NCBI GenBank assembly: GCA_944391545.1 | Contig: CALXTZ010000001.1 | Coordinates: forward strand, 1-40,146 | Direction of reading: 5' to 3' | From: an uncultured Alphaproteobacteria bacterium | Lineage (GTDB): Bacteria; Pseudomonadota; Alphaproteobacteria; CAAHEQ01; UBA3637 | DNA length: 40,146 bases | In this document: positions 1 to 40,146 of the stretch, in pieces | How positions within the stretch are numbered: position 1 is the stretch's first letter | How the letters are laid out: every line of letters starts with the position of its first letter | The notes under the pieces: generated by a model | What the model was told of the DNA's origin: nothing | Seen by the model: only the letters and a program-made list of their open reading frames with translations | Databases searched by the model: none | Program-made: the position numbers and the translations under genes

Positions 1-501
1 TGCGGATCCACAAAAGGTCAATGTAATGCGTGTAATGCGGCTTCGGCAGAAAACAATGAGACTCTTTGCAAAAATTGCGGATGGGATTGGGTTTATACCT
101 TTGTTATGTACGACAGCCAGGAGAATTTTGCATGTGGCGGGACTAAATGGTGTCAGGCCAGATATGGCAGCGGTGGGGATACCTATTTTGCGGCTCCAAT
201 CTCAGGAGATGTCGAGGGGACATATTGTTGTAAAGAAGGTCAGGCGGCCTATGTTGCTTACAGTGCAGGGGAGTACGCCATTCAATGCTGCACGGCAGAT
301 CGCATTTTCATGCATGCTCCAATAGTTAAAAACGGCAAGACTTTCACGTCTTATATGTGTTGCGAAGGAGAAAATTTCACTGGAGAAACAAAATGCTATA
401 CGAACACGTATAACGGCGTTACATCAACCTATTGCAGATGCTGTTATACAGACTGTTACGTCCTGGGAGACGGCACGCAACACTGTAGTATAAGGTGCTG
501 A
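1..501 (+). CDS. Cysteine-rich secreted/surface protein, C-terminal fragment (5' end lies outside the window)
   Basis: Frame 1 is open from nt 1 (CGSTKGQCNACN...) to TGA at 499-501. There are 20 Cys in 166 translated residues, including four CC doublets (YCC, QCC, MCC, RCC). It is the same compositional class as the 681-aa protein at 24535-26580. Confidence 0.55.
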   Translation, partial: CGSTKGQCNACNAASAENNETLCKNCGWDWVYTFVMYDSQENFACGGTKWCQARYGSGGDTYFAAPISGDVEGTYCCKEGQAAYVAYSAGEYAIQCCTADRIFMHAPIVKNGKTFTSYMCCEGENFTGETKCYTNTYNGVTSTYCRCCYTDCYVLGDGTQHCSIRC

Positions 502-535
502 TTTTAAAAAGCTTAAAAAAGTCTTAAAAAAGTCC

Positions 536-564
536 TTGCCAAGCATTTGAATCCATGCTAAAAC
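536..564 (+). promoter_or_regulatory. Candidate sigma70-type promoter upstream of ppdK (TTGCCA-17 nt-TAAAAC)
   Basis: Hexamers read directly at 536-541 and 559-564 with a 17-nt spacer. It lies upstream of the hairpin at 589-647. Confidence 0.35.
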
Positions 565-588
565 CATTGCTGTTTTAGAAAGTTTTTT

Positions 589-647
589 TCCCGTTTTTAA
601 AAGGGATTCTGGTTGAATATGCCTTTAAAAAACGGGAGTACTTTTTT
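589..647 (+). terminator. Terminator-like long hairpin plus T6: either the terminator of the upstream Cys-rich gene or an attenuator in the ppdK leader
   Basis: TCCCGTTTTTAAAAGGG (589-605) pairs with CCTTTAAAAAACGGGA (622-637) with one bulge, followed by GTAC and TTTTTT (642-647). Confidence 0.45.
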
Positions 648-676
648 GTTTAACTAGGTGAAAGGATAAATGATCC

Positions 677-3337
677 ATGACAAAATGGGTTTATACGTTT
701 GGTGACGGTCAAGCTGAAGGCCGCGCTGATATGAGAAACTTGCTGGGCGGCAAAGGCGCAAACTTGGCCGAAATGGCAAGCATCGGCGTTCCGGTCCCTC
801 CGGGATTTACAATCACAACGGAAGTGTGTACTTATTTTTATGACAACAACAAAACTTATCCGGCGGATTTAAAAGTACAAGTCAATGCCGCTTTAGCCGG
901 TATCGAAGCAAAGATGGGTAAAAAGTTCGGTGACGCCGATAACCCGTTGTTGTTCTCCGTGCGTTCCGGTGCGCGTGTTTCCATGCCGGGCATGATGGAT
1001 ACGGTTTTAAACCTCGGTTTGAATGACGAAACAGTTAAAGGTTTGGCAAAAGTTTCCGGTAATGAAAAATTCGCTTACGACTCTTATCGCCGTTTCATTC
1101 AAATGTACGGTGACGTCGTGATGGGCGTTCATTCCGATAACTTTGAACATGTTTTGGACAAAGTCCGTGATGAAAACGGTTACAAATTCGACAACCAAAT
1201 GACGGTTGAACAATTAAAAGACGTCATTGCTCAATTCAAAAAGATTTGTGACGATGCCGGCAAACCGTTGCCGCAAGATCCGCAAACACAATTGTGGGGT
1301 GCTATCGGGGCCGTATTCGGTTCTTGGATGATTGACCGCGCGATTACGTATCGTAAACTCAACAACATTCCGGGCAACTGGGGAACAGCCGTGAACGTTC
1401 AAACCATGGTGTTCGGCAACTCCGGCGACAATTCCGCAACCGGGGTGTGCTTCTCTCGCGACCCGGCAACCGGTGAAAACTATTTCTACGGCGAATACCT
1501 GAAAAATGCTCAAGGGGAAGACGTCGTGGCCGGTATTCGTACACCGCAACCGATGACAAAATTGGTCAAAGAACGCTCCGGCACGGATATGCCTTGCATG
1601 GAAGAAGAATTCCCGGAATTGTTCAAACAATTGTCTGACATCCGCGCTAAATTGGAAGCGCATTACAAAGACATGCAAGACATGGAATTCACAATTCAAG
1701 ACGGTAAATTATGGATGCTGCAAACCCGGAACGGGAAACGGACCGGAACAGCGGCTTTACGCATTGCCGTTGAAATGGTGAAAGAAGGCTTGATTGACAA
1801 AAAGACGGCGATTATGCGCGTTGAAGCCGGTCAAGTGGATCAATTGTTACACCCGATGTTCGACAAAAAAGCGAAAAAAGAAGTCATTGCACGCGGGTTG
1901 CCGGCTTCTCCGGGTGCGGCTGTCGGTCAGGTTGTTTTCTCCGCAGCTGATGCGGAAAGCTGGGCCGGTCAAGGCAAAAAAGTGGTTTTGGTTCGTGTTG
2001 AAACATCTCCGGAAGACATTTCCGGTATGCACGTTGCGCAAGGTATTTTGACAGCGCGCGGCGGGATGACGTCTCACGCTGCCGTTGTGGCGCGCGGCAT
2101 GGGTAAACCGTGTGTTTCCGGAGTGCCTGAATTGCGGATTGACTACACGGGCAAATTCTTGAAAGTCGGCGATTTGGTCATCAAAGAAGGCGACATGATT
2201 TCCATTGACGGATCAACCGGTGAAGTGATGAACGGCGCTTTGGCGTTGGTCTTACCGGAAATGACCGGCAACTTCGGTGAATTCATGGGCTGGGTTGATG
2301 AAATCCGCAAATTGCGTGTTCGCGCCAATGCCGAAACACCGAAAGATGCGCAAACGGCTCGTCAATTCGGTGCCGAAGGAATCGGTTTGTGCCGGACGGA
2401 ACACATGTTCTTCGATCCGGGTCGGATTAACCACATGCGCGAAATGATTTTGGCAAAAACCGAAGCTGACCGCCGTGTTGCTTTGGACAAATTGTTGCCG
2501 TATCAACGCAACGACTTCGTCGAATTGTTCAAGATTATGGAAGGTCTGCCGGTAACGATTCGTTTGTTGGATCCGCCGTTGCATGAATTCTTGCCGCACA
2601 AACACGACGAACAAGTTGAAATTGCGCAAGAACTGGGCGTTTCTGTTGAAGAAATTGCGGCGCGGACGGCTCAATTGCACGAAGCTAACCCGATGTTGGG
2701 TCTGCGCGGTTGCCGTTTAGCGGTTGTCTTCCCGGAAATCTGCGAAATGCAAACACGGGCGATTATCGAAGCCGCTTTGGAAGTCGATGCGCAAGGCATT
2801 AAAGTCATTCCGGAAATCGAAGTGCCTTTGATTTCTTCCAAGAAAGAACTCGAAATCTGCAAGAAGATTATCGACAAAACAGCAGAAAAAGTCTTTGCTG
2901 AAAAAGGCAAGAAAGTGGAATACTTCGTCGGAACGATGATTGAATTGCCGCGTGCTGCTTTGTTGGCGGATGAAATTGCCGAAATCGCGGACTTCTTTGA
3001 ATTCGGAACAAACGACTTAACCCAAACAACATTGGGGATGAGCCGTGACGATGCCGGTTCATTCTTGCCGAAATATGTTGAAAAAGGCATTTATGAACGG
3101 GATCCGTTCCAATCATTGGATCAATCCGGTGTTGGTAAATTGGTCGCGATGGCTTGCCAAGACGGCCGCAAGACAAATAAAGAGCTGTATTTAAGCATCT
3201 GTGGTGAACACGGTGGCGATCCGGCTTCGATTATGTACTTGAACCAATACTTGGATGGCGTTTCCTGTTCGCCGTACCGCGTGCCGATTGCACGTTTGGC
3301 TGCAGCACAAGCTGCCGTTAAAGACGAACAAAAATAA
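677..3337 (+). CDS. ppdK: Pyruvate, phosphate dikinase
   Basis: 886 aa. Motifs seen: N-terminal GGKGANLAEM, phospho-His loop GGMTSHAAVVARGMGKPCV, RTEHMFF, and C-terminal ICGEHGGDP. An SD-like GGTGAAAGGA lies upstream. Confidence 0.97.
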   Translation: MTKWVYTFGDGQAEGRADMRNLLGGKGANLAEMASIGVPVPPGFTITTEVCTYFYDNNKTYPADLKVQVNAALAGIEAKMGKKFGDADNPLLFSVRSGARVSMPGMMDTVLNLGLNDETVKGLAKVSGNEKFAYDSYRRFIQMYGDVVMGVHSDNFEHVLDKVRDENGYKFDNQMTVEQLKDVIAQFKKICDDAGKPLPQDPQTQLWGAIGAVFGSWMIDRAITYRKLNNIPGNWGTAVNVQTMVFGNSGDNSATGVCFSRDPATGENYFYGEYLKNAQGEDVVAGIRTPQPMTKLVKERSGTDMPCMEEEFPELFKQLSDIRAKLEAHYKDMQDMEFTIQDGKLWMLQTRNGKRTGTAALRIAVEMVKEGLIDKKTAIMRVEAGQVDQLLHPMFDKKAKKEVIARGLPASPGAAVGQVVFSAADAESWAGQGKKVVLVRVETSPEDISGMHVAQGILTARGGMTSHAAVVARGMGKPCVSGVPELRIDYTGKFLKVGDLVIKEGDMISIDGSTGEVMNGALALVLPEMTGNFGEFMGWVDEIRKLRVRANAETPKDAQTARQFGAEGIGLCRTEHMFFDPGRINHMREMILAKTEADRRVALDKLLPYQRNDFVELFKIMEGLPVTIRLLDPPLHEFLPHKHDEQVEIAQELGVSVEEIAARTAQLHEANPMLGLRGCRLAVVFPEICEMQTRAIIEAALEVDAQGIKVIPEIEVPLISSKKELEICKKIIDKTAEKVFAEKGKKVEYFVGTMIELPRAALLADEIAEIADFFEFGTNDLTQTTLGMSRDDAGSFLPKYVEKGIYERDPFQSLDQSGVGKLVAMACQDGRKTNKELYLSICGEHGGDPASIMYLNQYLDGVSCSPYRVPIARLAAAQAAVKDEQK

Positions 3338-3363
3338 TCATCCGATTATTTGAAGCACAAAGT

Positions 3364-3392
3364 CCCCCGCCCTCAAAGCGGGGGATTTTTTT
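3364..3392 (+). terminator. Rho-independent terminator of ppdK
   Basis: CCCCCGC (3364-3370) pairs with GCGGGGG (3378-3384) around a 7-nt loop, followed by T7 (3386-3392). Confidence 0.8.
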
Positions 3393-3439
3393 GATCCGTT
3401 TCCCGCCCCTGATGTAGTTTTTTTTGGGGATCCTTCCCT

Positions 3440-3460
3440 CCCCCGATGCGGGGGATTTTT
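3440..3460 (+). terminator. Second, near-duplicate terminator hairpin
   Basis: CCCCCG-ATG-CGGGGG followed by ATTTTT. It shares the CCCCCG...GCGGGGGATTTTT core with the hairpin at 3364-3392. Confidence 0.5.
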
Positions 3461-3738
3461 CGACCGTTTATTTTAATACTGGACAAAATTGCAGTTGTCT
3501 GTTATTCTGGCGCAGTTGCATATATTGTATGCAACAAGGGCGTAGAAAACCCTTATCAAATCAGTCGTTAAGCATAACGACTCAAAATAAATATGCCGAT
3601 AATCTGTTCCTACAAGGGCGGATGTCGGCGAATAAGGCTTTGGCTGAATAAACCGAGCCGTCTGATAGTAAACGGTTTTCTAACATCCGCCCACCTTATC
3701 GGTGGGTTTTGTTTTACAAAACTTGGAGGCGTTAGAAA

Positions 3739-4095
3739 ATGAAAAAAACAATCTTAATATTTATAATTATCTTTCAAATTAGTGGGTGTGCATCAATGAA
3801 TACATCACATGTAATGACTATAAAGGGTGTTCCTATTTATGAAAGTAGATGTGACGGGACGTGGTTCAATTTTTCATCCTGTTTAAGATATGCTTATGAT
3901 ACATGTGAACAATCTGATTTTCAAATCATCTCGAAAGAAGATGAAATTACTGGAGTAGCTCAAAACTCAACAGCTTATTTATATAATACCAATAATCCGT
4001 CATTCTTTTCTGGGGCAACAGCAATTAGAAAAAGAAGTGTTTTATTCTTTTGCGAAAAAGATCTAGATATGAATCAATTAAAAAATAAAAATTAA
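3739..4095 (+). CDS. Hypothetical lipoprotein (AT-rich gene)
   Basis: 118 aa. The signal peptide MKKTILIFIIIFQISGC has a lipobox (ISG|C). SD GGAGG lies upstream. The gene is visibly more AT-rich than its neighbours. Confidence 0.6.
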   Translation: MKKTILIFIIIFQISGCASMNTSHVMTIKGVPIYESRCDGTWFNFSSCLRYAYDTCEQSDFQIISKEDEITGVAQNSTAYLYNTNNPSFFSGATAIRKRSVLFFCEKDLDMNQLKNKN

Positions 4096-4140
4096 GTCCA
4101 TATTACTCTCGCATCCTGCAAGTAAATGCATTTTCCCCCA

Positions 4141-4184
4141 AACAGCTCTTTTGAAACAAAAGAGCTGTTGCTTTCTTGATTTTC
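4141..4184 (+). terminator. Rho-independent terminator after the lipoprotein gene
   Basis: Perfect 12-bp stem AACAGCTCTTTT/AAAAGAGCTGTT with a 5-nt loop, followed by a T-rich tail GCTTTCTTGATTTT. Confidence 0.6.
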
Positions 4185-4217
4185 CCCCAAAGAAGCCCTA
4201 TATCAAAACAAAAAAAC

Positions 4218-4246
4218 TTGACAAAACATCGAGACAATGATAGGAT
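4218..4246 (+). promoter_or_regulatory. Candidate sigma70 promoter TTGACA-17 nt-TAGGAT for the 4271 operon
   Basis: Consensus -35 at 4218-4223, 17-nt spacer, -10-like TAGGAT at 4241-4246, about 25 nt before the ATG at 4271. Confidence 0.5.
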
Positions 4247-4270
4247 ATATTTTTTTAAAGGGAAAAAACA

Positions 4271-4750
4271 ATGACACTTTTTCATTTTTCACATACAAAA
4301 TCTAAAACAGCACAAGAACAGGAAGACCCTCTTATAGAAACGCATACTGAAATTAAAAAGAACGGTCGCTTTACCATTACGGCCACAGTTTCCAACGGAA
4401 AACGAATCCACGAAATTGTCGATATGCGCTATCCGAATTCACATCAAGTTCAATGCCGAGTAACACGAACTGCGGAAGAATTATCCGGTCATTACCAAAA
4501 TCGAACATTCGACCCCGGTATTTGGATTTCAAAATCGACTTTAACCGTTCCCTACGGCACGATTGAACATTTTGATAAAACAGGGGCTTTAATCAGCCGC
4601 AACGAGAAAAAATTCACCTACAAACGCCTGGTCTATTTTAATAAAGACGGATCCGAAATCGTTGCTTACGACACGCGCCAAAAAGCGCAAAGCATAAAGG
4701 TCGGCACACATCTTTTGTCAGTTCGGTCTTTGGCATACGAGCATAGTTAA
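4271..4750 (+). CDS. Hypothetical protein (159 aa)
   Basis: Long ORF behind its own promoter, 4 nt upstream of the HD-domain gene (operon arrangement). I recognise no motif. Confidence 0.55.
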   Translation: MTLFHFSHTKSKTAQEQEDPLIETHTEIKKNGRFTITATVSNGKRIHEIVDMRYPNSHQVQCRVTRTAEELSGHYQNRTFDPGIWISKSTLTVPYGTIEHFDKTGALISRNEKKFTYKRLVYFNKDGSEIVAYDTRQKAQSIKVGTHLLSVRSLAYEHS

Positions 4751-4754
4751 GAAA

Positions 4755-5384
4755 ATGGAAAAGATTCGCCGTATCGTTTCTTTTATGTCCATTTTAAACC
4801 AATTTTGTTTGGTCAATCGAGATAATTTATTATCTGACGGCACGCGCGAATCTGATTCCGACCACACATTCAAGCTTTGTTTTTTGGCAATGCTTCTGCT
4901 GCCTTACTTAAAAACACCCGTCGATGCACTGAAAATCCATCAAATGGCGCTTATTCACGATATTGCGGAAGCTCAAACAAAAGACTTTTCCTATGCCGTA
5001 ACGGCTTCGGATAAACAGGTGCTCGCACAAAAGAAAAAAGCTGAACAAAAAGCAATTTCGGAATATGCCGACCAATTGCCCTCTCCTATCGGCCAGCAGA
5101 TTTTTGATCTTTGGCAGGAATATGAAGCACGGCAAACACGAGAAGCTCAAATCGTTTATGCGCTGGATCGGATGGAAGCGACCCTGCAAAGCAACTTTTA
5201 CAAAGGCGGCGTTGCTTATTGGGGACAATGTCCCAACGGGCAGTTTTATTATGAAAATGCCGTTAAAACACACCCTTATGTACAGGATCTGAAAGAAGAA
5301 ATTCTCAACGATCTTGAACAGGCAGTTGTCCAAATCAGCAAACAAAATATTCAAAAAATGAATGCCGCGAAAACCCGGGCGTAA
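4755..5384 (+). CDS. HD-domain phosphohydrolase (YfbR-like 5'-deoxynucleotidase family)
   Basis: RESDSDHT...(H of HD) followed by ALIHDIAEAQTKD (HD..E...D), and a later ALDRMEA helix. This is the pattern of HD_3/YfbR-type hydrolases. Confidence 0.75.
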   Translation: MEKIRRIVSFMSILNQFCLVNRDNLLSDGTRESDSDHTFKLCFLAMLLLPYLKTPVDALKIHQMALIHDIAEAQTKDFSYAVTASDKQVLAQKKKAEQKAISEYADQLPSPIGQQIFDLWQEYEARQTREAQIVYALDRMEATLQSNFYKGGVAYWGQCPNGQFYYENAVKTHPYVQDLKEEILNDLEQAVVQISKQNIQKMNAAKTRA

Positions 5385-5482
5385 TATTTTTTAAATCACT
5401 CTTGAGCTTTTGTCCAGTTTTTTTACACACTCTTTCAAAGGGCTCTCGCAGTCTTTTCTTTATTTGTTTCAAAGGATTTATC

Positions 5483-5587
5483 ATGCAAACTCATGTTTTT
5501 CTGCCATTTATAGCCTTATCTGTTTTAACGGGCTGTACTTTGCGGCTGCCGGAATCCACTTTGTCAAATGAGTTTCCCCCTCCTTAA
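5483..5587 (+). CDS. Mini lipoprotein ORF (34 aa), possibly the detached signal peptide of the next ORF
   Basis: SD AAGGA lies 8 nt before the ATG. MQTHVFLPFIALSVLTGC has a lipobox (LTG|C). It ends at TAA 5585-5587, in the same frame as ORF 5603-6052. Confidence 0.4.
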   Translation: MQTHVFLPFIALSVLTGCTLRLPESTLSNEFPPP

Positions 5588-5602
5588 TTAAAAATAGATC
5601 AA

Positions 5603-6052
5603 ATGGCCGATGTCCCTGCCGATAAAGACCCGGTCAGTTTGCAGGAAAAAATGGTTTTATATCATTGTTTGCACACGCAAGTGAAGGCTTATCAAGCCCA
5701 TTTGACAAATGCAATTATCCAAGATACACGTTTGCTCGATCAACCGGCACCTCAAGCTCTTCACATCCAACCCACTTGTCAACTTCCCGTTTCGACCGAA
5801 GAAGTACAAAAACGATTAGGGTTGACGGAATCTCAAGTCACCCGCGTCAGCCGATTGTATCATGATTCGCTTAAGATGATTGATGAAGAAATCAGTTATC
5901 TTTCGGTTCGCGAGGCCGGTTCTTATTTATCGGAACAGGAAAGACACTTTTCTCAATTTACGCACAAACTGATTTCCGTTCACACGCACATGACGGGAAA
6001 AGCATTTAATCCGGTTTACTTACGCAATCGCTATCAACACGGAAAAGAATAA
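5603..6052 (+). CDS. Hypothetical protein (149 aa), in frame with the upstream lipoprotein signal peptide
   Basis: Long ORF with no convincing SD of its own. It is in the same frame (frame 2) as 5483-5587 and is separated from it only by TAA plus 5 sense codons. Confidence 0.45.
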   Translation: MADVPADKDPVSLQEKMVLYHCLHTQVKAYQAHLTNAIIQDTRLLDQPAPQALHIQPTCQLPVSTEEVQKRLGLTESQVTRVSRLYHDSLKMIDEEISYLSVREAGSYLSEQERHFSQFTHKLISVHTHMTGKAFNPVYLRNRYQHGKE

Positions 6053-6053
6053 G

Positions 6054-6245
6054 TCATCTTTGGGGACCCTGCAATTGATGAATGAGGCCGCCCGGTTGTT
6101 GCTGATTGCGGTGAAGAATCACTCTTTTTCGAATAGCGACACACCCTTTGGCGGCACCAATCAACAAAGCAGCCAAAATCAAAATAAAGACGATTCTTTC
6201 CGTAAAAGCTTTCAAAGTATCGGTTGTATTTAAATCCGGCGTCAT
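6054..6245 (-). CDS. Possible small membrane protein (63 aa)
   Basis: One hydrophobic helix (IVFILILAALLIGAA). A weak SD GGAAAGG is present. It starts just downstream of a terminator, so support is weak. Confidence 0.3.
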   Translation of the reverse strand: MTPDLNTTDTLKAFTERIVFILILAALLIGAAKGCVAIRKRVILHRNQQQPGGLIHQLQGPQR

Positions 6246-6260
6246 TTTCGGCCTTTCCGG

Positions 6261-6283
6261 GAAAAAGCCCCTTACGGGGCTTT
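6261..6283 (-). terminator. Rho-independent terminator of the ihfA-merR-small ORF unit
   Basis: On the minus strand, AAAGCCCC-GTAA-GGGGCTTT is followed by TTTTT. Confidence 0.6.
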
Positions 6284-6284
6284 A

Positions 6285-6476
6285 CTAACCTTCATTCACG
6301 CGTGTTTGCGCACAACGGCAAGCTGTTCCGCAAGCACCGTTACATCCGCAATTGCCGCTACACTTATGAGCTGCCACCACCGGCAGTTTACGCACTTGTC
6401 TGCCGAACTTATCCGTATCCGGACGAGACATCCGTTCTCTCTTTGCTTTTAAAACAGGATCCATTTTTTCACACAT
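6285..6476 (-). CDS. Small Cys-rich protein (63 aa; metallothionein-like or SCIFF-like C-terminus)
   Basis: SD AAAGGA lies 7-8 nt before the ATG, 26 nt after the merR-family stop. The C-terminus HKCSGNCGCNGACGTACRC has 7 Cys in 19 residues. A terminator follows immediately. Confidence 0.5.
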   Translation of the reverse strand: MCEKMDPVLKAKRERMSRPDTDKFGRQVRKLPVVAAHKCSGNCGCNGACGTACRCAQTRVNEG

Positions 6477-6502
6477 GTTACCATCCTTTCACCGTTCAAG
6501 GG

Positions 6503-6826
6503 TTATATAAATTGCCCGAGATAATCCCGGATTTCTTTCATTTCATCTATAAACCGGTCTGATAAAACCGTAGATGAAACCTCTTCTTTCCCCGAAGATT
6601 TCAAAATCTTCTGAACCCCCTTGATTGTATAGCCGTCTTTATACAGATAGTCCCGTATCTGTGCGATCAGGTCAATATCCTCCGTTCGATAATACCGACG
6701 GCCGCCCACACGTTTAATCGGTTTAATCTGATGAAACTGCGTCTCCCAAAATCGCAAAACATGTGCCGGGACATTCAATATGTCCGAAACCTCAGCGATG
6801 GTGCGATAAGCATTTTCAGATTTCAT
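6503..6826 (-). CDS. MerR-family transcriptional regulator (short, housekeeping type adjacent to ihfA)
   Basis: The HTH YRTIAEVSDILNVPAHVLRFWETQF...GGRRYY is typical of a MerR N-terminal domain. There is no C-terminal metal-binding Cys motif. Confidence 0.9.
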   Translation of the reverse strand: MKSENAYRTIAEVSDILNVPAHVLRFWETQFHQIKPIKRVGGRRYYRTEDIDLIAQIRDYLYKDGYTIKGVQKILKSSGKEEVSSTVLSDRFIDEMKEIRDYLGQFI

Positions 6827-6827
6827 A

Positions 6828-7130
6828 CTAATCCTTGTTTTCGGTTACGCCTGCCACTTCATCTTTTAAAATTTGAGACGGGCAGAAAGATAAAATCGTT
6901 CTGGGCGTAATCGGATGCTCTTCGCCCGTTTTCGGGTTGCGGCCGACACGCGCCGTTTTCTTTTTCAAATAAAAACTGGCAAAGGAAGAAATTTTAACAT
7001 CTTCACCGGCTTCGAAAGCTTTTGTTATTTCTTCAAAGACTTGATCAACCAATTTTTCAGATTCCGTATAAGATAAACCCAAGTCCCGATAAACGGCTTC
7101 CGACAAATCCGCACGTGTAATATTTTTCAT
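6828..7130 (-). CDS. ihfA: Integration host factor subunit alpha
   Basis: 100 aa. It has an HU/IHF fold signature and the arm motif RVGRNPKTGEEHPITPR. Confidence 0.93.
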   Translation of the reverse strand: MKNITRADLSEAVYRDLGLSYTESEKLVDQVFEEITKAFEAGEDVKISSFASFYLKKKTARVGRNPKTGEEHPITPRTILSFCPSQILKDEVAGVTENKD

Positions 7131-7203
7131 TTATTCCTCTTAAAAATTCAATCTTATTAACTTCTTACTGTAAAAGAAAAGCCTTTAAAAATCAAGTCTT
7201 TTC

Positions 7204-8181
7204 TTAAAACCGAACCAGCATCGCTCCCCACGTGAAGCCACCACCCATTGCATCAAACAACAATAAATCGCCGCGTTTAATCTCACCGGACTTGACCTTT
7301 TCGGCCAAAGCCAGCGGAATCGACGCTGCCGATGTATTGGCATGATGATCAACGGTAACAACGACCTTCGACGCAGGAAGTCCTAATTTCTTTGCGGTCG
7401 AATCAATAATACGCAAGTTCGCCTGATGGGGCACAAGCCAAGTCAATTCTTCACTTGAAACACCGGCTTCGGACAAAACATCCTCCGCCGCATCGGCCAG
7501 CTTCCCGACGGCATGCCGAAACACTTCTTTTCCGTTCATAAAAATTGTTCCGATAGTCTGCGAACTGGACGGCCCGCCGGTTGTATGCAACAACTCCCCA
7601 AACGTTCCGTCCGAAAAAACTTTTGCCTTTAAAATACCGGTATCAGCCGCCGTCCCCTGTCCTTGAACAGCCGTCAAAACAACAGCACCGGCACCGTCTC
7701 CAAATAAAACACATGTGTTCCGATCCGTCCAATCAACCAATCTTGATAAAGTTTCAGCCCCGATGACTAAAATCGTTTTAACCTGTCCGGCGCGAATTAA
7801 ACTGTCCGCCATCGTCATTGCATACATAAAACCCGAACATACGGCTTGCAGGTCAAACGCAAACCCGTGCGTCATCCCAAGCCGAGCCTGCACCTTTGTT
7901 GCCGTTGCCGGAAATGTGTGATCCGGCGTTGTTGTCGCCACAAGAATCGCATCCAGCTCCTGTACCGTTATGCCGGCATTTTCCAAAGCATCCTGCGCCG
8001 CTTTAACGGCCAAATCTGAGGTGACTTCCTCATCAGCCGCAAGATGCCGAATCTTAATCCCCGTCCGTTCAACAATCCATTCATCCGACGTTTCAACCAT
8101 CTTTGACAAATCATCATTGGTCATAACCTTTTCAGGCAAATATGAACCTACTCCCAGAATCTTTGAACGGATGACTGACAT
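7204..8181 (-). CDS. fabH: Beta-ketoacyl-ACP synthase III
   Basis: 325 aa. Motifs seen: active-site AVCSGF, HQANLRI, and C-terminal GGGFTWGA. Confidence 0.96.
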   Translation of the reverse strand: MSVIRSKILGVGSYLPEKVMTNDDLSKMVETSDEWIVERTGIKIRHLAADEEVTSDLAVKAAQDALENAGITVQELDAILVATTTPDHTFPATATKVQARLGMTHGFAFDLQAVCSGFMYAMTMADSLIRAGQVKTILVIGAETLSRLVDWTDRNTCVLFGDGAGAVVLTAVQGQGTAADTGILKAKVFSDGTFGELLHTTGGPSSSQTIGTIFMNGKEVFRHAVGKLADAAEDVLSEAGVSSEELTWLVPHQANLRIIDSTAKKLGLPASKVVVTVDHHANTSAASIPLALAEKVKSGEIKRGDLLLFDAMGGGFTWGAMLVRF

Positions 8182-8211
8182 CTTTTTTCCCTATAAAAAT
8201 AAAACGTAATC

Positions 8212-9252
8212 TTATGATACAGATTCCGGCGTTAAAATCAAGTCCTCTAATTCGACTCGAATTTTTTCACACAAATCATGACGCGCCAAATCAACCGCTA
8301 CGCCCACGGCATAAGAATACCCCAACGCGTCGGCGCCCCCATGACTTTTTACCGAAATCCCGTTTAATCCCAAAAACATCGCCCCGTTGTAAAGGCGCGG
8401 ATCCATTCTTTTTTTCAGCTTCAGCAAAGCCGGCAAAGCCAAAACAAATCCGATTTTCGCCAAAAACGACGAATGAACCGCTTCTTTAAACAAATTCTTG
8501 ATCAGCCGCGAAGTCCCCTCAACGGTTTTTAACGCAACATTACCCGAAAAACCATCCGAAACAATCACGTCCGTTTTACCGCTGTTGATATCAAATCCTT
8601 CCACAAAGCCCGCATAATTGACTTTATTTTTGTTGCCTTTCAAAATTAAAGCCGCTTCACGAATTTCCTCGCGTCCCTTTGTTTCCTCCGAGCCGATGTT
8701 CAATAATCCGACAGACGGGTTTTTAACCTTGTACAACAACCGGTAAAAAACAGACCCCATAATACTGAATTCGACCAAATTGGTCGCATTGCATTCGGCA
8801 TTAGCCCCCAAATCCAGCATCACGTTCGGCCGCCCGGGATTCAGAGTCGGCATCATGGCCGCCAACGCCGGACGATCTACCCCGGCGATTGTCCCCAAAC
8901 AAATTTTGGACATCGCCATAAAAGCCCCCGTATTTCCGGCAGAAACAACCGCTTTCGATTCGCCGGTGCGGACAGCATAAATCGCTTTCCACATGCTGCT
9001 GTTACGGCCGTAACGAACCGCAGCCGACGGTTTTTCATCGGCCTTAATAACCTCGTCCGTGTGGTAAATTTTATAGGCTGATTCCGGCAGCCCCTTTGCC
9101 CGGGCAAGAGGGGCTATTTGCCGCTCATCTCCAAACAGCAAGAAAAAAACATTTTCCTGTTTTTCACTGGCCAGTTTCACACCTTCAATGACAGCTTCCG
9201 GTGCATTGTCACCGCCCATGGCGTCAATAGAGATAACAATCGGTTCAGCCAT
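8212..9252 (-). CDS. plsX: Phosphate acyltransferase PlsX
   Basis: 346 aa. Motifs seen: IDAMGGDNAP and SAGNTGA. It lies between rpmF and fabH, as is typical. Confidence 0.96.
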   Translation of the reverse strand: MAEPIVISIDAMGGDNAPEAVIEGVKLASEKQENVFFLLFGDERQIAPLARAKGLPESAYKIYHTDEVIKADEKPSAAVRYGRNSSMWKAIYAVRTGESKAVVSAGNTGAFMAMSKICLGTIAGVDRPALAAMMPTLNPGRPNVMLDLGANAECNATNLVEFSIMGSVFYRLLYKVKNPSVGLLNIGSEETKGREEIREAALILKGNKNKVNYAGFVEGFDINSGKTDVIVSDGFSGNVALKTVEGTSRLIKNLFKEAVHSSFLAKIGFVLALPALLKLKKRMDPRLYNGAMFLGLNGISVKSHGGADALGYSYAVGVAVDLARHDLCEKIRVELEDLILTPESVS

Positions 9253-9263
9253 TTATTTTGCCT

Positions 9264-9449
9264 TTATTCGGCTTTAGCCGTCACAACAACTTCACGTTTG
9301 TTGTAAAAACCGCAAGCGTCACAAACATGGTGCGGACGCATCATTTCACCGCAATTCGGACATTCCACCATCGCATTTTTCGTCAAAGCTTCATGAGAAC
9401 GCCGCATATCTCTGCGGGATTTGGACGTTTTTTTCTTTGGTACTGCCAT
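9264..9449 (-). CDS. rpmF: 50S ribosomal protein L32
   Basis: [19 protein letters not shown] plus a CPNCG...CDACG zinc ribbon. Confidence 0.95.
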
Positions 9450-9626
9450 TTTCTTACTCTTTCTTTCATAAACAAAACGTTACCCGGAACCGGATAACTC
9501 AAATCAACAATTTTTTAGAACCTACTTCATACACACTTTTTTGATTTTTTGCAAGCATTTTTTATGAATCTTTTCAGGGCCTGACGGTTTTAAGCCGAAA
9601 ATACCGGTTTTCGGGCGCATCCGATT

Positions 9627-9764
9627 TTATTCCAAAACACGCGAAACAGCCGATAACGGCGCATCTTCGGGCGCTTTGTTTGTCAGCGGAGAATTGAAAA
9701 GCATCGTACCAAAAATCAACGCTAACACAAAAATTATCACGGCAATCTTTTGTTTGGGAGTCAT
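9627..9764 (-). CDS. Possible 45-aa single-pass membrane peptide
   Basis: Hand-translated as MTPKQKIAVIIFVLALIFGTMLFNSPLTNKAPEDAPLSAVSRVLE. SD AAAGGA lies about 10 nt upstream. It is below the ORF-track size cut-off. Confidence 0.25.
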   Translation of the reverse strand: MTPKQKIAVIIFVLALIFGTMLFNSPLTNKAPEDAPLSAVSRVLE

Positions 9765-9854
9765 GATATACGCATCCTTTAAAAAAAATTAAAAATTAAG
9801 TGGAAAATTCCCTTTAATATGGGTATTATACCTAACCGGAAAGAGAAAGTCAAA

Positions 9855-10664
9855 ATGAACAAACAAATTGCTTTATATTCAGTTGAACAATTCGACGGCA
9901 TGCGCCAAGCCGGGCGTTTGGCAGCCTTGACGTTGGATTACATCACACCGTTTGTCGTTCCGGGGGTTACGACCGGCAAACTGGATGCGTTGATGGAAGA
10001 GTTTATGCGCGATCACGGCGCCATTCCCGCGACACTCGGTTACCGAGGCTATCCGAAAGCCAGTTGTATATCGGCCAACCACATCGTGTGTCACGGCATT
10101 CCCGGAGACAAAGTCCTTTATGACGGGGATATCGTTAACATTGACATCACGCCGATTCTAAACGGTTGGTACGGAGACTCCAGCCGCATGTATTATGTCG
10201 GAACGCCGTCCGTTAAAGCAAAGCGCGTCGTTGAATGTGCTTTTCATGCCATGTGGGCCGGTATTAACCAAGCTCAAATCGGCAATACGATGGGCGACAT
10301 CGGCTATGCGATTGAAGCGTGTGCCGCTAAAGAACGTTTTTCCGTCGTGGAAGATTTCTGCGGTCACGGGGTCGGACAAGCTTTTCATTTGCTACCGAAT
10401 GTTTTAAACTACGGGAATAAAGGGGAAGGCATGACCATTCAAGAAGGCATGATTTTTACGGTTGAACCGATGGTTAACATCGGCGGGCCGGATACTTTGG
10501 TCTTGTCCGACGGATGGACTGCCATCACAAAAGACAGAACCCTTTCAGCGCAATTTGAACATACCATCGGGATCACCAAAGACGGGCCTGAAATTTTCAC
10601 TTTATCGCCGGCCGGATATGATTATCCTCCCTACATCCCTCAAAAGAGTATACAAACAAAATGA
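9855..10664 (+). CDS. map: Type I methionine aminopeptidase
   Basis: Metal ligands are in DIVNIDIT, GHGVG, FTVEP and EHT. I chose the ATG at 9855 (MNKQIALY) over the TTG/ATG extension at 9819. Confidence 0.95.
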   Translation: MNKQIALYSVEQFDGMRQAGRLAALTLDYITPFVVPGVTTGKLDALMEEFMRDHGAIPATLGYRGYPKASCISANHIVCHGIPGDKVLYDGDIVNIDITPILNGWYGDSSRMYYVGTPSVKAKRVVECAFHAMWAGINQAQIGNTMGDIGYAIEACAAKERFSVVEDFCGHGVGQAFHLLPNVLNYGNKGEGMTIQEGMIFTVEPMVNIGGPDTLVLSDGWTAITKDRTLSAQFEHTIGITKDGPEIFTLSPAGYDYPPYIPQKSIQTK

Positions 10665-11374
10665 AAAAGAAGAAAGAAAAGACGCAAGAAGAATCTCCGA
10701 CGGTGTTGCTGCACGGGCATCGCGAACGAACCAGAGAAAGAGTTTTAAAAACGGATTTAAGTTTGTTTGAAGAATGTGAAATTCTGGAAGCATTGCTTAT
10801 GTATTCCATTCCGAGAAAAGACGTTAAATTGTTAGCCAAACAATTATTGGCCGAATTTGACACACTCGGAAATGTTTTGTGTGCCGATTCGGAAGTGCTG
10901 TATCAATTCAAAGACGTCAAAGAAAATACGGTTGCTTTATTCAAGCTTATTCGTACCGCTAACGCGGCTATTTTACGAAGAGATTTAGTCAGCCAACCCA
11001 TTTTGGGCAACAGAAGCAAAATTATAGATTATTGTTATTCCACTTTAGGGCGCGAGAAAAAAGAATCTTTCCATATTCTCTTTTTAGATGCCAAATTACA
11101 TTTGCTTTTGGATCAGAAAATGGCCGAAGGAACAATCAACAAAGTTGCCCTTTATCCGCGTGAAATCATTCACAAAGCGCTTGAACTGGGAGCGACTTCA
11201 ATGGTTTTAATTCATAACCATCCGTCGGGCGACGCTCGGCCGTCTCCGCAAGATATCAAAATGACGCAAGAGTTGAAAAGCGTTGCTGCTGCTTTATGTC
11301 TTGAATTAAGCGATCACATTATTATTTCAAGACACGGAGCGACCTCGATGAAACTTGAAGGACATTTGGGATAA
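10661..11374 (+). CDS. radC: RadC-family JAB/MPN domain protein
   Basis: JAMM motif HNHPSGDARPSPQDI. Its start overlaps the map stop (ATGA). Confidence 0.9.
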   Translation: MKKKKEKTQEESPTVLLHGHRERTRERVLKTDLSLFEECEILEALLMYSIPRKDVKLLAKQLLAEFDTLGNVLCADSEVLYQFKDVKENTVALFKLIRTANAAILRRDLVSQPILGNRSKIIDYCYSTLGREKKESFHILFLDAKLHLLLDQKMAEGTINKVALYPREIIHKALELGATSMVLIHNHPSGDARPSPQDIKMTQELKSVAAALCLELSDHIIISRHGATSMKLEGHLG

Positions 11375-11434
11375 AAAGGTTGCATTTTTTGCTTGCTTTT
11401 TAATTTTTTTCATGTATATTAACTTCCATCCAGT

Positions 11435-11510
11435 GGGGGTATAGCTCAGCTGGGAGAGCGTTGCAATGGCATTGCAAAGGTCAGGAGTTCGATCCTCCTT
11501 ACCTCCACCA
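11435..11510 (+). tRNA. tRNA-Ala (GGC)
   Basis: 76-nt cloverleaf read by hand: acceptor GGGGGTA/TACCTCC with G3:U70, anticodon loop ATGGCAT, T-arm AGGAG-TTCGATC-CTCCT, and an encoded CCA. Confidence 0.93.
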
Positions 11511-11512
11511 AT

Positions 11513-11543
11513 AAAAAAACCGTCCGAGAAGGGCGGCTTTTTT
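11513..11543. terminator. Bidirectional terminator between tRNA-Ala and the NUDIX gene
   Basis: A7, then CCGTCC-GAGAA-GGGCGG (one G:U pair), then C and T6. Confidence 0.6.
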
Positions 11544-11570
11544 ATGCCTGAAAGTCCCGGGGAAAAGAGG

Positions 11571-12130
11571 TTATCTCCGGCTTAACCATTTATCCGTCAT
11601 CCGAACCATCGCAGCAGAGATTTCCCCTTTTCTTGCCATGTCGGATAATTCTGTTGCATTGACCCACTTTAAAGAATTTGATTCATCGCTTATAACAACT
11701 TTCTCTGTGGGAGCCTTTAACAAGAAACGCACATCATAATGTTTATGTTCCGGTTCATTTTTCTTTGCATTCGCCGGAATAGTATGAATATCAATGTCAA
11801 AAATTTCTTTCATCACAAATTGAATGTTTTGAATACCGGATTCTTCTGTTGCTTCTCTTAAAGCAACATTCCAGGTATTATCATCCCCATCAGAGTGTCC
11901 CCCTAACTGCAACCAGCGATTCAACTTCTTATGATGCGTCAGAAGAACTTTTTTTCATCCGGGCTTAAAACCCAAACAGAACCATTCACATGACCCGATA
12001 AATTAGAACGTTCAAAGCAATTTGGATTGTTTTCTATGAAATTGATCATTTCTTGAATAAATCCTTGCTCCGAAGCATAGTCTGTTTTATACGTTTTTAA
12101 AGCGCTCAAAAGTAAACCACGATCTGCCAT
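11571..12130 (-). pseudogene. NUDIX hydrolase interrupted by a frameshift in an A7 run (or a homopolymer sequencing error)
   Basis: The upstream frame ends ...VWVLSPDEKKFF*. The downstream frame reads KKVLLTHHKKLNRWLQLGGHSDGDDNTWNVALREATEESGI (Nudix box). The two frames meet at T7 (plus strand, 11949-11955). An eighth base would give the continuous reading SPDEKKVLLTHHKK. Confidence 0.7.
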
Positions 12131-12337
12131 TTTTAATCCTTTCTTGGATGACAATGTCTGCCCATTCTCACTTATCTCTCCCTTAAGAAATCCAGAAGAA
12201 GCATACTTCAAAAACAAAAAAATTCAATAAGACAATTAGAAGGGCATTAACTTTTTATAAATCAAAAAAATAATAGCCCTTTATAAAAAATCAGAAACCG
12301 AATACTCATTATAAATATTCAGAGCATTATGAAAAAC

Positions 12338-12366
12338 TTGCATTTGATACCAAGCCTCTCTATCTT
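12338..12366 (+). promoter_or_regulatory. Candidate promoter TTGCAT-17 nt-TATCTT for the ferritin-like gene
   Basis: Hexamers at 12338-12343 and 12361-12366 with a 17-nt spacer. SD AAAGGAGAGG follows. Confidence 0.5.
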
Positions 12367-12395
12367 TTTAAAAGGTTAATAAAAGGAGAGGAAAA

Positions 12396-12704
12396 ATGCC
12401 GGAATTTACAAATATTAATAACGTGTTGACACCGCCGCGCAAATTGACGGACGTTGAAATCTTGCGCGCAATTAAATTCGGAATTGCATCAGAATTTGAA
12501 GCCATTCAAATTTACCAACAAATCATGGAAAGCACGGACAACAAAGACATCAAAGCCGTTTTAACGGATATTGCCGAAGATGAAATGCACCATGCCGGCG
12601 CACTTTATAAGCTGCTGGAAATTTTATCGCCGCAAGACATCAAGCAATATGAACACGGGATTCAAGAAGCTATCGAGCAAATGGAAAAAGCGTCTGCGTC
12701 ATAA
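12396..12704 (+). CDS. Small ferritin-like/rubrerythrin-fold protein resembling encapsulated ferritin (EncFtn)
   Basis: 102 aa. The helix pair SEFEAIQIYQQ ... DIAEDEMHHAG matches the E...E..H di-iron pattern of EncFtn-type proteins (compare ELEAVDWYQQ ... NEEVEHA, recalled from memory). It has a strong SD. Confidence 0.6.
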   Translation: MPEFTNINNVLTPPRKLTDVEILRAIKFGIASEFEAIQIYQQIMESTDNKDIKAVLTDIAEDEMHHAGALYKLLEILSPQDIKQYEHGIQEAIEQMEKASAS

Positions 12705-12713
12705 GAGCAGCCT

Positions 12714-13043
12714 TTATTCATCGACGGTTTGTTCCAATTGAAAAGCAGGCAATCGTTCCGTCTGCACAACCGGAACAAAATAATCCGTAACGACATCTTG
12801 TTGATCTAAATCGACTTCAAACAACAAAACTTTATCCGTTTGTTTCAAGGCGATTTGAATGGCTTCGTTGAGGTAATCCAATACGAATGACTGCCCCGGC
12901 GCCCGATAAAACAAAGCATGTTGATTGCCGTCATATAAAATTTTCGGTTGCTCCGGTTCATTTTCCCGCCCAGCTGGAATCACACAAACGACATCCCCGT
13001 TTTCGGTTAAAAAAGTCGTATACAATTTCATTTGTTGCATCAT
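12714..13043 (-). CDS. Small acidic hypothetical protein (109 aa), translationally coupled to the upstream gene
   Basis: Its start overlaps the stop of 13040-14122 (ATGA). It has no TM segment and an acidic C-terminus. Confidence 0.55.
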   Translation of the reverse strand: MMQQMKLYTTFLTENGDVVCVIPAGRENEPEQPKILYDGNQHALFYRAPGQSFVLDYLNEAIQIALKQTDKVLLFEVDLDQQDVVTDYFVPVVQTERLPAFQLEQTVDE

Positions 13044-14122
13044 CGACCGTCTGCCAAATCACGCGCCAACAAAGCCCCGTCAATCGTCAAAGAAGCAGCC
13101 ATACCGACACCGGGCGCGCAACTGGCGGCTCCGGAACAAAATTCCAAACCGGCACCGGTCCAATCACCCTTTGCTGCCCGACCAGCTGCAAAAGCCGTTC
13201 CAAAAACTGCTCCCAAAATCGGAATTTTTTTAGCACCGACTTTCAACGCTGTCAAACCGGCAATTTTTGCCCCCGTTTTTTTGACGGTTTCCGAACCGAT
13301 TTTCTCCATCAACTTGGCCGAAATCGGCAAGCGTTTTGCCCCGTTTTCAAGTGTTTTCGGAAGCACCTCCGGCGCCGCCTTTGCAACTGTTTGAGATGGC
13401 ATTTGTGAACGAGCCAAAACCGCACTCAATCGGGATGCTTTCTTTTGCGCCGAAAAAGCCTTTCCCACAGGAGCATCCGCATTTAACAGGATTTTAGCCG
13501 CCTTTTCCTCCGCCTTTGCCGCTTGAAACTGTTGCCAAGATTTTTTATAAACGGCCATCCGTTCCAAAAATGTCACGGTTCTTTTTTCTTTAGCGGCCAA
13601 ATTGCTGAGTGCATGTGTATTTTCATCAAAAATCGAAACAAAGTTTTTGTTCAACTTGGCCATTTGACCGTCTTTTAACCGTGCCACCATATCCGGATTT
13701 TTTTGAATATATTTTCGAGCCGTAAACATCGGGCTTTCTTTTTTTAAAAAGTACTCCATCGCTTTTTGGCGAACAGCCTCCGGCACATTGGCATTTTTCA
13801 TTGAACGGCCGAAAAAAGCCGCTTGACGCAACGTTACATTTTGCAAAAACTGAATATGTCCGCGCGCCCATCTGTCTGCCCCAAATGCCGCACCGATTGT
13901 CAAAGCCGCGGGAAACAACGCAATCGGATATCCCGTCGCAAGCAATAACGCCGTAATTCCGACACCGCCCCACCCGCCGAAACGCGTTACTTTTTGAACC
14001 AACGGCCAAGCTTTATTCCCCAATTTATTCCGAATTTTATCTTCCGTACTGCCACGCAGGCCGGTTTTAATAAATTTCTTTGCCAATTCAATGGCTTGCT
14101 TTTCTTCAGCCGTCTTTGCCAT
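13040..14122 (-). CDS. Membrane protein with a glycine-zipper-like C-terminus (360 aa)
   Basis: The start is set at MAKTAEEK, behind SD AAGGAGAGGAAG. The long extension to 14221 lacks an SD. TM/glycine-rich segments are GGWGGVGITALLLATGYPIALFPAALTIGAAFGA and ILGAVFGTAFAAGRAAKGDWTGAGLEFCSGAASCAPGVGMAAS, joined by a Lys/Ala-rich linker. Confidence 0.6.
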   Translation of the reverse strand: MAKTAEEKQAIELAKKFIKTGLRGSTEDKIRNKLGNKAWPLVQKVTRFGGWGGVGITALLLATGYPIALFPAALTIGAAFGADRWARGHIQFLQNVTLRQAAFFGRSMKNANVPEAVRQKAMEYFLKKESPMFTARKYIQKNPDMVARLKDGQMAKLNKNFVSIFDENTHALSNLAAKEKRTVTFLERMAVYKKSWQQFQAAKAEEKAAKILLNADAPVGKAFSAQKKASRLSAVLARSQMPSQTVAKAAPEVLPKTLENGAKRLPISAKLMEKIGSETVKKTGAKIAGLTALKVGAKKIPILGAVFGTAFAAGRAAKGDWTGAGLEFCSGAASCAPGVGMAASLTIDGALLARDLADGR

Positions 14123-14261
14123 CTTCCTCTCCTTTATTTTTTTATTATAGCAAAAAAAGCCGAGAAATACAACTTTTATAGGAAAAACTCTTATCAAATC
14201 TATAATCGATTGTTCTTGCAAAAAAGAAAAGAATACGATAAAAAACGCTTACGAGATAAAA

Positions 14262-15437
14262 ATGATTAAGCGCAATATGACTCTTTTTAAATGGGATAAC
14301 TTTTTCGGCGGACTGTGGCCGCTTGCGACGCTCGTTATTATTTATTTTGAACAAATCACACATTCTTATGCATGGGCAATGGCCGTTTTTTCCGTATGCA
14401 GTCTTTCAACAACTTTTATGGAAATACCGACCGGTATTATTTCAGACCGAATCGGCCGAAAGAAAACACTTATTTGGGCCGCCGTCTCTATCTTTATATG
14501 CTTTGCTTTATGGGCGCTGGCCGGTCAATACCAACAAACGTGGATGTTATTTGCCGGCGCTTTGTTATGGGGCGTCAGCGACGCTCTTTTGTCCGGAACA
14601 GATGAAGCCCTCATGTATGAAACGATGGAAGAATTAGGCCGCCCCGATCAATTTGATGTTTTATACGCAAAAAGCAACGGTTGGAACCAAGTCGGATTAG
14701 GTGTCAGTGCTTTGCTTGCCGCCGGCGTCACATATTATTTTTCGTTGCAAACGCTTGCATGGCTTTCCTGTCTTTTGGCTATTGGCCAACTGATGATTGC
14801 TTTTTTATATATCGAGCCGCAAAAAATCCAAACGTATCATCAAACAACATCTTTTAAACATTTTTTGATCGCTTATCGAAAATTAAGACGGAATCGCCGG
14901 TTGCGTTTTTACGCTTTAATTACAATCTTCGATCGAGCCGTCGGATTTGCGTCTCATCGGTTTGAAAGCGCTTATTTCAGCACACTTATCCCGGACTGGC
15001 TGATTAACCTTGCCCGGTTTTGTAAACAAGCCTGCGGCACCATCAGCTTTTTCCTGATTCCGTATGTGAAAAAATGGGGGATTATTCCGCTCTTTTTCGG
15101 CTCTATGGTCGCCAATGTCATTATCAGAACCGTCGGTGTTTGTATCAACTCTGCCGTGACGCCGTTTATTATGGCCGGCGTTAATCTTTTTTACGGAGCA
15201 GGACAAACGAGCGGCGCAACTCTTTTGCAAAACGAATTTTCAGCGGCACAACGCGCAACCATGAAATCCATTATTTCCTTCATGTCCAATTTGGTGCAAG
15301 CCGTTACAATGTTCTTTTTGGGAGGATTGGCTGATATTGCTTCGCCGCGAACAGCTATTTTTTTCGCCGTTCTGGTCAAGGGCCTTGTTCTGGTCAGTTC
15401 TTTGTTTGTTTTAAAGAAAACCGCCACCCGAAAATAA
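14262..15437 (+). CDS. MFS transporter
   Basis: 391 aa and multi-TM, with the MFS loop motif GIISDRIGRKKTL between TM2 and TM3. Confidence 0.85.
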   Translation: MIKRNMTLFKWDNFFGGLWPLATLVIIYFEQITHSYAWAMAVFSVCSLSTTFMEIPTGIISDRIGRKKTLIWAAVSIFICFALWALAGQYQQTWMLFAGALLWGVSDALLSGTDEALMYETMEELGRPDQFDVLYAKSNGWNQVGLGVSALLAAGVTYYFSLQTLAWLSCLLAIGQLMIAFLYIEPQKIQTYHQTTSFKHFLIAYRKLRRNRRLRFYALITIFDRAVGFASHRFESAYFSTLIPDWLINLARFCKQACGTISFFLIPYVKKWGIIPLFFGSMVANVIIRTVGVCINSAVTPFIMAGVNLFYGAGQTSGATLLQNEFSAAQRATMKSIISFMSNLVQAVTMFFLGGLADIASPRTAIFFAVLVKGLVLVSSLFVLKKTATRK

Positions 15438-15502
15438 ATTTCCGTTCCGTTTTTACTGGACAAAAAAGACAATTCGCCCTACCTTTTTAAAAGGAGATAA
15501 TA

Positions 15503-15859
15503 ATGGTTGATATTTTTGAAAGACTGGCTCAATCGCCGTTTAGAAGTCAATTTCATCTGACGGATAAAGACAGGGCTTACATTGCTCAAAAAACGATGCC
15601 CGTCATTGCCGAGCATGCGGCCGATTTCATTGCCAAACGGTTAGCCCCCGCCGACATTCCGAACGACGGGAAACAAACGCCCATGCGCGGACATCCTGTT
15701 TTTATCGCACAACATGCAACGGCGACCTGTTGCCGCGGATGCTTATCGAAATGGCACCATATTCCGCAGGGCATTCCTTTATCCGAACAACAACAAAAAA
15801 GAATAACGACGTTGATTATGACTTGGATTGAAAAAGAAATTCAAAAACACCTCGAATAA
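15503..15859 (+). CDS. DUF4186-family protein
   Basis: The signature GKQTPMRGHPVFIAQHATATCCRGCLSKWH matches DUF4186 as I recall it. SD AAAGGAG is present. Confidence 0.8.
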   Translation: MVDIFERLAQSPFRSQFHLTDKDRAYIAQKTMPVIAEHAADFIAKRLAPADIPNDGKQTPMRGHPVFIAQHATATCCRGCLSKWHHIPQGIPLSEQQQKRITTLIMTWIEKEIQKHLE

Positions 15860-15868
15860 ACAGATTCT

Positions 15869-16486
15869 TTATTTCAACCGCCGCAACCAATCAACGATTT
15901 TATTATGAACGGCGTCATCATAGGAAGCATTCACATTGTTAAACGACTCACCTTGCTGCAAAACCGCATGGCGCGCTTCTTGTTGAAAGACATCAAAGAA
16001 CCGTCCGAAGTTACTGCCTTGTGTCGAAAACGGAACGACTTTTTTGCCCATAAAATCCGTTTGTTGCAAAAAAGACAAAACAGGCGTCGATACGGTATAC
16101 CACCATACGGGCGAACCGACGAAAATCACGTCATATTGACTTAAATCCGGCGTATTTTGAACCAATTGCGGATACTGTTTGGTTTTCAACTGCTTTTTCA
16201 CATTCAGATAAAACCATCCCAAATCCAACGGTTGTGCGGTTTTGATTTCATACGTATCAGCCTGTGTCAACGCCGCAATTTGGTCTGCGATTGCCCGCGT
16301 ATGTCCGGTCAACGAATAATAAATAACGAGAACTTTTCCCAAATCAGACTGGTAGACTTGGCGAGGTCCTTGATACGGTTTTAATGCCTGTTTATTTCGT
16401 TCCGCGACTTGGAATAAATGATAAGCCCCCGCGGCAGCTCCGACTAAAACAATTATAAGAACAAGATATAAAAGACCCTTTAGCAT
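15869..16486 (-). CDS. Membrane-anchored flavodoxin-like protein
   Basis: The start is at MLKGLLYL, behind SD AAGGAG. It has an N-terminal TM helix, then VLVIYYSLTGHTR and GSPVWWY flavodoxin motifs. Confidence 0.8.
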   Translation of the reverse strand: MLKGLLYLVLIIVLVGAAAGAYHLFQVAERNKQALKPYQGPRQVYQSDLGKVLVIYYSLTGHTRAIADQIAALTQADTYEIKTAQPLDLGWFYLNVKKQLKTKQYPQLVQNTPDLSQYDVIFVGSPVWWYTVSTPVLSFLQQTDFMGKKVVPFSTQGSNFGRFFDVFQQEARHAVLQQGESFNNVNASYDDAVHNKIVDWLRRLK

Positions 16487-16529
16487 TTTTTTCTCCTTTT
16501 CTTCTAAATAAGAAGCCCGGCCTTTCATT

Positions 16530-17615
16530 TCAAGGCCGTTTCACCGTTATCAACGTGATTTCATTTTGCGTTCCGATGCGCGCCGGTAAACCGCCCCACA
16601 ACCCGGTGCCGTCGCTGACGTACAAAAAGCGACCGTCTTCTTGATATAATCCGCGCAAATATCCGCTGTTAAACGCTTTGGTAATCAAGTTTATCGGAAA
16701 CGTCATGCCGCCGTGCGTATGACCGGATAACTGCAATAAAACATCTTGTTGGGCGGCAGCCGGGAAAACGGCCGGATAATGCGCCAACAAAATCCGCGGC
16801 ACACCCAATTGAACGCCATCAAAAATTTCCCGAAGACGTGCATCCTGCCGTTTCGGATGATACCGAGCGCCCCATGTGCCGCCGCCCAAAGCAACCGTTT
16901 GTGCGCCAGAACGCAATAAAACATGCTTTTGATGTAAAACGGAAATCCCCATCTTTTCAAATGCTTCTTCCCACGCGTCCGGCCCATAATAATATTCATG
17001 ATTTCCAAAGACCATATAAACACCCAGCGCTGCTTTTAACTGCCCTAACGGTTCCATTTGGGGTGACAACTGATCGACCGTATTGTCAATGCTGTCGCCC
17101 GTTATAACGATCACATCCGGATGAAGTGCATTTGTTTTGTCGACGACTTGTTTTAACCATTTTTGATTAAATCCCTGACCGATGTGCAAATCGGTTAATT
17201 GAGCTATTTTTAACGGTTGCCAATCTGCCGGCAGATGATCGGATTCAATCAAGACTTCTTTGACAACCGGCAATGAGGCGGCATGCCATCCGGCATACGC
17301 GGCAGCCCCTAAACAAACAACGGCCAATCCGATCGCAACAGATGTCGTATGAACATGGAACAACCGCAACACATCCAGCACAATCGCTGCCAACAAAGCA
17401 TAAATCAACAACACCTGTGCGATTGAAAAAAGACGCCATACCCATTCCGGTAACAAATATCCCCATTGCAGAACAACGATCAGGTTAAAAATTCCCAACC
17501 CCAAGAAGAAAGAAAAAATCACTTTCACCCAAACCGGCACAGCCAAAACGAGGACAAACCGCGCTTCCACATAAGCATACAACATTGCCATCAGAGCCGT
17601 GATTATTCCCATCAT
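16530..17615 (-). CDS. Membrane-bound metallophosphoesterase (YkuE-like)
   Basis: N-terminal TM helices, then the calcineurin-like motifs DLHIG, GDSID, GNHEYY and SGHTHGG. Confidence 0.85.
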   Translation of the reverse strand: MMGIITALMAMLYAYVEARFVLVLAVPVWVKVIFSFFLGLGIFNLIVVLQWGYLLPEWVWRLFSIAQVLLIYALLAAIVLDVLRLFHVHTTSVAIGLAVVCLGAAAYAGWHAASLPVVKEVLIESDHLPADWQPLKIAQLTDLHIGQGFNQKWLKQVVDKTNALHPDVIVITGDSIDNTVDQLSPQMEPLGQLKAALGVYMVFGNHEYYYGPDAWEEAFEKMGISVLHQKHVLLRSGAQTVALGGGTWGARYHPKRQDARLREIFDGVQLGVPRILLAHYPAVFPAAAQQDVLLQLSGHTHGGMTFPINLITKAFNSGYLRGLYQEDGRFLYVSDGTGLWGGLPARIGTQNEITLITVKRP

Positions 17616-17626
17616 CTTAAAAGCTC

Positions 17627-18163
17627 CTAAACGTTTAAACCCATTTCATAAGCAGTTTGCATGGCAGGACTGCCTTGAATATCTCCGACCTGCCAGGCAC
17701 CCAATCCGTAAACGATTCCTTTTTCATGCGCATCCGGCAGGCAATCTTGCGTAAAAGCGCGAAACCCGTCAATGGTTTTTTGCATCATCGCCTGATCCGT
17801 ATCGGCTGCCGCCAAAATAAAATAGAAGTCTTTGCCGGCAATTTCCTCGTATCTGGGAACCGTTCGATCTATCAACGTCTTCATTTGACCGTCCATCGTA
17901 TAAAAATAAACCGGTGTTGCCATCACAATGACATCCGCTTCGACCATTTTGTTCAAGATGTCTTTCATATCATCTTTTTGAATGCATTGATGCGTTCGAT
18001 TGCACACGCCGCATCCCAAACAATAATTTATTTTTTGTTCGGACAATCTGATTTTTTCAACCGAATGACCGGCCGTTTGCGCGCCTTTCAAAAAAGCATC
18101 GCATAACGTATCCGAATTGCCGCCCTTTCTCGGGCTGCCTGACAAGATTAAAACTTTTTTCAT
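17627..18163 (-). CDS. NAD(P)H-dependent FMN reductase / iron-sulfur flavoprotein family
   Basis: ILSGSPRKGGNS nucleotide loop, and a CLGCGVCNRTHQC Cys cluster. Confidence 0.85.
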   Translation of the reverse strand: MKKVLILSGSPRKGGNSDTLCDAFLKGAQTAGHSVEKIRLSEQKINYCLGCGVCNRTHQCIQKDDMKDILNKMVEADVIVMATPVYFYTMDGQMKTLIDRTVPRYEEIAGKDFYFILAAADTDQAMMQKTIDGFRAFTQDCLPDAHEKGIVYGLGAWQVGDIQGSPAMQTAYEMGLNV

Positions 18164-18166
18164 GCG

Positions 18167-19294
18167 TTATTCTCCCGTCGCCCCGCGATATTCTTCGTCC
18201 GTAACGGGTTCCAACCAAGTGACTTGATTGGTATCGCCGTTCGTTTCCAAAGAGACATGAACAAACCAGCTGTTCGGTGCCGCACCGTGCCAATGTTCGA
18301 CGTTGGGCGGAATCCGAACAACATCACCTTTGGTTAAACGCCGTGCCGGTTGTCCCTTTTCCTGATAATAGCCGATCCCGTCCGTAACCAGCAAAATTTG
18401 GCCGCCCGAATGAGAATGCCAATTTGTCCGCGCAGAAGGTTCAAATGTCACATTGGCGATGGACGAACGCCATGTTTCGTCATACGGGCTCATCCGTGTC
18501 AGATACGTCGTTCCCGTAAAATATTGACTGTAAGGATTAACATCGCCTTGGCCGAATGTCGTTTCCACATCCGATACGTTACGCGTATCCGTCGTTCCTT
18601 CGGTTATTTCCGCCAAAATAACGCGTCCTTTTTGCGCTTTTTCCGCACCCAAATAGGATTCAATAATATCCAATGCCTGTTCCAGCTGTGCTTTGCTTAA
18701 CCCGACATTCATCCCGCCGGTCATATGCGATTTTAACATCGGCCGAACATTTCCGGTTGCCGCCAAGGCTGAAATCGTCGCCAATTCCCGATCTTCATAA
18801 GACAAAACACCTCTGCCGAAAATATCCGCAAACAAATGTTCTTTCAAAAACGTATCCGTTGCCGGAACCGCCACCGCATAAGGGGCTTTGCCTTTTTCCG
18901 GGCCGAACAGCGTTTCAACCGTTTTTTTGCCGTAAGCATATTTATCCGTATCCAAAGCCAAAGAAGTCGGCATTGTTCCTTGAGGATCCTGAATGCCTTG
19001 AGCTTCTCGTGCCTCTATTGCCGCAATCAATTGATTGATACTGCTTAAACTTTTCGGAAACCCGGTGTAAGCATATAATTGCAATAAAATTTCCTTAATT
19101 TCATTTTGTGTCAGCCCCGCATCCAGCCCTTTTTGAAGAGCTTGTTCCAACTGCGTCCAGTTACCGTCAGCCGTCAAAGCCGAAATCACAACGATTTGTT
19201 CTTGTTTTGAAGAGAGCGTATCCATTGTTTGTGCCTTTCCCGATAGTGTCAAAAACATGAGAAGTGAACAGAAAACAGGTATGATTTTTAACAT
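18167..19294 (-). CDS. Secreted carboxymuconolactone decarboxylase (CMD)-repeat / cupin fusion protein
   Basis: The start is at MLKIIPVF (signal peptide), behind SD GGGAGGG. It has two CMD-like segments (LYAYTGFPKSL; HMTGGMNVGLSKAQLEQ) and a C-terminal cupin (WHSHSGGQILLV...PPNVEHWHGA). Confidence 0.8.
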   Translation of the reverse strand: MLKIIPVFCSLLMFLTLSGKAQTMDTLSSKQEQIVVISALTADGNWTQLEQALQKGLDAGLTQNEIKEILLQLYAYTGFPKSLSSINQLIAAIEAREAQGIQDPQGTMPTSLALDTDKYAYGKKTVETLFGPEKGKAPYAVAVPATDTFLKEHLFADIFGRGVLSYEDRELATISALAATGNVRPMLKSHMTGGMNVGLSKAQLEQALDIIESYLGAEKAQKGRVILAEITEGTTDTRNVSDVETTFGQGDVNPYSQYFTGTTYLTRMSPYDETWRSSIANVTFEPSARTNWHSHSGGQILLVTDGIGYYQEKGQPARRLTKGDVVRIPPNVEHWHGAAPNSWFVHVSLETNGDTNQVTWLEPVTDEEYRGATGE

Positions 19295-19314
19295 ATTCCC
19301 TCCCGATTGAAAAT

Positions 19315-19360
19315 GAGTTAAACTCGAGTCATTTTTTAATTTACAACCTCGAGTTAACTT
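19315..19360. promoter_or_regulatory. Inverted repeat (putative operator) in the promoter region of the CMD-cupin/flavoprotein operon
   Basis: GAGTTAAACTCGAG (19315-19328) and CTCGAGTTAACTT (19348-19360) are near-perfect reverse complements, 19 nt apart, about 20-65 nt upstream of the start codon. Confidence 0.4.
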
Positions 19361-19530
19361 CAAGTCAAGTATTTTTTTATAAAATATTAATTTTTAAAAC
19401 AGACAAAAAATACTTATTACTTCCAATCTTTAATAAATACGAGAACATATCAAGCACAAACAAATTTCATTAAAAACTGTCGAATCACATGCATGATTCG
19501 ACAGTTATATGACATCATCCACAAAAAAAC

Positions 19531-20016
19531 CTAATCATCCAAATGCGCTTCAATAAACCACAAGTATTTATCTAAATCTTCGCTGGCTGCCGTCAAAATA
19601 TCCACCGTGTCCGGATCGGCTTTTTCTTCATTAACGACCTGACGAACCGCGTTGGCCACTTGAGCATAGCGATCTTTCAGTGCTTTCAAATGATCCTGCG
19701 TATCGGAAATATCCAACGGATACGGTTTAAACGAAACGGTCTCGACAATGACTTGCGGCGTACCGTAAGCCGTCCCGCCCAGTTGAACGGCTCGTTCTGC
19801 CAACTGATCGGCATAATCCAACAATTTTTCATTAAACGGATCCAACATTTCATGAACAGCGATAAAGTTTGGCCCTCGCATGTTCCAATGCGCTTGTTTG
19901 GTTACCAAAGCCAACGCCAAAAAGTCAGATAACATTTGGTTTAAAATCTGAATGCTTTCTTTTTTCTTTTCTTCATTATTTAAAGTCGGATGTAATTTCA
20001 TATTTTTCATTTTCAT
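19531..20016 (-). CDS. dps: Dps family DNA-binding ferritin-like protein
   Basis: [17 protein letters not shown] and a downstream DQLAERA ferroxidase motif. Confidence 0.92.
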
Positions 20017-20110
20017 GCTCCTTTCCTCTCATAGAGATGGCATAAAAACAGCTAAAAAGCAACCTAACCTTAGGTATTAAAAGAGGCCCGCCTGTCCCTT
20101 CTCGGCATAC

Positions 20111-20139
20111 AAAAACCGCCCCTTGCGAGGCGGCTTTTT
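20111..20139. terminator. Bidirectional terminator (A5-hairpin-T5) downstream of gene 20159-21022
   Basis: AAAAA CCGCC-CCTTGCGA-GGCGG C TTTTT. Confidence 0.55.
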
Positions 20140-20158
20140 AAGAATTAAACTCTTTTTC

Positions 20159-21022
20159 TTATTTAAACAATTTCAGCAAATTGAATTTAGCTGCCTTGGA
20201 TAAAAAGACCTTGCCGCAATAAGGACACTGCGTGAAATTCGCGGAAAGTTTTTTCGCAATCCACCAAACAAGGACAACAGGCACCAACAAAACAACCAAT
20301 ACTAAAACCGTCACGATCCATTTAACCCAGTTAAAATAACAATCCAAGTAGGACAACACCGAAGTCAACAGACCCTTTTTGGCTTGAGCCAGTTCTTGAT
20401 AAATCATCGTTGTCGCTTCGCGTTCTGTCTGTGTTTTAAAGCCGAAATCGCCTTTAACCAATCGCGCGTAAGCAGACGAGCTGATCCCGAGTTGTTTTTG
20501 TACCTGTGTATCCGCCAACCCGGACAATTCCTTTGTCAACGCTGCCTGAATATCGGTTTCCAACGTTTTTTGAATTTGTTCGATGGACGCCTGTAATTTC
20601 GCATTGGCTTTATCCAATTTTTCTTGCAGCTCCTTTGTTGAGTCTTCGACTTTATCCGCATTCTTAACGCCTAGTTTTGCCAACGCACCAGATACTTTGG
20701 CAACCTTTTCTGTCGTTTCGGTTACCTGATCCAACTTAATTTCCGGGACTTTGATTTGAGACGTATATTTTTGAATATCTACTTTTTGAATAACATCACT
20801 CGTCAAATTCGTGTATTGATTTTGCAACAAGCCGTTCAAAGCTCCGACACTTTTAACGACAGCAAATTCCTTTAATAAAACCGCTTGCGTCAGACAGACA
20901 TACATCACCGGCGCAATCACACACACCGTCCACGCCAAAATTAAAATTTTTGCAATTTTTTTCGGCGTTGATGTTTGTTTCAGAATTTTATATTCTTCAC
21001 CCGAAGTAGCTTTTTTAACCAT
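20159..21022 (-). CDS. Hypothetical two-TM coiled-coil membrane protein with a C-terminal CxxC
   Basis: 287 aa. It has an N-terminal TM helix, a long Lys/Glu/Gln-rich coiled-coil region, a second TM helix (WIVTVLVLVVLLVPVVLVWWI), then QCPYCGKVF. Confidence 0.6.
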   Translation of the reverse strand: MVKKATSGEEYKILKQTSTPKKIAKILILAWTVCVIAPVMYVCLTQAVLLKEFAVVKSVGALNGLLQNQYTNLTSDVIQKVDIQKYTSQIKVPEIKLDQVTETTEKVAKVSGALAKLGVKNADKVEDSTKELQEKLDKANAKLQASIEQIQKTLETDIQAALTKELSGLADTQVQKQLGISSSAYARLVKGDFGFKTQTEREATTMIYQELAQAKKGLLTSVLSYLDCYFNWVKWIVTVLVLVVLLVPVVLVWWIAKKLSANFTQCPYCGKVFLSKAAKFNLLKLFK

Positions 21023-21072
21023 TGTTCAGACTCCTTTCAATCAAGGAAATCATAACATACTCTTGTATGGTT

Positions 21073-22848
21073 TCAAGCCTTAATTTCTTCCGACATTTGA
21101 AATTGCGTCTGCATTTTCCATAACTTGGCGTATTTGCCTTTTTTCTTCAGCAAGTCGGCAGGCGTTCCCTGTTCGATAATTTTCCCTTTGCTCATCACGA
21201 CAATTCGATCCATTTCCCGCAACGTCGATAACCGATGCGCAATGGCAATCACCGTTTTACCTTTCATCAGTTTTTTCATGCTTTCCTGAATATAATGTTC
21301 GGATTCGCTGTCCAGTGCCGAAGTCGCTTCATCCAAAATCAAAATCGGCGCCCTTTTTAAAACAGCCCGTGCAATAGCAATCCGCTGACGCTGACCGCCG
21401 GAAAGCTTCACACCTCTGTCGCCGACCATACTGTCATATTTATTTTTCATTTGGTCGATAAACAAATGCGCATGCGCTTTACGACTGGCGGCCAAAACCT
21501 GGCGATCGGATACTTCGGGATTTCCGTAACGAATGTTATCCCACAAAGACCGATGGAACAAAGACGTATCTTGCGGAATCAATGCGATGTTTTGATGCAG
21601 GCTTTCTTGCGTTACTTGGGCAATATTCTGTCCGTCGATCAGAATCTGTCCGCCTTGAATATCATAAAACCGTTGCAACAAATTAACAAGCGTACTTTTT
21701 CCGCTTCCGGAAACACCGACCAACCCGATCCGCTCACCTGGTTTGATTTTTAAGTTCAGTCCATCGAAAACTTTTTTCCCGTCCCGATAAGCAAAGACGA
21801 CGTCTTTTAAAATGATTTCCCCTTTTTTGACTTTTAGTTTTTTCGCTTTCGGTACATCCTGAATTTCATGAGGCGTTGTCACCACGTATAATGCATTAGC
21901 CAAAACACCGTACGTTTTATGCCATTCCAACAATTGATGCACGAATTCGTTAAAAATCTGTCGAACATTTGCCGTCAACAGCAAAACAAAAACAATATCG
22001 CCCGGAGAAACTGTCCCCTTTTCCCACAAATAAATCGACAACAGAATCATTGTAAAATTAAACAGGCCGATGACCAGCAACTGGATCAGTTTATTGTTTT
22101 CTATTTTGGCAAGCAAAGTTTCGCCGGCTTGGCGCTGTGCATCCAAAAGCGGTTGCAATAATTTTTGTTCAAATGCGAAATGCGCAAAACTTTTCACCAG
22201 GAAACTGTTGGAAATGGCATCCACGACGGCACCGGATGTGTTTGCCATACATTCTGCATTTCGAGAAGCGTAATTTTTAATACGGAAAGACGATACAATC
22301 AAAACAACCGTCAACAATCCCATCCAAAAAACAAACAAAAGGGCGTATCCCCAATTAACCCACGTCAGCATACCGATAATAATCAACAGATTGACAACCG
22401 GATAGAAAAAGCCGAATAAAAGATCCCAAAACAATCGTAGGGTATAATCAGCCAATTGACCGACACGAGCCGCGATTTTCCCGCTTAATTGATCATTCAA
22501 AAAAGCCACCGAATGACCGAGGGCATAGGCCGTCGCTTCTTGGGTGATTTGCACGTCCAAAGAAGGCTCTATTTTTTGAATAAAGTAAAACGCCGTTCGC
22601 CGGACGGCGTTTTGAAGTAAATCAATGATGATCAATAAAAGAATTAAACCGCCGACAGCCTGCCAAATACCTTGTTTGTCCTGTGCAAACAAAACCATCT
22701 TGTCAATCATTTTAGAAAACAAAAAAGGATCCAATTTTTGCAAAAACAATCCGATTGCCAACAAAACGTAAACGGCAATCATTTTGCCTTTATAAAAACC
22801 GGCATAGTACAGGAAAAAACGAATGGGACTTTTCGGATAAACAGGCAT
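21073..22848 (-). CDS. ABC exporter, fused permease/ATPase (MsbA-like type I exporter)
   Basis: Six-TM N-terminal half, Walker A GVSGSGKST, signature LSGGQRQR, and Walker B ILILDEATS. Confidence 0.93.
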   Translation of the reverse strand: MPVYPKSPIRFFLYYAGFYKGKMIAVYVLLAIGLFLQKLDPFLFSKMIDKMVLFAQDKQGIWQAVGGLILLLIIIDLLQNAVRRTAFYFIQKIEPSLDVQITQEATAYALGHSVAFLNDQLSGKIAARVGQLADYTLRLFWDLLFGFFYPVVNLLIIIGMLTWVNWGYALLFVFWMGLLTVVLIVSSFRIKNYASRNAECMANTSGAVVDAISNSFLVKSFAHFAFEQKLLQPLLDAQRQAGETLLAKIENNKLIQLLVIGLFNFTMILLSIYLWEKGTVSPGDIVFVLLLTANVRQIFNEFVHQLLEWHKTYGVLANALYVVTTPHEIQDVPKAKKLKVKKGEIILKDVVFAYRDGKKVFDGLNLKIKPGERIGLVGVSGSGKSTLVNLLQRFYDIQGGQILIDGQNIAQVTQESLHQNIALIPQDTSLFHRSLWDNIRYGNPEVSDRQVLAASRKAHAHLFIDQMKNKYDSMVGDRGVKLSGGQRQRIAIARAVLKRAPILILDEATSALDSESEHYIQESMKKLMKGKTVIAIAHRLSTLREMDRIVVMSKGKIIEQGTPADLLKKKGKYAKLWKMQTQFQMSEEIKA

Positions 22849-23043
22849 GAAAAAGACTCCTTACGCTCGAGGATATCTTTTTCACGCCCGAAATGCAATT
22901 AAAATTTATTTTTTAAACGGCAACAAATTTAAGGGCGTTCACATCATCCAAAGAAAAGTTTTCTGACCGCGCTGTTTTTCCGACAATAAAAATCAAAACC
23001 GTCTTATAATCCCCTTCAAACGGTGTCAGTTAGCCTCTTTTCA

Positions 23044-23074
23044 AGCCCGAAACATACTTTTCGGGCTTTTTTTT
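23044..23074 (+). terminator. Orphan plus-strand rho-independent terminator
   Basis: AGCCCGAAA-CATAC-TTTCGGGCT (9-bp stem) plus T8. There is no plus-strand CDS upstream. Confidence 0.7.
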
Positions 23075-23075
23075 A

Positions 23076-23104
23076 TTGATTTTCGGCTTTTTTTCTTCTA
23101 TAAT
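23076..23104 (+). promoter_or_regulatory. Near-consensus sigma70 promoter of ssrA (TTGATT-17 nt-TATAAT)
   Basis: Hexamers at 23076-23081 and 23099-23104 with exactly 17 nt between them. The predicted TSS at about 23110 would give an acceptor piece of about 80 nt ending at the CCA. Confidence 0.6.
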
Positions 23105-23109
23105 GAATG

Positions 23110-23436
23110 CGTCAAGCAATTGACTATGATACTAAACGGGAAGCGAAATAAGCGTAGTGGACTCGGGGGCGGTACCCGACACCTCCACCAAATAAGAACT
23201 GGAATGTTTCGATGAGGGGGTGACATAGGTTCGACACGCGTAGTAAAGGCTTTTTCTTGTATCCGGCATTGTACCGCCGTTATCGGGCTGTTTATTAAAT
23301 GCGAATGATAATTTCGTTCCGGTCGCTCGCGCTGCTTAGTGCAGCCTAGCGGCAAATCAATCCCTTGGGCTATGAACGCTTAAGGTGGGGTTGGGGTTTT
23401 CCTAGCAACAGAAAAACCCCGCTTTTAACGGGGAGT
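23110..23436 (+). ncRNA. ssrA: Two-piece (circularly permuted) tmRNA precursor
   Basis: The acceptor piece ends ...TCGGGGGCGGTACCCGA CACCTCC ACCA at 23190. The coding piece starts GGGGGTGACATAGGTTCGAC at 23216 (GGGGGTG pairs with CACCTCC, with a G3:U pair). The tag ORF GCG AAT GAT AAT TTC GTT CCG GTC GCT CGC GCT GCT TAG encodes ANDNFVPVARAA* (23301-23339). AACGCTTA (about 23384) can pair with TAAGCGT in the acceptor piece. The outer boundaries are approximate. Confidence 0.85.
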
Positions 23437-23444
23437 TCTGCTTC

Positions 23445-23870
23445 ATGGGATATAATTATCAGGAAATCGTACAAAAAGCTTTTTTAAAAGTCGTTCAAGA
23501 CATTCTGACCGATGTTAGCCGAAACGGGCTACCCGATCCGCATCATTTCTACATCACTTTTTCCACAAAGCATCCGGATGTTCAAATGCCGGCGTTCTTA
23601 AAAGAGCAATACACCGATGAAATGACGATTGTTTTACAACACCAATTTCAAAATCTAACGGTTCAAGAAAATTATTTTGAAGTCGATTTGTCATTTTCCG
23701 GGCAATATACAACGCTTCACATTCCGTTTACATCCCTGGTTTCTTTTGTCGATCCGTCGGCTCAATTTGCACTGCAATTCTTACCGGCGCTTTATCAAAA
23801 GAAAGAAGGAAAACCGGTTCACGAAGAAGCCGAAGTCATTGACTTGAATGCTGTTCGGAAAAAGCAATGA
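23445..23870 (+). CDS. sspB: SspB-like ClpXP adaptor (alphaproteobacterial type)
   Basis: 141 aa. The N-terminal domain pattern VVQDIL...GLPDPHHFYITFSTKHPDVQMP...TIVLQHQF resembles stringent-starvation-protein-B family adaptors. The C-terminal tail is charged. Confidence 0.65.
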   Translation: MGYNYQEIVQKAFLKVVQDILTDVSRNGLPDPHHFYITFSTKHPDVQMPAFLKEQYTDEMTIVLQHQFQNLTVQENYFEVDLSFSGQYTTLHIPFTSLVSFVDPSAQFALQFLPALYQKKEGKPVHEEAEVIDLNAVRKKQ

Positions 23871-24073
23871 AAAAGAAATCCGTCGTTTTATTCGGCCATG
23901 CAACCAGCGTTTCTTTGGAAAACGAATTCTGGCAAGCGCTTCAGGACATCGCTGATAATCGGCAAACATCCGTCAGCGCGCTGATCGCACAAATTGACGA
24001 AAACCGAACAACAAATTTATCCAGCGCCATACGTGTCTTTATTTTAAAGCAGCTGCAAAATTCCAAAAATTAA
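23867..24073 (+). CDS. Ribbon-helix-helix domain protein (RHH_4-like)
   Basis: GHATSVSLENEFWQALQDIADNRQTSVSALIAQID...NLSSAIRVFIL matches the RHH_4 pattern as I recall it. Its start overlaps the sspB-like stop (ATGA). Confidence 0.75.
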   Translation: MKKKSVVLFGHATSVSLENEFWQALQDIADNRQTSVSALIAQIDENRTTNLSSAIRVFILKQLQNSKN

Positions 24074-24165
24074 TTTTTAATATTGAATTTTAATTTGAAT
24101 CTGCTCATAATATTTCTAATGCACAAGGAGGTACAGGATGCAGCTTTATTCAAACAACACGTTTA

Positions 24166-24178
24166 CCCCCCCCCCCCC
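24166..24178 (+). repeat. Homopolymeric C13 tract
   Basis: Counted directly: 13 consecutive C. The tract lies inside an 18-codon mini-ORF (24138-24194, SD AAGGAGG) and between -35-like TTTACC and -10-like TATTTT hexamers. Confidence 0.95.
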
Positions 24179-24534
24179 GACCTATTTTAATTGAAATAAC
24201 GCGTCCGTTTAATGCTTTTTATCCCATTTTAATGCGACGCCAACACCTTTTATTTCGCGTTAAGATAAAAAGGATGGAAATGTGTTACCTTTTTTACAGA
24301 GTTCGTTTAAACTTGTGATATCCCTAATTCACGGTTGTTTAGGATTGTTAATTAGGAGAATAAGATGTTACACTTTATTTCATTTTTTTAAAAAAGATCG
24401 CACACTACGGAAAAAAACACAGCCCGAAAGAAAGTACGAAAATACGGCCAAGTCGTTCGGGGACTTTTCCGCCCGCCGCGCCGAAATTCTTCGGGCGCGC
24501 GGCGCGGCGGGTAGCTCCCCAATCCGGCAGAAGC

Positions 24535-26580
24535 ATGATTGAGATGTTGGCTGTTCTGGCCATCATGGGCGTTTTGACTGTGGGCGGAATTGCCGCTTAT
24601 TCCTTCGCCGTTTCTAAACACCGCGCCAATCAAATCTACAACCAAGTCGATTTACGCGCTGTTGCTTCTTTCGGAAATCCTTTCGTCAGACAAATACAAG
24701 TCGGACAAACTTATCCTTTGGCCGGGTTCGATGAAATCGTCGAAAACATCACTTACCAACATCAAAAGACTTCCGGTAACGGGTATGACATTATCGCTTC
24801 TCACGTGCCCGAACGTGTTTGCCGTCGTTTGCAAGATATGACTTTTCCCGTTCCCAAATCCGTTACATTGAATGAGGCCGACCTTTCTTCAACGTGTGGG
24901 AATGACAATACGTTTGTTTTTTCTTATGACGGTTTGTCCGTCGGAAAACCGTCAAGCGGTGTTGATCCGATTGATTGTAATTGTTCCGGCTGTCAAAGTT
25001 GCGAAAGCGGAACCTGTCAAGACAATGACAACTTATGCGGCCCCAAAGAAGTCTGTGTCGCCGGAAGTTGTCAATGTGCACCGGGATACGAAGAATGCGG
25101 CGGCAGTTGTTATGCCACATGTGGAGAAGGTTATATGCGCGATCCCGTCACTTGTGATTGCATCTGTGAACCGCAGGAATGTCCCGAACACGCCTCATGG
25201 GATACGGCAACTTGTTCTTGCGTCTGCGAAGACGGATATGACATGTGCGGCGGTTCGTGTCATCCCGTGTGTAACAGTTCCGGCATGACGGGCGAACGAG
25301 ATCCGAACACCTGTGCCTGCACGTGTTTTGAAGGCACGAATGCTGACACATGTGCTTGCCCCGACGGGTATATTTACATCAATGGTCAGTGCCAACGATT
25401 CGAATGCAAAGGCGGAACAACCGGTTTCACATTCGACTGTTTCATCAACGGCGTCCAATGTGGTCGTCTTTGTTCAAGTGACGGCAGTGGCTGTTTACAG
25501 GGAACGTGCCATCCTGAAACGTGTGAAGGAAACGGCGTGTTCTCTAATGAAAGATACGGCGGATGCCGAGATGGCGAAAAATATTGTGTGCCTATTTTCT
25601 TTGAAAATGGATCCATTAACTATTGGCGTTGCTACAATGAATATGGGGATTGTTGTGATGCCTCTTCCTATGGAGAGTGTCGCCTTGGTTCCTGTTACGA
25701 TAATCCTTGCATAAAGTATGATGGTTCTACTTATGAACCTGTCAACGCTTGGTATTTATATGGATGCAAGTTCAATTCAAATTTAAGTTGCTATCTCAAC
25801 AATGAAGAACGCACACGATGGAATTGTTTTGTTAACGGCGTTTTATGCAACAATCAATGTACTGATCCTTTAAATTGTGCCGGATGTGATTATACAAACT
25901 GTCCAGATGGTGCTATATATGACCCGGAAACCGGTATGTGTACAAAAAATGGGATCTATTGTGACAATACCGGATGCTACTTTGATGCCCAGAAGTCTCA
26001 AAGATGCGGCGAAGCATGCGGTAAAAATGGATTTGGTATCTGCGGAGAAGGATTGTGTTTTGACACCTGTCCAGCTGGTTTCAACTTAGCTTTCAGCTCG
26101 TTACGAGGATACGGCGCTTGTATTAAAAATGATTTAACTTGCTTTCACAGTACTGCCAACGCCCCGGCTATGTGTTATTACCAAAATCAATTATGTGGTA
26201 ATCTATGCGAATTAGACGGAACTAATTGTGAAATTGTCTTCTTACCTCAATGCGCAAGTGGAGGCAAATGCGTTTACGGATACCAAATTACTGCAGATTG
26301 TGAATGTGATACAAATCCAAATGCACAAATTGGAGATTATTGTTGTGCCCCTGGACATACGTTTATTAACGGAGGATGTACTCTCATTGAATGTCCAGAA
26401 GGACAAGTTGCAGATTCAAATGGTATTTGCCGAACAGAATGTGAAAATAATGCAGAAGTCATCTCGACAGGAAACGACACATGCGTTTGCGGCGGTAACA
26501 TTTATAAAGATAACTTCAATCGTACAATCTGCTGTGATGCCGACCATTCATGGGATGAAACATCCGAAACGTGCGTATAA
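24535..26580 (+). CDS. Pilin-like (prepilin-type N-terminus) giant cysteine-rich protein; the true 5' end is probably upstream (open frame back to 24364)
   Basis: 681 aa from the first in-frame ATG. The N-terminus MIEMLAVLAIMGVLTVGGIAAY is preceded in frame by ...SGRS, giving G|RSMIE with Glu at +5. A pilin-size head of about 145 aa has one Cys pair (C96, C121). The next 535 or so aa hold about 80 Cys. A terminator follows directly. Confidence 0.8.
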   Translation: MIEMLAVLAIMGVLTVGGIAAYSFAVSKHRANQIYNQVDLRAVASFGNPFVRQIQVGQTYPLAGFDEIVENITYQHQKTSGNGYDIIASHVPERVCRRLQDMTFPVPKSVTLNEADLSSTCGNDNTFVFSYDGLSVGKPSSGVDPIDCNCSGCQSCESGTCQDNDNLCGPKEVCVAGSCQCAPGYEECGGSCYATCGEGYMRDPVTCDCICEPQECPEHASWDTATCSCVCEDGYDMCGGSCHPVCNSSGMTGERDPNTCACTCFEGTNADTCACPDGYIYINGQCQRFECKGGTTGFTFDCFINGVQCGRLCSSDGSGCLQGTCHPETCEGNGVFSNERYGGCRDGEKYCVPIFFENGSINYWRCYNEYGDCCDASSYGECRLGSCYDNPCIKYDGSTYEPVNAWYLYGCKFNSNLSCYLNNEERTRWNCFVNGVLCNNQCTDPLNCAGCDYTNCPDGAIYDPETGMCTKNGIYCDNTGCYFDAQKSQRCGEACGKNGFGICGEGLCFDTCPAGFNLAFSSLRGYGACIKNDLTCFHSTANAPAMCYYQNQLCGNLCELDGTNCEIVFLPQCASGGKCVYGYQITADCECDTNPNAQIGDYCCAPGHTFINGGCTLIECPEGQVADSNGICRTECENNAEVISTGNDTCVCGGNIYKDNFNRTICCDADHSWDETSETCV

Positions 26581-26581
26581 A

Positions 26582-26610
26582 AAAGCTCCCGAAAAGGGAG
26601 CTTTCTTTTT
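26582..26610. terminator. Terminator between convergent genes (Cys-rich pilin-like gene and uppP)
   Basis: AAAGCTCCC-GAAAA-GGGAGCTTT followed by CTTTTT. The hairpin and T-run start just after the stop at 26578-26580; the tail overlaps the last two bases of the uppP stop codon. Confidence 0.75.
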
Positions 26611-27388
26611 ACAAAAAAACAAATAACAGGTAAAGCCCCAACGCCAACCGATAAACCATAAAAACGAAAAAAGATTCGGTTTTGACCCAGCGCATTAAAA
26701 AAGAAACGGCCATCAATCCGCCGATAAAAGAAAATAAAATGCCCCATCCGAATGTCGGATTAAGCACATCCAATTTATTTTCAAAAAATAACTTACCGAT
26801 GTGCCAAATCGCCGCAGCCGCAATAACCGGTACGGATAACATCATGGAAAACTGAGTCGCTGCCGTTCGTTTCATTCGACACAACCGACCGGCCGTCATG
26901 GTAATTCCGGATCGGCTGACTCCCGGCACCAACGCTAAACATTGCGCAATACCGATGAATAGCGCATCTTTTTTGGTCATGGTTTGAATTTCTTTTTGCG
27001 AAGCGCTGTTACGGTCAGCCGCATACAAAATAACCCCGAAAACCATCAACGTTCCGGCAATCAGTATCGGCGATCGAAAAACAGTCTCTACAATATGCTC
27101 CAAAAAGAATCCGACAATCAAAGCCGGCACCGTCGCAATACATAAATGAATAAATAAATTTTGAGCTGGCCCTTTTTTATAAAACCCCCATAAAATATGC
27201 CAAAAATCGCGCCCGAAATAAACCAAAACAGCTGCCAAAGTCCCGACATGCAACCCGATATCCATCGCTATTCCCTGATCCGGCCAGTGCAACAGACGCG
27301 GAACCAAAATCAAATGCGCCGAAGAACTGATCGGCAAAAATTCCGCAATGCTCTGCACCAAAGCCAAAACAAACGTCTGCAACATCAT
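26609..27388 (-). CDS. uppP: Undecaprenyl-diphosphate phosphatase
   Basis: 259 aa and multi-TM, with the BacA motifs EFLPISSSAHL and PGVSRSG. Confidence 0.95.
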   Translation of the reverse strand: MMLQTFVLALVQSIAEFLPISSSAHLILVPRLLHWPDQGIAMDIGLHVGTLAAVLVYFGRDFWHILWGFYKKGPAQNLFIHLCIATVPALIVGFFLEHIVETVFRSPILIAGTLMVFGVILYAADRNSASQKEIQTMTKKDALFIGIAQCLALVPGVSRSGITMTAGRLCRMKRTAATQFSMMLSVPVIAAAAIWHIGKLFFENKLDVLNPTFGWGILFSFIGGLMAVSFLMRWVKTESFFVFMVYRLALGLYLLFVFL

Positions 27389-27472
27389 TTTCTATGTCCT
27401 TTTACATATGAGACTATATTTTCAAGATTTTTTATGTTATAACAGACTTTCCACAGAAGATAAAGAGAAATC

Positions 27473-29545
27473 ATGAACCGGATTTATTCACTTATCAAAG
27501 ACCTCTTTTTAGCGGAATTGGATCGATGGAATTTATGGTTGCCCGTTGCTTTCGGTTTGGGAATTGCCGTCTATTTCCTTCTGCCACAGGAACCGTTTTG
27601 GGCGGTGGGGCCATTGTTGTTTTTGATGTGTATGGCCGGTTTCCTTTTGACGAGACGGAATATCTGTTTATATTGCTTCTTTTTAGCCTTATGCTTTGCA
27701 ACCGGCGGCTTTGCCCTTATTCAAACCAAAGCAAATTTAGCGGCGGCGCCGCGCTTATCCAAAAACATGCGCTTTGTCTGGGTAGAAGGAACGGTTGACC
27801 AGGTCGAACTTTACCCGAACGCCCGGCGGTTGACATTAAGCGACGTTTTTATCGATCGAATCAGCCCCGAAAAAACACCGAAGCGTGTCCGCATCCGCGC
27901 AAACGGGTTGTCTCCCGAAATTAAAAAAGGAGATCGCATTGAAATCCGGGCAAACCTCATGCCGCCGGGATTGCCGACGGAACCGGGCGGATACGCTTTT
28001 TGTCGGCTGTTGTGGTTCAGTCAAATCGGCGCCACGGGTTATGCGACCGGCCACCCTGTCGTCTTACAAAAAAAGGATGCTTTGTCGGGAATGGATTTAT
28101 TTGAAAATTTACGCCAAAAAATAGGCGATCGAATCCGAACCGTCCTGCCGCCGGAACAAGCCGGTGTCGTTTTACCGCTCGTCATCGGATCCGGCACGTC
28201 TATTTCCCAAAAAACATACAACCACTATCGAGACGCCGGCATTGCGCACGTGCTGTCGGTTTCCGGACTGCACATGATGTTGATTGCCGGATTGGTTTTT
28301 GCTTTTATGCGCTTTTTCTTAACCTTGTTTCCGCCCGTCGCCTTAAGAATAAACACCAAAAAAACGGCCGCCGTTGTTGCATTAATCATCCCTTTTTTAT
28401 ATTTGATGATTTCGGGATTAGCCGTTCCCGCGCAACGGTCTTACTTAATGTTGTTTGTTGTCTTTACGGCAGTTATTCTGGATCGGCAGGCGTTATCCGT
28501 TCGAAATGTCTGCTGGATCGGCTTTTTCATTTTGCTTTTCAAGCCCGAAAGCCTGATAACGGCCAGCTTTCAATTATCTTTCGGCGCTGTTTTAGCCTTG
28601 ATTTGTGCTTACGAAACCTTGAAAAAACCTATGCAAATTTACTTGTACAAACAAAAAAATAAGTTCGTCCGTTGGATTATCGGGCTAGCATTTGGCTTTT
28701 TAATCACGAACATCGCAGCCGGATTGGCAACAGCCCCGATTGCCGTTTATCATTTTTACAGATATCCCACCTACGGAATTTTAGGGAACTTTTTAACATC
28801 TTCTTTATTCGGCATCATTATTATGCCTTTACTTCTTATCAGCGTCCTGTGCATGCCGTTCGGATGGGATGTTTATCCGTTAAAAGCGGCGGGTTTCTTT
28901 CTGGATTTAGTCGCGGATATCACGGCTTGGATTGCCGGACTGCCGAAAGCTTCCGTTTTAGTGCCAGCCTTACCGACTTGGGGATTTACATGCTTTATTT
29001 TAGGCGGTCTTTGGGTATGCTTATGGCGGACGAAAATCAGACTCGGTGGATTGGTGTTCCTGTTCATCGGGGCTTTTTCGTTTCTCTGTCACACGACTCC
29101 CGATCTTTTCATTAGCCAAGGCGGCCGTCTCATTGGTTTACAAGAAAATGGGCACTTTTCCTTTTCAACTCTGACCCGAGAAAAAAGAACTCGTCAATCT
29201 TGGATGGAACGCAACGGATATAATCCAAATGCGACCGTTAATTTAATCGAAACGCCTTTCGTCGACGTGAAAGGGTATCGCATCGCATTGACGCCCGAAG
29301 CTTGCACCGGAGCAGACATAGCCGTCTTGCCGCAAAAAGAAACGCCTCTGTGTGAAGCGCCGTTGATTTTAGATTATAAAACCCTTTGGAACAAAGGAGC
29401 GCACACCCTTTTTCTGACACCGACCGGCATCTCTGTCAAAAATGCTGCCGATACAATGGGGATGCGATTATGGCACCCGAATGTTCAAGCGCCTTTTTTA
29501 CTTGATTTTTTCACGAACGCGCTTATAAATAAAGAAAAGGAATAA
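27473..29545 (+). CDS. comEC: ComEC/Rec2-family DNA internalisation channel protein (no obvious C-terminal beta-lactamase domain)
   Basis: 690 aa and polytopic, with the competence-domain motif AGIAHVLSVSGLHMMLIAG. Confidence 0.88.
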   Translation: MNRIYSLIKDLFLAELDRWNLWLPVAFGLGIAVYFLLPQEPFWAVGPLLFLMCMAGFLLTRRNICLYCFFLALCFATGGFALIQTKANLAAAPRLSKNMRFVWVEGTVDQVELYPNARRLTLSDVFIDRISPEKTPKRVRIRANGLSPEIKKGDRIEIRANLMPPGLPTEPGGYAFCRLLWFSQIGATGYATGHPVVLQKKDALSGMDLFENLRQKIGDRIRTVLPPEQAGVVLPLVIGSGTSISQKTYNHYRDAGIAHVLSVSGLHMMLIAGLVFAFMRFFLTLFPPVALRINTKKTAAVVALIIPFLYLMISGLAVPAQRSYLMLFVVFTAVILDRQALSVRNVCWIGFFILLFKPESLITASFQLSFGAVLALICAYETLKKPMQIYLYKQKNKFVRWIIGLAFGFLITNIAAGLATAPIAVYHFYRYPTYGILGNFLTSSLFGIIIMPLLLISVLCMPFGWDVYPLKAAGFFLDLVADITAWIAGLPKASVLVPALPTWGFTCFILGGLWVCLWRTKIRLGGLVFLFIGAFSFLCHTTPDLFISQGGRLIGLQENGHFSFSTLTREKRTRQSWMERNGYNPNATVNLIETPFVDVKGYRIALTPEACTGADIAVLPQKETPLCEAPLILDYKTLWNKGAHTLFLTPTGISVKNAADTMGMRLWHPNVQAPFLLDFFTNALINKEKE

Positions 29546-29560
29546 CAAAAGGAGTCATCA

Positions 29561-30016
29561 ATGACAAAATACATTTCTTTATGTCTGGGATTAATTTGTG
29601 CAATCGCTTTAACAGCGTGTTTTAACTCCACGCAAATCGAACCATCATACCGAACCGAAACGACAACGGCTGCCGGTGGTTTACAACCGCCGCCCAGTTT
29701 TGCACAATTTAAAGAAATTCCTATTCCGGAAAAAGCAACAATGGACTTAAAAAGAACGCTTTTATTCGGAAATGAACCGCTCATCGGTCGGTTGGTCTTT
29801 TCCGCCCCATACAACCAAACCAGCGTCTTTGACTTTTATATGTTGGAAATGCCTAAATTCGGGTGGAAAGAAATTACAATGATACGCTCACAAAACAGCG
29901 TCTTAACCTTTGCCCGCGACAACCGCATCGCTACTATCCAATTAAGCTCGACAACCGGCGGCGGGACAGATGTTTTATTCGACATCTCACTCGGCAAAAG
30001 CACGCAGCAGTTTTAA
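29561..30016 (+). CDS. Hypothetical lipoprotein
   Basis: MTKYISLCLGLICAIALTAC has a lipobox (LTA|C). SD AAGGAG is present. A terminator follows. Confidence 0.7.
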   Translation: MTKYISLCLGLICAIALTACFNSTQIEPSYRTETTTAAGGLQPPPSFAQFKEIPIPEKATMDLKRTLLFGNEPLIGRLVFSAPYNQTSVFDFYMLEMPKFGWKEITMIRSQNSVLTFARDNRIATIQLSSTTGGGTDVLFDISLGKSTQQF

Positions 30017-30035
30017 TGAATTGCCTATTTTTTCA

Positions 30036-30061
30036 AAAGCCCCGACATCTCGGGGCTTTTT
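30036..30061 (+). terminator. Rho-independent terminator
   Basis: AAAGCCCCGA-CATC-TCGGGGCTTT with a trailing T-run. Confidence 0.8.
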
Positions 30062-30172
30062 GCATACGTTTCGTTTCATTTTAAAATAATTTCGATAAAT
30101 ATTGACAAAACATTCCAAAAGACTTATATTGGTACCAATGAGCATTTTAAATTTTTTTTAAGGAAATAAAAA

Positions 30173-30916
30173 ATGATAGATAATAGAAGTTTTGAAATAA
30201 ATGCATTAAGTCTCATCCGACAAAGGATTGATGAAATCGTAACAAAGGAAGAAAAAGGACTCATTCACATTTCCAAAGACGAAAAAAAAGGTGCCGCGCA
30301 AAGAGAACAATTAGTACGACAAAATTTGCCGACGATTATTTCAAACTCTTTGCAAACAAAGCAACTACAATGTTGGATCGATAATCGTCGTCACTTGGAA
30401 GTATTAAACCTAGCTGGCCGAGAAGACATATCTAGTATGAAAGATATTTGGATTCCGCCTTCGGTTAAAGTCATCAATTTGGAAAATTGTGTTAATTTAG
30501 TCGAAATCTGTGCTACTCCAGCTCATGTTAAAGGGTTAAAATTAGCGCAAACAGCCGTTCGTGATTTTCGGGCATTGTCTGATACGGTGTGCGAGTTGGA
30601 TCTCCGTCGGATGCAAGAACCTATTTTTTGGCATTCCCTGCCGAATAGAACACCGAACAATCCGCTGGATATTTTAATGAATATGCAAGGAGAGCGAACT
30701 TTATCTCGTATACCTGATCGAATTAATATCATGTTTAAGCATCAACAGCCTCGTGAATTAAACCTTTATATTGAAGGAGGTCTTTTTGCGGCAAAAGAAT
30801 TTATTTATCTGCAGGAGTTTGTTTGCATAGACCCGATGATTGTTGCTCAAAACCAACAAACAAGTCAAGTATTACAAAAACAATATTCGGAAAAAACAGC
30901 GCATCAGATTGCTTAA
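30173..30916 (+). CDS. Leucine-rich-repeat-like hypothetical protein (247 aa)
   Basis: SD AAGGAA. The central region has LRR-like periodicity of about 22 residues (LEVLNLAGREDISSMKDIWIPPSVKVINLENCVNLVEICATPAHVKGLKLAQTAVRDFRALSDTVCELDL). The gene is more AT-rich than the backbone. Confidence 0.6.
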   Translation: MIDNRSFEINALSLIRQRIDEIVTKEEKGLIHISKDEKKGAAQREQLVRQNLPTIISNSLQTKQLQCWIDNRRHLEVLNLAGREDISSMKDIWIPPSVKVINLENCVNLVEICATPAHVKGLKLAQTAVRDFRALSDTVCELDLRRMQEPIFWHSLPNRTPNNPLDILMNMQGERTLSRIPDRINIMFKHQQPRELNLYIEGGLFAAKEFIYLQEFVCIDPMIVAQNQQTSQVLQKQYSEKTAHQIA

Positions 30917-30921
30917 AAAAA

Positions 30922-30952
30922 TCCCCTCGTCGATGACGGGGGGAATCTTTTT
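30922..30952. terminator. Bidirectional terminator between convergent genes
   Basis: A 10-bp stem TCCCCTCGTC/GACGGGGGGA (one G:U pair) is flanked by A7 and T5. Confidence 0.6.
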
Positions 30953-30953
30953 A

Positions 30954-31385
30954 TCAAGACGCAGTTCCTGATCGAACCGGTACTGTTTCAATCACCCAAA
31001 TATTTGTCGGGGCGTAAAAGTAAGAAAATGAAAACAGTGAGAACAAATAGGCGACAATTGCGATCATGCGCAAAATCGGACTTGGGACAAAAGGAATACC
31101 CTGTGCGTCCGTACCCACAAAGCAAATTTCCAAAAAGACCCAAATGCCGACGATCAGCAGCGGAATAAACAAAAAGACGGCTGCGAACAACGTCATCAAC
31201 AATTGAATTAATCCGCGCCAAATATAGCCTGCATAAAAGTTATGAATACCTAAAAAACCGAAGAAAAAAGCCAACAATACATATACAGCGGCGCTTTTCG
31301 GTTTCCCGGCGGCCGATGGCACCGATGCCGCGACGTCTTCATTTTCTAACGCAACCGGTTTCTGCGTGCGATTATTTTTTTTCAT
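30954..31385 (-). CDS. TM2-domain membrane protein
   Basis: The start is at MKKNNRTQ, behind SD AAGGGGGA. TM2 signature: VLLAFFFGFLGIHNFYAGYIWRGLIQLL...VGTDAQGIPF. Confidence 0.75.
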   Translation of the reverse strand: MKKNNRTQKPVALENEDVAASVPSAAGKPKSAAVYVLLAFFFGFLGIHNFYAGYIWRGLIQLLMTLFAAVFLFIPLLIVGIWVFLEICFVGTDAQGIPFVPSPILRMIAIVAYLFSLFSFSYFYAPTNIWVIETVPVRSGTAS

Positions 31386-31430
31386 AAATCCCCCTTCTCT
31401 CATTTCTCTTTTAAGAGAAATAGGGATTTT

Positions 31431-31464
31431 AAAACGGGCTGTCAAGGTATGATCAGCCCGTTTT
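31431..31464. terminator. Perfect 11-bp hairpin between TM2 paralogues (A/T-ended, bidirectional type)
   Basis: AAAACGGGCTG-12 nt-CAGCCCGTTTT, immediately after the stop of 31468-31809. Confidence 0.5.
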
Positions 31465-31467
31465 CAT

Positions 31468-31809
31468 TTAATTGAATTTAACGCCTTTTGCATATTTGTC
31501 GATAAAAATCATTTCGATGATAACACAAATCCAAACGGCGAACAACGGAACAATGAGCCAAAATAAAAACAACGTAATCAGCAATTGAGCCAACCCGCGT
31601 CCGATATAACCGGCATAAAAGTTATGAATACCGAAGCTCCCCAAAAACAAAGCCAACAAAATATAAACAACACGATTTTTGGGGGTATCCGCTGCATTTA
31701 CCAGGTTGTTTTGAAGAAGAACCTTTTTTTGTTCTTCAAATTCAGCGTCCGTAATAACGCCTTTTTTCTTTAAATCAGCCAATTTTTCTAAATCTGTAAT
31801 ATTATCCAT
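31468..31809 (-). CDS. SHOCT + TM2 domain membrane protein
   Basis: SD AAGGAG. The N-terminal LEKLADLKKKGVITDAEFEEQKKVLL is SHOCT-like. It is followed by the TM2 signature LALFLGSFGIHNFYAGYIGRGLAQLL. Confidence 0.8.
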   Translation of the reverse strand: MDNITDLEKLADLKKKGVITDAEFEEQKKVLLQNNLVNAADTPKNRVVYILLALFLGSFGIHNFYAGYIGRGLAQLLITLFLFWLIVPLFAVWICVIIEMIFIDKYAKGVKFN

Positions 31810-31908
31810 TCAAATTCTCCTTCATCTAAAGAACACATGACATACGAGATGATGCCTCTATTGACACCATACATAAAATTCCCGTCAATTTCAATGCTTT
31901 TTATTCGA

Positions 31909-32655
31909 TTAATACGGGATCATCACATAAACGCGCGACTCTTCGCCCGTTAAAATCACCGCCTCCGATGATTGCTCCCGAACAAGAGCGGCCGTTTGCT
32001 CGTTTTTAAACGTCATAACGGTCACAAGCCCCGTGCCTTGATCAATAAAATAAAAATCTTGAGCCAAAGCATCGGGAACGTCCTCATCCGTCAGCTCGGA
32101 ACAAGGAACCGTATTCACGCTGCCGTCCGCAAACGATGTTTGAGCGGCAACCGCGCACGCAATCATATAATCCAAAGACTCATTTGCCTCATACTTTTTT
32201 ACCGCCGCAGAATATCCCGCAACGCCGCCGACAATAAAGACGCTTAATAAAGGCAGTAACAATAAAATCAACAAAATTGCCGTTAAAACACCTCTTAAGA
32301 TAGGCGCCGGCGTTAAAGGCATACCGCGGGCATCCGTTTTTGTCACAATCATCTCGACCACGACCCAAATACACACGCCGAACAATGACACAAAAAGCGA
32401 AATCGGTGAAAAAAGAGTCAATATCAATTGAATCAAACCGCGAACCCAACGGCCGACATAAAAGTTGTGAACACCGAAGATTCCCAAAAGAAAAGCCAGG
32501 ACAAGATAAAGAGCGCCCGATTTTTGCAACCGAATTTGTTTAGCCTGTATTTGAGCGGACAAAATTACCTTTTTCTGTTCTTCGAATTCGGCATTTGTAA
32601 TGACGCCTTTTTTCTTTAAACCGGCTAACTTTTCCAAATCTGTCAACGCGTCCAT
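31909..32655 (-). CDS. SHOCT + TM2 domain membrane protein with an extra C-terminal soluble domain
   Basis: The start is at MDALTDLEKLAGLKKKGVITNAEFEEQKKVIL, behind SD AGGAG. The ORF-track extension to 32808 would overlap tRNA-Ser. TM2 signature: GIFGVHNFYVGRWVRGLIQLIL. Confidence 0.75.
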   Translation of the reverse strand: MDALTDLEKLAGLKKKGVITNAEFEEQKKVILSAQIQAKQIRLQKSGALYLVLAFLLGIFGVHNFYVGRWVRGLIQLILTLFSPISLFVSLFGVCIWVVVEMIVTKTDARGMPLTPAPILRGVLTAILLILLLLPLLSVFIVGGVAGYSAAVKKYEANESLDYMIACAVAAQTSFADGSVNTVPCSELTDEDVPDALAQDFYFIDQGTGLVTVMTFKNEQTAALVREQSSEAVILTGEESRVYVMIPY

Positions 32656-32778
32656 TTTGTACTCCTGTATTAATAAGACAAAGTTGACTCTATTTTCAAA
32701 GAGAATCATAAAAAAGTAAAGCTTTTTTATTTTTTGCTTGCCAACTGCGGAAATTTTATGTATAAGTGAGTCACTTTT

Positions 32779-32869
32779 GGATGGGTGGCCGAGTGGTTGA
32801 AGGCGCACGCCTGGAAAGTGTGTTTAGGTCTAAAGCCTAACGGAGGTTCGAATCCTCTCCCATCCGCCA
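32779..32869 (+). tRNA. tRNA-Ser (GGA)
   Basis: 91 nt: acceptor GGATGGG/CCCATCC, D-arm GGCCGAGTGGTTGAAGGC, anticodon loop CTGGAAA, a long variable arm, T-arm GGAGG-TTCGAAT-CCTCT (one terminal G:U pair), and an encoded GCCA. Confidence 0.93.
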
Positions 32870-32872
32870 TAA
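32851..32872 (+). repeat. Direct repeat copy 1 (22 nt; 19 nt of the tRNA-Ser 3' end plus 3 nt beyond it)
   Basis: AATCCTCTCCCATCCGCCATAA, identical to 33010-33031. Confidence 0.9.
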
Positions 32873-32880
32873 CAATCAAG

Positions 32881-32901
32881 CGCCCGAACGGGCGTTTTTT
32901 T
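32881..32901 (+). terminator. tRNA-Ser terminator
   Basis: CGCCC-GAAC-GGGCG plus T7. Confidence 0.75.
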
Positions 32902-33009
32902 ATGGGAGAGGAGAAGAACCGACGTTCCCGGCGACAGCCGGCGGAGGTTCGGTGGCCGAAGGACATGACGTCCGGCAGGACGGTCCCGAAGGGATGAGCG
33001 TCAGCGAAC

Positions 33010-33031
33010 AATCCTCTCCCATCCGCCATAA
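33010..33031 (+). repeat. Direct repeat copy 2 (att-like duplicate of the tRNA-Ser 3' end)
   Basis: AATCCTCTCCCATCCGCCATAA, a 22/22 match to 32851-32872. Confidence 0.9.
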
Positions 33032-33165
33032 TAAACCGCTTCCTTCCGCTTCCCCTTTTATAGATAATTTTTCAACGCGACCTCTCCTACCCTTTCGGTT
33101 ATCTTTAAAAAAGGCTGCTGACACCCTAAAATAAAAAAGGAACAACTTTTAAAAAGGAGAAAATC

Positions 33166-33330
33166 ATGTTCGGATGGGCCATCACGTTTTTAGTCATCGC
33201 AATCATCGCTGCAGCTTTGGGATTTGGCGGATTAGCAGGAACGGCCGCATGGGCTGCTAAAATCGTTTTTATCGTCGGTTTGGTTTTATTTGTTTTAAGC
33301 CTGATTTTCGGCCGACGCAGAAACGGATAA
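33166..33330 (+). CDS. DUF1328/UPF0391 small membrane protein (54 aa)
   Basis: Hand-translated as [63 protein letters not shown]. This is a classic YtjA-like pattern. Confidence 0.8.
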
Positions 33331-33380
33331 AAAACTTGCTTTAATCCTCATGATATCTTATCCTTTTAACGGAGGATATC

Positions 33381-33686
33381 ATGACTTTTTTTGAACAGGT
33401 TTACGCGATCGTTGAACAAATTCCCAAAGGAAAAGTCGCAACCTACGGCCAAATCGCTTTTTTAACCGGACATCCTCGATCAGCGCGAATGGTCGGATAT
33501 GCGCTGCATGTCAATCCAAAGCCAGGCATTATTCCATGCCACCGCGTTGTTAATCGCGAAGGGCATGTTGCTCCCGGATTTGCATTTGGCGGTCCAGGGA
33601 AACAAGCCGAATTATTGGCCAAAGAAGGAATTGTCGCATCGCCCGACGGATATGTCGACTTAACCCAATATCTGTGGTGTCCCTAA
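33381..33686 (+). CDS. MGMT-family protein (methylated-DNA-protein-cysteine methyltransferase DNA-binding/active-site domain only)
   Basis: 101 aa with VATYGQIA and the active-site IPCHRVV. Confidence 0.85.
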   Translation: MTFFEQVYAIVEQIPKGKVATYGQIAFLTGHPRSARMVGYALHVNPKPGIIPCHRVVNREGHVAPGFAFGGPGKQAELLAKEGIVASPDGYVDLTQYLWCP

Positions 33687-35758
33687 TCACGAACATGTTC
33701 GGATTGATATTGGCACTCCCGCTGATGACGTTGCTGCCACTGAAAGAATCGCCGCATCATTTGTTCCTTGTCCGCAGCAGGCAAATCAGACAACCGTCGA
33801 TAAGCTTCTTCTTGAACGGATTGCGGTTGGCGCGCCAAAATCTGATAGGCTTTTTCCTGCATGTCAAACGATAACCCCAGCACACAATGCAAGACAACCG
33901 GCGGGACGCGCTCAATATCTTCAATCGGGCATAAGTCCGCCCGAACATAACGAATGGTGTCGGGAATATCTTCCAAAACATGAACCGGCGCACAGGAAAT
34001 GTCTAATTCCCGGCAAGCCGGCGACAGCCCTTTTGTCGCGGTCAGATCCGTCATCGCGAGACACACGCTTTCGCACGCTTTAAAATCCGCCAAACAAATA
34101 CCGCCTTTTACACCGCCCTTTTTCAAAGAAAACCGCCACACGGAAGAAGGCAACCCGGACAAAGAAGACAAAACATTATATCCGCTTTCAATCTCCTGCA
34201 CACCTTGAGCCATATCCGACAAGTTCCGAATACCCGTCTGACTTATTTTGAGCGTCCGACACACGGGCATTCCTTTTAACGACGTTAAATCTTTGTTATC
34301 CGATATATCAAAACAATCCACAACCACGCGCGATAAATCCGGCAGCTCTTTCAACCCCATCCCCGCAAAAGATAATGTACCGGATACAATAATCAATCCA
34401 TCATCCGTTTTTGTATAAGGGACATTTAATCCGTTTAAAATCAGTTCCGGCGTCGGATGCCTGTATGTCCAAAGAACCGTCGATAAATCATCCGTATGCA
34501 TTTCTTTGGGCAAATGATAAACAGCCTCCATCGGATCGTTGAAATGCGTCGTTACAAATGTTTGAACCTGATCTTCAAAACCGTCCGTTACCTCGCCTTT
34601 GATGCGGCCTAACCGATACACGACTTTTCCGCTTTCATGAAAATAAGGCTTTAAAATAACCCGACATTTGGGAATGAAGTCTTGATCCAATCCATATACG
34701 ACAATTGATCCGCGCCCGATTTCCTGTTTGATATATTTAAAGTTTTCTCCCACCGCCGACAGGCAAAACGATTCATGCTTGGCTGAGCGCATCCATTCTT
34801 TATACGTTGACAATGTTGCGATTTCATAAGGATTGCGCGTAAACATAATTGTCTTAAACGGCATTTGATCCGGCAGAATTTCACGCCCTGTCGTCGTCAC
34901 TTTCAACGAAATATTTTTGGTTTGCTCATAAAATTGAGCCACTCGGCACACATTGGTTTCAAAAGAATCTTCCGGATGCGTTTCCAATTCATGCGCCAGA
35001 CGGTAAAACAAAAACTCATCACGAAGCGTCATAAAGAATGCTTTATTGCGAGTTGCGTTTTCGCGCATTCTTTGTGATTTTAAAGTCTTGTAGGCATCAT
35101 AGTTTTTCTGTTTAAACGTATCCAAAAGCGCTTCATCCGTTAAATCAAACGAATCAAATCCGGCTGCCAACTGGCGAAGCACCTGAGCCCGTTGCATTAA
35201 AAACGCATTTAATCGAAACGTTTGAACACTGCGGCCGTTAAAGTAAGACAACGTCGGTATTTTGCCGTTCTGAACCAATTGAAGCGTATGTTGCCCCGGC
35301 AAAGAATCGTTCATCATATCAATCCGTTCTTTGACCAAATCAAAGGCCGTTCGAATATTTTCAACCTGTAAATAAAACGATCCGCCGACACCGAATTCTT
35401 TCGGATAAGGCGGCCGAACCGCCCGACGAATGGCCATCCCGTCCCGAACGGCAGAATCAATAATCGCTTTATACTTATGCCCGGCATGAAAAAGCTCATC
35501 AACATAAAATTTCAAATTTTCCGATGCCCGCGGATATTTTAAAATCTCGCGAATTTCCCGTTCCGTCGACAACGGATTTTGGACAAAGCGGATGGTATGA
35601 AACAAACAACGGACAATTTGTTTTTCAATTTCTTTGCGCTCTTGCGCCGACGCATCGTTTGACGGAGACTGCGCAATCAAAGCACGCGCTTTTTTGAAAA
35701 AGCTGTTGACCCGTTGTTGGCGTAAAATCAAAACTTCCTTTTGCGATAAAATATGCAT
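33683..35758 (-). CDS. Large hypothetical protein with a C-terminal LRR-like region (691 aa)
   Basis: The start is at MHILSQKE, behind SD AAGGGA. The C-terminal third has LRR-like repeats (LKELPDLSRVVVDCFDISDNKDLTSLKGMPVCRTLKISQTGIRNLSDM...). The N-terminal 450 or so aa have no motif I recognise. Confidence 0.65.
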   Translation of the reverse strand: MHILSQKEVLILRQQRVNSFFKKARALIAQSPSNDASAQERKEIEKQIVRCLFHTIRFVQNPLSTEREIREILKYPRASENLKFYVDELFHAGHKYKAIIDSAVRDGMAIRRAVRPPYPKEFGVGGSFYLQVENIRTAFDLVKERIDMMNDSLPGQHTLQLVQNGKIPTLSYFNGRSVQTFRLNAFLMQRAQVLRQLAAGFDSFDLTDEALLDTFKQKNYDAYKTLKSQRMRENATRNKAFFMTLRDEFLFYRLAHELETHPEDSFETNVCRVAQFYEQTKNISLKVTTTGREILPDQMPFKTIMFTRNPYEIATLSTYKEWMRSAKHESFCLSAVGENFKYIKQEIGRGSIVVYGLDQDFIPKCRVILKPYFHESGKVVYRLGRIKGEVTDGFEDQVQTFVTTHFNDPMEAVYHLPKEMHTDDLSTVLWTYRHPTPELILNGLNVPYTKTDDGLIIVSGTLSFAGMGLKELPDLSRVVVDCFDISDNKDLTSLKGMPVCRTLKISQTGIRNLSDMAQGVQEIESGYNVLSSLSGLPSSVWRFSLKKGGVKGGICLADFKACESVCLAMTDLTATKGLSPACRELDISCAPVHVLEDIPDTIRYVRADLCPIEDIERVPPVVLHCVLGLSFDMQEKAYQILARQPQSVQEEAYRRLSDLPAADKEQMMRRFFQWQQRHQRECQYQSEHVRD

Positions 35759-35876
35759 GCTTATCCCTTTGTTTTTAAGGTTAATTATACGCTTTTTTCC
35801 CAAAAATGTCAATGTGTTTCAGGATATTAAAGCTTTGTGCTTGACTCTTGTTTAAAAAAGAAACAGGATGTGTGTT

Positions 35877-37565
35877 ATGAAAAAAAGAGCTGATCGACCT
35901 CTTTACGAAAACATCCGAAAAGGATTAACGCTTTTGTGGAATCTCACAAAAGTGATTGTTGCTTTTTTCACGGCATTCAGCCTTGTTCCGGCATTTGAAG
36001 CCGTCTTGCAACAAAATGCCGATCCTTTATTTAAAATGCCGACCGGATTGTTTTTAAAAACATCTTTGCTGTTAACGAGTGTCGTTTTGTTGTTACCGCG
36101 CCGTCGAATCAGAGCAGCCTTTTTTGCCCTTTTTTATACCGGCCTGTTGATTTTTAACTTTATTCAAATCGAGCATCTCATTTTATTCGGGACAAAATTA
36201 AGTTATTCCTCGGCTTTAACGATGCTCAATACGGATCCGCAAATGATTCTGGCCTTTATTGACCATTTCCTCGGATGGAAAACAATGGGCGGCATCCTTT
36301 TTTGCTTGTTTCCTTTTATTTGGCTGTCTGTTATCAATATCCCTTATCAGCTTCATGTTTCTTTGGAAAATCAAGGCAAAAAAATTTCCGTTTCTGCATT
36401 GATTTGTCTGGTTGTCCTGTGTTTTACGGTCGGATACATCCGGGCACATATCAAAGAATATCCGTTTTATGATGCGGATTTTGCAGCGTCTTACCATGAT
36501 TTGAAAGACTTTGAAAAACGCAGCGAAAAAATGAAAGAATTTCATTTAACCGATGTTGCCGTTCAACCGTCCGATAAACAACAGGTGCATGTCATCGTCA
36601 TCGGCGAAAGCGCCCGGCGCGAAGAAATGTCCGTTTACGGGAATGTCATCAGAACCACACCTTTTGCCGAAAGCATCCGTGATTCGCTTTACGTATTTGA
36701 TAATGTGACCAGTTGGTCGGCACAAACCGCAACAATGATGGAAAAATTGCTGACATTATCCGAAGATGAAGCAGATCGGTATAAAATGTGGCAGGAACCC
36801 AGCTTAATTGATTTTTACAATGCGGCCGGTTTTGAAACGTATTGGATTTCCGGACATTCCATGTACGGTGTTTTTGACAACTACTCACACTTGTTGAAAC
36901 GCGTCAAGCACACGACCTTTATCAACAAGCACAAAAATTGGAACGACGGTTTTAAAAAGCATCGGTTTGATTCCGAATTACTGCCGGCGATTGAAGAAGC
37001 CTTAAAAGATCCGGCACCCCGTAAAGTGATTTTCATCCATTTAATGGGATCGCACATTCGATACAAAGACCGCTATCCGGCCGACTACCAAAGCAAAAAT
37101 CCGGAATTTAAAATTTTGGAAAACAATGCGCATCCTCGATACATCGAATATGTTAAAAGCATTCATTACACCGATTGGATGTTATCCGAGATTTTCAAGC
37201 GCGTTCAAAAAGAAAAAGAAGCTTCTTCCTTTATTTTGTATTTTTCCGATCATGCCGAAGGTGTTTCTTTATTAAACGCCTGTTTCTGCCATGCCGATTC
37301 CAAAAAGGACTACGAACAATTGGAAATCCCGTTTTTCTTGTGGTTGTCCGATGTCTACAAGCAGGAAAACGCGGCCTATGTCGAACCGTTCAAAGAATAT
37401 CTTCATCGCCCGTATGAAACAAACACCTGGATTCACAGCATCTTGGATTTATCGCGTATTTCGCACGACAAGCTGGATCCGAAAAAGTCAGTTTTCAATC
37501 CGGCATTTCAACCGCCGGCCAAACGGCGTCATGAAGAATGGTTGGAATTACGATCGAAAGGGTAA
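35877..37565 (+). CDS. Phosphoethanolamine transferase (sulfatase/alkaline-phosphatase superfamily, EptA/CptA-like)
   Basis: N-terminal TM block, then VIGESARR, HLMGSH and YFSDHAE. An alternative start is at 35868. Confidence 0.8.
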   Translation: MKKRADRPLYENIRKGLTLLWNLTKVIVAFFTAFSLVPAFEAVLQQNADPLFKMPTGLFLKTSLLLTSVVLLLPRRRIRAAFFALFYTGLLIFNFIQIEHLILFGTKLSYSSALTMLNTDPQMILAFIDHFLGWKTMGGILFCLFPFIWLSVINIPYQLHVSLENQGKKISVSALICLVVLCFTVGYIRAHIKEYPFYDADFAASYHDLKDFEKRSEKMKEFHLTDVAVQPSDKQQVHVIVIGESARREEMSVYGNVIRTTPFAESIRDSLYVFDNVTSWSAQTATMMEKLLTLSEDEADRYKMWQEPSLIDFYNAAGFETYWISGHSMYGVFDNYSHLLKRVKHTTFINKHKNWNDGFKKHRFDSELLPAIEEALKDPAPRKVIFIHLMGSHIRYKDRYPADYQSKNPEFKILENNAHPRYIEYVKSIHYTDWMLSEIFKRVQKEKEASSFILYFSDHAEGVSLLNACFCHADSKKDYEQLEIPFFLWLSDVYKQENAAYVEPFKEYLHRPYETNTWIHSILDLSRISHDKLDPKKSVFNPAFQPPAKRRHEEWLELRSKG

Positions 37566-38471
37566 ATCCAGTTGACCTTGAAAAAACAAAGCACGCATGG
37601 CAATGTTTTTTTCCAAAAATTCCGTTGCAGTTGCTTCATCCATCGGTCGACCGGTATAGTACCCTTGCGAATAATCACAATCCAAATCTTTTAAAACTTT
37701 GAAATCTTGAGCCGTCTCGGCGCCCTCAATAACAACTTTCATGCCCAGCAAATGACCGGTTTTAACCATCGCTTCCATCACTTTCATGCCTTTGACGGAA
37801 CGCGGCGCTCTGTGAATAAAACTCCGATCGATTTTTAATTTATAAATCGGTAAGTCGATCAAAGAACCGAAAGACGAAAACCCTGTCCCGAAATCATCAA
37901 TGGTAATATGGACGCCGATTTTAGATAATTTTTGCAACTCATCAATGGTGTATTTGGGATTTTTCATCAGCAAACTTTCCGTCAGCTCTAATTCCAACAA
38001 AGCCGGCGGCACATGCCAATGCGTCAGTTTTTTCATCACGCTTTTCACAAAAGACTTATTTTCAAATTGCTTCATCGATACATTGACAGCCATCGTCATC
38101 GGATAAGACACCAAAGACATCCATGCGTGGATTTGAAACAAAGCCTGTTCAACCACTAAATCTCCCAACGGCAAAATCAATCCGCTTTCTTCGGCAATCG
38201 GAATAAAAACATCCGGTGACAACATTCCTTTTTCCGGATGATGCCAACGCAGCAAAGCTTCCCAACCAACAATTTGCATCGTCGATACATCAATTTCCGG
38301 TTGAAAATATAAAAGAAAGCCTTGCCGTTTTGCCAGTGCCGCACGCATGTCTTTTTCAAGGTTTTTACGTGCTTTATATGCTGGCGTCATCGGCACGGAA
38401 ACGCAATGTGTTAAGAAACCGCTTAAAACATTTTGTTTGACATTCTCATTTTTTTTCGCGATGCTTTTCAT
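37548..38471 (-). CDS. Stand-alone EAL-domain protein (c-di-GMP phosphodiesterase)
   Basis: Motifs seen: EALLRW, ELELTES, DDFGTGFSS, KIDRSF, EGAET and QGYY. The 3' end overlaps the convergent transferase gene by 18 nt. Confidence 0.92.
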   Translation of the reverse strand: MKSIAKKNENVKQNVLSGFLTHCVSVPMTPAYKARKNLEKDMRAALAKRQGFLLYFQPEIDVSTMQIVGWEALLRWHHPEKGMLSPDVFIPIAEESGLILPLGDLVVEQALFQIHAWMSLVSYPMTMAVNVSMKQFENKSFVKSVMKKLTHWHVPPALLELELTESLLMKNPKYTIDELQKLSKIGVHITIDDFGTGFSSFGSLIDLPIYKLKIDRSFIHRAPRSVKGMKVMEAMVKTGHLLGMKVVIEGAETAQDFKVLKDLDCDYSQGYYTGRPMDEATATEFLEKNIAMRALFFQGQLDLPFRS

Positions 38472-38567
38472 TGTTTTTACTTTTTACTTGCCTTTTTCAT
38501 TATTCTACTATAAGTTGAAAAATGAAAGATGTCAAATCTTTAAAATCACATAAAAAGGGGAAACAAA

Positions 38568-39410
38568 ATGAAAAAACTTTTATTAATTATTGTCTTAATT
38601 ATTGCGGCGCTGATAATTGCCGCTTATTTTACGATGGATATTTTAATTAAGGAGGCTGTTCAAAAATACGTTCCGCCGATTACAAAGACAAATATCCAAA
38701 TTTCATCCGTACACACATCCGTCTTTGACGGAGAATTTAAAGTCAAGGGTTTGGCCGTCGGCAATCCGTCCGGTTTTTCCACGCCGAATGCCTTTACGCT
38801 CGGTGAAATAGAAGTCTCCGTATCCATGAAAAGCCTGTTCAGCGATGTCATTATGATTAAGGAAATAACCATTGATAAAGCTGTTGCAACAATTGAAATT
38901 TCAAAATCGGGAACCAATCTCGGAACCATCAATAAAAATATCAACGACTATATGAAAAACCATCAATCGGCGGACAAGCCGGCTCAAGCGACCGACACAG
39001 ACTCGAAAAAGGCCAAAAAAGTCGTCATCAAAGAGCTGACCATCAAAAACAGTTCAATCCAATTGGCCAGCAGTTTAACGCAATCTCAAAAAATGATGGA
39101 AATTCCGTTGCCGACGATTCAATTGAAAAACATCGGGGAAGAAAAAAATCCGATGACGCTTGATCAGGCATTCGCATTGATTTTATCGACATTCTCACAA
39201 CAATCCATGCAGACTCTTGTTCAAAACGCACGGAATTTGTTGCCTGACTTGCAAGGAGAAATCGGTAAAATCCAAGACCAAATCAACGCGGCCAAAGGCC
39301 AAATTGACTCTTTTAAAGGCGAAGTGGAAGCTGCCAAAAAGCAACTCAACGATACAAAAGAAAACTTTAAGTCGTTGGCGGATGACATAAAAAGCAAGTT
39401 TAGCAAGTAA
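38568..39410 (+). CDS. AsmA-like/DUF748-like membrane-anchored protein with a C-terminal coiled coil
   Basis: N-terminal TM helix, then a beta-rich region resembling AsmA-family N-termini (my recollection only), and a C-terminal heptad-like segment (QINAAKGQIDSFKGEVEAAKKQLNDTK). Confidence 0.6.
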   Translation: MKKLLLIIVLIIAALIIAAYFTMDILIKEAVQKYVPPITKTNIQISSVHTSVFDGEFKVKGLAVGNPSGFSTPNAFTLGEIEVSVSMKSLFSDVIMIKEITIDKAVATIEISKSGTNLGTINKNINDYMKNHQSADKPAQATDTDSKKAKKVVIKELTIKNSSIQLASSLTQSQKMMEIPLPTIQLKNIGEEKNPMTLDQAFALILSTFSQQSMQTLVQNARNLLPDLQGEIGKIQDQINAAKGQIDSFKGEVEAAKKQLNDTKENFKSLADDIKSKFSK

Positions 39411-39499
39411 AACTCGAAAAATGTTTCTTGACTTCTACGAATAAATGCACTACGTAGACTTAAGGAGCGTTTCAACAAGCACAAAGTTGAGGGGGAAAA

Positions 39500-39889
39500 A
39501 TGGCTTGCATACCGATTGCGGATATCCGTGTCCAAGGGATGGAGACAGTTGGAATAAAACGATTTGAAATTGGGGTGTCGTTTTATTTCCAAGGGGAAGC
39601 TGTCTTAAGCACCTTTGCTTTGACGGGAATATCTGTTTTTCATCGGGCGGCGGGTGCATTCGCTGCCGCACCGGCAAGCCTTTTTAATGGAGAACTTTGT
39701 GATGAGACCGGTACGTGCCGACTGATTTCCTTTTTCAAAAAGGCAGCCGGATTGATCGTACCTGCTCTTTTGCAAAAAAGAGAACGCTCCGCCGTCAGGA
39801 AACTGTTGCGTTTTGCGTCACGGGCACAAGCATCGCCGGTTAAAGGCGTCTTAACGGATATTTTCCATGCGTATAAGGAGACGAAATGA
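39500..39889 (+). CDS. Hypothetical protein (129 aa)
   Basis: SD GAGGGGG lies 5 nt upstream. Its stop overlaps the start of the next ORF (ATGA). I recognise no motif. Confidence 0.45.
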   Translation: MACIPIADIRVQGMETVGIKRFEIGVSFYFQGEAVLSTFALTGISVFHRAAGAFAAAPASLFNGELCDETGTCRLISFFKKAAGLIVPALLQKRERSAVRKLLRFASRAQASPVKGVLTDIFHAYKETK

Positions 39890-40146
39890 AATTTGTTATT
39901 GGAGAAAAAGATTTCTTGCTGATGCAAAAAATCAAATCAGCCATTTTGGCACTGGAACCGCCGGCTGAAATTGTTGAATGTTATGATTGGGATTGTACGT
40001 TGCTTGATTTAATTCGATCGGAAACGGCCGATTTTTTGTTTTTGGATTTAAACATCATGGGCGTAACGTGGAAAGAACGCGTGATGGAGTTATTGCAATC
40101 CCTGAACAAAACACGGATCGTTTTGACTGCCAGATCGGAAGAGCAC
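39886..40146 (+). CDS. Receiver (REC)-like domain protein, 3' end outside the window
   Basis: Hand-translated as MKFVIGEKDFLL...ADFLFLDLNIMGVTWKERV...RIVLTARSEEH. This is a CheY-like beta-alpha pattern with the candidate phospho-Asp in FLDL, but the N-terminal acidic pair is degenerate (GEKD). Confidence 0.5.
   Translation, partial: MKFVIGEKDFLLMQKIKSAILALEPPAEIVECYDWDCTLLDLIRSETADFLFLDLNIMGVTWKERVMELLQSLNKTRIVLTARSEEH

Follow-up and report, generated by a model that had tools for sequence, protein, structure and literature searches.

We describe a cysteine-rich, pilin-like protein of 681 aa (24535..26580, from the ORF list) encoded in the 40,146-nt stretch of DNA analysed here (the window, a complete contig; all features discussed lie on the + strand), and, with moderate confidence, we take its gene to code for a modular, type IVb-like pilus subunit, either a minor pilin or an adhesin at the tip, that is subject to phase variation. 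Below we document a prepilin motif and a predicted pilin fold, the size of the family, the homopolymer tracts with their ON and OFF frames, and the replacement of alleles between strains. Taken together, they suggest a surface protein that varies and is carried on pili. Neither modular pilins nor homopolymer switches are new in themselves. Their combination in proteins with about 10% Cys fused to a pilin, which form a family thousands strong without a name, a Pfam domain or a structural relative, is not described in the literature that we searched.

A predicted pilin head joined to a cysteine-rich module

The frame of the pilin gene is open upstream of ATG 24535 back to 24364 and reads ...APQSGRSMIEMLAVLAIMGVLTVGGIAAY, so that an in-frame G|RSMIE precedes and spans this ATG, placing Gly in position -1, Arg in +1 and Glu in +5. 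The resulting class III signal reads G|RSMIEMLAVLAIMGVLTVGGIAAY and combines a hydrophobic stretch with the Glu at +5. The initial annotation had proposed just such a pilin-type helix and cleavage motif, and both are borne out by the reading frame and by the prepilin model TIGR02532, against which the window protein scores 18.8 bits, above the cut-off of 16.3. With Pfam N_methyl, in contrast, the score of 15.0 stays below the cut-off of 21.2. At the family level, TIGR02532 is matched by 21 of 31 members and N_methyl by 23 of 29 (E<=0.1), and G(R/K)(S/T)(M/L)(I/L)E is kept at the cleavage point in all 47 homologues.

The predicted mature pilin head (24529..24933) begins with Arg+1 (24529) and Glu+5 (24541-24543) and continues in the AlphaFold2 model as alpha-1 and a 4-stranded sheet, with an invariant Cys pair formed by C96 (24820-24822) and C121 (24895-24897). 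The pLDDT is 81.5 for the full-length protein and 82.7 for the head alone (head pTM 0.72), and the head model places the helix at about residues 2-48 and the strands at 74-82, 85-93, 111-114 and 127-133. Residues 1-133 are therefore predicted to adopt a pilin fold, that is, an alpha-1 helix of about 50 residues on an antiparallel sheet with a disulfide. A Foldseek search with the head returned type IVb pilins, CofA and TcpA, as its 6 best matches (probability 1.0-0.44, TM 0.56/0.43), at weak E values of 0.012-0.7 and with nothing at E<=0.001, and a PDB profile search matched pilin N-termini at E 1e-4. The modelled fold and these best matches agree with the earlier proposal of a complete small pilin head. 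The PilS_N and Bundlin sequence models do not match the window protein at E<=1, whereas the small pilins inside the pilus clusters of related organisms do match PilS/Bundlin models.

The head is followed by a disordered linker, residues 134-147 of the ORF (LSVGKPSSGVDPID; 24934..24975), with pLDDT <50 in both models, which supports the separateness of the Cys-rich C-terminal 535 residues. Our exact count of 82 Cys, of which 2 lie in the head (C96 and C121) and 80 at residues 148-680, coincides with the count made originally by hand, as does the presence of two copies of CxCxxGYxxCGGSCxxxC, namely CQCAPGYEECGGSCYATC and CVCEDGYDMCGGSCHPVC. Both copies fall within a conserved Cys-rich module, residues 148-300 (24976..25434), which is 80-100% identical among close family members and is common to paralogues with differing C-terminal parts (P0026-P0039, 67-85% identity, 34-41% query coverage). 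It is followed by a hypervariable Cys-rich centre, residues 301-600 (25435..26334), in which the Cys scaffold is kept and the loops vary, and by a conserved C-terminal Cys-rich module, residues 601-681, with the stop codon (26335..26580). Internal repeats of the centre are weakly detectable (E 0.003), and the invariant columns of the family alignment are nearly all Cys. An intrinsic terminator with a 9-bp stem and a T run (26582..26614) lies immediately 3' of the stop codon.

Past the linker, the AlphaFold model consists of Cys-rich beta-hairpin modules. Pfam and NCBIfam scans assign the Cys-rich part to no family, and Foldseek comparison of the full model with the PDB yields only weak EGF, mucin and OspA-like matches, none at E<=0.001; those to R-spondin, SCARF1, Pfs25 and mucins have probabilities of <=0.3. 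The suggestion that this part is EGF/furin/laminin-like is not supported: no such model was matched, the window protein has no Pfam match in this region, and EGF_Teneurin gives a weak match in 2 of 29 family members.

A large family with signs of recombination and homopolymer switching

Far from being a one-off, the window gene belongs to a family with dozens of copies per genome and thousands in metagenomes. We collected 47 close homologues, all without a name or Pfam domain, 2,899 metagenome clusters (E<=1e-10) and 53 genomic loci, and the search for further paralogues recovered at least 24 copies in a single gut alphaproteobacterial MAG (CALGXF01) and about 18 in another (CASECI01). The mature proteins range from 112 to 838 aa and contain up to 101 Cys. 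The window itself contains the C-terminal piece of another Cys-rich protein, 166 codons that run off the contig start (1..501), with tblastn matches to an ORF in locus L013 (58% identity over 104 aa) and to the L029 family member (40% over 53 aa). It had been listed as a second paralogue, and the relationship to the family holds for this Cys-rich fragment; the piece is probably a second family member, with the N-terminus lying beyond the window. A metagenome scan by DNA pattern for further strains at the window locus added 1 locus. The contigs of these genomes end in homopolymer tracts and in conserved 5' ends of family genes, which accounts for their poor assembly.

Comparison of strains points to exchange of the protein centre. 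The megablast alignment of the window with syntenic locus L003 breaks at 25421-26205 between flanks that are 97-98% identical, and against the second syntenic locus, L002, the pS of the centre is 0.70-0.80 versus a dS of 0.03-0.21 in flanking genes. Synonymous sites of the centre (aa 301-600) are saturated, with omega of about 0.05. Strains whose flanks are about 97% identical but whose centre is synonymously saturated point to replacement via recombination, and the segment-wise best matches of the centre form a mosaic among family members. No shufflon or inverton was found at this locus: there are no direct or inverted repeats >=16 nt in 23800-27000, and no recombinase lies near the gene.

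The second source of variation is found upstream of the genes. In 586 kb of family loci there are 20 G/C tracts of >=9 nt, and 18 of the 20 are found no more than 450 nt upstream of a family gene (binomial P ~2e-22). Measuring 9-13 nt, these tracts occupy one of two sites, the spacer of the promoter or the part of the gene that codes for the leader; some paralogues have a poly-G that separates TTGACA from TATGAT or TATACT, with spacers of 17-20 nt. Among paralogues with a tract in the leader, L005 (C12) and L004 (C12) are ON, and L038 (C11), L010 (C13) and L020 (C12) are OFF by one base. Tract positions, and length differences that alter frame or spacing between strains and paralogues, are thus those of contingency loci, and, judged from the sequences, each family member seems to be turned ON and OFF on its own. 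The switch-like elements that the initial annotation noted upstream of the gene are real, as tract alignments and enrichment demonstrate, and its idea of a variable surface antigen fits the multigene family, the recombined hypervariable centre and the homopolymer switches.

Pilus machinery and the site of display

No gene for a prepilin peptidase, pilus ATPase, secretin or Dsb protein was found in the 40-kb window. The same search of the family loci of the expansion MAGs (586 kb) was also negative; when the same 586 kb were scanned by motif, L046 alone proved to have a T2SSE ATPase, and ATPase homologues are located in other MAGs. In related Alphaproteobacteria from gut and rumen there is a type IVb cluster of Bfp/R64 type, with the order TcpQ-secretin-PilO-T2SSE(bfpD)-T2SSF-PilS/Bundlin pilins-T2SSE, in which no peptidase gene was seen. 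The major pilin of these relatives starts MKNLYKNEQSG|RSMVEMLGVLAIIGVLSIGGIAGY, and its alpha-1 is nearly that of the window protein. Co-occurrence of the Cys-rich family and type IVb machinery in one genome is no more than suggested, by a rumen MAG.

The machinery missing from the family loci and the dispersal of the family genes, unlinked to pilus operons, would both suit a protein that uses the pilin-like part as an anchor only. Seated in a short pseudopilus of the periplasm, or in the inner membrane itself, it would then display its Cys-rich part in the periplasm or on the surface and never enter an extended pilus, a situation that would recall other phyla, in which prepilin motifs have undergone large expansions whose role is unknown. 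The very large domain, and the dozens of paralogues, many more than the minor pilins that a pilus usually has, agree with this possibility. We nevertheless consider it unlikely. The near-identity of alpha-1 to that of the relatives' major type IVb pilin is expected if both proteins assemble into one filament, the family as a whole keeps Gly-1, Glu+5 and the disulfide of the head, and phase variation with allele replacement argues for an exposed molecule that faces host or phage. Incorporation into a type IVb-like pilus is accordingly the reading that we prefer.

Leader and phase state of the window copy

Family leaders vary considerably: some are short and canonical (MKKYLAKQQG|RS), others measure 20 to ~160 aa and have an in-frame Shine-Dalgarno sequence and ATG. 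For a pilin, both an Arg at +1 and a leader of 50-160 aa are out of the ordinary. In the window, the leader-coding stretch in the pilin frame (24364..24528) ends with Gly(-1) at 24526-24528 and has no start codon of its own. The ORF had been drawn from 24364, which is simply the first codon past a stop and no start codon; the window copy has no in-frame ATG, GTG or TTG between 24364 and 24535.

The true start of the gene is likely ATG 24365, preceded by a Shine-Dalgarno sequence, AGGAG (24354-24358; the pair spans 24354..24367), as recognized by alignment with syntenic loci L002 and L003. There, the same ATG opens the full ORF (P0001 starts MSHFISF..., P0002 starts MLHFISFFLKKIAHYGKK...). In the window it lies in a different frame and translates to MLHFISFF and a stop codon, apparently severed from the pilin gene by a T tract one base short; a translatable leader is thereby absent, in contrast to the syntenic alleles L002 and L003 and most paralogues. 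Alignments with L003, L002 and L067 define this tract as T7 (24383-24389) followed by A6 (24383..24395 in all), with T8 in L003 and an interrupted form, TTTCTTTT, in L002 and L067. The missing base shifts the frame and creates a premature TAA at 24389-24391. By this comparison the window copy reads as phase OFF, with T7 where the sister strain L003 has T8, although the difference could be an assembly error or mark a fixed pseudogene instead of a reversible switch.

A homopolymer C13 (24166..24178) is located further upstream, and its length also differs at the same locus (C13 followed by ACC in L003, C11 in L002). It is spanned by an 18-codon mini-ORF from ATG 24138 (MQLYSNNTFTPPPPTYFN, then a stop codon), which follows a Shine-Dalgarno sequence, AAGGAGG (24125-24131; 24125..24194 for the whole element). 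A start with poly-C of this type begins the prepilin leader in paralogues L004, L005, L010, L020 and L038; the window mini-ORF is unable to reach the pilin frame. A consensus scan also marked a sigma-70-like promoter, TTGAAT-17-CATAAT (24083..24111), 3' of the RHH_4 gene, which we treat as a mere candidate because the number of such sites does not exceed shuffle expectation.

Is the window copy dead? The lack of an in-frame start codon upstream of Gly-1, the frame broken at T7, the poly-C mini-ORF uncoupled from the pilin gene, and the mosaic sharing of segments among family members are all compatible with a pseudogene or a silent, pilS-like storage cassette that donates sequence by gene conversion. 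We judge this improbable: the 681-codon frame is intact, with omega of about 0.05-0.13 versus the syntenic allele, a one-base change brings back the ORF of L003, the gene has retained its own Shine-Dalgarno-ATG and terminator, and the syntenic alleles are intact in two other strains. A phase-variable pilin gene remains our preferred reading.

The leader region also contains a GC-rich palindromic element, A (24472..24511), with 12-bp perfect stems at 24472-24483 and 24500-24511; the fold energy of the GC-rich leader palindrome is -49 kcal/mol (z = -2.3). Elements A and B are confined to the leader region of family genes, on the coding strand every time, and the distance between element B and the Gly codon takes 7 different values, each a multiple of 3. 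General REP-like repeats were considered and rejected for these elements, as the rest of the window, and sequence remote from family genes, contain no further copies, and an Rfam search of 23800-24700 found no match. It is very improbable that translation begins at ATG 24535, giving a leaderless MIEMLAVL... and an ordinary uncleaved signal-anchor (type II) membrane protein: although this is the first start codon of the frame, and homologues P0019 and P0036 are likewise called from this Met, it has no Shine-Dalgarno sequence before it (GGCAGAAGC), a stable GC hairpin ends 24 nt upstream, every homologue keeps the preceding G-R-S as amino acids, which untranslated sequence would not be expected to do, and leader distances are preserved as multiples of 3.

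Comparison with known systems

In Streptococcus sanguinis, the modular type IV pilins PilB and PilC carry a vWA and a lectin module, respectively, and many modules of such pilins have no database signature (Raynaud et al. 2021, PMC8179133). The window protein shares with them a class III pilin module, a short linker and a bulky functional module thought to be tip-presented for adhesion. It differs in that its module is an array of beta-hairpins of about 535 residues with 80 Cys and no Pfam or PDB match, and in that the gene has dozens of paralogues per genome, stands outside a pilus operon and is equipped with homopolymer switches.

The closest folds to the window head, at weak E, are the type IVb pilins CofA and TcpA, and the relatives' machinery, with PAP_PilO, TcpQ and PilS/Bundlin pilins, is Bfp/R64-like. 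Comparable type IVb minor pilins are CofB (ETEC CFA/III) and TcpB (Vibrio cholerae). CofB consists of a pilin head, a flexible linker and a large C-terminal binding domain, a layout that the window protein matches, and the R64 thin-pilus adhesin PilV has its C-terminus varied to alter binding specificity. The sequence models of PilS, Bundlin and PilV do not match the window protein, however, and unlike in the R64 shufflon, no inversion of DNA is involved: variation comes from many separate genes, tract switches and recombination. Disulfides dominate the C-terminal domain, which is neither a beta-sandwich nor a lectin.

In the contingency loci of Neisseria, tracts lie in the signal-peptide coding region (pilC/opa) or in the promoter spacer (porA/opc). 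Both of these classical sites are present in the family, and tract length decides frame or spacer in the same manner; the differences are an uncultured gut alphaproteobacterial host and the pilin-fused Cys-rich targets of the putative switching. Among eukaryotic microbes, Giardia VSPs and ciliate immobilisation antigens are cysteine-rich variant surface proteins. They resemble our family in being encoded by large multigene families and in the scaffold of about 10% Cys, with variable loops and centre and conserved ends. No homology was detected, the anchor is a pilin head and not a C-terminal TM or GPI, and the switching mechanism is another.

Implications for uncultured gut Alphaproteobacteria

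In the mechanism that we infer, the product would start with a leader that ends in Gly and is cleaved off, followed by the small pilin head, then the flexible linker, and finally by a rod of about 535 residues made of disulfide-knotted beta-hairpin modules. The prepilin would insert into the inner membrane with its N-terminus on the cytoplasmic side, a prepilin peptidase would cleave it after Gly-1, and the Cys-rich part would become oxidized in the periplasm, forming the disulfides. A Bfp/R64-like type IVb machine would then add the subunit to the pilus as a minor or tip pilin, presenting the Cys-rich module as an adhesin or antigen; a module of about 535 residues may be too bulky for any position other than the tip. 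Slipped-strand changes in the tracts would set the expression of each of the dozens of dispersed paralogues in a genome, through poly-G between -35 and -10 or poly-C in the leader-coding sequence, depending on the paralogue, and through poly-T at the latter site in the window gene. Recombination between alleles and paralogues would diversify the exposed centre of the protein.

More tentatively, uncultured gut and rumen Alphaproteobacteria might run a bacterial counterpart of the variant-surface-protein systems of protozoa, in which dozens of independently tract-switched, recombining, dispersed genes, each for a giant disulfide-knotted module on a type IVb pilin head, would supply one machine with a changing tip repertoire for host, phage or prey, and in which leaders of 50-160 residues with translated GC-rich palindromes would represent a new cleavable module for control or recombination.

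The hosts of the family are abundant yet uncultured gut Alphaproteobacteria, and the family tracts provide ready markers to follow phase states in metagenomes. If displayed on pili, these proteins would constitute the main variable surface of these organisms and would be candidates for interaction with host, mucus or phage, offering a bacterial example of dense disulfide scaffolds that serve antigenic variation.

Results

A prepilin-like head and a cysteine-rich module

The ORF at 24535..26580 (+) encodes 681 aa. Its frame is open upstream as far as 24364, reading ...FFGRAARRVAPQSG-RSMIEMLAVLAIMGVLTVGGIAAY, and thus carries a class III (prepilin) signal with Gly at -1 and Glu at +5, the geometry that the initial annotation had proposed. 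Exact counts also agreed with its figures: 82 cysteines, with C96 and C121 within the first 147 residues and 80 in residues 148-680, and two copies of the module CxCxxGYxxCGGSCxxxC. The ORF beginning that it placed at 24364 is not a start codon, and no ATG, GTG or TTG occurs in frame before 24535. Of the prepilin models, TIGR02532 (NCBIfam, prepilin cleavage/methylation domain) recognized the protein (18.8 bits, cut-off 16.3), whereas its Pfam N_methyl score of 15.0 lies under the 21.2 cut-off.

In a full-length AlphaFold2 model built on a 29-sequence alignment (mean pLDDT 81.5), the predicted head shows a pilin architecture, in which residues 2-47 form a helix and the stretch up to residue 131 contributes four strands and a short helix; a disordered linker (134-147) follows, and short beta-hairpins form nearly all of the remaining chain, in keeping with the suggested fusion of a normal pilin head to a Cys-rich part. 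When residues 1-150 were modelled on their own (pLDDT 82.7, pTM 0.72), the six best PDB matches were all type IVb pilins (CofA of the ETEC pilus, CofA crystal structures and TcpA), the best being 9iuf_A (CofA, ETEC pilus; probability 1.0, TM 0.56/0.43, a weak E of 0.012); E-values were weak throughout, no PDB match being as low as 0.001. A family sequence profile matched the pilin N-termini of Geopilin and PilA in the PDB (E 1e-4 to 0.03). For the Cys-rich part there is no Pfam model, and known structures gave EGF, furin or mucin-type matches of low probability; none of the tests run placed it in those repeat families, to which the spacing of its cysteines had first been likened (EGF/furin/laminin).

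A large family in uncultured Alphaproteobacteria

The gene is not a one-off. A word-indexed search returned 47 homologues, none with a name or Pfam domain, and 47/47 keep G(R/K)(S/T)(M/L)(I/L)E-MLAVLAI; some have short textbook leaders (MKKYLAKQQG|RS in P0004 and P0010, MTIKTNKKTKQTG|RT in P0044). An exhaustive profile search of clusters-at-50% gave 68 at E<=1e-30 and 2,899 at E<=1e-10, with a median Cys content of 8% among the matches listed, and the representative search included a protein of 1,664 aa with 207 Cys (P0195). We found no description of the family in the literature.

Scanning one genome per species yielded 53 loci, nearly all from uncultured Alphaproteobacteria of human gut (Hadza samples included), sheep rumen and roe-deer caecum, with at least 24 in the single MAG CALGXF01 and about 18 in CASECI01; such per-genome copy numbers are lower bounds. 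The loci contain 61 genes with the prepilin motif, whose mature products range from 112 to 838 aa and from 0 to 101 Cys. The neighbourhoods of family genes are unrelated and of housekeeping type. Many of the loci lie at contig ends, and MAG contigs often terminate in poly-G/C tracts or at the 5' end that the pilin genes conserve (for example L009 10-21, L010 21-33, L012 1-12, L020 11-22, L029 3222-3233). Fragmentation of these assemblies thus seems to be caused by the family and its tracts. In one member, P0233, the ...SPQSGRSMIEMLAVLAIIGVLSPQSGRSMIEMLA N-terminus is present in duplicate, perhaps because of recombination or an assembly error.

At window positions 1-501 lie the final 166 codons of a second Cys-rich protein cut by the contig start, probably the C-terminus of another family member to judge from its matches to an ORF of L013 (58% over 104 aa) and a prepilin-motif gene of L029 (40% over 53 aa). 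Of the paralogue previously assigned here, the related Cys-rich C-terminus stands, while any prepilin N-terminus falls outside the contig.

Allelic replacement of the centre

The gene recurs at the same position, between SspB-RHH_4 and BacA-ComEC, in two further strains (loci L002 and L003), with 96.6-98.7% identity in flanking DNA. The DNA alignment of the window with L003 is interrupted at 25421-26205, and protein identity among close relatives is 80-100% over residues 1-300, 10-60% over 301-600, and rises again over the last 80. Comparison with L002 shows saturation at synonymous sites over residues 301-600 (pS 0.70-0.80), as against a dS of 0.2-0.4 at the gene ends and 0.035-0.21 in BacA, ComEC, SspB and the ABC transporter, and omega is near 0.05. 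Saturation at this omega rules out a recently mutated stretch and argues that the centre is an old, functional allele acquired by recombination. The L003 centre is closest to that of P0035 (58-77%), the pilin head of which is 23% identical to the window head, indicating that segments are mosaic across the family. Almost all invariant alignment columns are Cys, which points to a fixed disulfide scaffold with variable loops.

Candidate homopolymer switches upstream of family genes

Alignment of the three syntenic regions and a fourth locus, L067, placed a Shine-Dalgarno sequence (AGGAG, 24354-24358, +) before an ATG at 24365 (+). From its equivalent, L003 has a full ORF, MLHFISFFLKKIAHYGKK...G|RSMIEM. 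At 24383-24389 the window carries T7, against T8 in L003 and TTTCTTTT in L002 and L067, and it consequently reads MLHFISFF* from ATG 24365: this copy is one base out of frame, within the T7A6 run. As a silent cassette or pseudogene, a reading that a broken frame might invite, the gene is less well supported than as a switched one, given the intact L003 ORF and the low omega. Leaderless translation from ATG 24535, the first start in the open frame of this copy, is likewise less well supported.

Further upstream, a second, strong SD-ATG (ATG 24138) opens an 18-codon mini-ORF containing C13 (24166-24178), SD and mini-ORF together spanning 24125-24194 (+); the syntenic tract is C13 then ACC in L003 and C11 in L002. 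At this locus the mini-ORF is unable to join the pilin frame at any tract length; paralogue leaders begin with a similar start, and the mini-ORF is perhaps a relic or else a regulatory upstream ORF. The 586 kb of DNA covered contains 20 G/C runs of >=9 nt, of which 18 start no more than 450 nt before a family gene (P ~2e-22); the switch-like elements noted earlier are borne out. The tracts are of two classes: poly-C inside the leader-coding sequence, immediately following a start (for example MLFIHNNNNMTPPP...), which keeps the prepilin in frame in L005 and L004 (both C12) and is one base out of frame in L038 (C11), L010 (C13) and L020 (C12); and poly-G of 9-13 nt between consensus TTGACA and TATGAT/TATACT (spacers 17-20 nt), followed by SD-ATG. 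These putative switches correspond to the two classical layouts of simple-sequence contingency loci, as in Neisseria pilC/opa and porA/opc.

Palindromes within long leaders

In most family members an SD-ATG lies in frame with Gly-1, between 5 and about 160 codons before it. Long leaders traverse GC-rich palindromes of two kinds: element A (window 24472-24511; 12-bp perfect stems, fold energy -49 kcal/mol) and element B (ATCGGCGGGGCG...CGCCCCGCCGAT). Such elements recur in L002 (10094-10136, 10173-10210) and just upstream of family genes in L007-L039. Both were found only where family genes encode their leaders, invariably on the coding strand, with conserved stems and variable loops; the leader region has no Rfam match. 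The seven different distances from element B to the Gly(-1) codon are all multiples of three (7/7), an argument for their translation within the leader.

Candidate pilus machinery

No pilus, peptidase or Dsb gene occurs in the 40-kb window or, L046 excepted, in the family loci. L046 and four further loci from related gut/rumen Alphaproteobacteria share a type IVb cluster with a conserved gene order: TcpQ-like, secretin, PAP_PilO, an unknown gene, T2SSE (bfpD in the annotation of one source), T2SSF, one or two pilins of PilS/Bundlin type, and then another T2SSE. A periplasmic Redoxin gene is often its neighbour. Its major pilin starts MKNLYKNEQSG|RSMVEMLGVLAIIGVLSIGGIAGY, with an alpha-1 helix almost identical to that of the window protein, as expected for subunits of one filament; an anchor-only protein, which the absence of local machinery would suit, is less well supported. 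The best hint that family and cluster may share a genome comes from sheep-rumen data: an ENA contig of 112,262 nt carries the ATPase P0086, and the NCBI contig JAFYHG010000012.1, of 112,261 nt, carries the pilin P0327 with its 101 Cys, the ranges compared being non-overlapping.

Bfp/R64-like clusters of this type were seen in L057 (4940-15310 and 15801-19444), L046, L058, L065, L066 and L068, adjoined by a VWA-PP2C-protein kinase trio and a periplasmic Redoxin/AhpC-TSA gene. TrbC/VirB2-like genes lie upstream, and the surrounding 10 kb showed no prepilin peptidase.

Other genes of the window

Three successive TM2-domain genes, two with SHOCT (30954-32808, -), are kept in L002 and L003, as is a 709-aa protein with 14 Cys and no Pfam match (33683-35812, -; counterpart 691 aa). 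At 37548-39410, an EAL-domain protein (c-di-GMP phosphodiesterase type) adjoins an AsmA/DUF748 protein; pili and adhesion are often under c-di-GMP control.

Discussion

Of the readings considered, that of the window gene product as a phase-variable modular minor pilin is best supported. Among described concepts the modular pilin (Raynaud et al., PMC8179133) comes closest, and the closest functional analogues are the minor pilins CofB, TcpB and PilV. The family differs from them in the nature of the module, its very large copy number, the dispersal of its genes with individual putative homopolymer switches, and its long leaders bearing palindromes. In such a protein the pilin head, type IVb in character, would act as the carrier; a flexible linker would join it to the long module knotted by disulfides, which would probably be displayed as an adhesin or antigen at the tip of the pilus.

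Follow-up and report, generated by a model that had tools for sequence, protein, structure and literature searches.

The pilin-like gene examined here starts at ATG 24365, preceded by the Shine-Dalgarno sequence AGGAGA, and in this strain it is interrupted by the shortfall of a single T in a homopolymer run only a few codons further on. The window, i.e. the whole stretch of 40,146 nt that was analysed, comes from contig C1 of a 1.30-Mb, 139-contig, 94%-complete genome and carries an alphaproteobacterial tmRNA. According to the domain annotation of the window the gene is flanked by sspB-RHH and uppP(BacA)-comEC. For annotation this means a 738-codon precursor from 24365 interrupted by a 1-nt T-run shortfall, and not a 681-aa protein from 24535. 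The version with seven T is probably a real OFF allele which arose by an ordinary homopolymer slip and is potentially reversible; we infer that it is present in the DNA and does not come from the assembly. There is nothing unusual about the T-run site as such; what deserves attention is the surrounding family, which is switched by poly-C/G tracts.

A preliminary description of the window had already placed a Shine-Dalgarno sequence and an ATG one nucleotide out of frame with the pilin ORF, and its reading of this region holds to the base. AGGAGA is followed by 5 nt and then by the ATG (24365-24367), from which the codons ATG TTA CAC TTT ATT TCA TTT TTT TAA give MLHFISFF and a stop (24389-24391) inside a tract made of T7 at 24383-24389 and A6 at 24390-24395. 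The frame map agrees with its claim that the pilin frame holds no ATG, GTG or TTG before ATG 24535; this frame (coordinate mod 3 = 1) has a TAA stop at 24361-24363 and is then open to 26580. The same description proposed that one added base would join both frames, and the fused product exists as a called 739-aa protein, P0002, in the same species. The features are collected in Table 1.

Table 1. Positions of the features discussed, numbered from the first letter of the window
Feature	Position	Strand	Basis
Sigma-70-like promoter candidate, TTGAAT-17 nt-CATAAT	24083..24111	+	Sole match upstream of the gene; consensus scan only
Upstream start module: Shine-Dalgarno AAGGAGG 24125-24131, ATG 24138, 18-codon mini-ORF MQLYSNNTFTPPPPTYFN with stop, C13 24166-24178	24125..24194	+	
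Shine-Dalgarno AGGAGA of the real start	24354..24359	+	Invariant in the window, L034, L048-L053 and L035
Real start ATG and 7 codons, then TAA (MLHFISFF and stop)	24365..24391	+	Gene calls in relatives; P0002 begins MLHFISFFLKK
T7A6 tract, site of the frame break	24383..24395	+	One T below the T8A6 of same-allele assemblies
Remainder of the leader (55 residues in all), read in the pilin frame (LKKIAHYGKK...RRVAPQSG)	24388..24528	+	Open, with no start codon
Palindromic module of the leader, GC-rich (core 24468-24511; encodes SPAAPKFFGRAARRV)	24459..24520	+	Folding and genome repeats
Mature prepilin-like protein and stop: hydrophobic helix RSMIEMLAVLAIMGVLTVGGIAAY, then Cys-rich body of ~650 aa	24529..26580	+	Profiles
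A7 run (T7 on the + strand) splitting the NUDIX hydrolase gene	11949..11955	-	A8 in same-species contigs

P0002, 94% identical in the protein search, begins MLHFISFFLKKIAHYGKK...PQSG/RSMIEML (its N-terminus is also given as MLHFISFFLKKIAHYGKKHSPKESTKIRPSRSGTFPPAAPKFF...PQSG/RSMIEML; here and below the slash marks the predicted cleavage site), which is exactly the predicted fusion. Its contig reads TCA-T8-A6-GATC and the window TCA-T7-A6-GATC, and the base missing from the window is accordingly a T (T8A6 vs T7A6). Ten same-species loci were collected via look-up of the identical RHH protein. The allele of the window was found in two independent same-species assemblies, L051 (which is the L035 contig, coverage 17.6) and L053 (coverage 9), both of them with T8A6. 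The L035 and L053 alleles sit at the window's own locus, after sspB-RHH, and the gene order in the L035 contig equals that of the window: ABC transporter, SspB, RHH, the gene, BacA, ComEC. Four same-species loci carry a sister allele with TTTCTTTTAAATAA (MSHFISFLLNK), which is in frame, and the metagenome contig L034 also has the 14-nt, in-frame, non-homopolymer TTTCTTTTAAATAA. All seven related loci are thus in frame, two with T8A6 and five with TTTCTTTTAAATAA (14 nt), and the window is the only one with 13 nt. The tract sets the frame, T7 being out of frame and T8 in frame, and its length varies between near-identical strains (window T7 vs L051/L053 T8).

AGGAGAAT..ATG and the leader recur in frame at seven related or same-species loci and for this reason the Shine-Dalgarno sequence and the ATG are not a chance match. 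In six same-species contigs gene calls start genes of 701 to 759 aa at the upstream ATG. Syntenic genes of two sister species possess in-frame leaders with a Shine-Dalgarno sequence and an ATG, MRLHNDRKLYSF...NG/RSM and MVRFTFDKALSLKKKASK...SG/RSM, and in the closest sister species the contig breaks in the poly-C and does not show the 5' end of the ortholog. From these comparisons we can conclude that the gene truly begins at ATG 24365, served by AGGAGA. Since the pilin frame offers no start codon earlier than ATG 24535, it could be argued that a 681-aa functional protein begins there, the upstream Shine-Dalgarno sequence and ATG belonging to a small upstream ORF. This is highly improbable: the Met would be residue +3 of the GRSMIEML motif that is conserved in ~50 paralogues, no Shine-Dalgarno sequence precedes the codon and a hairpin of -48.6 kcal/mol stands immediately before it, the product would have no G(-1), so that prepilin peptidase could not process it, and all same-species gene calls which reach the position (6/10 loci) start at the upstream ATG.

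The precursor read from ATG 24365 would consist of a 55-residue leader, a cleavage motif with a helix and a Cys-rich body. Its motif and helix, G/RSMIEMLAVLAIMGVL..., would be type-IV-pilin-like. The G(-1) codon GGC lies at 24526-24528 and E(+5) at 24541-24543 (GRSMIEML), and QSG/RSMIEMLAVLAIMGVLTVGGIAAY has the features of a class III signal peptide, namely G(-1), E(+5) and then a hydrophobic helix of ~20 residues. The NCBIfam profile TIGR02532 scores 18.8 bits, above its curated cut-off of 16.3, and Pfam N_methyl scores 15, below its cut-off of 21.2. The leader differs from a classic one in its length of 55 residues (typically 5-30) and in having Arg, not a hydrophobic residue, at +1. Cleavage at G55 is a prediction from sequence for a leader of 55 residues with Arg at +1. 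A prepilin peptidase (PF01478, 57.6 bits) is encoded on contig C46 and T2SSE ATPases (PF00437) on C25, C18 and C19. The body is intact, with an end like that of P0004, and Pfam and PDB searches with the Cys-rich body gave no match.

The palindromic module in the leader folds at -48.6 kcal/mol (z = -2.4) and is the sole genome-repeated part of the upstream region. It has 14 copies in the genome, eight of them ending 21 nt before a G(-1) codon of the family. Such modules in leader coding regions may act as an RNA hairpin or a DNA hairpin, or may be tolerated insertions in a leader which is discarded.

The proposed course of events is a simple one. The T run would be recent, TTTCTTTT having become T8 by a C-to-T change and then T7. 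The T8 run, which spans codons 7-9, would have lost one T in the window strain, and ribosomes starting from the ATG would stop after 8 codons; since the pilin frame itself supplies no start, the gene would be OFF in this strain. The T run would then be an accidental slippery spot and not a maintained switch, and a slip between T8 and T7 would in principle be reversible. With ~50 paralogues in the genome, such a slip would be easily borne; most of the paralogues are probably held silent by dedicated tracts, poly-C within leader ORFs or poly-G within promoter spacers.

It is possible, if somewhat unlikely, that the gene is intact in the organism, with T8A6, and that the assembler dropped one T here, as well as one A in the NUDIX gene. 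The preliminary description had itself cautioned that homopolymers might be systematically under-called, since the NUDIX gene in the window is also broken at a 7-nt run and would be repaired by one added base. The second break is there, in a gene at 11571-12217 on the minus strand: the run is A8 in 4/4 aligned same-species contigs, one base added to the gene restores a NUDIX-box protein, and the intact 203-aa product P0054 is present in 20 contigs. The window's NUDIX copy is a pseudogene, unless its break is an error. The systematic pattern was not borne out by the genome-wide audit. Among 1016 A/T runs of at least 7 nt in the genome, 290 lie in frame inside long ORFs, and a 1-nt change would join two open frames at 62 sites, of which only the NUDIX site is a convincing intragenic break; no other was found among the ~290 in-gene A/T runs. 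An apparent excess of insertion-repairable sites in long genes turned out to consist of gene boundaries (such as ftsA/ftsZ and glgB/glgX) and was discarded.

Run lengths were compared with the same-species contig L058 over 21.5 kb at 97-98.7% identity, with 10 indels in total. Of 16 coding A/T runs of at least 7 nt, 13 were identical, two had a base substitution and one, the T7 site, a length change; among nine non-coding A/T runs two changed in length, one being longer and one shorter in the window. With base-substituted runs excluded, length differences amount to 2/8 in non-coding vs 1/14 in coding runs. The T run just before the tmRNA gene (23067-23074) is T8 in the window and T7 in 10/10 same-species loci, and at 11537 the window has A6 where 4/4 same-species loci have A7. 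Five run-length changes are unique to the window, four of which are contractions. The enrichment in non-coding sequence and the occurrence of both directions argue against systematic under-calling, and since coding runs would be hit by errors just as well, most of these differences stem from real mutations in the strain. This procedure, in which coding and non-coding homopolymer lengths are held against independent same-species assemblies, is a way to weigh real slips against assembly errors.

An error at the T run is nevertheless suggested by several observations. Both broken genes need one additional base in runs that are 8 nt long in the same-species contigs examined for the site, and a third family copy, on contig C27, likewise needs one in an A8 run. 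Nothing is broken in the leader and body beyond the tract, the window stands alone at five run lengths, four of them contractions, T7 is known from one consensus sequence and was not found in any other assembly, and the end of contig C44 in the unique gene pgi may mean thin coverage. Against these stand the audit, with NUDIX as the single other intragenic break, length differences which go both ways and are mostly non-coding, as is expected of real mutation filtered by selection, and the 1-3% divergence between the window strain and the compared contigs, which leaves ample time for a real slip. Homopolymer indel errors of metagenome-assembled genomes are resembled by the 1-nt contraction confined to a homopolymer and by the second case in the same contig; the contrast is that broken genes are not in excess across this genome and that run lengths deviate both ways. 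Inactive copies of the family are frequent: several paralogues have in-frame stops, and the copy on C18 has a nonsense codon two codons before G(-1). The search for T7 elsewhere gave no instance among the other assemblies, and exact look-ups of products that a T7 allele alone should yield found neither the 681-aa protein nor three 86-aa overlapping-ORF variants. A real T7 allele is still the reading that we regard as probable.

A mutator background through the loss of mutL was considered as well and rejected. The gene was not found in the genome of the window, yet it is present in 30/30 other genomes of the taxonomic family. Contig C44 (C44:1-960) ends within pgi, which adjoins mutL in sister species, and the missing mutL is therefore probably an assembly gap and not evidence of gene loss.

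The seven T could also be functional, through programmed recoding in which tRNA-Phe slips by -1 on U UUU UUU while UAA occupies the A site, or through transcriptional slippage on T7A6. The run is slippery, a zero-frame stop follows directly after it, and a -1 shift would give exactly the protein seen elsewhere. Known -1 programmed frameshift sites are A AAA AAG of dnaX and the retroviral U UUU UUA, and the resemblance is that the zero-frame U run lets the P-site tRNA-Phe re-pair in the -1 frame; the site described here differs from them in having neither a downstream stimulator nor conservation, and in that its relatives are in frame. The out-of-frame layout is unique to the window. A stimulator is expected 5-9 nt downstream, but the 33 nt after the tract are unstructured (-10.9 kcal/mol, z = -0.47) and the GC hairpin begins ~80 nt downstream of the tract, too far away to serve as one. 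Seven T are also short for efficient polymerase slippage. The suggestion of programmed -1 frameshifting in the preliminary description thus fails, with 7/7 relatives in frame, five of them with the non-slippery TTTCTTTTAAATAA, and with no fold within 33 nt downstream. Recoding has a very low probability here; as a design, programmed frameshifting is discarded, though leaky slippage may occur at trace level.

The T run is not kept across alleles, being interrupted (TTTCTTTT) in 5/7 related loci, while the poly-C/G tracts are maintained. Because of this lack of conservation it is not a dedicated phase-variation tract. The dedicated switches of the family are 76 poly-C/G tracts. The 1.3 Mb of the genome contain 76 C/G homopolymers of 9-19 nt, with a peak at 12-13 nt (n=49); eight others measure 7 nt, and the lengths 8 and 10 nt do not occur. 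Around 20 poly-C tracts lie 27-32 nt after a Shine-Dalgarno sequence and an ATG, in leader ORFs; 11 poly-C leader copies could be scored, of which three are in frame and eight out of frame. A further 37 tracts are poly-G and lie between TTGAC(N) and a TAnnnT hexamer, with spacers of 11-21 nt. Poly-G/C runs of at least 11 nt are present in 17/31 genomes of the taxonomic family.

The protein family has 74 matches in the genome of the window, with ~50 recognisable N-termini, and it occurs across the whole taxonomic family and is practically missing elsewhere. The ~50 paralogues share G[RK][ST]xxE. Their leaders are 6 to ~170 residues long and made from GC-rich modules, and many are short and classic (MKKYLAKQQG/RSM). 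On contig C27 (C27:13549-13590, +) there is a copy of the family whose Shine-Dalgarno sequence and ATG (MFKHTKKN and a stop) miss the frame by 1 nt at an A8 run; with an additional A the leader would be a classic one, MFKHTKKKLSKQHG/RTLLEML. A small-genome alphaproteobacterial family devotes a substantial share of its genome to ~50 pilin-headed Cys-rich surface proteins, and their individual switching by 76 poly-C/G tracts points to a surface-variation repertoire. No published description of this protein family or of its switching system was found in the literature.

Campylobacter jejuni and Helicobacter pylori have contingency genes with poly-G/C tracts of this kind, such as the homopolymeric-tract gene Cj1295 (PMC3068675). 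The genome studied here resembles theirs in having long G/C homopolymers in an AT-rich small genome, with a separate length mode and variation from strain to strain, and differs from them in that the 76 tracts are concentrated on one protein family and occur in two fixed architectures. The 37 poly-G tracts of the paralogues, situated in promoter spacers, can be likened to the promoter-spacer homopolymer switches of Neisseria porA and opc (poly-G/C) and of Mycoplasma hyorhinis vlp (poly-A). Unlike these, the window gene's own tract is of the leader-ORF type. In Neisseria opa (CTCTT repeats) and pilC (poly-G) the repeats are situated in the coding region of the signal peptide. The similarities are that the length of a repeat in a disposable leader sets the frame of a surface protein, and that the gene belongs to a large set of scattered paralogues, of which the majority are out of frame at a given moment. 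The differences are that the T8 run is not conserved among alleles and the tracts maintained in the family are C/G of 9-19 nt, and that the proteins are prepilin-like with Cys-rich bodies and have leaders of 6 to ~170 residues with GC-rich modules.

The tract of the leader-ORF type that belongs to the window gene is a C13, 187 nt upstream of ATG 24365, and stops in every frame separate it and ATG 24138 from the pilin ORF. Further upstream, TTGAAT-17 nt-CATAAT is a promoter candidate; promoter-like matches upstream of the pilin-like gene are not more numerous than in shuffled sequence. We considered the region from the poly-C to the Shine-Dalgarno sequence as coding and abandoned this, its differences from L034 being mostly amino-acid-changing; it is probably untranslated. 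The head and the poly-C are common to the 10 same-species loci, with C11, C12, C13 or C14 in otherwise matching alleles. What follows the poly-C at the same site (window 24179 onward compared with L054, L055, L057 and L056) falls into three unrelated classes. One class is a cassette with its own Shine-Dalgarno sequence and ATG, as in the window, and another is read from the head ATG through the poly-C. In 3/10 same-species loci the tract is followed by a long-leader module which would be in frame with the head ATG at C12. The poly-C varies in length and appears, as far as these alignments tell, also to mark a recombination junction.

It is speculative, and on the whole unlikely, that the site beside sspB-RHH is an expression site whose constant head (Shine-Dalgarno sequence, ATG 24138 and poly-C) serves as a cassette-exchange junction. 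Cassettes with their own start would then escape the control of the poly-C, and a slip in an A/T run would be their only quick OFF route (T8 to T7 here, A8 on C27). If this were true, two-speed switching would exist on top of recombinational variation. The gene itself (24529-26580) is of mosaic make-up, with a leader and head that agree with the P0002 allele and a C-terminal half closer to the P0004 allele, which may point to recombination among alleles or paralogues.
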